Below the pieces are notes generated by a model. The model did not search any database, had not been told where the DNA came from, and saw nothing but the letters and a program-made list of their open reading frames with translations. DNA of 64,000 nt. It comes from the human T2T-CHM13v2.0 reference genome, Homo sapiens. The number at the start of each line of letters is the position of its first letter. Position 1 is the stretch's first letter. The stretch lies in the NCBI RefSeq assembly GCF_009914755.1, contig NC_060937.1. One strand, written 5' to 3'. A program made the translations under genes and the position numbers. Below, piece after piece: positions 1 through 64,000 of the stretch.

Positions 1-235
1 AGTCATAACAGAGAATCAGAGATTAAGGGAGCAAAAGATAACATTTGGAAAACAGTCAGATGACACCGTGGATCCTATGGCCATGATTTCATTCAAAGAA
101 ATGTGAGGCTAGAGGTCCAAGACTCTGTCAAGCATGTAATTCTTGGATATAGAAATCTTGGAGTATGAATCCTTGAATCAGTATTATCTTTAGCCGTGTC
201 ATTTTAGAAGCAAATTGTCCTCTGACAGTGATGTT

Positions 236-565
236 TTAGCAGGAAGAATAGCATCTTCTAAAGCAAAATGGCCGGTAGCCACAGTAGCCAGAGCCAGAGC
301 CACATCCACAGCCATAGCCAGTTCCATAACCACAGCCATACCCACAGCCGTAGCCAGTTCCATAGCCACAGCCAGAGCCAGAGCCATAGCCACAGCTGTA
401 GCCAGAGCCATAGCCACAGCCATAGCTGGAGCCATAGCCACAGCCATAACCAGAGCCATAGCCACAGCCATAGCTGGAGCCATAGCCACAGCCATAACCA
501 GAGCCATAGCCACAGCCATAGCTGGAGCCATAGCCACAGGAGTTGCCGTAGTAGTTGCAACACAT
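236..565 (-). CDS. KRTAP21-1-like: High glycine-tyrosine keratin-associated protein, KRTAP21-1-like (109 aa, single exon)
   Basis: [18 protein letters not shown]...(YGCGYGSG/S)n...[16 protein letters not shown]. The N- and C-termini match KRTAP21-1 as I recall it. Start context is acaacATG and a TATA box lies upstream. Confidence 0.88.
402..539. repeat. Coding tandem repeat, 48-bp unit x ~2.9 (built of 24-bp subunits)
   Basis: ccagagccatagccacagccatagctggagccatagccacagccataa repeats exactly at 402 and 450, and partially at 498. Confidence 0.9.
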
Positions 566-643
566 GTTGTCAAGAGGAGAGAATTGAGATGGGTTTCAAG
601 AAGATGCTTCTGAGGTGTGGACGTCTTCTACTTCCCTGAGACC

Positions 644-651
644 TTTATATA
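644..651 (-). promoter_or_regulatory. TATA box of the KRTAP gene
   Basis: tttatata on + reads TATATAAA on -, ~80 bp upstream of the ATG at 565, which fits the short 5'UTRs of KRTAP genes. Confidence 0.7.
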
Positions 652-1297
652 ATTGCCAAAGCATATCATTCATTCCCTGACTTAGCCAACAAATATTTAA
701 ACAATCATTATGTGCCAGTCACTGTTGATCATCAATAATATTTTGCTTAAAATGAGCCAATTATTTTGGAGACTCGAGTTTCATTTCAGGAACATCATTT
801 TAATCTGCTCTGCCAAAGAACCATCTCAGTGAAATCATGTGCCCAAATATAAAGCTGATACTAATTTTCAAAATGTCCTATCAGTAGATATATATCTTAC
901 ATAACAAGTTTTGGGGGGATCATAACAAAGTTTTATCCTTTTTCTCTCTCTCTCTTTTTTTCCTAAAACATCTACCTCTACCCATAGTGAAAGAGACAAC
1001 CCTATTCCCTTTCCTGAGTCATTACAACTTCTTTGCCAGACTTCTTTCTCCAACTCACTCTGCACTTCCACACCTACCCCTTGTCCAACCTCCCTCAAAT
1101 CCCAAGAAACATATTCACATCTGATCATTCAAAGCCAGACTGTATGCTATCTGCAAGTGTTTCTTATATTTTCCTTCCATCCTCCAGGCAAACCAAGACC
1201 CTGGGGAGGCAGAGAAGCCCTCCTTTTGTCTCCCATTTCTTCAGCTATATAAGTAATTGTCATTGAGGAGCCTTTTAAAACCTAACCAGCTTCATTT

Positions 1298-1299
<2 letters not shown>

Positions 1300-1358
<59 letters not shown>
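1300..1358. repeat. (TA)n microsatellite in the tail position of the adjacent L1
   Basis: Pure AT dinucleotide run of ~58 bp. Confidence 0.95.
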
Positions 1359-1362
<4 letters not shown>

Positions 1363-1802
1363 TTATACTTTAAGTTCTAGGGTACATGAGCACAACGTGC
1401 AAGTTTGTTGCATATGTATACATGTCCCATGTTATACCAACACCGCTGTACCCATTAACTCGTCATTTACATTAGGTATATATCCTAATCCTATCCCTCT
1501 CCCCTCTCCCCACCCCATGACAGGCCCCAGTATGTGATGTTCCCCTTCCTGTGTCCAAGTGTTCTCATTGTTCAATTCTCACCTATGAGGGAGAACATGA
1601 GGCGTTTGCTTTTTTTGTCCCTGTGATAGCTTGCTGAGAATGACGGTTTCCAGCTTCATCCATGTCCTTACAAAGGACATGAACTCATCCTTTTTATGGC
1701 TGCATAGTATTCCACAGTGTATATGTGCCACATTTTCTTAATCCAGTCTATCATTGAAGGACATTTGGGTTGGTTCCAAGTCTTTGCTATTGTGAATAGT
1801 GC
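1359..1802 (-). mobile_element. L1PA 3' end (about L1PA4-6), cut off by satellite
   Basis: ttatactttaagttctagggtacatg...gctattgtgaatagtgc is the reverse complement of the L1 3'UTR and ORF2 end. Confidence 0.9.
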
Positions 1803-1905
1803 AGGGGGGTGAGGCACCACCCGCAATGTAGGGAGTAAGAGCCAGCCCCTCTCCCCCCCCCGGCTCTTAGGACCCCCATCGCAGGGGGGCGGGTGCCCCC
1901 CGCGA
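1801..1905 (+). repeat. GC-rich SATR-related satellite, ~1.3 monomers (left terminus of the composite)
   Basis: gggagtaagagccagcccctctccccccccggctcttaggacccccatcgcagggggg, same family as 5062-12215. Confidence 0.85.
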
Positions 1906-1909
1906 TGTG

Positions 1910-4502
1910 GATGGTCATATCCAGGGGGCGATAGTGGGGTGATATTACTCCCGGATTTTTCCTAGGATCCTTTCTATACTGCCACCCTCGGTTCACACCC
2001 TGGGACACTATCTTCCATATTCTAGCAAGATGCAGCTTCTAAAGTCGCAGGGGGTATACACCCTTCAGTATTATTCGTAATTTTGCAGGGGAATGTTAAA
2101 CCTGATGTCACAGGACTCTGTACACTGTGATGTTATTCCCAATATCCTAGCTTTACCTTAATAATAATGTCACATTGTGTGTACACCTTGTGGTGTTATT
2201 CTTATTCTCCTAATGGGAGGTTGCATTTATTGTCACACGGGGTATGTTCCTTTTGATATTATCCATAATGTCCTAGAGGGATGTCACCCCTTATGTCACA
2301 GAGTTTGTACACCTTGTGAAATTACTCGTATTATCCTCATAAGATGTCACTCCTCATATCACAGAGGGTGTACACTCCGTGATATTGTCGTCATATTCTA
2401 GGGAAATGTTACTTTTAATGTCACAGAGAGTGCACAGCTTGTGAAATTATTCGTTATAATTTTGTGGGATGTTACCCCTAATGTCACATGGCGTGTACAC
2501 ACAGTGATGTTACGTGCAATATGCTATGGAAATGTTACTCGTAATTCACAGGTCCTGTACACCCTTTAATATTCTTCGTAATCTTCTAGGAAAACGTTAC
2601 TGCTAATGTCACAGGGCCTGTAGACCCTGTCATAAAATTCCTAATATCCTAGCGGGAGTTCACTACTAATTTCACAATGTGTGTACACCCTTTGATATTA
2701 TTAGTATTGTCTTGAAGAGATGTTACTACTGATGTCCCAATGCAGGTACATTCTCTGATCTTATTGGTTATATCCTCGGGGGATGTTACTTCTAATGTCA
2801 CACGGGGTGTCCTCCCTGTGTTCTATTTCGTAATATCCCACGGCAATTTCACTTTTAATGACACAGGGGGTGTACATATTTTGCTATTATTCGTGATATT
2901 CTAGAAAGATGTTACTCCTAATGTCACAGGGCTGTACACCCTGTGATAGTATTCATAATTTCCCAGGGGTCTATACTCCTATTGGAACAGACGATAACAC
3001 CCTGTGACATTGTTCATAATATTCTAGGGAGATGATACTCCTCATGTCACAGGGGGTGTACACCCCGTGTTATTATTCTTACTATTCTAGGGGGATGTTA
3101 CTCCTAATGTCACAGGGATGTACACCCTGTGATATTATTCATAGTGTGCCAGAGGGATATTAGCACTAATGTCACGATGCGTGTACACCTTGTGATATTA
3201 TTTGTCATATCCTAATGTCACAGGGGGTGTGTTCCGTGTGATAGTCTTCCTAACATCCTAGACGGATATTGCTCCTAACGTCACAGGGTGTGTACACTTT
3301 GTCACATCATTCATAATATCCTAAAACTACGTTATTCCTCAGGTCACAGGGGGTGTTCACCCTGTGATATTTTTCATCATAGTTTTGTGGGATGTTACTC
3401 CTAAAGTCACACGGGGTGTACACAGAGTCACACAGTGATATGAGTTGTAATATTCTATAGACATGTTACTTGTAAATCACAGGGGCTGTACCTCCTGTGA
3501 TATTATTCGTAATATTCTAGGGGAATGTTGTTTTTATTGTCACCGGGGTGTACACCCTGTGATATGACTCGTCATATCCCAGTGGGATGTTACTACTAAT
3601 GTCACAATGCCTGTACACCCTGTGATACTATTTGTAATATCCTAAAGAGATGTTACTACTAAGGTCACAATGCATGGACACCCTCTGATATTATTCGTTA
3701 TATCCTCGGGAGGTGTTATTCCTAATGTCACACGGGGTGTACTCCCGGTCCTATTATTGATAATATCCAAGGGGGATGTTATTTTTAATGTCACCGGGGG
3801 TGACATTATGCATTAAAAATGCGTATTCAACGCCTGTGATACTATTCCTAATATCCTAGGGGCATGCTCTTCCGAATGTCACATGGGGCGTACACCATGT
3901 GTGTACACCTGCTGTGATATTATTCATAATATCCTAGGGGAATGTTACTCCTGATGACACAGGCGGTGTACACCATGTGTGTACCCCTCCTGTGTTATTA
4001 TTCACAATATCCTAGGGGGATGTTTCTTTTAATGTCACAAAGTGTGTACAAAACGTCACAGAGGTGTACACGCTGTGACATTATCTGTAATACCCTAGAA
4101 GGGTGTTACTCCTAATGTGTCACAGGGGTGTACACGCTTTGATGTTATTTGCAATCTCATAGAGAGATATTACTTCAAATATCACAGTGGATGTACACAC
4201 ATAGTGTATACCCTGTGATAGTATTCGTAATATCCTAGGGAGATACAAATCCTGATATCACAGTGCGTGTACCCCGTGTGTGTACACCCTTGATATTAGT
4301 CGTAATATCCAGGGTAAATATTACTCCTCATATCACACAGTGTGCACACCCTGTGATATTTTTCCTCATACGTTAGGGAGATATTGCTTCTAATATGACA
4401 GTGGGTGTACCCCATCTGTGTGTACTCTGTGACAGTATATTCTATATCCTAGGGAGTATTACTCCTAATATCACTTTGGGTGTTCGCCCTGTGATATCAT
4501 TC
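1910..4502 (-). repeat. AT-rich ~63-bp palindromic satellite array (SATR1/SATR2-type, OR7E-duplicon associated)
   Basis: Recurring unit tgtacaccctgtgatattattcgtaatatcctagggggatgttactcctaatgtcacagggg in roughly 40 diverged copies. Family name from memory. Confidence 0.85.
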
Positions 4503-5062
4503 TTATTTGACCTTGCTGCCTTTGTTAACCCACACTACAAAAGGAATGGAACAGATAAGAAGATACGGAGATTGGACGGTGCTGCTGTGCGGCCGCCGCA
4601 GGACACTTTTAATATGCCTGTTTCTCAGGCTGTAGATGAAGGGGTTCAGCATGGGGTGATCACCGTGTACATCACTGAGGCCACTGCAGCCTTTCTCGGG
4701 GAAGATGACACATCTGAACTGAAGTATCCTCCAATGCCCGTTCCGTAAAATCAGCAAACAACTGACAGGTGAGACCCACAGGTGGAGAAGGCCTTATACT
4801 GCCCACGTGATGATGAAACACTCAGAATGGAGGAAACAATTTTATAGTAAGAGAAAAGGGTCCCAGAGATGGGAAGAAAACCAAATATGACAGCAGGGAA
4901 ATACATGATTATGTTATTGGTGAAGGTGTCACAACATGCAAGATGGGGGAGTTGAGAAGGGTCACAGAAGAAATTAGGAATTTCCGCATCCTGGAAGCAG
5001 GTCATTTGTAAGGCAATCAAGTTGTGCAGCTGGGCGTCTAAAACACTGAGAAAAAAAAAAAA
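4503..5062 (-). pseudogene. OR7E: Olfactory receptor family 7 subfamily E pseudogene, 3' half (end of TM4 to C-terminus)
   Basis: Translates FFLSVLDAQLHNL...IPNFFCDPSQL...FSYYKIVSSIL...YKAFSTCGSHLSVVC* (in-frame TGA at 4751-4753), then ...PMLNPFIYSLRN...VWVNKGSKVK*. These are hallmark OR motifs with the 7E-type extended tail. The 5' half is missing, cut at a poly-T run. Confidence 0.92.
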
Positions 5063-5691
5063 GGCGGGAACTGAGAGCCAGCCCCTCTTCCTCCGCTGGC
5101 TCTTAGGACCCCCATCGCAGAGGGGGAGGCACCCCCACTGAGGCAGGGACTGAGAACCAGCCCCTCTTCCCCCCTGGCTCTTAGAACCCCCATCGCAGTG
5201 GTGGGAGACAGCCTCCACGAGCCGAGGAGTGACAGCCACCCCCTCTTCCCCCCCTGACACTTGGGACCGCCATCGCAGGGTGGGGAGGCACCCGCCGAGA
5301 GGAAGGGACTCAGAGCTAGGCCCTCTTACCCCCTGGCTCTTAGGACCCCAATCGCAGGCGGGGAGGCACCCATCGAGAGGCGAGTACAGAGAGCCAGCCC
5401 CTCTTCCCCCCCGGCTCTTGGGACCCCCATCGCAGGGCGGGAGGCACCCCCCGCGAGGCGGCGACTGAGAGCGAGCCCGTCTTCCCCCCCTGGCTCTTAG
5501 GAGCCCCATCGCAGAGGCGGGAGGCACCCCCCGCGAGGAGGGGACTGAGAGCCAGCTCCTCATCCCCCCTGGCTCTTAGGACCCCCATCGCAGTGGGGGG
5601 AGGCACCTCCCGTGAGGAAGGGACTGAGAGCCAGCCCCTCGTCCCACCCTGGCTTAGGACCCCCATCGCGGATCCTAAGAACCTTAGGACC

Positions 5692-6280
5692 CACTTGGAG
5701 GACTGTGGGTATTAGGTGTCCAAGAAGAAAGCTCAAATCTGCTGACGGCAGGTACCTTACTTGGGATTTACCCTCCGACAGGGGTCCGAACTCAGCTCGG
5801 GAACAGAAAGAAAGCAGGTTATTTGCAATCTACCGGAGCCTAAGGGCAGAAGGCAGGTGAGGGAATTCTTGGGAGCTGTGGGGTTTTGTAGACTGTGGAT
5901 CCCAAACTTTGCAGTATTAGCCAAGCCCTTTTATGAGGTCACAAAGGGGGCGGGGACCGGGAACCTTTGGAAGGGGGATCCCAACAACAGCAAGTCTTTC
6001 ATGAGTTAAAGGAGAAACTTCCGGCAGCCGCAGCCCTGGGATAACCGATCTGACAAAGCCTTTTCCATTGAATGCATCAGAGAGAAAATAGATGGCAGCT
6101 GGACATTTAACCCAAAGTGTGGAGCCCTGGCTGAGGCCGGTGGCCTACGTCTCTAAACAACTAGACAGGGTTTCTAAAGGATGGCCCCCCTGTTTGAGGG
6201 CAGTGGCAGCAACTACCCTGCTAGTAGAAGACGCAAATAAGCTGACTCTTGGGCAAAACCTGAACATAAAGGCCCCCCAT
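5692..6280 (+). mobile_element. Class I ERV (HERV-E-like) pol fragment, copy 1 (RT thumb/connection)
   Basis: [41 protein letters not shown] and [25 protein letters not shown] are gammaretroviral pol motifs; frameshifted. Confidence 0.85.
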
Positions 6281-6756
6281 TTTGGGGTGGGTGAGAGCCA
6301 GCCCTTCTTACCCCCTTGCCTCTCAGGACCCCCATCGCAGGGCGGGGAGGCACCTCCCATGAGGCGGGGACTGAGAGGCAGCCCCTCTTCCCCCCTGGCT
6401 CTTGGGACCCCAATCTCGGGGGGGGAGGCACCCCCGTGAGGCGGAGACTGAGAGCCAGTCCCTCTTCCCCCCTTGGCTCTTGGGAACCCCATCGCAGGGT
6501 GGGGAGGCAACCCCCGTGATGAAGGGAAAAAAAGAGCCAGCCCCTCTTCCCCCCCTGGCTCTTAGGACCACCATCGCAGGAGGGGGAGGCACCCCCCACG
6601 GGGGAGGGACTGACAGCCATCCCCTCTTCCCCCCTGGCTCTTAGGACCCCCATTGCAGGGGGGGGAGGCACCCTCCGAGAGGCGGGGACTGAGAGCCAGC
6701 CCCTCTTCCAGCTCTGGCTTAGGACCCCCATCGCGGATCCTATGTACCTTAGGACC

Positions 6757-7345
6757 CTCCTGGAGGACTGTGGGTATAGGTGTCCAAGAAGAAAGCTCAA
6801 ATCTGCCGAAGGCAGGTACCTTACTTGGGATTTACTCTCCGACAGGTGTCAGAACGCAGCCCGGGAACAGAAAGTAAGCAGGTCATTTGCAATCTACCAG
6901 AGCCTAGGGGCGGAAGGAAGGTGAGGAAATTCTTAGGGGCTGTGGGGTTTTGTAGACTGTGCATCCCAAACTTTGCAGTATTAGCCAAGCCTTTGTATGA
7001 GGTCACAAAAGGGGCGAGGACCGGGAACCTATGGAATCGGGATCCCAACAACAGCAAGTCTTTCATGAGTTAAAGGAAAAACTTCTGGCAGCCCCAGCCC
7101 TGGGTCTACCCGATCTGACAATGTCTTTTCCATTGAATGCGTCAGATAGAGAAAAGATGGCAGCTGGACTTTTAATCCAAACTCTGGGGCCCTGGCTGAG
7201 GCCGGTGGCCTACGTCTCTAAACAACTAAAAAGGGTTTCTAAAGGATGGCCCCCCTGTTTGAGGGCAGTGGCAGCAACTGCCCTGATAGTAGAAGAAGCA
7301 AATAAGCTGACTCTTGGGCAAAACCTGAACATAAAGGCTGCCCAT
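6757..7345 (+). mobile_element. HERV-E-like pol fragment, copy 2
   Basis: [17 protein letters not shown]...LKEKLLAAPALGLPDL...[12 protein letters not shown]. Confidence 0.85.
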
Positions 7346-7423
7346 TTTGGGGTGGGTGAGAGCCAGCCCCTCTTCCCTCCCTGCCTTAGGACCCCCATCG
7401 CGGATCCTAAGATCCTTAGGACC

Positions 7424-8011
7424 CACCTGGAGGACAGTGGGTATTAGGTGTCCAAGAAGAAAGCTCAAATCTGCCGACGGCGGGTACCTTACTTGGGATT
7501 GACTATCCGACAGGGGTCCCACGCCGCCCGGGAACAGAAAGAAAGCAGGTTATTTGCAATCTACCAGAGCCTAAGGGTCGAAAGCAGGCGAGAGAATTCT
7601 CAGGAGCTGTGGGGTTTTGTAGACTGTGGATCCCAAACTTTGCAGTATAAGCCAAGCCTTTGTATGAGGTCACAAAGGGGGCGGGGACCGGGAACCTTTG
7701 GAATGGGGATCCCAACAACAGCAAGTCTTTCATGAGTTAAAGGAAAAACTTCTGGCAGCTTCAGCCCTGGGGCTACCCAATCTGACAAAGCCTTTTAGAT
7801 TGTACACGTCAGAGAGAGACAAGATGGCGGGTGGACTTTTAACCCAAACTGTGGGGCCCTGGAAGAGGCCGGTGGCCTACATCTCTAAACAACTAGACAG
7901 GGTTTCTAAAGGATGGCACCCTGTTTGGGGGCCTTGGCAGCAACTGCCCTGCTAGTACAAGAAGAAAATAAGCTGACTCTTGGGCAAAACCTGAACATAA
8001 AGGCCCCCCGT
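7424..8011 (+). mobile_element. HERV-E-like pol fragment, copy 3
   Basis: Same ~590-bp segment with the same endpoints. Confidence 0.85.
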
Positions 8012-9197
8012 TTTGTGGTGGCTGAGAGCCAGCCCCTCTTCCCCCACTGGCTCTTGGGACCCCCATCGCGTTGGGGGGGAGGCACCCTCCGCGAGGCGGG
8101 GACTGAGAGCCAGCCCCTCTTCCCCCCCTGGCTCTTGGGACCCCCATCCCAGGGGGGGAGGCACCCCCACGAGGCGGGGACTGAGAGCCAGCCCCTCATC
8201 CCCCCTTGGTTCTTGGGAACCCCATCGCAGGGGGGGATGCAACCCCCGCGACGAGAGGACAGAGAGCCAGCCCCTCTTCACCCCTGGCTCTTAGGACCCA
8301 CATCGCACCTGAGGGAGGCACCCCCGCGAGGCGGGGACTGACAGCCCCCTCTTCCCCCCCAGACTCTTGGGATCACCATCGCAGGGGCGGGAGGCACACC
8401 CCGCGAGGCGGGGACTGACAGCCAGCCCCTCTTCCCCCCCTGGCTCTTAGGACACCCACCGCAGAGGGGGGGAGGCACCCCCCGCCAGGCAGGAACTGAG
8501 AGCCAGCACCTCTTCCCCCGCTGGCTCTTAGGACCCCCATCGCAGAGCGGGAGGCACCGCCCATGAGGCAGGGACTGAGAACCAGCCCCTCTTCCCCCCT
8601 GGCTCTTAGGACCCCCATCGCAGTAGGGGGAGGCAGCCCCCGCGAGCCGAGGATTGAGAGCCAGCCCGTATTCCCCCCCTGACACTTGGGACCCCCATCG
8701 CAGGGTGGGAAGGCACCCCCCGCGAGGCGGGTACTGACAGCCAGGCCCTCTTCCCCCCCGAATCTTGGGACCCCCATCGCAGTGGGGGAGGCACCCCCGC
8801 GAAGCGGGGACTGAGAGCCAGCCCCTTTCCCCCCTTGGCTCTTGGGACGGCCATCTCAAGAGGGGGGATGCAAACCCTGCAACGAGGGGACAGAGAGACA
8901 GCCCTTCTTCACCCCCTGGCTCTTAGGACCCCCATCGCACCTGGGGAGGGCACCCCCGCGAGGCGGGGACTGAGAGCCAGCCCGTCTTCCACCCCTGGCT
9001 CTTCGGAAACCCATGGCAGCGGGGCGAGGCAGCCCCCACGAGGCGGGGACTGAGTTCCAGCCCCTCTTCACCACCTGGCTCTTAGGACCACCATCTCAGA
9101 GGCGGGAGGCACCACCCGCGAGGTGGGGACTGAGAGCCAGCCACTCTTCCCCCGCTGGCTTAGGACACCCATCGTGGATCCTAAGAACCTTAGGACC

Positions 9198-9782
9198 CAC
9201 CTGGAGGACTGTGGGTATTAGGTGTCCAGGCAGAAAGCTCAAATCTGCCGACGGCAGGTACCTTACTTGGGATTTACTATCGGACGGGGTCCGACGCCTC
9301 CCTGGAACAGAAAGAAAGCAGGTTATTTGCAATCTACCAGAGCCTAAGGGCCGAAGGCAGGCGAGAGAATTCTCAGGAGCTGTGGGGTTTTGTAGACTGT
9401 GGATCCCAAACTTTGCAGTATAAGCCAAGAGTTTGTATGATGTCACAAAGGGGGCGAGGACTGAGAACCTTTGGAAGGGGGATCCCAACAACAGCAAGTC
9501 TTTCATGAGTTAAAGGAAAAACTTCTGGCAGCTTCAGCCCTGGGGCTACCCGATCTGACAAAACCTTTTCCATTGTATGCGTCAGAGAGACAAGATGGCA
9601 GGTGGACTTTTAACCCAAACTATTGGGCCCTGGATGAGGCCGGTGGCCTACTTCTCTAAACAACTAGACAGGGTTTCTAAAGGATGGCCCCCTGATTGAG
9701 GGCCTTGGCAGCAACTGCCCTGCTAGTACAAGAAGCAAATAAGCTGACTCTTGGGCAAAACCTGAACATAAAGTCCCCCCAT
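9198..9782 (+). mobile_element. HERV-E-like pol fragment, copy 4
   Basis: Same segment, 3506 bp downstream of copy 1. Confidence 0.85.
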
Positions 9783-10256
9783 TTTGTAGTGGCTGAGAGC
9801 CAGCCCCTCTTCCCCCCCTGGCTCTTGGGACCCCATCACGTGGGGGGGGAGGCACCCTCCGCGAGGCGGGGACTGAGAGCCAGCCCCTCTTCCCCCCTGG
9901 CTCTTAGGACTCCCATCACAGTGGGGGGAGGCAGCCCCCGCGAGCCGAGGACTGAGAGCCAGCACCTATACCCCCCTGACACTTGGGACCCCCATCGCAG
10001 GGTGAGGAGGCACCCCCCGCGAGGCGGGGACTGAGAGCTAGCCCCTCTTCACCCCTGGCTCTTAGGACCCACATCGCACCTGTGGGAGGCACCCCCACGA
10101 GGCGGGGACTGAGAGACAGCCCCTCTTCCCCCCCAGACTCTTAGGATCCCCATCCCGGGGAGGGAGGCACACCCCGCGAGGCAGGGACTGAGAGCCAGCA
10201 CCTGGTCCCCCCCCTGGCTTAGGACCCCCATCGTGGATCCTATGAACTTTAGGACA

Positions 10257-10844
10257 CACCTGGAGGACTGTGGGTATAGGTGTCCAAGAAGAAAGCTCAA
10301 ATCTGCCGATGGCAGGTACCTTACTTGGGATTTACTATCCGACAGGGGTCCGAACGCACCCGGGAACAGAAAGAAAGCAGGACATTTGCAATCTACCGCA
10401 GCCTAAGGGCAGAAAGCATGTGAGGGAATTCTTAGGGGCTGTGGGATTTTGTAGACTGTGCATCCCAAACTTTGCAGTATTAGCCAAGACTTTGTATGAG
10501 ATCGCAAAGTGGGCGGGGACCGGGAACCTATGGAATCGGGATCCCAACAACAGCAAGTCTTTCTTGAGTTAAAGGAAAAACTTCTGGCAGCCCCAGCCCT
10601 GGGGCTACCTGATCTGACAAAGCCTTTTCCATTGAATGCATCAGATAGAGAAAACATGGCAGCCGGACTTTTAACTCAAACTGTGGGGCCCTGGATGAGG
10701 CCAGTGGCCTACGTCTCTAAACACCTAGACAGGGTATCTAAAGGATGGCCCCCCTGTTTGAGGGCCATGGCAGCAACTGCCCTGATAGTAGAAGAAGCAA
10801 ATAAGCTGACTCTTGGGCAAAACCTGAACATAAAGGCCACCCAT
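10257..10844 (+). mobile_element. HERV-E-like pol fragment, copy 5
   Basis: Same segment, 3500 bp downstream of copy 2 and sharing its diagnostic bases. Confidence 0.85.
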
Positions 10845-10922
10845 TTTGGGGTGGGTGAGAGCCAGCCCCTCTTCCCCCCCTGCCTTAGGACCCCCATTGC
10901 AGATACTAAGATCTTTAGGACA

Positions 10923-11511
10923 CACCTGGAGGACTGTGGGTATTAGGTGTCCAAGAAGAAAGCTCAAATCTGCCTAGGGCAGGTAACTTACTTGGGATTT
11001 CCGATCCGACAGGGGTCCGAAGCCACCCGGGAACAGAAAGAAAGCATGTTATTTGCAATCTACCAGAGCCTAAGGGCCAAAGGCAGGCGAGAGAATTCTC
11101 AGGAGCTGTGGGGTTTTGTAGACTGTGGATCCCAAACTTTGCAATATAAGCCAAGCCTTTGTATGAGGTCACAAATGGGGCGGGGACCGGGAACCTTTGG
11201 AATGGGGATCCTAACAACAGCAAGTCTTTCATGAGTTAAAGGAAAAACTTCTGGCAGCTTCAGCCCTGGGGTTACCCGATCTGACAAAACCTTTTCCATT
11301 GTATGCGTCAGAGAGAGAAAAGATGGCAGGTGGACTTTTAACCCAAACTGTGGGGCCTTGGATGAGGCCGGTGGCCTATGTCTCTGAACAACTAGACAGG
11401 GTTTCTAAAGGATGGCCCCCCTGTTTGAGGGCCTTGGCAGCAACTCCCCTGCTAGTACAAGAAGCAAATGAGCTGACTCTTGGGCAAAACCTGAACATAA
11501 AGGCCCCCCAT
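10923..11511 (+). mobile_element. HERV-E-like pol fragment, copy 6
   Basis: Same segment, ~3499 bp downstream of copy 3. Confidence 0.85.
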
Positions 11512-12250
11512 TTTGTGGTGGCTGAGAGCCAGCCTCTCTTCGCCCCCTGATTCTTGGGACTCCCATCGCGGGGGGGGGAGGCACCCTCTGTGAGGCGGGG
11601 ACTGAGAGCCAGCCCTTTTTACCCCCCTGGCTCTTTGGATCCCCATCCCAGGGCGGGAGGCACCCCCGCGAGGCAGGGACTGAGAGCCAGCCCCTCTTCC
11701 CCCCTTGGCTCTTGGGACCTCCATCGCAGGGGGGGAAGCAACCCCCGCGACGAGGGGACAGAGAGCCAGCCCCTCTTCACCCCTGGCTCTTAGGACCAAC
11801 ATCGCACCTGGGGGAGGCAACCCCGCGAGGCGGGGACTGAGTTGCAGCCCCTCTTCCCCGCCTGGCTCTTAGGATCACCATCGCAGAGGCGAGAGGAACC
11901 CCCCGCGAGGCAGGGAGTAAGAGCCAGCCCCTCATCCCCCCTGGCTCATAGGACCTCCATCACAGTGGGGGGAGGCAGCCGCCGCGCGCCGAGGACTGAG
12001 ATCCAGCCTCTCTTCCCCCCCGACACTCGGGACCCCCATCGCAGGGTGGGGAGGCACAGCCCGAGAGGCGGGGACTGAGAGCCAGCCCCTCTTTCCCCCC
12101 TGGCTCTTAGGAACCCCATCGCAGGGAGGCGAGACGCCCCCCGCGTTTCGGGGAGTAAGTGCCAACCCCTCTTCCCCCCCTGACTCTTAGGACCTCCATC
12201 GCAGGGGGGCGAGGCGTAGGCGCGCTGGTTAGGAGGGGCTGGCTCCTAAG

Positions 12251-12980
12251 ACCAGTTAGAATGGCAATCATTAAAAAGTCAGTAAACAGCGGATGCTGGA
12301 GAGGATGTGGAGAAATAGGAATGCTTTCACATTGTTGGTGGGAGTGTAAATTAGTTCAACCATTGTGGAAGACAGTGTGGCGAATCCTCAAGGATCTAGA
12401 ACAAGAAATACCATTTGATCCAGTAATCCCATTACTTCGTATATATCCAAAGGATTACGAATTATTCTACTATAAAGACACATGCACATGTATGCTTATT
12501 GCAGGACTGTTCACAATAGCAAAGCATTTGAGCCAACCCAAATGCCCATCAATGATACACTGGATAAAGAAAATGTGGTGCATATACATCATGGAATACT
12601 ATGCAGCCATAAAAAGGGTGGGTTCATGTCCTTTGCAAGGACATGGATGAAGCTGGAAACCATCATTTTCAGCAAGCTAACACAGGAACAGAAAACCAAA
12701 CACAATGTTTTCTCACTCATAAGTGGACATTGAACAGTGAGAACACATGAACACAGGGAGGGAAACATCACACACTGGGGCCTTTTGGGGGATGGGAGTC
12801 AAGGGGAGGGATAGCATTAGGACAAATACCTAATGCATGTGGGGCTTACAACCTAGATGCCGGGTTAATGGGTACAGCAAACCACCATGGCACATGTATA
12901 CCTATGTTACAAACCTGCATGATCTGCACATGTATCCCAGAACTTAAGGTAAAATTGAAAACAAAAACAAAAATAAAAAT
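12251..12980 (+). mobile_element. L1PA 3' end (about L1PA7-8) with A-rich tail
   Basis: ORF2 C-terminus [10 protein letters not shown]...[16 protein letters not shown]..., then the 3'UTR ending gaacttaaggt and an A-rich tail. Confidence 0.92.
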
Positions 12981-12984
12981 ATCA

Positions 12985-13240
12985 TTCTATTGTATTACCA
13001 GAAAAAGTATCTTTATTTATTTAGGTAATCATTAATTTTTAATAGTGTTTTATAATTTTAGCTGTGTGAAACTTTCACATATTTTATCAGATTTATCTGG
13101 AGGTATTTTGTATTTTTTGCTATTATAAGTACCATTTGAAAAAATTCAATTTCATATTGTTCATTGCTCTTGTATAAAATGATTTTAATATTATATATTA
13201 TATTCGATTTCTGAAACCTTGATTAAAAAAAGATTTTTTT
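12985..13240 (-). mobile_element. Old L1M fragment
   Basis: Degenerate T-rich sequence resembling antisense L1 ORF2. Confidence 0.4.
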
Positions 13241-13244
13241 TTTC

Positions 13245-16200
13245 AGGTTGACTTTAGACATCCTGATAACTACATGCCTTGGCAATGTCTTTTTGCATTA
13301 AATCTCCCAAAAGTTCTTGGAGCTTTTTGTATCTGAATATCTAAATCTCTAGCAAGGCCACAGAAGTTTTTTCAATTATTCCCCCAAATAAATTTTTCCA
13401 ACTTTTTGCCTTCTTTTTTCCCTCAGGAATATGAGTTATTCTTAGATGTGGCCATTTTACTAATCCCCTATTTCTTGGAGACTGTGCATTTCTTTATATT
13501 CTTTTTTCTTTATTTTCTTCTGATGGGTTAATTCCAAAGCCTTGTCTTTGAGCTCTGAAATTCTTTATTTAACTTGATCTAGTCTATTGTTGGAATTTTT
13601 TACTGCATTCTGTAATTCCCTAAATGTGTCTTTCATTTCCATAAGTTCTGATATTGTTAAAATATCTAACTCTTTAGGAAGTTTTCATTCATATTCTGAA
13701 TTATTATTTTTAATTTCTTCATGTTGGTGTACACCTTTCTCTTTTATCTCATAGAGTAGTTTAATAATCAACCTTTTGCATTCTTTATCTGGTATGTCAA
13801 AGATTTCACAATGATATAGATTCATAGCTTGAGAGGTAATGTGATCTTTTGGAGGTGTTACATACATACTGTCATATTGCCAGAATTATTTTTCTGGCTC
13901 CTTCTCATTTGGGTAGACTATTTCTTCAAATTATTTTTGAATTGACTGTGTTTTTTTTTTTAATTTCTTTTTTCCCCTTAAGGATGTGACTTCCATGTTT
14001 ATAGTTAATTGTGGTGTAATTCAGCTATTGATGTTTTCAGGGGTGAAGACTGTATCAGCTCCTTGGTTATAGAGGGTCTGTGTATGTGGATTCCTCAGAT
14101 GATGGTGTATGAGCAAGTTTACTGTCTCCTATGAAGCTAGAATGGCAGAGGTCTGTTGAAGCCTATCTCATTCCCTTGTGGTTTTCACTTTATTTATTTT
14201 TCCACAGTATTTTATTTATTAGGTTGAATAGTTCAAGCTGCAGTCCAGTAGGGAAGGTGTCCCTGGGTAGAAACAAGTTGTCACTAAAGCAGGTGGGTAA
14301 ATGCAATATGCAATGATAGACAGAGGTCACAGCCTTGAGGGTGACTGAGGGATCTCCCAATGTAACACGTTGAGGTCTTATCAGAGGGAAAAGTGGGAGC
14401 CACCTCAACTCTCCTGCCAGGCCAGCAGGAAAGTGATCCATCTTATAGTTGTATTAATCCATCCTTACACTGCTATAAAGAACTACCTGAGACTGGGTAA
14501 TTCATGAAGAAAAAAGGTTTAATTGACTCACAGTTCCACAGGCTTAACAGGAAGCATGACTGTGAGGCCTCAGGAAACTTAAAATCATGGCAGAAGGTGG
14601 AAGAGATGCAAGGACCTTCTTCACAGTGGCAGCAGGAGAGAGACACAGAGAGAGAGAGAGCACAAAGGGGTAAGTGTCACACACTTTCAAACCAGATCTC
14701 ATGAGAACTCACTCACTGTCAGGAGACCACCAAGGGGGAAGTCCTCCTGTATGATTCAATCACTTCTCACCAGGCCCCTCCCCAGCATGTGAAGATTACA
14801 ATTTGAAATGAGATTTGGATGGGGATACAGAGCCAAACCATATCACAGTCATTCTCTTGGCCCAGTATTCTGGCTGTTCAGATCAGACAGGCACCTCTTA
14901 TCATCTGTAGGAATATCGAGAGGACATTCAAATAGAGAGGAATTGTTACCTTACCCCTCATGCAAGCCTGAATCTGAAGAGCACTCCTTTGGTGGTGATG
15001 CAGTCGCCTTGAAGTGTTCCAGAAAGACCGTTTACAGGTACACCCATGCTGATGTCCCATGAGAGAAGTCCCAGCCGTGTCTGTAGTGATGAATGAGTGG
15101 GAAAAGAAGTCCCCTTCTCCCAGACCTCTCACAAGTATCAGGGCTGCCTGAGTATTTGGATAGAGCTGCAGGTATTCCCCGCTGAGCCCAGCACTGCACC
15201 TATGCCTCTACTAAAAGAAACTTCCCACCGGCAGAAAAATTTTGGGACTCAAAGCCTGCCATCTGGATTGTTTTGTCCCATGGAATGTTCCTTTGATGTG
15301 GTGCATTCTTCTTTCTCTTAGGAGTAGAAAGCCCTGAGAGCTATTCTACCGTGTATGCTGCTGCTCCTCTGGGTCTAGCCGTACAGTGGGGCTGCCACAC
15401 TTCATGTGGATGCTCCGGAATGTCTGCAAGGGATCCAGTGATGTTACCTGTCCTCAAGTCTGTTTATAGTTACACCCATGCTGAGGTCCCATGAGAGAAT
15501 TCCCAGCTGTGTCTGTAGTGATGAATGAGTGGGAAAAGAAGTCCCCTTCTCCCAGACGTCTCACAAGTATCAGGGCTGCCTGACTATTTGGATAGAGCTG
15601 CAGGTACCCACAGCAGTGGGTACCAACACCAGCTCTGATGGAGGTGACAGGTTAGTGACATAGACCCTGTGAGATTCCTTGGTTATAAATAGCCTTAGTG
15701 TGTTGGATTTCTCCAATGCTGGTTGTAGTAGGAATTAACTGGTCATGTGGAAAGACTCAGGACCTCCTGGTTAGCCAGGGTGTTGAAGGCAATGATGATA
15801 GCTGAGGTTATGCACAAATTTTCTCCTTCTTGAGCACTGCATTAATCTGCCTGGAGATGACATAATGAACTGTGCCAGCTGACCTCCAGCCAGAAGATGA
15901 CAGTTGCAAAAGAGTGCCAGTTATGATGGTAACAGTGCGATTTGTGTTTGCCTTATGTTACCTAGGGAGTTATTCTGGATTCTCAAGGAATGACCAGGGA
16001 CATAGAGCTCCCAAAAGTTTCTGTCTGTTGTGGTAAACTACCAGGGCAGGCTCAGGGGCAAAGCCAGGTGGGGGCTGGATCAGATAGGTCCGTATTCTGT
16101 CTTTCCGTGCATGGGACAAGCAATAGCCCCTGTGGGGATTTGTTGATGATTCTCTGGCTGCTGGGATAATGTTCTAGGGGGAAGCAAGGCTGCCTTTGTT

Positions 16201-16990
16201 GCACAGTTTACATAGGGAGTGTGGAGTAGCAGACAACAGTAAGCCTCACCCAGCTCTCATGTAGTTGGCAAGGCAGGTCTCACCCCTGTAGTGTTCTGCT
16301 AGCTACAGCTAGCTAAATTCCAGGCATTCTGCACTTAGAAATCAAAACTGTCCCAGGCCATAAGCCTGACTTTCAGATCATGCTCCTCCTTGACCAACTG
16401 TTAAGCAATGGCACCCAGCTCCATCACAGTAGCTGCAACACACTTCCCACTCACCCCCTGGTTCTGGCCAAGGGAGTTCATGAGCACTCAATTATATTGT
16501 GAATTTTAGCTGGGAGCTTCTCTTAAGCTGTTACCACCGCCTTATTTAGCTGGCAGACTTCCCTGAGGTCTCCTATGAGGTAGAGTCAGAAACGGTCTCC
16601 CTCCAACTACACTGGAGACTGGGAATGCACGCAAGGCTCTTCCAGTAGCCGTACCTACTTTTATATTCCCCATTGCTTCCTAAATCAGTTCCAGAGCTGG
16701 GTAGGGTTAAGGCCTTCCCTCGTGGCCTGGGTTGCCAGGTTCCCTGCTGGAAGTATATAACCTGGAGGTAGTTCATCTCCCTCTCAGATTCTGGGAACTT
16801 ACAGTTTTCCACCAGGCTCACAGTATAGCATGCAGCCTGCAGCTTTTTTTTTTTTTTTTTCAAAGAGTCTGGGGTTTCTTTTAGTTTTTCTAAGTTCCTG
16901 AATCTCTTTTTGGAAAAAAGTTCATAGTGTGAGACTCTACACATTAGTTTGTCTTTCTATGTGGGAGAGGCATGTTAACAATGCATTTTT
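13245..16990 (-). mobile_element. L1 5' portion (5'UTR and ORF1 N-terminus; L1PB/old L1PA type), interrupted by a MaLR LTR
   Basis: ORF 13685-13867 (TPPKDHITSQAM...EIFDIPDKECKRLIIKLL) resembles ORF1p of old primate L1, preceded by a long GC-richer 5'UTR. Confidence 0.7.
14450..14847 (-). mobile_element. MaLR solo LTR (MSTA/THE1 type)
   Basis: tgtattaatccatc...gctataaagaactacctgagactgggtaatt...gagccaaaccatatca. Confidence 0.88.
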
Positions 16991-17029
16991 TTCATTAGAT
17001 CCTTGTTCTATAAGTTTTTTTCTGTTTTT

Positions 17030-17077
17030 TCCTTCTCTTTTTCCTTCCTTCCTTCCTTCCTTCCTTCCTTCCTTCTT

Positions 17078-17111
<34 letters not shown>

Positions 17112-17358
17112 ATGTAGTTTAGCTCGTTAGCCTGGCTGGAGTGCAATGGTGGACCTCGGCTCACTGCAACCTCATCCTCCTGGATTGAAGTGATTCTCCT
17201 GCCTCAGTCTCATGAGTAGCTGGGACTATAGGTGCATGCCACCACACCTGGCTAATTTTTTTTTTTTTTTTTTTTTTGTATTTTTAGTAGAGACGAGGTT
17301 TTGCCATGTTGGCCAGGCTGCTCTCAAACTCCTGACCTCAGATGATCCACCCGCCTCA
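17030..17358 (-). mobile_element. AluS, partial, with (TTCC)n and long poly-T tail
   Basis: ctggagtgcaatgg...gctgggactatagg...ctcctgacctcagatgatccacccgcctc. Confidence 0.88.
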
Positions 17359-17359
17359 A

Positions 17360-17930
17360 TTTTAATTGTTATTTTCTTTACTTTTAAAACATTTTGTTAA
17401 AAATGAAAACACAAACACACATGTTAGACTGGGCCTACACAGAATCGGGATCATCAATATCATTGTCTTCAACCTCCACATCTTGCCCACTGAAAGGTCA
17501 TGTTGGACAACATGTGTGGAGCTGTCATCTCCTATGATAACAATGCTTTCTTCTGGAATATCTCCCTAAGGAACCAGCCTGAGGATCTTTTACACTTAAC
17601 TTTATTTTTATTTTTTAAGTAGAAGGAATACCTAAAATAACTATAAAAGTATAGTAGAGTAAATACATAAACCAGTAACATGGTAGTTTATAATCATTAT
17701 TAAGTATTACATACTATACATAATTATATGTGCTATACATTTATGAAGGTAGGTTCATTTACACCAGCATCACCACAAACATGTAAGTAATGTGTCGTCC
17801 TATGAAGTTGTGATGGCTACAGCATCACTAGAGGGCAGAAATTTTACAGCTCCATTACAATCTTATGGAACCACCATCCTATATGCAGTGGATTATTGAC
17901 TGAAACTTCATTACGTGCTATGTGACTGTA
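17360..17930. mobile_element. Tigger3 (TcMar) DNA transposon fragment
   Basis: Contains gctgtcatctcctatgataacaatgc and acaccagcatcaccacaaacatg, and ends gtgactgta with a TA target. Confidence 0.7.
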
Positions 17931-19047
17931 ATGTACATTAACTGTCTTAAATAAAAATCTAAAAGTTTTTAACCTTTTATTTCTTGCCTTACTGCTGTTC
18001 TTTTTAAAATTATTCGTTTTAAATAACTAGAAATACTTATATTGAAATTGCTCCCAAATCAAGATTCTAAAAATATATGGCACCTATTCTAACAAAATAT
18101 TCTCAGGGGAATTTTGAAAAGTTCTAAAACGACCCCTCAAAAATGCCCACCACAATTATTTTTATATGGCTAGTAATACATCATGTACACATTCTTAGAA
18201 TGGTAAATTTTAGGGGTATATCTATATTATTAGATGAAAAGATAAAGCACTGTTTGATTAAGTATTTATATAGTGTTATTTTCTCTCATTTTGGCAACAT
18301 AGTGATGATTATTACAGATATATTTCTGTTCAAGGTCAAAATACTATTCTAATACTGACACAATTTATTTTACATGTTAGACATAAATTCTCGCTTTCAT
18401 TTAAAAAGTTTTATGTTATGTCTGAGACATTATGTTCAGAACTATTTTCACAATGTCAACTAATATTTGAGTAAGTTTTGCTTTGAAAATTTCCTAGACA
18501 AGTAACTAGATTTTATTTAATGCATTCAATATTTAAACTTTTTGTTAACACAAATTTATTATTATAGTAAATCAGATATTCCGTAAATAACTATATAAAA
18601 ATATACTTACCAAAAAATATAGGTAATAGAAGCACTCGGGCTGAAAATATCACTAATGAAATATTATATAGGGATTTTTTTATTCCTGTGATTAGCAGTT
18701 CTTGAGCTTTTTATTATTTGAGAAAGAGCAGTAATCTTAGAATTTATTTCTCTACATAGATAAAGTTTAAAGAGTACATATGTATGAAATAATCAGTACA
18801 CACACAGCACTCAAGCCATGCTTTCTATATCTTGCACTTTTGCCATTAATGTGTAGATGGAGAGGCATGCATAGTTTTTTTTATTGTTTTCATTTTTTAT
18901 TTTGACATGTAAATTTGGGTTAAGTATAAAAATTCAAGCTATATCTTTACTGATTAAAACATTTCTGGTAGAATCATTGCAGGTGAGTGAAAGAACAAAC
19001 AGAAATCAAAGGAGAAAATTTATTTCAATTGATTGCAGAAGAGTGAA

Positions 19048-19530
19048 ATTGTTACAAAACCCCCAAATTTAAGTTTGAGTACCCAATGCACAATAAGCCA
19101 AACACTGATACATCAGCGCTTAGGAAGAGAGAAAGGCATTATTTGATTTGGCCAAAATGAGAGAGTGCGAGAGGCAAATTCTCAAATCCGACTTGCCTTT
19201 GAACATAACCAGAAGCTTTTATGAGTAAGGTCGGTATGCGGGAGGTGAGATCTCCTAGTCAAAGCTGTGTCCATCCCTCCTCTGATCAGACTTCTGGATG
19301 CCATCAAGGAGGTCTGCATAACCTAAGATTATTGTTCTTTAAAACAAAAACAATCTCATTAATCTTGTAGGCAACACTTGGGGGTTAGAACATGAAGTTA
19401 ATCAATTACTAGTGACTATCTTCTATCAAAATGACTGTGTGCAAGCAAGCATGCATGCAGGAAGAAAAGGACAAAGAGAAAGAAAATAAGTGAAACAAAC
19501 ACCTTATGATTTTTATAAGTTACAAACTGA
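19048..19530. mobile_element. Probable ERV LTR remnant
   Basis: LTR-like start (tgttac) and GC-richer composition within an AT-rich background; family not recognised. Confidence 0.35.
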
Positions 19531-22500
19531 TATAAATGGGATTCAAGGACAAAATAGAAGTTTTAATAGTATTAGCATGTGTCACCTGTTCATGAGGCCT
19601 CTAAAACCTGCTTACACATACTCAATTTTAGTACACCCCTACACTTCGTGGACATTAGCATATATGCAATGGCTTTACTTACAGACTGAAAATTCAGGAA
19701 AGTAAGCATCACAAAAAATTAAGCAAAAGATAGAGAATATGTTTGTGTGAGTGCATGTAAGCATCCTTCTCAAGTCTCCTAGATATCTATGATACAATAA
19801 ACATGAACTTGATAGCACATTAACAGTGACACTTAGTTTCCAAGTTAAGCTTCTTCTTTAGATGTTTTGGCTAACAATGACAATTATACACTTTAGGCTG
19901 ACTTAAAATTCTTTCATTTTACCAACTTTACAAATGTGATATTATATTGATATAAGTAAAATAGTGAATGTTTTTATGCTTGATTGTTTTATCTCTTGCC
20001 TTTCAATTACAACAAAAACTTAAGAAAAGCTAAGTTATTTAAAAGAAGACAGAAAGAAAATAGGTAAATTGCTATTTTATTTCCTATTCAAAATATTCTA
20101 AATAAGAATCAGTATGTTAAATGTTACTAGCAACCAAGGATAGTAATGCCCATTTATTACTATTTTACACATAAGAAACTGAGACAATGAAGTTAGGTCA
20201 GTATCCCATAGCACTCACTCCTAGCTGAGAGCTCAGCTGGGATGAGAATCTCCTTTTTAAATTTTTTTTCTAAAGTCTGTAATGTTCCTATCATCCAAGG
20301 TTCTCTCTAAAACATAAAATTGTCCAGAATTAATTACTGTTGCATATGCCGTCAATTCTAAACACTTTGAAAGTCATTTTTATTGACCTTGTCAAGATGT
20401 TATGCTACACTGATTAAAATATAGTTGACAGTTAATACTCTAAAAAGATCCCCTTTGAGTATTGTGGTCATTGATGGATTCACATGCTAGTAGAAACTCT
20501 ACATTTTTCAGTAAAATTTAGATAAAATTTTAGATTTTTTATCTCCAACACAAAAGAAAATATTTCTTGTAGTTTTAGGAAAGTTGATATAATTGTCAAA
20601 CCATTCATATAAACAACCTATTGAATTTACTTTAATGTCAATAATGGCCCATCAATATAGATTAAGCCACATGTAAATCTTTCATATAACACTTTCAAAT
20701 AATTACATTTTAAACATTTACATTTCAACACAGTGGGATAGTGTAAACTTCATCTAGCAAAGGTAGTACTATTTATATTACATTCCCTATTGCATTTTGC
20801 CTATCAATGTATGTGAAAGTTAAAATATTGATCTGTACTCTATTGGTGTATAATCATTAATAATCAAGAATAATGAATAGTCATTATTAAAATAGCAACG
20901 AATAATCTTTAATTTTTGAGATATCATAGAAAATTTGGAATAACATCATTTATTTAAAATATGAAATATATGCACATTAATGTAACATTTAGCTTCTTTA
21001 GAATATTCCCATATAAGAGAAGGCTATAAGTAAATGAATACATAAATATAAAGAACATATTTACTTTTTTTTTCTATGCAGGAGTCCATTTAACAAAGTA
21101 TAACGGAAGATAAGTTTCTTGAAACATTTTTAAAAGTGTAATATAGGTACGCATTCTGATTTCTTACCATCTGTCCTTATATATACCAAGTTTGACATTA
21201 CCTCTGCCAAAACAGAGAATGGCATATCCTGTCAAGCACCTAATGTTTTCTGAGTAAACTCTTGTTTTGAATGATATTACTGAATCAGGTTAATCGAATG
21301 ATTCCATTAAAGGTGTTTTCACAGCCTGAGTTTCTGCTGTTATATTCAATTGTTTTAATTACCTTGATCTTCATTAGATTTAAATGTTCTTTTTTTCCGT
21401 TTGCTAAACATAGATTCGAGTTTCATATTATAATAACCTGAAAGTAAATCAAAGAGGAAAATTTAAAAAGAGACTAATTAATTGTGATGCCTTTATATTC
21501 CACTGATTTTTTTTTATTAGAGAAGGTTTAAATTGTTCATCTTCACATTTTATCACTTCATTAGGAAAAGCAACCTGTATTACCCAAGTTCAAAACTAAC
21601 ATCCAACAGGAGCCGTAAACTCTGATCTTGCTAGATTGAGCACTGCCTTTTATCTTCTTTCTCATAAATACAGAGATAAAATAGAGACTCAGCTGGATGC
21701 ACCCTTTAGCAATTATTTCCCCTATGATCTTCACACTAGGATAACAGGCCACATGTGAAAAGACTTATGCACTCTGATAAAGATTCTCAGTACAAATTCG
21801 GTTTTACTGTATTTCATTCTGACATTTCTTACACAGGTGTTTTTTTTTGGTGACTTGCTTATTTAAGAGGTGCCACTTCTTATAGATGGCTAACTATTAA
21901 ACTTTTTGAAGCTTTGGCTTTATTCTGCTTTTGCCATGACATAATTTAAAAAAAAAAAAGCGATGTCTGCCTGAAGTGATAATTGCATCATTTACATACT
22001 GTGAAAATTCAGGAAGGAGAAAGTCGGTTCTATTGTGTATTACAATGAAAAGATTAGACATGAGAATGATATTTATCAAGATATTTATAAATAAATGCTC
22101 TGACTTCATGTCTTACATGTCATGCCAATATTTATTATAGAATCTGAGAATATAAATACTTACTCCTTATTTAATGTGAAGATAATCCAGCGCAAGGATG
22201 AGAAAGCACTCCATAGTTTAGTTTTGTTTCCCTGGCAGATTTTAATGTAGCTTTAAAATCCACACTGAACTTAATATTTTGTACTACTATATTTTACTCT
22301 TAAGGTTTTATTTCTAAATAATCATTTTAATTTTATGCGTATATTATATTATTGTCTGAGATCATGTCTATGTCTTTCCAAAACTTTGCTAATGAAGAAA
22401 CTTTAAACTCGAAGTTTTACATTTACTTTACCTGAACTTAACCCATAAAGTATTATGAAAGTATTTCTTCCCACTCATGACACTTTGTCACATTCATTTA

Positions 22501-23129
22501 TACTGATTATTTTTAGTATTCTATAACTAATCTGGAATATGTGAAAAGGTCATCTTTCCTCATATGGGATATATAAAGCATCAGGCAAAAATGGCATCTC
22601 AAAACACAGTTCTGAAAATAAAATAAATTATCAAAAAACAGATGCTGGTTTTCAGGGTCGCAATATCTCATAATCAAATTTTTTACTTGAAGGGGGCACT
22701 TCCTTGTGAGTTCTTGATTTATATCATCCAGAAAACCTCCCCACGAAGGAAAATGCTTTTGATATTTTTCTTCCTCCCGGTTAGCTATCCAGGCTCATCA
22801 ATATTTTCTCTTGAGCATGACAAGAGAGATTTCTACTATAATATAATGATGTCCATCATCAAAAATTTCTACTGAAAGATAATTCCAACTATGAGATTAT
22901 AATTCTTAGAAGTGTAGTTCTAGGAGTATAAAATATTCCATTAATAACAGATTATTGACTGTATGGTCAAGCAAAAAATGTCATAACATGAAAAGCAAAT
23001 ACAAAAGTGAGAGAAGAATGTTTCTTCCCCAAATGTATTCTTATGGTGAAAAAGGCCTGTTTAAATCACTATTTCTAGGAATACAAAGAGGCTCAGAGAT
23101 TTTATTTTTTCTAAGTCTTCCTCAGCTCT

Positions 23130-23500
23130 TCTCCCTCCTGCTTGCAGTTCTCAGAATTTATCAAGAATGCAGCATCCAGAGATAAAGGGGAGATGTCTGA
23201 AATAACCCAGACTATGTCCTTATTCCTCTCAGAACAGGATGTTCTGCAAACCTGAACTCAGTGTGACAAGTCGTTTCCAATGTAAAACCCACAATGGAGT
23301 GCTCTCAGGTCCCTTAGCTGCAGTGTGTTGTGAGGCATGCACAGACGAGACTATTTAACCTAGGCAGTTTTCCTGAACTTTGGAGTTCAGCTTGCAATGG
23401 ATCCTAGGGCTTGTTTATCCTTGATGCCTATCTGCGAATGATATGTATACTTCGCTTGACTTGTTGTGCCAGTATTCTGTCTCAGCAGACTCATGCAATT
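23130..23500. mobile_element. Probable LTR remnant
   Basis: Compositional island with LTR-like motifs; family not recognised. Confidence 0.3.
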
Positions 23501-24254
23501 GATAGAAAACCTTTAGGGTGAATCATTGCAAGGAAGCAAGAATGGAAACTATAAGACCTCATAAGGCCTCAAAGTTAGACAACATCATTTTGCGACTTTG
23601 TGTTGGTCTGTGTGAGTCACAAGGCCAGTTCAGGTATTAGACGTGGGAAAATGGCTACTCAGCAGCAATCAACTTACTGGGTTGTAGACAGACGAAGAGT
23701 GATTTAGTCAGGACCATTATTGTGAAAATCTACCTTCTGCAAAGAGTATTATTAAATTGACATAAGCAATGGTAAAATGTAATTTAAATACAATTTGGAT
23801 GTAAACTCAAGCGGTAACGCTATTTTTTATCACCATTTATTTTCTATCACCATTTATTTTTTATCACTATTTATTTTCTATTTCTATCACTTGACCTTAA
23901 CTAGCACTAAAACCATGTAGCGTTTCTTTTTAAAAAATTTGTCTATCTGGGTGATAGACACTGTTTTAACAATAAATAGTTATTAAAATGGATGTATATA
24001 ATTAATAATTTATCATTAAGAACTAAAAATGGACAAGGATAATCTGCAGACCTCTGTGAAATAAAAATAGACCTATGTTTATCACTATGTGGTACATTCC
24101 CCCAAAAAGTACTTATGTGAAATATTGCTAAGAATATAATATAGGATATTGGAATGAGAAGTAAGAGCTTTCATGAAAGAACAGTTTGAAGTGAATTGGA
24201 GAAAATTTTCAGAAGTGTGCAGTTTGTTATAATTTGTATTGTATATTTAATAAG

Positions 24255-24720
24255 ATTAATTTATTTAAATATATTTAGTTGACATAAAAATTGTATATAT
24301 ATTATGTATACATATATATATAGCATACCAATTGTATGTATAGTATATATTAACACATCTATCACCACACACAGTTACCATTTGTGTGTATGCATGCATG
24401 TGCATGTGTGTGTGTGTGTTTGTGTAGGATACTTAAAATTTTCCTTATCAAATTTCAAATAAACAATACAATATTGTCAACTATACTCACCATGCTCTAT
24501 GTTAGTCCCATAACTTACTTATCTTACAACTGAAAGTTACCAACATTTTCCCAATCCACTTCCCCACCAGCCTCTGACAACCACCTTTTCACTCTCTGCC
24601 TTTATGAGTTCTATTTTTTCAGATTCTACATAAAAGTGAGATCATGCAGTGTTCATTTTCCTCTGTCTGAGTTATTTACTTAGTGATTGTTGTTGCAAAT
24701 GGCAGGATCTTCTTCTTTGA
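24255..24720 (-). mobile_element. L1MA/MB 3' end
   Basis: ttttttcagattctacataaaagtgagatcatgcag and cctctgacaaccacc are typical antisense L1M 3'UTR. Confidence 0.7.
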
Positions 24721-26842
24721 GTGAGATTTTTGAGATGCCTATATGTAAGGGGAAATGAAAGGGTTACTTACAATTTCTGTTCTTTCTAAAGGTAATATTT
24801 TTTCTGTATTTTTAAACTTAAGACATTTACAAATCATATAAATCACATCCAGGAAGTTTAGTAGAGGGTGGGTTTTTTTTAAAAAAATTGTTATCTATAT
24901 TATTATGCTGTTTAATAATTATTACATATATATGCATTTAATAAAACTGTAAGAAAAGAGAGATTATCATCAAATTTCATAACTATTTTCATGGTTACAT
25001 AACATTTTTCTGCCTACTGATCTTGCTCTTTCTCTAGTTCAGGATGTTGATTATTTCATGCTGTTAAGAATATTTGATACAATCCCATGATCAGCAAGAC
25101 CCTAGGAGAAAATGAAAAGGATTGTGTCAATAGAGAGGCTGGTGCTCTCCCACTGCCTTTTATTGTTTGTACATTGCATTTCTTGGGTTTCAAAATAAAA
25201 GACTTTACTCTGTCCATAGTGTTTATTATTATTATAGATTTTAACAACAGAAATGTAGAGATTATATACATAATGCATCCCCACATTTGATAGCACGAAT
25301 ATAGAGTTGGTGATGATTACAAATGCTCCTTCTAAAATATCGAATAAGATGTACTGATTAGTTATCACTTGCTTTTAATGATTTATGTGTGTTGCGCTTA
25401 TGAACTGAGAAACCAAAGCTCTCTCTGATACATTCTTATGACTGACCTGCAGATAGAATATAATCAGTCAAAAACTTGAGCATCATTTCCTAAAGAAAAT
25501 CAATATTTATTAAGACATGAGTTATATAGTGTTATAAAATAATTTTAAATAGCTCCTTGGAAAACCAATGTATATTGTTAGAAATTGAAAACGATACTGA
25601 AATTTTAAATTACAAATAGAGTAAAATTGATAAATGGAATAATTTCATAAATTATAGTAAGTGTGATATCATGAGCCCACTTCAATTTTTCTATGGCCCA
25701 TAAAATTTCTCTAGGAGTCTATCTGCATGAAGGATTGAGGAAACTCCCCAAAAAAGTGGAAAAGATAGTGAGGAATGTTTTTTATGTGCAGTGCTGTAAG
25801 TTTAAGAGAAAGAAAATGAAAGATATTTAACAGACCATGGTGCATGTCATTTAGAATAAAAGTCTCCCACCCATTTTCCACACAAACACACACATTCTTC
25901 ACCTCTAACTCTCTAGGGAATAAGTAGAGTGAATTGTTGAAAAGAACGTAAAAAAAATTTTCAAACTAAATAGCTGTGAGAAGACTCCAATAACAACCCA
26001 ATGGTGCCTTTGTACCAAAATAATAGAATGTGTCACAAAAGTGGAAATAGGAGTTCTGTCTCCTTGGGTGGGATGAATTCAGGGCAGGGCAGTGATGTTG
26101 TCAGGTTATTTCTGTGATACTAACAGAAGGCAGATGCTGTGCTACATGTGTTGCCTTCTGCAAAAACAGGGTTACTGAGCAGCATCTAACGAAGAGCCTG
26201 ATACCTATTAGTATTTAATTAAATATGTATGTAATCAATGAAACTGAACTGGTACTGTTGCATATCCTAGCTTAAGAAAGAGATAATGATTTATTCAATT
26301 GCACTAACAATGTCTTGAGTGGTGCAGCAGTGCAGGTGGTAGGAATTGTAGAACTTGTATTTAATACTTATGAATAATTTTAGCAGCTCCAGAAAGTAAC
26401 TCTGGTAACTTTAAAAGGAACATGATTCAAAAGCATTATAATAACATTTAGTTTCCTTTATGATCACCTTTTTCAGGTATCAAGAATGGTGCTTCCTTCA
26501 TGAATAGTACAGGCCTTGCCAACGGATGAAATTGACAGAAATAAGAGGGAATTATTTAATTTACTTTGGAGGTTGAGAGAGACTTTTCTTAAACACACAA
26601 TAAATGCATCACAGGGGCTCAGATGTTTCTGGCAAGATTATGAAGATAGACTGATTGGTGTTCATGTATTGTGATGGTAGAGACTGGGATCAGCAAAATA
26701 TTATGTATGCAGTTGACATCTTACACGAAGAATTTGGAGTATGGACATTACATGATTGTCTCTCAGCCACCCTATGGAAAACAGAATTGTCTGGCTCTAC
26801 CTACCTGGAATTTCAACCCATAAATTTAACTCAATTATTTGT

Positions 26843-27012
26843 AGCAGAGGTTCTTAAATAAAGCAGCATTATTTAGAATTATCTTTGAATCTTTAAAGAT
26901 ATACTGATGTCCAGAACCCATCCTCCATGATTTTGAGGTGAGGCCAAAGCATGTATTCTTAAAATTCTCTCCAAATAATTGAAATATGCAGCCAGGTTTG
27001 GGAACCACTTAC
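26843..27012. mobile_element. MER5 (hAT-Charlie) element
   Basis: cagaggttcttaaa...gcagccaggtttgggaaccact, degenerate TIRs. Confidence 0.65.
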
Positions 27013-28805
27013 TTGGAAGAAAGTTTGTATGCTCCAGTGACAAGAGTAGCACACCTTGGTCTTCTGAATTAACCTCACTGGCTAATAGCAATGAGTCATA
27101 ATTAATAAGAACTTTTAAAATAGAACTTTGTTTTGGATGAGTTAATCAAGTAAGGTTATAGAGTAGAGCTTTCTATCACTAGTTACCTTAGTTTACAGGT
27201 ATTTCTCACAGAGAAATTATATGGGCTCATTGGTTTACTTCTTATTTAGAAAACTAAATGTTAAAAAACATACACATTAATAGTCAAATGGAGGAGAGGC
27301 TTCATGATGGCTGACTAGAGGCCTCTGGTACTTACCTTCTCCATAAAGAAGAAACAAAATAGCAAGTAGATAATTCAAATATCTCATTTAAGACTGGACA
27401 CTGGGATTCAACTGAGAAGTGATGTAAAAAACCAAAAGCAAGGAAGGAGACAGAAGTGAGGCAGCCTGACTGGCCAGGATTGCCTAGAAGCCTGGAGAGG
27501 CTCCCCAGTATGGGATACAGTAAGTGAGAGAACCCCAGTGGTCTATGTTACCATGGAAAACTCCTGCAATTCCTGCCATGGGAGTGCCCCTTGACTCTTC
27601 TGGTCCCTGAGACTTAACATAGGAAGGTGCATGGGAACCATGCAATGACATTGCTTCAGAGAGGAAGCTCACACTGGGTCCCACATATCTCCATAGTCAT
27701 AAGCAGCTACAGCAAGGCACCATTTTGAGAAATAAGCCCCCACCATACTTCATTTTGCCCTGGGGACTAAAAATTTCTGCATCTTCACATCCTGGGAGCC
27801 CCATTGACATTAGTTACCTGCAGCCACCATTGTGGTTGGCTGCTGCTGCCAGGGCTGAATCGTGAGCCACTTGCAGTGACCCCTGCAGCAACAGAGCCAT
27901 TGTGCATAAACAAGGGACCTGGGAACAGGTTACCTCACCTGTAGTCACCAACTGGGGTCTTAGTACGTGCTCCCTAGTCACCTACCTATGGTTGCTGCCA
28001 TTGGAAGGAACGTTGCTCACCTTCCTCAATAGCAGAGCCATAGCACAGTCACTGTCACCCCAACCTGAGTATTCCACTGAGGGAATGGGGATAACCCTGC
28101 ACCTGTCTACCACAGCCAGTACCTACACCCGCCAACGTGGGACCTGAGGACAGGTGCACCTGGCCCAGTTCTGCCCATGCTCTGCCCCCATGAGTGCCAA
28201 AGCATGCCATCTGAGACTTGGGGATAGCCCAGCTAAGGCAATGTGGTTTGTACCTGTGCATTCCTCACAAGAACCTGAGGTTGAGACCACTCTACCTGCC
28301 ATTACCAAAATAGCTGGAACCCACCTGCACATGCCACCTGCAGACCTGGGGAGTGGCCCACACAGCCACCACCAAAATCAATATGGACCACTTTTGACAG
28401 CCAGAGGGTTATCTGACCATGTTATTGCCATTGCCTATGCCATGCATTTTGCCCAGGGTCACAAGTCACAAGAACCCACCCACCTACCCCTCCCACTGCT
28501 GCCACTTCCAGCATTTCAGCAAGTGGCCCAAGAATCAGCTCACCTGACCAGGTAAAAGCAGTGGCAGTGTATACCACTCAAGGGCCCAATGACAAGCAAC
28601 CTGCCACTGAAACCACTGTGGCCTGACAACGGGCCCACCTGGCATAACAATTCCCAGTAAAAGATTATAATAACCTGCATTAAAACTGCACCCTAAGCCA
28701 TTGAAGAAATCACAGCACCAGTAGTACTGTTTATAGCTGAAGAAAACACGTGGAGACGACATTACTATATGCATCCAGAATCAAAGCCAAAGTACCCTAC
28801 CCACC

Positions 28806-29232
28806 TGAAGTAGTTTGGATATTTGTTCTTATTAAATCTCATGTTGAAATTTAATACTCAATGTTAGAAATGGTGCCTAATGGGAGGTGTTTGGCTCATG
28901 GGGGCAGATGCCTCATGAATGGCTTGATGTCCTCTCTGAGATAATGAGTGGGCTTTCACTCTATTCACACAAGAGCTGGATGCTCAGAAGAGTATCTCAC
29001 ACTTTCTACTGCTCTATCTTGCTCCCTTTTTTGCCATGTGACACCTCCCACACCCGCCCCCCCACCATTTGCCTTCTGTCATGATTGGAAGTTTCCTGAG
29101 GTACTCACGAGAAGCAGATGCTAGTGCCATGCTCCTTGTACAGCTACAGAACAATGAGATAAATAAACATCTTTCCTTTATAAATTACCCAGTATCAGGT
29201 ATTCCTTTATAGCAACACAAATGGATTAACAC
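28806..29232 (+). mobile_element. MaLR solo LTR (MSTB/C type) nested in L1
   Basis: agtttggatatttgtt...aaatctcatgttgaaat...ataaattacccagtatcaggtattcctttatagcaacacaaatggattaacaca. Confidence 0.85.
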
Positions 29233-32200
29233 ACCAACTAACATAATAGATACATCTTCAGAATAAAGCCCGCCCCTATGAAAGCAACTTCAAAACATTG
29301 GAAGAAGCAACCCTTACACTAGAAGCACAGAAATCAGTGTAAGAACACAAACAACATAAAAATATTAAGGAAATATCATACCTTTCAAGGAAACGGTGTT
29401 TCTCTAGCAATAGATTCCAATGAAAAAGAAACTTATGAAATTCCAGAAAAAAAATGATATTAACAAAGCTCAGTGAGATACAAAAGAACACAGAAAAATA
29501 ATACAAATAAGTCAGAAAAGCAATTCAGTGCATACATGAGAAACTTACCAAAGAGACAGAAATCATTAAAAAGGCACAAACAATCCTGGAACTGAAATAG
29601 TTAAAGAAAAATAAAGAAAGAAGAATGAAAAAGAATGAATAATGCCTACATGACATATAGGACACCATGATGCAACTAAATATTCAGATTTTTAAGTATC
29701 ATAGAAGAGGAAAAGTAAACAAAAGGGATAGAAAACAAATTTAACAAAATAGCTGAAAACTTCCCACACCTAGCAAGAGATTTAGACATTCAGATGCAGA
29801 CAGCTCACAAATTTCCAACAGATACAATTCGAAAATATCTTCTTCATGGGACATTATAGTCAAATTGTCAAAAGTTAAAGAGATATAGTAAATTATTGAA
29901 AAAGCAAGATAAAAGAAGCTAGTCATTTATAAGGGAGCCATAACTGGACCAACAGTAAACTTTTCAGCAGAAACTTCAATGGCCAGGAGAGAACAGAATA
30001 GTATATTGAAAATGCTGAAAGAAAAAACAAAACCCAAACCAAAAAAACCTGCTAGCTAAAGCTACTGTATCCAACTAAGTTATCTTATATAAATGAAGAA
30101 GAAATAAAATATTTTCCAGATAAGCAAAAGTTGAAGGGACTCATCACCACTAGACTGGTTCTAGAAGAAATGTTTAAGGAACTCATACTTGGAAGTGAAA
30201 GAAAACTTCCTACCGTTATGAAAACACATGAAAATATAAAACTCACTGATACAGCAAACACACAAGTAAAAAAGAGAAAGGACTCAAATGTTGCCACTAC
30301 AGAAAACCACCAAACCATGAAGATAAACAATAAAAGAGAATGAAAAGAATGAAAGAATCATAAAACAATCAGAAATCAAATAATAATATGACAGAAAAAA
30401 GCCTTCATATATCAAAAATAACCTTAAATGTAAAATGATTAAAATTCCCACTTACAATATACAAACTAGCTGAATGTGTAAGAAACAAGATCCAACCATA
30501 TGCTGCCTACAATGAACTCATCTCACCTGTAGTCATACAGACTGAAAGTAAAGGCATGGAAAATATAGTCCACACAAACAAAAACCAAAAGAAAGCAGGA
30601 AGAGCTATACTTAGATAAAACAGAATATAAGTCAAAAACAGTGCAAAGAGAGAAAGAAGGTCATTATATAATGATAAAAGGATCAACTCAGCAAGAAAAT
30701 ATAAAAATTCTAGAAATATATGCACCCGACACCAGAGCACTCAGATATATAAAGCAAATGTTATTAGATTTAGAGGTAGAGATAGAATAAAACACAATAA
30801 TAGGAACTTCAACATCTCGCTCTTAGCATTAGACAGGTTATCTGGACAGAAAATTAACAAACAAACATTGGATTTAAGCTGCATTTAAATAAAAGGACCT
30901 AACAGACATTTACAGAACATTTCATCTAACAGCTACAGAATACACATTGTTCTTAAAAGCACATGGATCACTCTTTAGGTTAGACCACATGATAGGACAC
31001 AAAATAAACCTCGACAAATTTTTTAAAATTGAAATCATATCAAGTATCTTTTCAGACTTCAATGGAATAAAACTAGAAATTGGTAACAAGGACTTTGGGA
31101 ACAGTTACACGAAATTAAACAAAATGCTCCTGAATGATGACTGGGTCAATTAAGAAATTAAAGAGGAAACTATCTTAAAGCAAAAATCAAAACACAACAT
31201 ACCAAAACCTATGGGATACAGAAAAAAACAGTGTTATGAGGAAAGTATATAACAATAAACACCTACACAAAAAAAGCGGAAAGAGTTCAAAAGAATCTAG
31301 TGATGTGCCTAAAGGAATTATAAAAACAACAAACCAAACTAAAAATTAGTAGAAGAAAAGGAGTAATAAAGATCAGAGAACTAAACAAAATAGAAACTAA
31401 GAAAACAATACAATGGAGCAATGAAATGAAAATTTAGTTTGTAAAAAAGATAAAAAACTTAATATGGTTCTAGGCTAGAGTAACCAGAAGTAAAGACCCA
31501 AATAAATAAACGAAATAAAATTAGAAATTAAAAAGTAGACACTACAACCAATACCACAGAGACTATTATGAACAACTATATACTAACTGACTGGAAAACC
31601 TAGAGGAAATGAGTATGTTCTGAGACACATACAACCTACGAAGACTGAATAAAGAAAAAACAGAAGAGATGAACATATCAATAATGAGTAATGAATTTAA
31701 TCGGTGATAAAAAGTCTCCAAAATAAGAAATGTCCAGGACTAGATGACTTCATTGCTGAAATCTACCAAACTTACAAAGAAAATCTAATACCAATTATCC
31801 TCAAACTATTTCAAAAGAATTGAAGAGGAGGAACTTCTCCTTAACTAATTCTCTGAGGCCAATACAACCATGATACTAAAACCAAACAAAGATGCAACAA
31901 CAACAACAACAACAAAATACGAACCAACATCTCTGATGAATATAAACACAAAAATCATCAACAAAAATATTAGCGAACCAAATATTTCAACACACCAAAA
32001 ATATAATACACCAAGTTCAACTGGAATTTATCCCAGGAATGCAAGGATGAGTCAACATATGTAAATCAATCAGCATGTTACATCACATCAAGAAAATGAT
32101 CTCAGAGATGCAGAAGCATTTGATAAAATTCAACATCTCATGATAAAAACGCTCAAGAAACTGGGCATAGAAGAAATGTACTTCAACATAATAAAGGCCA

Positions 32201-32470
32201 TCTATGACAAATCCACAGCTAACATCACACTGAATGAGGAAAAGCTAAAATCCTTTCCTCTAAGAACTGGAACAACAAAAAGATATCCACTTTTACCACT
32301 TCTATTCAATGTTGTACTGGAGGTGCTAGCCAGAGAAATCAGGCAAAGGAAAGAAATAACAGGCATCCAAATTGAAAAAGAGGAAGTAAAACTGCCCTTC
32401 TTTGCAGACAATATAATCATACAACTAGCAAAACCTAGAGAATTCACTAAAACACTGTTAGATCTGATAA

Positions 32471-32979
<509 letters not shown>

Positions 32980-33115
32980 TAACTGACAAAGAAATAAAAA
33001 CGGCAGTCCCATTTGCAATAGCTACAAAATAATAAAATGGGATTAAATACAACAAAAGAGGGGAAAGATCTCTACAAGAAAAACTACAAAACATCGATGA
33101 AAGAAAAGAAAGGGG

Positions 33116-33140
33116 TCACACACACACACACACACACACA
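33116..33140. repeat. (CA)n microsatellite
   Basis: ~12 CA units. Confidence 0.9.
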
Positions 33141-36100
33141 AAGATAGACATCCTATACACATGGATTGGAAGAAATTAATATCATTAAAATGAACACACT
33201 ACTCAAAGCAATCTCCAGATTCAATGCAATCACTATCAAAATACCAATGTTATTTTTCACAGAAAAAGCATAAAGAATCTTAAAATTTGTATAGAACAAC
33301 AATAAAAAAGAACCTGAATAGCTAAACAATCCTGAACAAAAAGAACAAAACTGGAGTCATCACATTCCTTGACCTCAAAATATATTGTAATTGCATAGCA
33401 ACCAAAACAGCATACTATTGACATTAAAAAAGGTCACACAGAACAATGGAACAGAATAGAGATCCTTGGAATAAATCCATGTGTTTAGAGTTCAGTGATT
33501 TTCGACAAAGATGCCAGAACATAAATTGAGGGAAGGACACTGTCTTCAGTAAATGGTACTGGGAACATTGGATATTCATATATACAAGGATGAAATTGGA
33601 CACCCATCCCTCACCATATGTAAAAATGAATGCAAGACAGATTAAAGACTGAAGCATAAAACCAGAAACTATATAACTACTAGAAGAAAACATAGGGCAA
33701 ATACTTCCGATTATTGGTCTGGGCAAACATTTCATGAGTAAGACCTCAAAAGCACAGGCAACAAAAATAAAAACAGACAAATGGGACTATATTAAACTTA
33801 AAACTTCTGCAAAGAAAAAATTGAGTGAAGAGAAAACCTGTTGAATGGAAGAAAATATTTGCAAACCATTCATCAGACAAGTAACTAATATCCACAATAC
33901 ACAAGAAACTCAAACACTTCAAAGTAGTAGTAGTAATGATAATAATAATAAGTGGGCAAAAGGACATGAGTAGATATTTCTTAAAGGAAAACAGACAAGT
34001 GGCCAACAAGTACATGAAAAAATGCTCATCATCACCATCATCAAGAAAATCTAAATCAAAACTACAAAAAGATATTACTTACCCCAGTTAGAACAATTTT
34101 TTAAAAAAAGACAAAAATAACAGATGCTGCTGATGATGTGGAGAAGAGAGAATTCTTATACATAATTGGTGGAAATGTAAATTAGTATAGCCTTTATGGA
34201 AAATAATATAGAGATTTCTCAAAAAACTAAAAACAGAACTACCATAAGATCCAGCAATCCAAATCTGGGCATTTAACCATAGCAAAATAAATCAATATAT
34301 TAAAAATATATCTGCATTCCTGTGCTTCTTCTAACATTATTCACAATAGCCAAGATATGGAATAAAGCTCGGTGTCCATCAATGAACAAATGGATAAAGA
34401 AAATGTGGTATATATACACAGTGGAATACCTTTCAGCCATAAAAAAGACTAACATCATGTTGTTTGCACAATGGGAATGGAATCAGAAGTAATCATGTTA
34501 AATGAAACAAGCCAGGCACAGAAAGACAAATATTGCATGTTCTCATATGTGAGAATTAAATAATTTGATCTCATGGTGATAGCAGAATGATAGATAGTAG
34601 AGGCAGGGAAGGGTGTGTGTGACGGGAGGGATAAAAAGAGATTGGTTAACGGGTACAAACATACAGTAAGAAAGAATAAGTTCTTATGTTTGATAGTAGT
34701 GTAGAGTGACTATAATTAAGAAGAATGTATTCAATATTTCAAAATAGCTAGAATAGAGAACTTGTAATGTGGCCAACACATTGAAATGATAAATATGTAA
34801 GGTGATATACACCCGAAATACCCTGACTTAATTATTACACATTCTATGCAGGTAACAAAATATCGTAAGTATCACATACATATGTACAAATATCATATAT
34901 CAACAAAAAAGTGATTCAAAATTAATATAAATGGTGCAAAGTAAGAATATTAGATTAGGCTGTAGATTGTAGAGTGTGTTAAAGCCTACATCCATCATCT
35001 ATTTTTATTGTAAATCATAAATTAATAGGCAAAATATCAGAGTTAATATTTGGCCTGATTTCTGCTTGAGTCCATGCTGTTTCAACATCATTAAGTTTTT
35101 TACCAAGTTTCTCTCTCTGGCCCAATGGATCACATAATATTCAATGGTCAATTATGCATAATTCTGGGGTTCCTTTTTCTAGTCATGGTTTAACTAACAG
35201 TAACTCTTGAAAATGGTATGGGGAGAAAAAAGCATACAGCTTTTTCATCCTCCTATTTTTAATCCCTATGAAAAAAATAGCTCTGTTATTATTGTGGGCG
35301 AGGATGCAGGAAAAAGGAGGGACACTGCTGAGAAGAAAAAATATGAGGGTGAGCGGAGAGAAGTCAAATATAAAGTGGGAGATAAGAACATGGATAAGCA
35401 GGAGTTCAGAGACAGAAAGGAGAGAACAAGGTGAGAAAGGAAAAAAAAAAGAGGAGAGGAAGAGCCAGGATAGGGGGTCCAAGAGTCAGCTTTATTCCCA
35501 TTTTCTATTTATGTAAGTCAGATCTTGGTCTCCCAGCCCCGGTTTTGGCCAATCCAAAACGACTGTGGTCTTACTCAGCAGAGGAATAACTTTCAGATCC
35601 TATCTATCATAAATGTGAATAATGTATTGTTTGTATATAACTTTTTAGGCATACCGAACTTTTTAAATAGCTGTTTTCCTGAGACATTATTAAATAATTG
35701 TCACTACAGGTATTTCATATCCTCTCAGATTCATCTTTTTCAAACTCAGTGATTATGCCACATACTTAAATTCATATCAGATATAGTTACATTAAGTTTA
35801 TTTTATAGTTTGTTAAGCCAGTGCCATAATAACTTTTCATCCCCAGATTAACTTCTTTTACACAGCAACAAACCATGATCCAAGCAGCTCAGCTTTTGAG
35901 ACTGTTATTACGCATGCACGGTCGCATATTGTCTTAGCCAGTGTCTGTGATTATTCACTAAAGAATTTTGCATATACTCATTATCCACGAGAGTCTTCCT
36001 CTTCCTTATTTGTTCACGGCTCAGGAGTGAGACCTCCTGTGTGTTGCAATTTAGATGTAAAAGGAGTTTATTTTAGGAATGTTCATCTTTCAACACTAAG

Positions 36101-36659
36101 GTACATACCCTTGGTGAAGTGCATGCATAAGTTCCGTGGTGTTAACGAGAGTTCTACATGTTCATCAATAGAAAACGGGAAAACCTTTGGTCACAGACAA
36201 TGTCTCCAGCAGTGAGAAAGGCATATTCATTTTCTGATCTAGCAGTTATCAAAATCAGCATGAGTTCTTCTTTCTCTGGTAGAAACTACTGGATTGGGAA
36301 CCTGATTCGGGCCCCTCGGGGAATGTAAGATGGAAGAGAGTTATCGAAGAGACATCATAAAATATTCATGAGGAACTCACATCTATAGTATGCTTTACTA
36401 CTGCCTGTGATACAAATAGTGTATAGAACATAGTTTCTCCATTTAACGTGGGTCTCTAATCTGAAGTAACAGAGAAATAAAAAAAGATGACTGGGAAAAA
36501 AACCTGAAAAATCACTTTCTAATGATATTTATGTATAAGTTAACATATAGAGTAGGACAAACAGACATTTTGTAAGTCCATACATTACTTTCATTATTGA
36601 ATTTAGCCAACATTATATTTTTTTCATATAATTTTTACTATAAATTATTCACTTAACAT

Positions 36660-36825
36660 TTTACTTTTTTATTTTTGGTTTGTTTCAGAGACAGGGTCTT
36701 GCTATGTTGGCCAGGCTGCAGTGCAGTGGCATGTTTATAGCTCACTGCAGCCTCAAACTTCTAAACTTATGCTTAGGCTCCTGAGTAGCTGGGACTGCAA
36801 GCATGTGCCACCATGCTACACACAA
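36660..36825 (-). mobile_element. Alu monomer (FRAM/AluJ arm)
   Basis: gagacagggtcttgctatgttggccaggctgcagtgcagtgg...gctgggactgcaagc. Confidence 0.8.
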
Positions 36826-38874
36826 TTATTTTTCTGTAACGACTGATAGAATAGGACACAAAGCAAATGCATGATTTGCCTCTGGGAACTACTTGATAAA
36901 TGGGAAACATCGAAAATAGATATTAATTCAAGTAGGATATACTGACATACCAAAACATATTTCATAGATGTCCAGTCATTTTAGGCTCAGAGAGAAAAGA
37001 AAATTAGAAGTTCTTATTTGGACATGGAGCTTTTCAGTTATGAGATGAATAGGTATTGAAATTCAAACAAAATGTGAGACAAATTATTAAAGTTGGGGAA
37101 AAAGTTTGAGTAAACCTTATTTTAAAGATAATATGGATTATGAATTCTTCCTTTAAAGAGGGTGTGTTTTGGCCATTTAGAGGGACAAAATTGATACAAC
37201 AGCTGGAGTTTATTGTGCATGACCACAAATACTAAGCTGAGATAGCTGAGCTTTGATACCAAGAATTATTATCAACACTTCGGAATCTTGCATAAAAACC
37301 AAATTAATGACATTTTAAGTATTCTGATTTTTCTAGATGCTTCTCAGTGAAAAACATAATACAATGTACATGGAAACAAAGTATAAAGAGAAGTTCAATA
37401 TCATGGTGATTGACACATTAACAAATACGTGTAGAATACTGCTGTGTAGGACAATATTCCGAAAGATATTCTCCAAAATCTGGCCTCAGTTCTGAGGACA
37501 AGTTATTAGCTACTTTAGAACTTTAGTAAAACTGGGAGGGCATTTAAAAGTAAAATCATAGTAAGTTATTGACTAGGTTGTATTGAGAGCTTCTTAAATT
37601 TGTGTTTCTGGTAGCTGACACAGGTCATTGAGAAAAAAAAGCAAAAGTCAAATTCTTTTCAAAAATTACATTTACTATAAAGACCATTCTAATATCCTTT
37701 GTACTGAGCACTGATCATTTGACCAACAGGATTTTTAAACCCTAGAAATGCAAAGTTCAATTTCGAATGTGAGTAGAAGTTAATATATATACATATAGCT
37801 TTAATACTAAATGGCTTAAGAAAATATAGAAAATAGAGCCTTCTTAGCCTATTAAAAGGAAGAATAAAATAGTTTATCAAATCTTCCCCTATTTTATTAT
37901 GATTCTTATCATTGTTTCTACACTCATTCAGGCTATGGGTTTTCATTTATATTGGTACAATAATCTTCAAAATTCATCCAGTAAATTTGAAATCTTTGAA
38001 TTCTCGGTCATAGCTACATAGTTCAAATATTTTACTACACATTTTTAGTTAATACACCTTTAGACAAATTAAATAAAATTTGTTGTCAGAGACTTTTACA
38101 ACTCCGAATTAAAAACAAAACAAGCATACCTTTTTACTGGGTGAACATTTCTCGCTTGTGTAAACCCCATGTGTAAAATATTCCCTAAGTGTTGGAAAAT
38201 TTTCTTCTATATTTTTCTATATTTCTATATATTTTTTATCTTGTAATATTGTTTCATCATAACTTAATTCTTGTGATTCTCAGCTTTACTATTGTATATT
38301 TTATCCTCCCAGAGCTCTACATTTTCATATGTTCAGTATTTCATGGGAAATTTTCTTTAAGATGTTTTTCCTTTATATCAAACTGATTCAATAAAAAAAA
38401 TTAAAAGCCAAAGTGTTGCCATTTTCATAAAAACAAATAATATTCCTCCCTATTCCTCCTAATGATACTACCACTTCTGAAACTGTATTGACTTGAAATC
38501 TTGTGTGTTGTGGTATATAGTATCGAGTGAGTAACAAAATTCTAATTCCCTATCCCCTTCCTCTAAGGCATTTTTCAGTCAACTGTAGCTGTGTAACAAA
38601 GATGTGTTCGTTGAGGCATATGGCACGTATGGAGAGAATTTTAGAAAATAATTCTATTTTTCTTTTTCCTTTCTTCCTGTAAGATAGATATGATAGCTTG
38701 AAGGAAGAAACTATCCAGTGACCATGAAGAAAAGACCGTAACAATATTAAAAAAAACCTTAGCTCTATTATGCTTGAGCCTTCTACAGCTAAACCAAGGC
38801 TGGCAGCCACCTACCTCTGGACTTATGTCAGAAACAACCCTATATCCATTCACCACCATAGGCAGATTTCCTTT

Positions 38875-39085
38875 CGCTTTTTATTTTTTTAATTTTTAAT
38901 TTTCTACTTTTTTAATAGCTAGTACTACAGATGTGTGCCACCCTGCCTGGCTAATTTTTCTGACTTTTAGTATAGACGAGGTCTGGCTGTGTTGCCCAGG
39001 CTGGTCTCAAACTTCTGAGCTCAAGCAATCCTCCCACCTCTCAAAGTGCTGGGTTTACAGTTGTTAGCCACCATGCCTGGCTCCC
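38875..39085 (-). mobile_element. Partial AluJ
   Basis: ctggctaattttt...gttgcccaggctggtctcaaacttctgagctcaagcaatcctccc. Confidence 0.8.
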
Positions 39086-39197
39086 TTGCTATTTTTAATG
39101 TGAAATTTCTAGTTAAAAAATGTGCATGAGATATTGATTGCTTCTCTTTTAAATATTATTCATGCTTAATGTCTAATACTAAATATAATCATCTACA

Positions 39198-39442
39198 TCA
39201 AGGATAAACAAACACTGTCTGTGGGCTAAATCTGGCTGGCCAACAGCTATTTTTGTGTTTTCTTTTTTGTTTTTTGTAAATAAATCTTCATTGCAACACA
39301 GCTATGCTTATTCATTCAAGCCTATGGCTGCTTTTGTACAACCATGGCAAAACTGAGTAGTTGTGACTGAGATTATTTGGCTCGCAAGATCAAAAATATT
39401 CACTAACTGGCCCATTACAGAAAAAAAATGGTCAACCCCAAT
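39198..39442. mobile_element. MER58 (hAT-Charlie)
   Basis: gggctaaatctggc...gagtagttgtgactgaga...aaaatattcactaactggcccattacagaaaaa...caacccc. Confidence 0.75.
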
Positions 39443-39653
39443 CTAAAGGAATTAGCCTAGAATATATATGTCTATCTCTTTTTAAATGTATATTACCTTA
39501 TTCTTTACAGAAGATGAAATTCTTACAACATTCTCTAAAGAACCCTATATTTTAAAATGGATTGTTTCCCAAAATATATTCTATGTAAGTAATAGAACAA
39601 AATTTACACAAATATATAAAATAATTTTTATGAGGACATAAAATAATTTTTCA

Positions 39654-39920
39654 GTCAGGTGTGGTGGCTCATGCCTGTAATCTCAGCACTTTGGGAGGCT
39701 GAGGTGGGCAGATCACTTGAGGTCAAGAGTTCGAGATCAGCCTGGCCAACATGGCGAAACTTGTAATCCCAGTAAACCTGTAACCTGGAGGCTGAGGAAT
39801 GGGAGTCGCTTGAACCCAGAAGTCAGAGATTGCAGTAAGCCAAGATCGTGCCACTGCACTCCAGCCTGGATGGCAGAGTGAAACTCTGTCTCAAAAAAAT
39901 AAATAAATAAAAATAAAATA
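39654..39920 (+). mobile_element. AluS with internal deletion
   Basis: ggtggctcatgcctgtaatctcagcactttgggagg...gaaactctgtctcaaaaaa; the middle A-rich linker is missing. Confidence 0.88.
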
Positions 39921-40544
39921 ATCATAAAAAATTAAAAAAAATTCTACTCAGAGCTACTAATTTTATGAGATTTAAAAGAGAGGTCTAAAATATATCAATC
40001 AACTTGGTTTAAGCTGATTTTAATTACAATTTTTGTTTGAGTTACATTTTCAAAATGATCAACCTTTAAAATAGAATTTAATTACCACTACATAAAATCT
40101 CCAATAAGATCTAAACTCTAATCAAAGGAAACTACTACCATACCAACAAGGGTGAACTACCACTCTAACCTGATTCTTGTTGGAAGCAGGGATCAAATTG
40201 TAGTTGCAAAAACAATTCTGTATTTTCTTCTACAATCCACGGAGACTAAAAGAACAACATAATATATTATTTTAAAACATCTTTACTTTATAAGATTTTC
40301 TTTGATGGCTTCATCACACTACTTTCCTCCCTTAAACCTTATACCATCTGTAGGAATTTCAAGTCTCTATAACATACCATATAATTTATTCACACCCCAA
40401 CACCTGTCTATACAACGTACTGTAACATGGACATTTAATGCCCCATGCCACTAAATTGCTGATATATATCATCTGTGTTCATAGCATAAAATTTTATACA
40501 TAAAATGGTATATCAATTCAATGCACATTTCACAGTAGTACTCA

Positions 40545-40705
40545 CCCTTTTATGAGAAGCTGACGCCAGGCTGATCTGATAGGAGGGGGAGCTCAGGTGG
40601 TAATTCTCACTGGCATGCTGCTCACCTCCTCTGCTGTGTGGCCTGGTTCCTAACAGGTCTTGGACTGATTACCAGTCTGCAGCCTGGGGGTTGTGGACCT
40701 CTGTA
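40545..40705. mobile_element. MER1 fragment
   Basis: gctgatctgataggagg...ctcacctcctctgctgtgtggcctggttcctaacagg...gggggttgtggacctctg. Confidence 0.75.
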
Positions 40706-40749
40706 TAGATCACTTTATCACATCTCTGTTTACTGATTTTATGTCTTTC

Positions 40750-41729
40750 CCACTGGATAGTGTGGTTGAATTGCCTAAGGGTAAACTCTCCAATATGTAA
40801 TTCTGTCTCCCAACTGTTTGAGGCATGACTTCAGCTATTGCACCATTTTCCTTTTGTATTATCAAATTGTATTAATAATTTTAATGAATATAAAATATGC
40901 TATAATCTCTCCCATTTAAAAAAAACACTATTTTGTTGTTTTATACCACGCCAGATACCACAATATTTCTCTTTCAATGTTTATTTTGAAAGAGTTGTTT
41001 ATCTGTATTCTCCTCAATTCCTCTGCTAACCATTTTCTCTTACAACTTGTCCAGTCAGGATTTTGCTGTCACCCCTCCAGGAATTTGTTTTAGGTCACCA
41101 ATGATCTGCAAATTGCTAAACACAATGGTTAGCTCTCTTAGTCTTCATCTCCTTTGGCCTCTCAGGAAAACACCAGTTTAACAGGATCTTCCTTCTCTCA
41201 TGTGACTTTCAAGATCCATATTCTTGAAATTGTCATCCTATTTTACCCTTACTACCTCTCGATTTCCTGTGTTATTTCTTTTCTTCTATGTAACCATAAA
41301 ACATTGAAATATCCTAGATGGCAGCTATCATATCCTCTTTCTTCTCTCTCTACACACACATTGATGGAGAAAACACCTAGATCACCTTCTATATAATCTC
41401 TAACTGATGAATTAGCCACCATTAGTATATCTAACATCTAATGCATATTTTGTACCTCTAATATGGTGAAACAAAGTTGAATACTGGTTAAATATATTTC
41501 ATATGTGATATATAAGTAATTCACTTTCATGGTTTTAAATATTGTCTGTATGCAAATAATCCTCAATTTGTATGTGTCGCTATAATCTTTTCTTTGTATC
41601 ATAGACCGATATATTCAACTATTTACTACATATTTCTACTTGAAAGTCCATTAGTTATTTCAATGTAACCGTGTTCCCAAACGAATTCTTGATCTTTAAC
41701 ATCAAAACTTTTCTTTTCATTATATCCCC
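40750..41729 (+). mobile_element. L2 fragment; resumes after the provirus at ~50170-50900 and ~51430-51575
   Basis: ggtcaccaatgatctgcaaattgctaaacacaatggt is L2-like; L2 3' end gaataagtgaatgaatg near 51560. Confidence 0.6.
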
Positions 41730-42003
41730 TGTGAAAAATTTTAGAATCAAAATGGAGTAACTCGTGCTGAAAAAAATCCACACCCTGATAAATACAGCTA
41801 GGGAAAGCTATGAAGAGAGAATACTTATGCATACATGCCTGATAACAAAAACTATAAGGAAAGACTGCAAAAAATAAACTTCTACATCCAAAAATTTTAA
41901 AAATGCTTCTACAAGGACATCTGCCCAGCAACTTCCTGCCCAGCCTTGAGCTGGGATCGCCCTTGTAGCAAAAGATAATAATTATCTCAAAACAATTATG
42001 TAA

Positions 42004-42427
<424 letters not shown>

Positions 42428-44204
42428 TGTTATTTTCTTTTAGAGAGACTCTCTCTGTTATTTAGTTGACCTAAACGATGTCCAGTAGTGGAACCAAAAA
42501 AAGTTCATTATTGGAAAGAATCAGTAATTCTTGAAACTGGTGTTGAGTACTCACTTGAGCCCTTTGAACTCTCTGGTTCCATGGCTTGCCTTTTCTGCCC
42601 TGGTGAGACTTCTCAAGCTGAACCTTCCTTTCTTTGGTAGACGCTTTTTCATTTTATTTGGAATTTGTTTAGTTATGAGGCCATCTTTACTAAAGGGCTT
42701 TACTTCCCTCCTGAAATGATAAGAGACTTTTTGTCCTTTTTGGACAAAAGTCCTTTTTAATTAAGTATTTTTCTGATTTGAGTAATTTGGTTTCTATAGG
42801 ATTTACATTTGTCTCTGAGGCTTAGCTTTTCCGGTGAATTTCCTTTTGGTTCTTTCTGCGCATTTAATTTAATATTTTGTTGTATCTGCATGCCTGGGTT
42901 AATATTTTGTGAACAATCTTATTTTGGTTTTATTTTGTTTTAGTTATGCACGTCTGTAAATGGTTTAGCTCTTTTCCCTGGCTTGTTTTTGAAAATATTC
43001 TCAGAGGAAAAATAAACATCCAAAATAATGGGTGCAGGACGGCTAATTAAAAGCCACTAAAGCAGTCATCACCATTTCAAAAACTAGTTCAAACTCCTGA
43101 CATTCTCTGACAGGATGTATAGGCCTTTGCTCTTGAGAAATTAATAAGAAATCGAATAGGATTCTCAAACCTTAAAGCATGTCAAGGTTTTCTGAGAATA
43201 CACTTGGCTATATTATGACCCACATTTGTGTACATTTTTTTAACTGCTGGGAAAATTACATCAACACAAACTTAGAGTTCATTTGGTTATTATTTAAACT
43301 ATCTAAAAATAACTTGCAACTGTAAAGTTAGCATGTAGAGTATATGATTCTGTATTGCTCTAGTTTTTCTGCTGCCCACTTTGAATCTGCTTCAGACTTT
43401 TCTACTGGTGTGGAGATAAAACTCACTACCAATGGCATTCTAGTCAAGACTATTTTTTAAAGTTTTAAAGAATTTTCAAATATGACTTTACAAATTACAA
43501 CAGCTACATGGCAACCAACAACCTAGATACCTTTTGGAAATGTAAATTTAGGTTTTTCTAACTAACAATTGTTTAGGTGATGGAACAGTTAATTGAATGA
43601 TTGATAGTCTAAAAGGAAAGAACTAGGTAAATGATACATGTTTATAGAATTTAGACTCTTAAATGACACAGGTCAAAATTTTGAACTCAGAGAACTAACA
43701 TAAGATATCGCTGTCCAGTATAAAATTCCTTTTTCTGCCATGAAGGAGACAAAAAGAAAAATATGAAACAAATCCTACTAAAGTGCTTGCCCACCTGCAT
43801 TGACTAGTCAAGCAAACTAGACCAACAAACAAAAGATAATTTTGTTACTACAAATTCAAGATAATTTGGAGATTTTATTTTTTAAAAATGTACAAATCAG
43901 CCAGTCCTAGTTAAAATGTAAACATTGAAAGCTTAACCTTAAACTTATTTGAAACTGAGAAATGTTATTTTAAAACCAAAGTGCTATGGTTTACTCAAAC
44001 TGCTATACCCAAAATTTTGGTTCACAGTCTTCATTAGATTACATAGTAGGGAAAATAGCTCTGTGAACAGGCCTCATTTTATCAGAAATGTAATTTGGAT
44101 TCAAGTGTATTTTATATGCAAGAGAGTTGTATTACTACGCCTTGACTAAAATTCTAAATGGAAAGCTACAAGATCTTCGTGTGTGTATATATGTGTTTAG
44201 GTCT

Positions 44205-44626
44205 TGATATGGTTTGGATCTGTGTCTCCACCAAATCTCATCTTGAATTGTAATTCCCAAAGTGGGAGGTGAGGCCTGGTGGGAGGCGATTGGATCATGA
44301 GGGCAGTTTCTCACGAATGGTTTAATACCATTTCCCTTGTTACTGTCCTTGCAATAGTGAGTGAGTTCTCATGAGATCTGGTTGTTTAAAAGTGTGTAGC
44401 ACCTCCTGCTTCTCTTCCTATTCCTCCTCCTTAGCCATGTAAAGTGCTGGTTTCCTTGTGGACTTCCGCCATGATTGTAAGTTTCCTGAGGCCTCCCCAG
44501 AAGCCAGGCAGATGTCATCAAGCTTTCTGTACAGCTTGAAGAATTGTGAGCCAATTAAAGCTCTTTTCTTTATAAATTACCCAGTCTCAGGTATTTTTTA
44601 TAGCAGTGCAAGAACAGCCTAATACA
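44205..44626 (+). mobile_element. MaLR solo LTR (MSTA type) nested in the provirus
   Basis: tgatatggtttggatctgtgtctccaccaaatctc...aaattacccagtctcaggt...gcctaataca. Confidence 0.9.
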
Positions 44627-44924
44627 GGTGTGTTTACATCTATGTGCATATTTCATTGTGTATTGTGTCTACGTAGTAGAATCTAGCATAGACATTCAGA
44701 ATTCCCTAAACATGGTTTATGCAGCTTGGATTACATAAAAGAATGTTCATATAAAATATATAGTAATTAACTCAACTTTCTTTTAGTTTACATGAATTAA
44801 GTAAATCTTTGATAAATAAACTTGTTGTAATGTAGTCAGTAACATAAAAATAGAAATGTCTTCAAAATTGTCAGCATGCATTTTTGTATAGGTTTACTTA
44901 TTGGTCAGGCAATTTTGGGGTTTT

Positions 44925-45056
44925 ATTTTGTTTTTTAAGTGGTAAGGTATTGCTATATTGCCCAGGCTAGCCTTGAACTCCTGGGCTCAAGCAATCCTAC
45001 CATCTCAGACCACTGAGTAGCTGGGACTACTGGCATGCACCACCATGCCCATCTAG
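44925..45056 (-). mobile_element. FLAM/Alu monomer
   Basis: ttgcccaggctagccttgaactcctgggctcaagcaatcc. Confidence 0.8.
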
Positions 45057-46557
45057 ACAGTTTTATGTTTTTCTCATTAGATGTTTAAAGGTGTCAGGAT
45101 TTGACACAAAGTTTATAAAACTACAAACCTAGGCTAAACCAGAATGATCTTTATTTGTGCAGTTCTTTAATAATCTAATATTGTTGATTTAATGAAAACA
45201 GGTGGATCATCAGAGTTGTTGGCAGAATATGTACATATTTAAGATTCCTATTTAGTTGAACAACTTATATTCCATAGATTATAAAAATGGTTAACAAAAA
45301 CGTAATGAAATGATGAGTAGTTTTGTCTAATATCTCAGTTTTATAAGTAGTCTAGGCATAATTGTTAAAAATTAAATTAGGTAAATGTAAATAAGATAAA
45401 TGTTTACAAATTAACTTTCCATGTATTGTGAAGTCTTAAAGCTATACTAAATTAAATAATAGATACTCATTAAATGTTTGGGCCATTTTCAATTAAGATA
45501 AAAATGCTGAAACAATTTGTTAAACACAAATATGTTTGTGCTTAGCTTCTTAAATTTTAGAAAAAGACTACATTTATTTGAGTCTATTAATACCATAAAA
45601 ATTGTGTTATGAAGAAATATTATTTTAAAACTTATAAAATGGTTCTCATCTATAAAATACTAATATGTGATGGTTCAAAATTAGTTGCTTTCTAGGTTTT
45701 CGCTGGAAATTAAGGTTACTAAGAGTTATTATATATAATCCCATATACGAAGTATATCGAAAAAGAGCTTTTGATGACAAAAATTATGAGAGAGAAATAA
45801 AAATTTATTCTTTATTGAGGAAAAATAATAATTTTGACTAAATTTAAATGCTATTAAATGCTGTTTCAAAATATAAAATTAGGCAAGAAATAGGAACCTA
45901 ATAGAAAGAAAGGCACTAGTAAGTAGGAGAGACAGATGTTAAGCAAGTCATGAGTACAAAAATGTTATATTTGACTAGTAAGATTAATAAGAAAAGAGTA
46001 AAATTTTGTATGAGGAAAAAATCTTATGTGGTACATTTTTGTCCTAAAGTAAAATGACTAGTTATTTAAGAATAAGGAAGTATAGGACATAGAAGAAAGT
46101 ATAAACATGATGTCAAAAGTCTCAGTAGGTTGTAAAAAGGTTGGTGAAGGATGAATTTATAAAAATAATTTGTGTGTGATCAAGTTGGTTATAATAGGAG
46201 GGAATTATTTCTAATTCTTTCTAAATATTTGAGCTTTTATGTCAAAAATACACATACAAAACTAAAAATATGGTCCCCTACATTAGAACAACAAGTTTTT
46301 CTTAAAGTATTGATTTGCTCTTAGTACATGTTACAAGAAGTTTTAATTTTTAATTCTGAAAATTTTTTTGGCCTGCCATCTTCTAACCTGCAGACAGTTT
46401 CTATTTTTGCCATATTTCTTCCTGAGATCAATTTAATTTTTCTAGTTTCAGTTTAGAAATGCTGTCTTTTCATTCAAAATAAAATAGTAATTCAATGTTT
46501 TGAGGTAGACTTTTCCTCTTATAGTTCCTCAAATTCATATTTCAGAAGTTCAAATTT

Positions 46558-47045
46558 GGAACATAAATCATTCTATCATAAAGACACATGCATGCATATG
46601 TTCATTTCAATGCTATTCACAATAGCAAAGACATGAGAGCAATATAATTGCCATCAGTGGTAGGCTGAACAAAGAAAATGTGCTACATATACACCATGGA
46701 ATACTATGCAGCCATAAAGAACAATATCATATCCGTTGTAGGAACATGGATGGAGCTGGAGGCCATTATCCTTAGCAAACAAATACAAGAATAGAAAACC
46801 AAATACTGCCTGTTCTCACTTATAAGCAGGAGCTAAATGATGAGAGCAAATGGAAAGATAGAGGGGAACAACATACACTGGGGTGTATGTGAGGGTGAAG
46901 GGTGGAGGAGGGAGAAGAACAGAAAAAATAACTATTGAGTACTGGGTGGTGAAATAATCTGTAAAACAAACCCCCTGTGACACAAGCTTACCTTACCTTT
47001 ATAACAAACCTACACACGTACCCCTGAACCTAAAATAAAATAAAA
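46558..47045 (+). mobile_element. L1PA (old, about PA13-16) 3' end nested in the provirus
   Basis: caccatggaatactatgcagccata...cccctgaacctaaaataaaa. Confidence 0.88.
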
Positions 47046-50000
47046 GAAGTTCTACTTTGGCAGTATTTTGTAGTATATGATTTGTAAGTCATGCATCATT
47101 TTCTTCAGGTATTTTTCTCCTTGAGAAGTTCTGTGATAATAACTCACTTTGAACTTTTTCATCTGCTTATGTAGCATTTCTCCCCCTGGTTCTAACTAAA
47201 ATGTCATTACCTACCACTGAGATGTTTGTTTTAAAGGAATAGAAAAGCAATGTTTTCCTACAGTATAACTTGATTCTGTATGCTTGGCTTTTCTGGATAT
47301 GTCTGAATTCTTCTGTGTAACCAGAAGATTTCACATACTTTTACTTTTTTTCAGAGCCATATATTCCCTTGCTCAAGGAAATGGTTTTCTTATTTATATT
47401 TCTTTAAGTTGTGGTATATACTTACAACCTTGGACACATTCTTCCCATGTCTAGACAAATTCAAGTACCTTTCTTTAGGCTTAACCTCAAAGTAATCTAA
47501 ATGAGCTTTCTACAAGGGAAAGCAATCGCACTGCAGGAAGTTTTTCTTTACATTTGATAACTCGTGTAAAAAACACAGATTTTACATTTTATCAAGATAA
47601 TTTTTGGTGTTGCATTTATTCATTTTTTATTGTTTAGGAAAACTGAGCTTTGAAAAGTTTAATTATTTTTTACATTTGTGTAGCTTTCTTTTGAAAGACT
47701 GTTGGAGACTTTTGATTATCACTTTTGTTAAATGAATGATTTATTTCACCAATGACTATTGTTTCACAATGACTTTTGCTAAATAAATGACTGTTATTTT
47801 ACATTGATCTGTAATCTTGTTTTGTTCAAGTTTTTCAAACCTTTTGACATTCTGAAAATCTTCCTTAGGATCAAAATTCTAATTAAATCTTTCTGATCTA
47901 TAACTAACTTTGGTATTTTTTAGTTGGACATTATCTTTGGAGATATTAAAGAATTTGGCTTCTTTGGTAAGTCATATGGTTAACATTGTCAAATGATGAG
48001 TGATATTAAATCTTCTTTTAATGCATGTAAGGGCTTTTCATTTATATAAATATTCCAAAATTATATGAAACTCTTAGATATATATTTCAGCAGTTATACC
48101 TCTGAATACTGTTGTAGCCACAAAAATAACTAAGTTTCCTTGTCAGTTGCTGATAATAAACTTTCATCATGTTTTTTACAATAATTATTCTAAGTTTTTG
48201 TCATTTGTACTTATTACATTGAGTTCTTCTCTGAAGGTGTTTACAATCAGATTCATTGAAATGATGCTAACAAGCACTCTTGAATACAGATTTCTCATAA
48301 CTTTAAGATCAATTGACTAAATAATTTTTTCAAAATTCTAATGGAAAAACAGGGTTCATAAAACTGCTAATCAAGGTAAAGTAGAAAAACATTTACAAGA
48401 GATTAAATAACTGATGATGATACTGTTTTTATGAGTTTTAGTTAAAGCGCTGTTGGTTCTTTACTTAAATTTTTTGTTTCCCAGATTTAAGAAAATGTTC
48501 TTTAATAGCTATCTATAGTTTATGCAACTTGGTATAACTTCTGTAAACAAAGATCAAAGAATTGTTTTTTCTTTCTGCTTGATTTCTACAAAATGCAGAA
48601 ATTATTTGTCAGTATTCTTGTTTTATATGGCAATATGGTTATTTGTATAAGTTCACTAAAGTTAACTCTCTCTTTATAGCAGGTACAATTGGAAACATTG
48701 ATTATGCTACCAACACTTTGACTGAAATATAGCGCTTGAGAATGTGCATGCAATATCTGGTTTCAAGGGCTCTCAGCCTTACAGTCAGTAAAAGTTGTCA
48801 CTTTCTAATAGGCCCAGGAACCTTGAGACTATAAGTAAAATCTAAATTCTGCCTTGGTTTGGCTTGCTAGCATCCAGATGTTTTCAAATATGAGATTTCT
48901 ATGTGATCAATGTAGGTAAGTTTTCAAAAGAGAAAGTATAATATACCTGATTGTATATAGAATGTAGCTCTGAGCATTCTTTTTGAGTTCTTGTTATTTA
49001 CCTATACACTAGAATACATAGTGAATTATTCTAGATTCCTGCAACCCAACTTTATTTCATAAAATTACTAAAAATGGGAACTTCTTTGTTCCTGAAGATC
49101 TATAAGTTGAAACAAGATAAATTTTAAGGAAGAAGTCTCATGTTTGATGTGTGGACAACACAAAATTCACCAAACTGCTCAATGCCTTAACCAGAGACAA
49201 TAAAACTTCAACCCTGGATGAGAGAATGATATTTCCACGCTGAAAACAGCTATTACCAAGATGTCAGAACAGGACTCCATACTGAAACTCTTATCCCTCT
49301 TAATGCCTATCTTTTTTTTTTTTTTAATTGGCGGCTTTTAAGTTGAGGTATATGGCTCAAAACTATTGTGTAAATTGGAATTGTCATATTACTAAGTTTA
49401 ACTTCATATTTTCTGTTTTTAAACTTTGCACCTGTTACTTGTTAATTTTTTGCAGAAGTGTAACTCCTGACAAAATAATGTTGGTCCAGCACATTGAGAT
49501 AACAAAAGGCTACAACATATAAAAATAAAACTAAATAATAAACTCTCATCAGACTTTTCCTGACAGCCATTCTCTTCACACCTCCCTTGTTTGTCAAATG
49601 CGGCTAAAATGGTTTTAACACTGACTCCTAGCTGCCATTCACTCTCTCTAACAGGACCAGGTAAGCAACCTGGGATAGGTCCATCCTGGCACCAAGAGTC
49701 CTCAAAACCTAATTACAGAATGATGAATCAGTTATGCTTTCAGAGAAAGATCTTGATCAAAAGTGGAAAATGAGAAAGTAGTCAGAATTAACATGGAGTC
49801 ACTTGTGTTAGAAAAAAACCAAAACTGACAGTCAGGGAAGGCTGTAAGTATAGGCTTCTCATGCATACATGTGTGATAGCAAAAAGTATCACAAGACTGC
49901 AAATACTGCAACCTTGCATAAATTTCATCACTCTTACCCAAAAATTACTTCTGCAAAGACATGTGCCAAGCAACTGCCTGTCCAGCTTAATTATCTCTAA

Positions 50001-50909
50001 ACAATTATGAATTATCTTCATTTTACCTTTAAAAACACTTTGTCGTCCTTTACTTCCCTGAATATGCACATAGTTTACTATGGCACACATATTCCCATTG
50101 CAATGTCCTATTCCCAAATAAATATCATTTTCTTTTAGACAGCCTCTCTGTGTTTATTTTGCTTGACATCCTAAAGTAGAAAATTCCAAGTATATCTTCT
50201 CTGTTATTTGAGCCAAAAAAAAAACTTAGATTAAACAGACTTTTCTGATTCTATTCTATTCTATCTACTTTGTTGGCAAAATTTGTTGGCTTGACCTTCA
50301 AAAGGAAAATAGAATCTGAATCTTCCCACCATCTCGGTCATACTATTCAGATCCAAGTTACTATCACCTGCAACGTGATTAAGCAAGAGACTTCAAACTA
50401 GCCTCATTGCTCCCAAACTTTTTCTCCTATAATCTATTCTGAAATATATCTCTTGAACAGAATTTAGAAATTGCTATGTTAAAATTACCCAGTGACTTCC
50501 CATATTCTTTAAATCAAAAGCCCAAATTCCACAATGTATTAAGTGATCTACACTTCTCATACTCCATTACCACATTGCCTGCAATATCTATTACCTTCCT
50601 GTATTTTCACTGAATTCTACCTTATTGGCTTCCTTACTGTGCTTGAACATGTCCGGTATCTAGCTGCATCAGAGCCTTTCCATTTCCTGTTATTACTGCT
50701 TGTTTCACTTCTAATGAGAATATACATGCCTCTCGTTCCTTTCTCTCATTTATATTTTTGCAAAAATATTACATTTAGAGCTTTTCAAGTCCTCCTATTT
50801 TGAAATAGTGCCTTCTTCCCACACTACGACCTTTTATCTTCCTTTCTTGTTTTTAAATTTTGCCAAAACACTAACTCGCATCTAACAATCATTATGCTAT
50901 ACTTATTAG

Positions 50910-51425
50910 TTGTGTGATAGGAAGAGTCATAATGATCCAAAGATGTCCATGTGTTATTCCCTGGAATGTGAGAATGTGTTAAGTTGTATGATGAGGCAAA
51001 ATTAAGATTGTGGATGGACCTAAGGCTGTCAATCAGCCGACATTAAAATAAAGAGTGTACCCTGAATTTTGTGGGTGGGCCGAATACAATCACAAGGGTC
51101 TTTTACAAGCAAAAAGGGAAGGCACAAGTGTTAAGATGTCAGAGTGATGCAACGTGTAAAAGATTAAATTGAATGTTGCTGGGTTTGAAGATGAAAGGGG
51201 GACATAATCCAGTGAATGTGAACAGCTTTCCTGTTAGAAGCTGGAAATGGCAAGATAATTGATTTTGCCCTGGGATTCTGAAAAACAATGCCTTACAGCC
51301 AGTGTTTTTATTTGAACTCAATGAGACCTCAGTTGGAATTATAAGCTCCAAAACTGTAAATTAATAAAAGTTTTGTTCTAAAATAATTGGTGTTAGTTTT
51401 TATAGTATCAATAGGAAACTAATGC
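50910..51425 (+). mobile_element. MLT1 (MaLR) LTR
   Basis: ccaaagatgtccatgtg...gggtgggccgaatacaatcacaagggtc...tagaagctggaaatggcaag...ataggaaactaat. Confidence 0.75.
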
Positions 51426-52096
51426 TATGTATTTTGTATCTCCTACTAGAAATATAATTTCCAACACACAGCTTTTTTGTGTTTTGCTTACTGCTATATC
51501 TTTAGAATTTACAACAGTCTGTAGCATATTGTAGCTTCTCATAAAAAGTATTTTTAATGAATAAGTGAATGAATGCAAATAAAGGTAAAAATTCTGGGTA
51601 AAAACATCTAGGAAAAATATAGGAAGATAAATCCATCACAATAATAAAAGATTTATCCCCTTATTCTTATCTAAAAACCTGTCTTCTTTATCCTACGGGC
51701 AATTAATTTGTTAACTTTACCCTTCTGCCATATGTGCTAGAATAAAATTTGAACAACTGCAGCAAGAGAACCTATTAGAAAAAGATACATTTTTCTGTTA
51801 TTTTCTGTCCTTATATCTTTTTAATGCTTTCTTTTTGTTTTGATAATTTATTTGAACTTGTGGCAGGCTTTCGCTTCCTGTCCTTTCTCTAGACTCGCTC
51901 AAAAACTTCTTGTCCCTTTCCCGCTCTTTAAACCAAGACAAATCATTATCTATGAAATTTCCTCAGGGTTTTTCTCCTATTTCAGGACATAAATCCTAAT
52001 AATGTATTTTCTATTGTCCTTTTAATATGTTCCTTCATGTTCTGACCTCATGTCAATTCTACTCTTTGCCCTTACAGTTAAGAAAACAGAGCTTAG

Positions 52097-52424
<328 letters not shown>

Positions 52425-55016
52425 TTACTTTTTCTCTTAAGGTGACCAGATTTCCTGTTTTTTCCTAGAACTGGTGGAGGGAAGGATTCATCATGTAGGA
52501 CTTTTCCTTTCAAAACACGGATATTCCAATTGTTTCAAGAAATACATCTCGATTTATCTAGGACTAAGAGGATTCCGAGGATGCAGGAATTTTAGTGCTA
52601 AAACTAAGAAAGACCCTAGGGATATGAGGATGAGCAGTTCACTCAACTTCATCCACAAGAGCTTCAAAACTGACTTGTTCTGAAGTAGCTAATGAAAAAT
52701 AATTCTACGTATCTCTGAATGAGTTTCTATATAATTAAACCAATCACTGATTTTATGACATGGCTACTAATTTTTGATATCCATATTGTGTATCCCTGAA
52801 ATGTATACCCACTATATAGCAAAGGAAGTGGATTGGATAATTTGTTGGACTACAAGTTGAGAACCCAAGGTTTCTGTCACTATGTAATTCTTCACCTAGA
52901 TAAAGGAACTTTCTTCAAATGTCAGATGGGGACAATAATTTCTGCATAACTTGCCCATTGGGTTGTTAACGGTGTCAAGTAATATAACTATATAAAGAGA
53001 ATATGGAGGCATAAATACTTGAATAAAAGCAATTTTGAAAATTTAATTGAATAAAAGCAATTTTGAAAAGTTAATTTTGAAAATTAACTTGACACTGGCA
53101 GTTTATTTTCTATTATTATCTCTTGAGCCAAGTATAAATAGGCTTTCTTGCCAATTACCAATCTCTCTAGGAAAGGGCAATACCTTCAGTATTAATGCTT
53201 CAACATAGTGCTGGGCATACCACCAATACTTAATTTAACATAATCTAGTAGTAACACAATCTAATATAAGTATGTTCAAGATTCACTTCATAACAGTTAT
53301 GAGACTACTCAACATATTTGCAATCACATTTTTGTGCCTGAGGGAAACAATGAATCTTAGAGAGATAGCTCATACTAGCCTCGCACTGTTAAATTTTATG
53401 TAACGTTTACCTTATATTTGTCAATATAAGACAATAATCTGTGAAAACATTTTTCAAATGGGTTAACTTTTCTTAATATTATGAAATTATATATGAACAT
53501 TATGTTAGCAATAATATATTGATAATATACTACTAAATGTGTTGAAATGTGTGCCTATAAAACTGAGCCAACATTTCAATTGTCTCCATATCTTTATTTT
53601 CCTTCACCTGTGCAGTGTATTTCATTGTAAATGTTCTCCTTACACTATTCACAGTGAGTTTTTAAATAGGGATATTAAAATGTAATTACTATATGAGTCT
53701 ACAGTTATTTTTCAGCCTCTTTTTAATACAATTGACATTTTAAGCTGGATTACAATTAATCTCTTTTCTCCTTAATCCTTATGTATTTTTAAGTAGTCTT
53801 AATTAAGAAACATTTTTAATCATTCTTAAACACTTTTAAACAGTATTAATCAACCCTAAACAGTCTTAATCATGTTTGTGTTTTAAGGATTTATACAGAT
53901 AGTGATAAACATAGTATCTATGCCTGATTTGCTATTTTAGTATCTAATTATTTTATGTCTATAGTTCATCTACTATTCACTTTTTATATAAAATAACAAC
54001 TGATATGTTCCATGTATAAGAAATCAACATTCAAAAGGATATTTTTCAATTACACAAATAATTTTTGTAGTATACTATCAAAATCCTCTCAGGTGGTTAG
54101 TTTTCTGCTTATATTAATGTTACATTAATCTTCATTGGTAAAGCCATTTTGCCATTCTTTACAAAATTAACTTTCAGTTGTGGAATAAGAAGTAATGATT
54201 GTAAATAAGATACCAGGCAGTGTGTATGTTTGAGAGGGGATGTAAAAAGAAACTATTGGTATCCTTTTTTACCGTTTTTACACTGAGTATAATGTGTATT
54301 TTTATGAGGTCAAAATTTCTTGCAGATCTGAGACTATAATTATGTTTAATTAAAAGTTGAGTGCTAAAAGCAATAATTCTGTAAATTTTTTGAATATTAT
54401 TTTAGATAATCTTTATACATGTATCCATAAAGCTTAAAATTAGTTGTTTAATTTTTAACTATAAACATAATTATTAAAGTTAAACCTGGAACATTAGGAA
54501 ATTTAGAAACTCTTGTTTCTTAATAAGAGTTAAACTGTGAGAAACAAATTCTCATATACTCTGCTATAAATAATGATTGATTCATAGAATTATTATCGGT
54601 ACAAAATGAACATTTGCATTTGTATTTTATTTTATACAGAAAATATTTTTGAAAGTCCACATTTGTGTTTCAATATAAGATATTTACAAAAGTGAATAAG
54701 GAAACAGTTCTTAAATTTAATTTGACTTAGTCCTATAATAAAATAATTATAATCCAATTTTTAAATAAACTGACAACCTTTTAGATGGATAATTAAATTT
54801 TAGCAATAGTTTAAGAATATTTCTTATGTTATTTAATGTTATTAAATGACATATGAGGCAAAATGACAGTTATAATACTTAAGTCTTATTCTATTCTTGA
54901 GGAATGTATTTTATTTACTCTTGCTTTAAAAGTTTATGATTCCAATTAAAATTGACATACCAATGAATATGAAATATTTTTAAAGTATCCTCACAAGGTA
55001 ACTGATGGTATTAGGC

Positions 55017-55057
<41 letters not shown>

Positions 55058-55060
55058 TAA
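55017..55060. repeat. (AAT)n microsatellite
   Basis: ~14 units with one interruption. Confidence 0.9.
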
Positions 55061-55062
55061 TG

Positions 55063-55410
55063 TGTTATACTGTGCTCTGAATTTGTATCCCCAAAATTCA
55101 TATGTTAAAATACTAACCACTATGATGAAAGGTGAGGCCTTTGAGAAGTAATTAGCTTGAACCCTAATTTTGGGGATTAATGCTCTTATAAAAGAGACTC
55201 CAAACAGCTAGTGTGCCTCTTCCACTGTGTGAAGACACAGCAGGAATACATCTTTTATGAGTTAGGAAACAGGCCATCACTAGAAACCAAATCTGCTTGT
55301 GCATTAATATTGGGCTTCTCAGCTTCCGGAACTGTGAGAAATAAATTTTCATTGTTTATAAGCCACACAGTTTACGGCATCTTATTATAGCAGCCTGAAT
55401 GCACTAAAAC
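55063..55410 (+). mobile_element. MLT1A-type MaLR LTR
   Basis: ccccaaaattcatatgttaaaa...gaactgtgagaaataaattttcattgtttataagccac. Confidence 0.8.
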
Positions 55411-55564
55411 ATGTTATAAGGTTTATAAGACTGAATAAGTAAATGTATGACAAAGGTAGCATAAAGCCTAGGAGAGGGGAAAGAGAAGTATACAATTATA
55501 GATATCTTATACTGTAGATGAAGTTGAATATTACTTGAAGGTATTCTATGATAAGCTAAAGATG

Positions 55565-55790
55565 TTGCAATAGACTAAATGTGCTCCCCCAAATTTCATA
55601 TGTTGAAATCTTAATCCCAATGTGATGGTATTTGGAGATGGGGCCTTTGGGAAGTAATTAGGTCATGAGAGTGCTGCCCTAATGAATAAGGTTCGTGCCT
55701 TCATAAGATGACATCAGAGAGCTACCTTGCTCTCTTTCCTCTGTGTCTCAGGCAGTTCTTTACAGCAGTGAGAAAATGGACTAATACAAC
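55565..55790 (+). mobile_element. MLT1A/MST-type LTR with internal deletion
   Basis: ccccccaaatttcatatgttgaaatcttaatcccaatgtgatggtatttggag...atggactaataca. Confidence 0.7.
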
Positions 55791-58169
55791 TATCAAGCTC
55801 ATACATAGAGAAATGTAATAATAATATTTTAAAAACTCTAAGTCAAAAAGACAGCAAGAATATAGATCAGACTGGATAAATAGAAAATAAATGGCATATG
55901 ACTAAAACATATTCAGTACAAATTGTGTTCATGTAAATAGACTAATACATTTAGAAGACAGACTCTTCAGTAAAATAATAAATATATACACTTTACAAAT
56001 GAGACATTTCAATTATTCAGGTGCAGTAATATTGATATAATAAGATAGAAAAAGATAGAATGTATAGACACTAACTGAAAGAAAGCTAGCATTCCTATAA
56101 TGATATGAGACATTTGAGACATTAAGGGAAATATATCATGAAAGATGAAGACCACCATTTTAATAAAATAATAAAAATATTTAATTCACCAGGAAAATAT
56201 AACCACTTAAACTGGATGCACCTACTAATAAAGTATTGTATAAATTAAGAAACAATTGAGAAAGTAAAAGGCAAATGATATAAATTCACAAAGCCTGTGA
56301 TTTAATTGTTAATAAATGGAAGTAATGAATAAGGGTATAGCAAATACGCAGAATGAGTATTACAAATCAATGTACCCCAAAATGTGGGATGCACTTACTT
56401 TACAATTGCACTAGGAATAATGAAAATTTTTTGACTGCCTGACAGAGACCACAAAACAAATCTCGAGAAAATGGAAAGCCTTTAATTCTTGCTTAGTATG
56501 TACTCTAACCATAGTCTGAATAAGGTCAAAACCAATTACAAATACTATCTTTAATATTAAGAAGTACATGTCTAAATAATGCATATGTCTTACTAAAATC
56601 ATAATGTGTTTAGAAAACACTTTAATTATAATAAAATGATATAAAAATAACTTAAGAAATGTGGCCAGAGAAAACATGCTGTTTTAAAATCCTGTTTTAG
56701 TAACGAATAAAGATTAAAACTCAACGCATTGAGAGTTACATAAACGAAGATAGGCATCATCACACATCATATGAGTTTAATAAATAATAAGAGAATAACT
56801 TGAACAACTCTATGCCAGTTTGAAACAGAAATGAAAAACAAAATCACTAGAATTATATTACTTACAAAAATAACAAGATATAGAATACCCAAATTATCCT
56901 ATATTAGATCTGTAGCTCACACAATTCTCTATAAGTGTCTCCATCTCTCTTTCCATCTTTATCTTCAGACTCACATAACTTCAGGAGTGAGTTCCAGATA
57001 ATAATTAAACAAAATTTAATGACGATCTTCAGAAGACTCAGGGGAATACTTTACAATTCTGTTTATGAGTTCAGCATGAGAGAAAAGAATATTACAGGGA
57101 AATAGTTTTCATAGTTTCTAAAAATTATTCAGCAGAAAAACCAATAATATAAACAAAAATTAGTTAATCATGATACTTTTATGAGTGCAAAATTAGTTTA
57201 ACATTAAGAATGAAAAAGCAAAAGAAAATTAAAAGTGACTTATTTATTGATGCTGCATTTCTCTGTGTAATACCATTATTTCTTCATAATTGTAAAATAT
57301 CTATAGGTAAATTATTAGAATGTGTAGGTAATATTAGTACAGTTTTTTGCAAAAGGTTAATATGAAGGGTTAATTTTATTTTTATGCAGTTTTATATCTT
57401 TAAAATGAGACAAAAATACAATATTTATAATACTATCAAAAATACCAGAAGCCTTAGACTAAGTCTTTAAAAAGATTTGCAAGAAACCCACACTTACAAA
57501 AATAACATTGGGAGAAAATTAAAGATGATTAGATAATATGAAAGCTTTCAATTGTCTTACATTGGAAAATTTGGTGGCATAAATACGTCAATCTCACAAA
57601 TTTCATTTATATATTAAATGCAATCCTAGTCAAAAAAAGATGTGGAAAATAAAATGCTAATTTAAAATATATGTAAAAATACAAAGGTCCAGAAATAGGC
57701 AAGAAAATAACACTAAATCATAATAAATCTGTAACAATAACCTATGATATTGCTCAAAATCTAGACAAGTAGAGCAATAAACATTGTAGAAATACCAGAA
57801 ATAGAATCCTGTATAGAACACTGGATTAAAGAAAAACATGAAACTGTAAAAACAAAATGGGAAAAATGAAGTCTTCAGTAAATAGTACTGGTTCAATTGA
57901 ATATCCTTATTACTACCTCATAACAATGCAACATTTCTTTCCAGATATATTGTGTATCTAAATTCTAAAGGCAAAATTCTGAAGATTTCAGAAAGTATAG
58001 GAGTGGTACCTCTCACATTGTAGGAGGGAGAGCATCTTAAACAAGAGGTGTAAACAATTATTCGGTTGCAAATTAGACAACATTAATATTAAAAACTTTT
58101 GTTAAAATATACATTTTCTAATCAAAGGCTTAAATAAGACTTCTGTTTACATGATTCTGGGTAGTAGAA

Positions 58170-58290
58170 TATATATATGTATAATATTGTAGTGTTTATA
58201 TATAATCCATTCTATTATATATTCTATATATACACAAACATTTATACACACACATACATATACGTGCATATATATATACACACACATACA

Positions 58291-58330
<40 letters not shown>

Positions 58331-58473
58331 AGCCAATATTATTGGGTCCTTATACTGGGTTCTTGGTATTTTTAGTTGTTTTTATAGGTGAATATATATA
58401 TATGTGTATATATATGCATATACATATATATATGCATATATTTATATGTGTGAGTGTGTATATATATATATAT
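58170..58473. repeat. TA/CA-rich low-complexity tracts
   Basis: (TA)n and mixed TATG/TACA runs. Confidence 0.8.
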
Positions 58474-59612
58474 CTGGGCGGGTATTTTATTTAAAAATAA
58501 AAGAAAGGGCTGTCAACAAAAACGAATATGTACATTTAAAGGTTTTCAACACCATTCGATTTCAGTGAAACGTACACTAAACGTATTGTTAAGATACCTT
58601 TATGACCCAGCAGAACAACCAAAGTTAAAAATATTGACAATCTAAATGTTGAGCAAAAGAGTGAAACAAACATAACTGTCAAATACTGCTGTTGGAAATG
58701 TAACTTGGCACACCCTTTGAAAAATATAGTTATTTTGCAAAATTAAAAATCTGCATGTTCTATGACTGAAGTTATAAAGTATACTTTTGGTTGAGATATA
58801 TTCTCTATATAATTTATATTAATATATACATTTGTGAATGAAAAAACTTATTTGTGAAAGTTCATAGTTATATTTAAATGTCCAGAAAAAAAAGTCCGGT
58901 TTCAGTAGAATGAAGAAATAATTTGTTATGTGTTCATTCATAAAATAGAGCAGCATGCACAAATAAAAATGTAGAAAGTACAAAAACATTGATGTATTTC
59001 ACAAATACAGTACTGGGCAAAATAAGTAAGATATGAAATAAAGTTGGTGAATAAATTCATTATTATTATTTTTAAATAAAGGCAAATCTAAACTGCAATT
59101 TTAGAATTTTAAATATTGATTAACCTGGAAAGGAGGGAGATTTTAGTGATTTGAAAGGACACGAGAAAAAGTTCTGGGAATCTTATATTAAGTATGCAGA
59201 TTTTGAACTGAGTGTCAGTTATATGGGTATAGAGATTAGGATAATCCATTGAGGCATGTGTTTATAGTTTTCCCATTTTACTTCATGCATTTTTTTAACA
59301 CTAGAAATATATAAGAAGTGAGGAACCCCGTACTAAACGAAAAAGAAAGGAGCCTGCTGTAACGTCAATTAATAGTGGGAAAGAGAAGGGTAATCCGTTA
59401 ATATAAGAAAACATAAAAATATCTTAACAGAAGGTTATGCTTCATTGTGTTTTGATAGATGCAATATTTTTTCACACTGAAGCCAGTATGGTGCCCCTGG
59501 GGTCTAGAGTTAAGTCCTTGTGGGAATTGAATTTGGGGGTGAATTGATTAGACTGTGAGCACCCATCTTGAATCCCACCACTTGATGTGTGTGCTTTGTC
59601 ACGCTCTCATCG

Positions 59613-59613
<1 letters not shown>

Positions 59614-59663
<50 letters not shown>

Positions 59664-59694
59664 TATAATTATACTTTAAGTTTTAGGGTACATG
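59614..59694 (-). mobile_element. (TA)n tail plus ~26-bp L1PA 3' tip
   Basis: ttatactttaagttttagggtacatg follows the (TA)n run directly. Confidence 0.7.
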
Positions 59695-60019
59695 AATGGG
59701 GACTTGTAGAAGAGGGGAGTAAACTCTTCCCACTGAAGGTTATTATGTGTTCATTAAACTAAGAAGGAAAAATCAAGATAAAATTATAAATGGGAACAGG
59801 GATGAGTTTTTATCATTTCTTTTATTTCTACTTTTCAATGTTTCCCAAATTTTTTATAAGGAGCCAGCACTACTTAACAATTTTTAAAATTTAAAAGAAA
59901 AACATTTTTAATGAATTTAATTCTTAGCAGCAAAAATTTAAACCAATCTGGTTTTCTTGTTTCAACAAACTGTTAAATATTACCTTTCAGCAGGTACTGT
60001 GCTGGATAAAAAGATGAGG

Positions 60020-60145
60020 GATTTCGAATGTTCCCAACATCCCAAAAAAGTGAGAAATGTTTGAGGTAATAGATATGTTAATTACCCTGATTTGATCATG
60101 TGTACACTGTATATATTAAATATCAATATATTAAAATACAAAAAG
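60020..60145 (+). mobile_element. L1MA 3' end fragment
   Basis: gaatgttcccaaca...tttgaggtaatagatatgttaattaccctgatttgatcat. Confidence 0.7.
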
Positions 60146-60997
60146 AAATGAGGATGGATTGGTTTTCAGATATCAGAAAAAGTTCCATTGATTTGCAAGT
60201 TATTGATTGGTAGTCTTTAGTTTATATAAAGTATTATGGATTTATGGTTGTATGCGTATTCTAAATTTACACATAATTTTAAGTTTGCACATATTATTAA
60301 AATACATGTAATACCTACTTAATAAATAATTACTATAAAAATTTTGTGACAGTAATTTGTTTTCAAAGGCCAATATATAAATCAATTTTGAGGAGAAAAA
60401 AGTCTACTTTAGAAAAATAGATCTTATTTTGGATATTTTGGGTGACTGTCACTCATAAATGATCTCATATACTCCCCCAAAATTATGTGAATTTTTTGGA
60501 GAAAATAGTTTAAAGATTTTATCAGATTGGATCTAAAAAATATTAAGTACCTTTTCTATAAATTGTTTCTAAAATTAAGTGTTAGAGATATATAGCCTTC
60601 CAATGTGCTACTTATATATTTTCAATGAACTGTGAATTCATGATATGTGCATTTTAGTTCGATTCATCTATTGTTAAACTAAAACACATTTATTTATAGT
60701 AGCATAGTCTTGTTCGTTGCCTTTAAAGCAAGCAAATGAATTACAGTTTCTGAATTTCTTTTGTGTTTATAATGAGGTTATTGACAAGCATTTTAATTAT
60801 CAGAAGCTGAAATCCTTTTCCTAAATATTTTACAAATTGTTAAACACTCTGATATTTCTAGTAGCCTTCATATAATTTAATGTATTTAATGATATTACTA
60901 TGAAAGATTAAAATTATTTCTTGTAATAACGTCATATATAGTAACTTCTTTTATGAAAGCCATGATATTTTTAAACTTTAATAGATTGAAATATGCA

Positions 60998-61152
60998 AGA
61001 CTGGGAGGAGAGTGAGGACTGAAAAACTACCTATTAGGTACTATGCTTATTAACTGGGTGATGAAATAATCTATACACCAAACCCTTGTGACATACAGTT
61101 CACCTATATAGCAAACCTGCACATGTCCCCCTGAATTTCGAAGTTAAAAATA
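60998..61152 (+). mobile_element. L1PA (old) 3' tip
   Basis: gaaaaactacctattaggtactatgc...gcaaacctgcacatgtccccctga. Confidence 0.8.
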
Positions 61153-61319
61153 ATACAGAAGGACATCTCAGAATAAAAGGGAAACATGTCTCACACACAA
61201 AGAAAATTCAAGTTTTGTTATCGAGTGCCTGTATTTTAAAACTTGATGTTAATTATAGGTATTTCCATAGCAGCATGCCAAGGGGAAAGACATTTGAAGT
61301 GGAACATTTATCGTGGATT

Positions 61320-61445
61320 TTGGGCTAGTTACTTAAATGTTCTGTTTCAGTGTCCACATCTATAAAACTGAAATAATATTTCCTTTCTAGGATGATGGCC
61401 GTGATTAAAGAAAATGGGCAGATGAAAACCCCCTAGCGCAATGTC
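61320..61445. mobile_element. MIR fragment
   Basis: tgggctagttacttaa...tttcagtgtccacatctataaaactgaaataata (MIR core). Confidence 0.6.
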
Positions 61446-61554
61446 TGATTGATACATTACTTCCCTTCTGTCCATAATCATAATATAAGAGTTGTAAACT
61501 TGGACTTTCAACAAGTAATAGTTCCATTGATACATTTGAAAATAAAAGTCAAGA

Positions 61555-61805
61555 TTTGGCTATTGGGTACAAAAATACTGTTACAGAGAAGGGATAAACT
61601 TCAGTGTTAACAATATAGTTAACAATGATTTATTGTATATTTAAAAGTAGCTAGGAGATTTGGAATGTTCCCAACACAAATAAATAATAATGTTTGACGT
61701 GATGGATACCCAGTTACTCAGACTTGGTCATTACACACTGTATGCTTGTATCAAAATATTACATGTACCCCACAAATATGTATAATTGTTATCTACCCAT
61801 ACAAA
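61555..61805 (+). mobile_element. L1MA 3' end
   Basis: gggtacaaaaatac...ttggaatgttcccaacacaaa...gtgatggataccc...acatgtaccccacaaatatgtat. Confidence 0.8.
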
Positions 61806-63625
61806 TTTTAATTTTTTTAATGACTTGGCTACTACTAAAAAAATCTTTTGAAGCATATCACATCTTTGTCTTCTCAAAAACTTTCTCAAATTGTATGTTT
61901 CAAAAGAGAAGACAGGGAAGTGCCAGGTATTTAAAAGTAGTCACTCAGGGATGAAGCTCTGACAGAAAGATAAATGACTTTTCTCAACTCTGAAAAAAAC
62001 AGTATCTTCATTGACCCTATTCTCACTTTTTATTTACTATTGCTAAATTTACAAAATAGGGAGAACAATTAGGTAAATATCTAGGTGCTTTCTGTCACTG
62101 ACAGAATGCAGTATATTAAATACAACAAAAAGCATATATGGATCATGTGATCATAAAATACCTCATATTTTAGTAGCATAAATAGTCGTATATCGAATTA
62201 CTCTTCCTAGAAATATTAGAATTTTATCTTTTTGTTCAGTTACAAATACATTTATCAATTAACCTCACATAAATATTTGGAAGTTATATACAAGTACTCC
62301 TCACTTTACATAATCATCTACTTATTTTTTATATATTTTAAATTAATTTATCTTATGAATTCTTATTTTGCTGATACACAACTTAATTGAATTTTATTTC
62401 TTCCCTTTGACAGGAATTAACCTGAATTTTGAGGAGCTGATACAGTGACTGTGAGTCAGGCAGGGACTTCTGTTCACCAGAGTAGATTCCTGTGTTCACA
62501 GGCACATTCTAAAAATATGTTGGTTCTTGTCATATTTTGTCAAAGGACCCATAGATTGCTGCTAAAGTGACTTTTGTAGTGGATATCAGGGCTAAGTCAG
62601 GTTTTCTTGACTCTTCCAGTTATATGAAAACATTCTTCATCTCCTGGGCCGTTCTGAATTACAGGAAATATCTCATTCTAAAAAGTAGGCAACTCCTTTT
62701 TAATCTGGTATTTTGTTTCTCTGGGTCCCAGGAACTCTGAGATTGCACAGACAAATCTGGGAGTTCTGTCATTTCTTTTCTTTCAATTTTGAGTTCTTTT
62801 ATTTCAGTTTTGAGAAAGGAAAGAACAGAGGTTTAAGGTTCTTCTTGCCTTTGGGACCTAGACTACCTAAATTATAATTTATTTCTGATCTTTTTCTCCT
62901 ATTCTCAGATTAGAAAGTAGTCCTGTTTCTACAGGTGAGCCGCTTTGGTCTGATTCACCAGGTATCTTTTAAATCTATTGTTTATTTCTGGAAGTATGTT
63001 TCTTGCTTCACAAGAAACAAAGTTTTGAAAATAAAAACTCAAGATTTGAATCCGTTCTACTCCTTTCCGGGATGTGAATCCTAAAGTGAATAGAAATGCA
63101 AATTTCCAATATTAGGGCAAGGGCCACAGTTACTAAAATGAAATAATAGTTAATAAAATGAAATGATTAAAACTTTGGTTTATCTTTCAAAATGTTATAC
63201 AGGTAGAGATAAATACAGCAAGGGCAGAGACATGAACCAGGTTATAAGCAACTTTAATTCTTCCCTCAATAAATTGTAGTTTATACAAAGGATAAAAATG
63301 ATGTATTTTAAGCAGAAGAATGATGTGTCAGTTTCAATAAAACACTGACTACAATGTAAGGGATTATTGCTGGACGGAAATGGTTGTATATGGAAGAAAA
63401 GAGTGGGAACAGGTAGATTGGGGCTATACTTTAGGTATAAAATAATGATAAATTCAAGTGCAGGTGGTGGCAGTGTAATTAAAACTAAAAGAATAGATTT
63501 AAAAGACATTCATAATTTAAAGTTAGATAGGAATAGGCTAACTGGGTGTGACTGGAGAGGGGATCTGTTTTCCAGTTTTGGCAACTGAAAGTATTGTGAC
63601 AACTTTCAATAAGAAATTGCACACA

Positions 63626-64000
<375 letters not shown>

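What the first reader, a model, noticed from the sequence alone, without database searches (positions are those of the whole stretch)
5062..12215. A retroviral pol fragment turned into part of a macrosatellite: 6 copies in a 2 x 3.5-kb higher-order repeat
Seen: the same ~590-bp pol segment with identical endpoints starts at 5692, 6757, 7424, 9198, 10257 and 10923. The satellite spacers measure ~476, 78, ~1186, ~474 and 78 bp. Copies 1/4, 2/5 and 3/6 are offset by 3506, 3500 and 3499 bp and share private bases: 2 and 5 have gggtatagg, gactgtgcatc and gaacctatggaatcggg; 1 and 4 have ttggaagggggatc; 3 and 6 have ttggaatggggatc. This is alphoid-like hierarchical organisation (monomer, satellite+pol unit, trimer, dimer) built from ERV coding sequence. 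Shared frameshifts imply the pol piece was already dead before amplification.
Basis: seen in the sequence. Interest (0 to 1): 0.72.

Follow-up and report, generated by a model that had tools for sequence, protein, structure and literature searches.

The report
Tandem array of dead retroviral fragments
Six broken pieces of an old retrovirus's reverse-transcriptase gene alternate with a GC-rich satellite on human chromosome 13, one of at least 13 related sites that share one founding junction and likely grew by unequal recombination; the neat two-fold higher-order repeat that was proposed does not hold.

Summary
The array is real: six ~600-bp retroviral pol pieces (RT thumb/connection) with fixed ends, separated by a 79-bp GC-rich satellite. 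The 2 x 3.5-kb higher-order repeat is not supported. The tree is (1,(2,5)),(3,4,6), and pairing 1+4 is rejected (AU p=0.0003). Only a two-copy block (2+3 to 5+6) was duplicated. Copies differ by 6-11%, so the array is old. The same unit occurs at 12 further loci on chr3, 7, 9, 12 and 13; 57 of 59 pol starts carry one linker, so it arose once. On chr3 the array still sits inside a longer element, which shows the founding state: satellite between two direct copies of a 602-bp pol stretch. The satellite is a GC-rich SATR relative. The locus is very likely the published 13q-63Mb Xiao element (SATR-HERV-E-SATR), and a 7q36.1 HERVE megasatellite, very likely the chr7 paralogue, was listed in 2008. 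New member of a known kind. The single origin and the spread into about seven unrelated flanks were not found in print.

The parts
5692..6292 (+). pol piece copy 1 (B type, earliest branch of 1,2,5)
   Evidence: 92% to single-copy L043:3280-3881
6757..7357 (+). pol piece copy 2 (B type)
7424..8023 (+). pol piece copy 3 (A type); Pfam RT_RNaseH_2 match, E 3.8e-13
9198..9794 (+). pol piece copy 4 (A type, closest to copy 3, not to copy 1)
10257..10856 (+). pol piece copy 5 (B type, sister of copy 2; 3.7% from its counterpart in the chr13:62.96 Mb array)
10923..11523 (+). pol piece copy 6 (A type); matches MLV/XMRV RT chain residues 321-423 of 4mh8_A, E 6.6e-35
5062..5669 (+). GC-rich 79-bp satellite block A1 (7 monomers + part)
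6293..6734 (+). satellite block A2 (5 monomers + part)
7358..7401 (+). 44-bp part-monomer only (B-to-A dimer joint)
8024..9174 (+). satellite block A4 (14 monomers + part), GC 69%; homologous to the 76-bp SATR-type satellite of L043
9795..10233 (+). satellite block A5 (5 monomers + part); resembles A4 and A7, not A2
10857..10900 (+). 44-bp part-monomer only (second B-to-A dimer joint)
11524..12215 (+). satellite block A7 (8 monomers + part); holds the annotated start of lncRNA LOC102723968 (minus strand, 11803)
   Evidence: gene table
9176..9197 (+). 22-bp linker (example; one precedes each of the six copies): an inverted copy of a monomer piece plus a direct piece, forming a short hairpin
6690..8340 (+). 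the block that was really duplicated (copy 2, part-monomer, copy 3, four monomers); partner at about 10190-11840
   Evidence: in-register identity 0.88-0.945 only here
1801..1905 (+). stray GC-rich monomer at the outer edge of the satellite block
1900..4520 (.). AT-richer 63-bp satellite (GC 41%), distant relative of the 79-mer; SATR-type by context
4531..5061 (-). OR7E104P fragment, ending at a short A-run where the array begins; 99.6% identical to the flank of the chr13:62.96 Mb array
   Evidence: gene table
6748..11803 (-). four in-window exons of lncRNA LOC102723968, antisense to copies 2, 3, 4 and 6; donors in copies 3 and 4 lie on the linker-pol junction
   Evidence: gene table

Best explanation
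This is an old, degenerate tandem array of a two-part unit (a GC-rich SATR-related satellite plus a dead ~600-bp piece of retroviral pol, HERV-E by the literature) that likely arose once by an error-prone repair or template-switch event and likely grew by unequal crossing over. Step 1 (end state shown, event inferred): a SATR block came to lie between two direct copies of a 602-bp pol stretch in a Xiao-type HERV-E. The chr3 array still has viral sequence running in on the left and out on the right. The right joint has 4 bp of microhomology and the left joint a short inverted templated linker, marks typical of polymerase-theta or microhomology-mediated repair. Step 2 (inferred): recombination between the direct repeats and between monomers multiplied the unit, changed spacer lengths in 79-bp steps and made shorter variants. 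Step 3 (flanks shown, route inferred): stretches of the array were copied at the DNA level to other sites, losing the viral flanks and, in the chr13/chr7 branch, the AT-richer satellite part. Step 4 (from the tree): here the order B B A A B A is best explained by separate duplications: an early B/A split, a B duplication, a duplication of the B-A dimer, and an A duplication. The 3.5-kb beat of copies 1 and 4 follows from two spacers both holding five monomers. No protein function is possible. A side effect is an antisense lncRNA that uses splice donors at the repeated junction.
For: Tree and AU tests. In-register identity is raised only at 6650-8340; 20 in-register monomer pairs average 0.831 against 0.811 +/- 0.042 for 721 others. 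A5 monomers best-match A4 (0.92) and A7 (0.89) rather than their supposed partner A2 (0.85). 13 loci hold the unit. 57 of 59 pol starts have the linker; the 2 without are the in-place viral copies. L037 is continuous with L043 upstream (92%) and downstream (93%), and 0 of the other 12 sources hold those flanks. Junction sequences. The B-A dimer with the 66-bp joint recurs in L031, L032 and L033, so it predates the spread on chr13. The window's six copies are not one clade among 39 (AU p=0.00026). 14 of 14 monomers of A4 align to the SATR-type satellite at z 4.8-8.5. Literature: SES = SATR-HERVE-SATR and a 13q-63Mb Xiao; 7q36.1 HERVE megasatellite.
Against: Copies at other chr13 loci are mosaics of A and B diagnostic sites, so conversion occurred and a bifurcating tree is only approximate. 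The order within 3,4,6 is unresolved (3+4 support 60/66). A1.1-A1.3 match A4.7-A4.9 (0.94, 0.91, 0.86) at offset 3425, one monomer off the 3.5-kb register, which fits a larger old duplication. The first chr3 copy lacks the codon-8 stop that L043 and most copies have, so the founding event may have joined two different proviral copies rather than duplicated one. The HERV-E name rests on papers, not on a Dfam run. No ape or population data could be examined.
Confidence: 0.8

Rival explanations
1. A true trimer (copies 1-3) was duplicated as one 3.5-kb block, and copy 4 with its downstream monomers was later overwritten by gene conversion from copy 3.
For: Offsets 3506/3500/3499 and matching spacers 464/462 and 66/66; 2+5 supported and 3+6 not rejected; A1.1-3 resemble A4.7-9 at offset 3425; conversion mosaics exist at other chr13 loci.
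Against: The tract would have to cover all of copy 4 and block A5 (about 1.05 of the 1.07-kb unit) and leave 1 supporting site against 12. Spacers come in 79-bp steps, and five-monomer blocks recur in L032, L037 and L039. The nearest paralogue L031 has B A B A without a copy 1 or 4. The monomer types of A4.8-9 also recur in A5 and A7.
Confidence: 0.12
2. The cassette spread through an RNA intermediate, like an SVA element (GC-rich VNTR plus retroviral piece) mobilised by L1.
For: SVA-like make-up; antisense transcripts start in the satellite here and, by the gene table, near it at OR7E156P; an A-run lies at the left edge.
Against: 0 of 8 edge pairs show a target-site duplication above shuffles (best 17/300), and no right edge has a poly-A tail; chr7 arrays begin and end in mid-pol. 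The A-run is at the wrong end for a tail of either strand of the array. No spliced copies were seen among the 13 loci.
Confidence: 0.04
3. The array is kept or amplified by selection as a regulatory element (CpG-rich antisense promoter and exons of LOC102723968 and OR7E156P).
For: 4 of 4 in-window exons have GT donors and 3 of 3 internal exons AG acceptors; CpG 4.95 per 100 bp in A4; the promoter is one row in a differential-methylation table.
Against: Copies have drifted further from the single-copy relatives (p 0.09) than those have from each other (0.049-0.065), the opposite of constraint; copy number and spacers differ at every locus.
Confidence: 0.04

Closest known systems
HERVE megasatellite at 7q36.1 (Warburton et al. 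2008, PMC2588610, Table 2D: 10.1 kb, 1.7-kb unit, 5 copies, CNV +, SD; passages seen)
   Same: Very likely the chr7:151.2 Mb paralogue L035, which has 5 full pol pieces plus a part in 9.9 kb and the same linker; same class of TE-fragment megasatellite ascribed to unequal crossing over.
   Different: The match is by band, size and copy number, not by lift-over. The passages seen list only the chr7 array and give no anatomy, origin or paralogues.
Xiao/DA composite elements and their SES flank (SATR-HERVE-SATR) (Li et al. 2009, PMC2700803, parts 1 and 3 of 4 and passages seen; Mohajeri et al. 2016, PMC5088589, passages)
   Same: A 13q-63Mb Xiao is listed; OR7E pseudogene and SATR-type satellite adjoin the array; L043-L045 are single-copy elements of this kind, and 3p-8 and 13q-45.9 Xiaos correspond by position to L037 and L032.
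   Different: Here only a 602-bp piece of the HERV-E is left, amplified with GC-rich satellite; 9 of the 13 loci showed neither OR7E nor proviral flanks in the 9.9 kb fetched.
MaLR (MSTA/THE1) LTR arrays with six-monomer HORs on chr13, 18, 21 (Warburton 2008, passages)
   Same: Tandem arrays built from retroelement fragments, including internal sequence, dispersed to many loci.
   Different: Those have real HORs and 3.5-kb monomers in arrays up to 80 kb; this array is 7 kb with variable units and no HOR. So 'HOR from ERV sequence' would not have been new even if true.
SATR1 variant, SATR1v (Hoyt et al., 10.1101/2021.07.12.451456, passages; macaque T2T preprint PMC12466775, section 7)
   Same: A GC-rich variant of SATR1 found in mixed arrays with SATR1, as in L037.
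ajax/teucer TELO_Comp arrays on chr7 (Hoyt et al., passages)
   Same: Same design: a variable satellite block bounded by a duplicated sequence, arrayed as a composite unit.
   Different: 49-bp satellite, other loci, no retroviral piece reported in the passages seen; a different family.

Membership tests
Alphoid-type higher-order repeat | HOR copies much more alike than the monomers within them | tested here: not met
   3.5-kb diagonal 87.6% against 87.8-91.0% for off-register pairs; in-register monomers 0.831 against 0.811
Alphoid-type higher-order repeat | Units at the same position cluster in a tree | tested here: not met
   1+4 rejected p=0.0003; 2+5 met; 3+6 inconclusive p=0.27
Alphoid-type higher-order repeat | Copy number varies in whole HOR units | not testable with these tools
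   no population or ape assemblies available
TE-fragment megasatellite (Warburton 2008 class D) | Tandem repeating pattern of a retroelement fragment, three or more copies | tested here: met
   six copies, same strand, fixed ends
TE-fragment megasatellite (Warburton 2008 class D) | Regular unit length and high identity | tested here: inconclusive
   units 0.67-1.77 kb, copies 89-94% identical; the listed class spans more than 87% to more than 99%
Xiao/DA element | OR7E core next to SATR satellite | tested here: met
   OR7E104P and 63-bp satellite adjoin (gene table); locus listed as 13q-63Mb Xiao
Xiao/DA element | Intact SATR-HERVE-SATR flank | tested here: not met
   no match in the 64-kb window to the proviral sequence up- or downstream of the piece; a degenerate derivative
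Xiao/DA element | Target-site duplication at the outer ends | not tested
   outer ends of the whole element lie beyond the stretches examined; array edges show none
HERV-E pol | Gammaretrovirus-like RT | tested here: met
   best PDB hits are MLV/XMRV RT, E 1e-33 to 1e-39; foamy virus and Ty3 far weaker
HERV-E pol | Dfam/Repbase HERVE match, LTR2 and tRNA-Glu primer site (features recalled) | not testable with these tools
   no Dfam; name taken
SATR1/SATR1v satellite | Homology to the ~76-bp satellite flanking Xiao HERV-E | tested here: met
   14 of 14 monomers z 4.8-8.5, about 61-72% identity; GC steps from 0.41-0.55 to 0.65-0.70 within one L037 spacer
SATR1/SATR1v satellite | Match to the deposited SATR1v model | not testable with these tools
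   supplements not held
SVA-like retrotransposon | Poly-A tail and target-site duplication | tested here: not met
   0 of 8 edge pairs

The most novel reading that the evidence does not exclude
The satellite-plus-pol cassette is a self-standing mini-duplicon. Born once inside a Xiao HERV-E, it left its host element and was pasted at the DNA level, without LTRs, tail or target duplication, into about seven unrelated contexts on five chromosomes, with the GC-rich SATR variant acting as the break and template-switch seed. That would make it a small, countable model for why SATR marks the breakpoints of Xiao/DA core duplicons, and a repeated source of antisense lncRNA exons.
Probability: 0.35. Interest if true: 0.5.

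Novelty: new member of a known kind. Interest (0 to 1): 0.27.

Why it matters
As a single array it matters little: a dead viral piece in a known unstable duplication family, with a likely sister array catalogued in 2008. The family view is of more use. One junction tags about 57 copies at 13 loci, so the order of spread of a duplicon seed can be read directly, and the chr3 locus preserves the founding state. SATR blocks mark Xiao/DA breakpoints tied to 8p23.1 rearrangements, so how a SATR variant gets copied around is an open and testable question. The arrays are also unmasked in NCBI's file (gene table), so they can confound read mapping and lncRNA or methylation calls at LOC102723968 and OR7E156P.

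Tried and rejected
ajax/teucer as the identity: a 49-bp satellite at other loci, rejected. GC-biased gene conversion inside the array as the cause of the GC-rich monomer: window pol copies show 34 W-to-S against 70 S-to-W changes, and the unamplified flanks 121 against 152, so there is no GC drive in the pol pieces; the GC-rich monomer also occurs at chr4, chr9:140.3 Mb and chr11 sites that gave no satellite-pol junction hit, so it likely predates the unit. L031's A copy as a clean 3/4 chimera: matches to copy 3 and copy 4 are interleaved, rejected. Special hairpin stability of the monomer: z -0.9 and -1.6, not notable; only the linker stretch reached -2.65 (2 of 200 shuffles). Retrotransposition marks: none. 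Pfam found 2 of 6 open stretches; one PDB query was off-frame and gave nothing. The 'shorter by 2 near 601' rows come from my cutting the B copies two bases early and were ignored. The 39-copy tree left out 12 of 50 pieces that were short or split by an internal repeat. No earlier findings were seen. Ji and Zhao 2008 and the Science version of Hoyt et al. with its supplements were not held; either may describe this composite.
Full report
1. Observation. Six pol pieces lie at 5692-6292, 6757-7357, 7424-8023, 9198-9794, 10257-10856 and 10923-11523, all on the + strand, separated by 464, 66, 1174, 462 and 66 bp. The spacers are built of a 79-bp GC-rich monomer (7, 5, 0, 14, 5, 0 and 8 full monomers in the seven blocks), a 44-bp part-monomer and a 22-bp linker. 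The offsets 3506, 3500 and 3499 are as reported. The piece encodes part of a gammaretrovirus-like reverse transcriptase. Natural open stretches match Pfam RT_RNaseH_2 (2 of 6 stretches sent) and MLV/XMRV RT (copy 6: E 6.6e-35). The single-copy relative L043 matches chain residues 237-325 in one frame and 316-421 in another. This is the thumb and connection region, downstream of the catalytic motif (domain names recalled).

2. The higher-order repeat fails its own test. Pairwise distances are 1/4 0.095, 2/5 0.075, 3/6 0.069, 3/4 0.061 and 4/6 0.069, and the tree is (1,(2,5)),(3,4,6) with the main split at 100/99. AU tests reject 1+4 (p=0.0003), accept 2+5 (96/94) and leave 3+6 open (p=0.27). 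The 3.5-kb diagonal is 87.6% identical, not above off-register pairs. Along it, identity is 0.76-0.85 in the satellite before and after copy 1, ordinary (0.89-0.90) in copy 1, and raised (0.88-0.945) only from about 6650 to 8340. The monomers after copy 4 resemble those after copies 3 and 6, not those after copy 1. So the duplicated block is the B-A dimer (copies 2+3 to 5+6), and copy 4 came with its monomers from an A-type neighbour. Conversion mosaics at other chr13 loci also keep an HOR-then-conversion rival alive at low odds.

3. It is a family. A search of the own genome (best 40 candidates scored, so a lower bound) found the unit at chr13:62.96, 45.68, 44.6 and 79.93 Mb, chr7:151.2 and 155.2 Mb, chr3:8.67 Mb, chr12:9.39 and 31.0 Mb and three chr9 sites. 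Ten of these 13 loci hold 2-6 pieces over 100 bp, and the three chr9 loci hold one each. More than 20 other hits cover the pol piece alone; three were fetched (L043-L045) and are single-copy elements without GC-rich monomers, L043 flanked on both sides by a 76-bp AT-richer satellite. In a tree of 39 full pieces (38 of 50 array pieces plus L043), chr13+chr7 copies form one clade (100/94), and chr7, chr9 and chr12 copies each form their own. The window's six are not a clade (AU p=0.00026). Copies 5 and 6 pair with counterparts in the inverted array 100 kb upstream (3.7% and 2.6%).

4. Origin. 57 of 59 pol starts carry the same linker; the 2 without it are the in-place viral copies in L037 and L043 (the motif test allowed 3 mismatches, and the printed rows show near identity). 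In L037 viral sequence runs into the first piece (92% to L043 over 1.9 kb) and out of the last (93% over 1.2 kb); none of the other 12 sources, the whole window included, has these flanks. The founding state is therefore pol-satellite-pol with a 602-bp direct repeat. At the right joint, pol and monomer share 4 bases (GACT). At the left joint the linker is an inverted copy of an 11-base monomer word followed by a direct piece, and it folds as a short hairpin. Microhomology with a short templated inverted insert is the usual mark of polymerase-theta end joining or microhomology-mediated template switching (own knowledge; inference). Whether one provirus was duplicated locally or two copies were joined is open, because the first chr3 piece lacks the codon-8 stop found in 50 of 61 starts. 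Later microhomology deletions made shorter units on chr7 and chr12.

5. The satellite. All 14 full monomers of block A4 align to the L043 satellite at z 4.8-8.5 against shuffles; mismatches are 223 weak-to-strong against 53 strong-to-weak; GC is 69% against 45%. In L037 each spacer still holds about 650 bp of the AT-richer form followed by the GC-rich form; the chr13 and chr7 arrays have lost the AT-richer part. GC-biased conversion inside the array is not supported.

6. Dead before amplification, and old. A frame switch near segment position 280-310 is in L043, and no window copy differs from L043 in length there; L044 and L045 show a similar frame pattern. Copies 1, 3, 4 and 6 also have an early stop, and 2 and 5 are one base shorter at that place. 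Non-CpG distances between window copies are 0.046-0.088 for the 8 pairs computed, several times the roughly 1% human-chimpanzee distance (recalled), so all internal duplications likely predate that split. Li et al. place Xiao's origin at 25-18 Myr and found the 13q-63Mb locus in chimpanzee but not in rhesus or the orangutan draft. Array copies on chr13, 7 and 9 are further from the single-copy elements (0.082-0.092) than those are from each other (0.049-0.065), so a clock would overestimate ages.

7. Spread. After masking, flanks (0.5-3 kb seen) group the 13 loci into seven unrelated contexts: window+L031+L032, L033, L034, L035+L036, L037, L038+L039 and L040-L042. No target-site duplication stood above shuffles in 8 of 8 edge pairs, no right edge has a tail, and the chr7 arrays start and end in mid-pol. 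DNA-level copying is the likely route; longer flanks were not examined.

8. Transcription. LOC102723968 starts in the last satellite block and runs antisense. 4 of 4 in-window exons end in GT, 3 of 3 internal ones start after AG, and the donors in copies 3 and 4 straddle the linker-pol junction, where L043 has a different sequence. This looks like a by-product; I found no sign of constraint.

9. Known or new. Warburton et al. 2008 list a 7q36.1 HERVE megasatellite (10.1 kb, 1.7-kb unit, 5 copies) and MaLR arrays with true HORs (passages and table rows). Li et al. 2009 define SES and list the 13q-63Mb Xiao (parts 1 and 3 of 4 and passages). Mohajeri et al. 2016 map breakpoints to SATR1/2 of Xiao (passages). 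Also seen: Hoyt et al. preprint (passages), a CTCF preprint (passages), the macaque T2T preprint (section 7 and passages), Aguado et al. 2014 (passages), an FTLD methylome paper (one table passage) and an OR7E156P glioma paper (one passage). Nine full-text searches found no description of this chr13 array, the shared junction or the 13-locus family. Ji and Zhao 2008 and the supplements of Hoyt et al. were not held and may cover it.

10. Verdict. Real array, wrong hierarchy, known kind. Interest 0.27. The most novel reading left open, a self-standing mini-duplicon seeded by a SATR variant, has probability about 0.35.

Noticed in passing
window 3557-5669 against L031 (chr13:62.96 Mb): The flank is 98-99.6% identical to the inverted paralogue and the match stops inside the first satellite block, while the array beyond is at best 96-97%: recent homogenisation ends at the array. 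By gene name, L031 (OR7E156P) lies inside the polymorphic inversion HsInv0340, so its orientation may differ between haplotypes.
   Followed up: partly
window 1877-5061 against L032:669-3851: The satellite-plus-OR7E block is inverted relative to the array at chr13:45.68 Mb (96%), with a GC-rich monomer at the hinge.
   Followed up: no
L032:4532-5229 and 5700-6399: Two pol pieces carry the same internal ~100-bp tandem repeat (segment 159-258).
   Followed up: no
L035 and L036 (chr7:151.2 and 155.2 Mb): Arrays with extra short units (about 76 bp of pol) that begin and end in mid-pol; flanks 97% identical to each other.
   Followed up: partly
L034:3320 and 7280: Both flanks look like parts of one L1 (recalled resemblance), with no target duplication, as if the array was captured at a break with a deletion.
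   Followed up: no
window 236-565 (minus strand): LOC647264: a short reading frame made of a 12-bp repeat (21 copies, 286-539), annotated as a keratin-associated protein (gene table).
   Followed up: no
window 1363-1800 and 12249-12954: Two L1-like 3' fragments in opposite orientation (78% alike) bound the whole satellite-OR7E-array block; the right joint has a short inverted monomer piece.
   Followed up: no
window 15024-15174 and 15456-15606: A 151-bp direct repeat, 94% identical, 432 bp apart, at LOC105377815.
   Followed up: no
G000 C4:8.93, 9.49, 9.76 Mb; C11:71.5 Mb; C9:140.35 Mb: Runs of the GC-rich 79-mer at sites that gave no satellite-pol junction hit.
   Followed up: no
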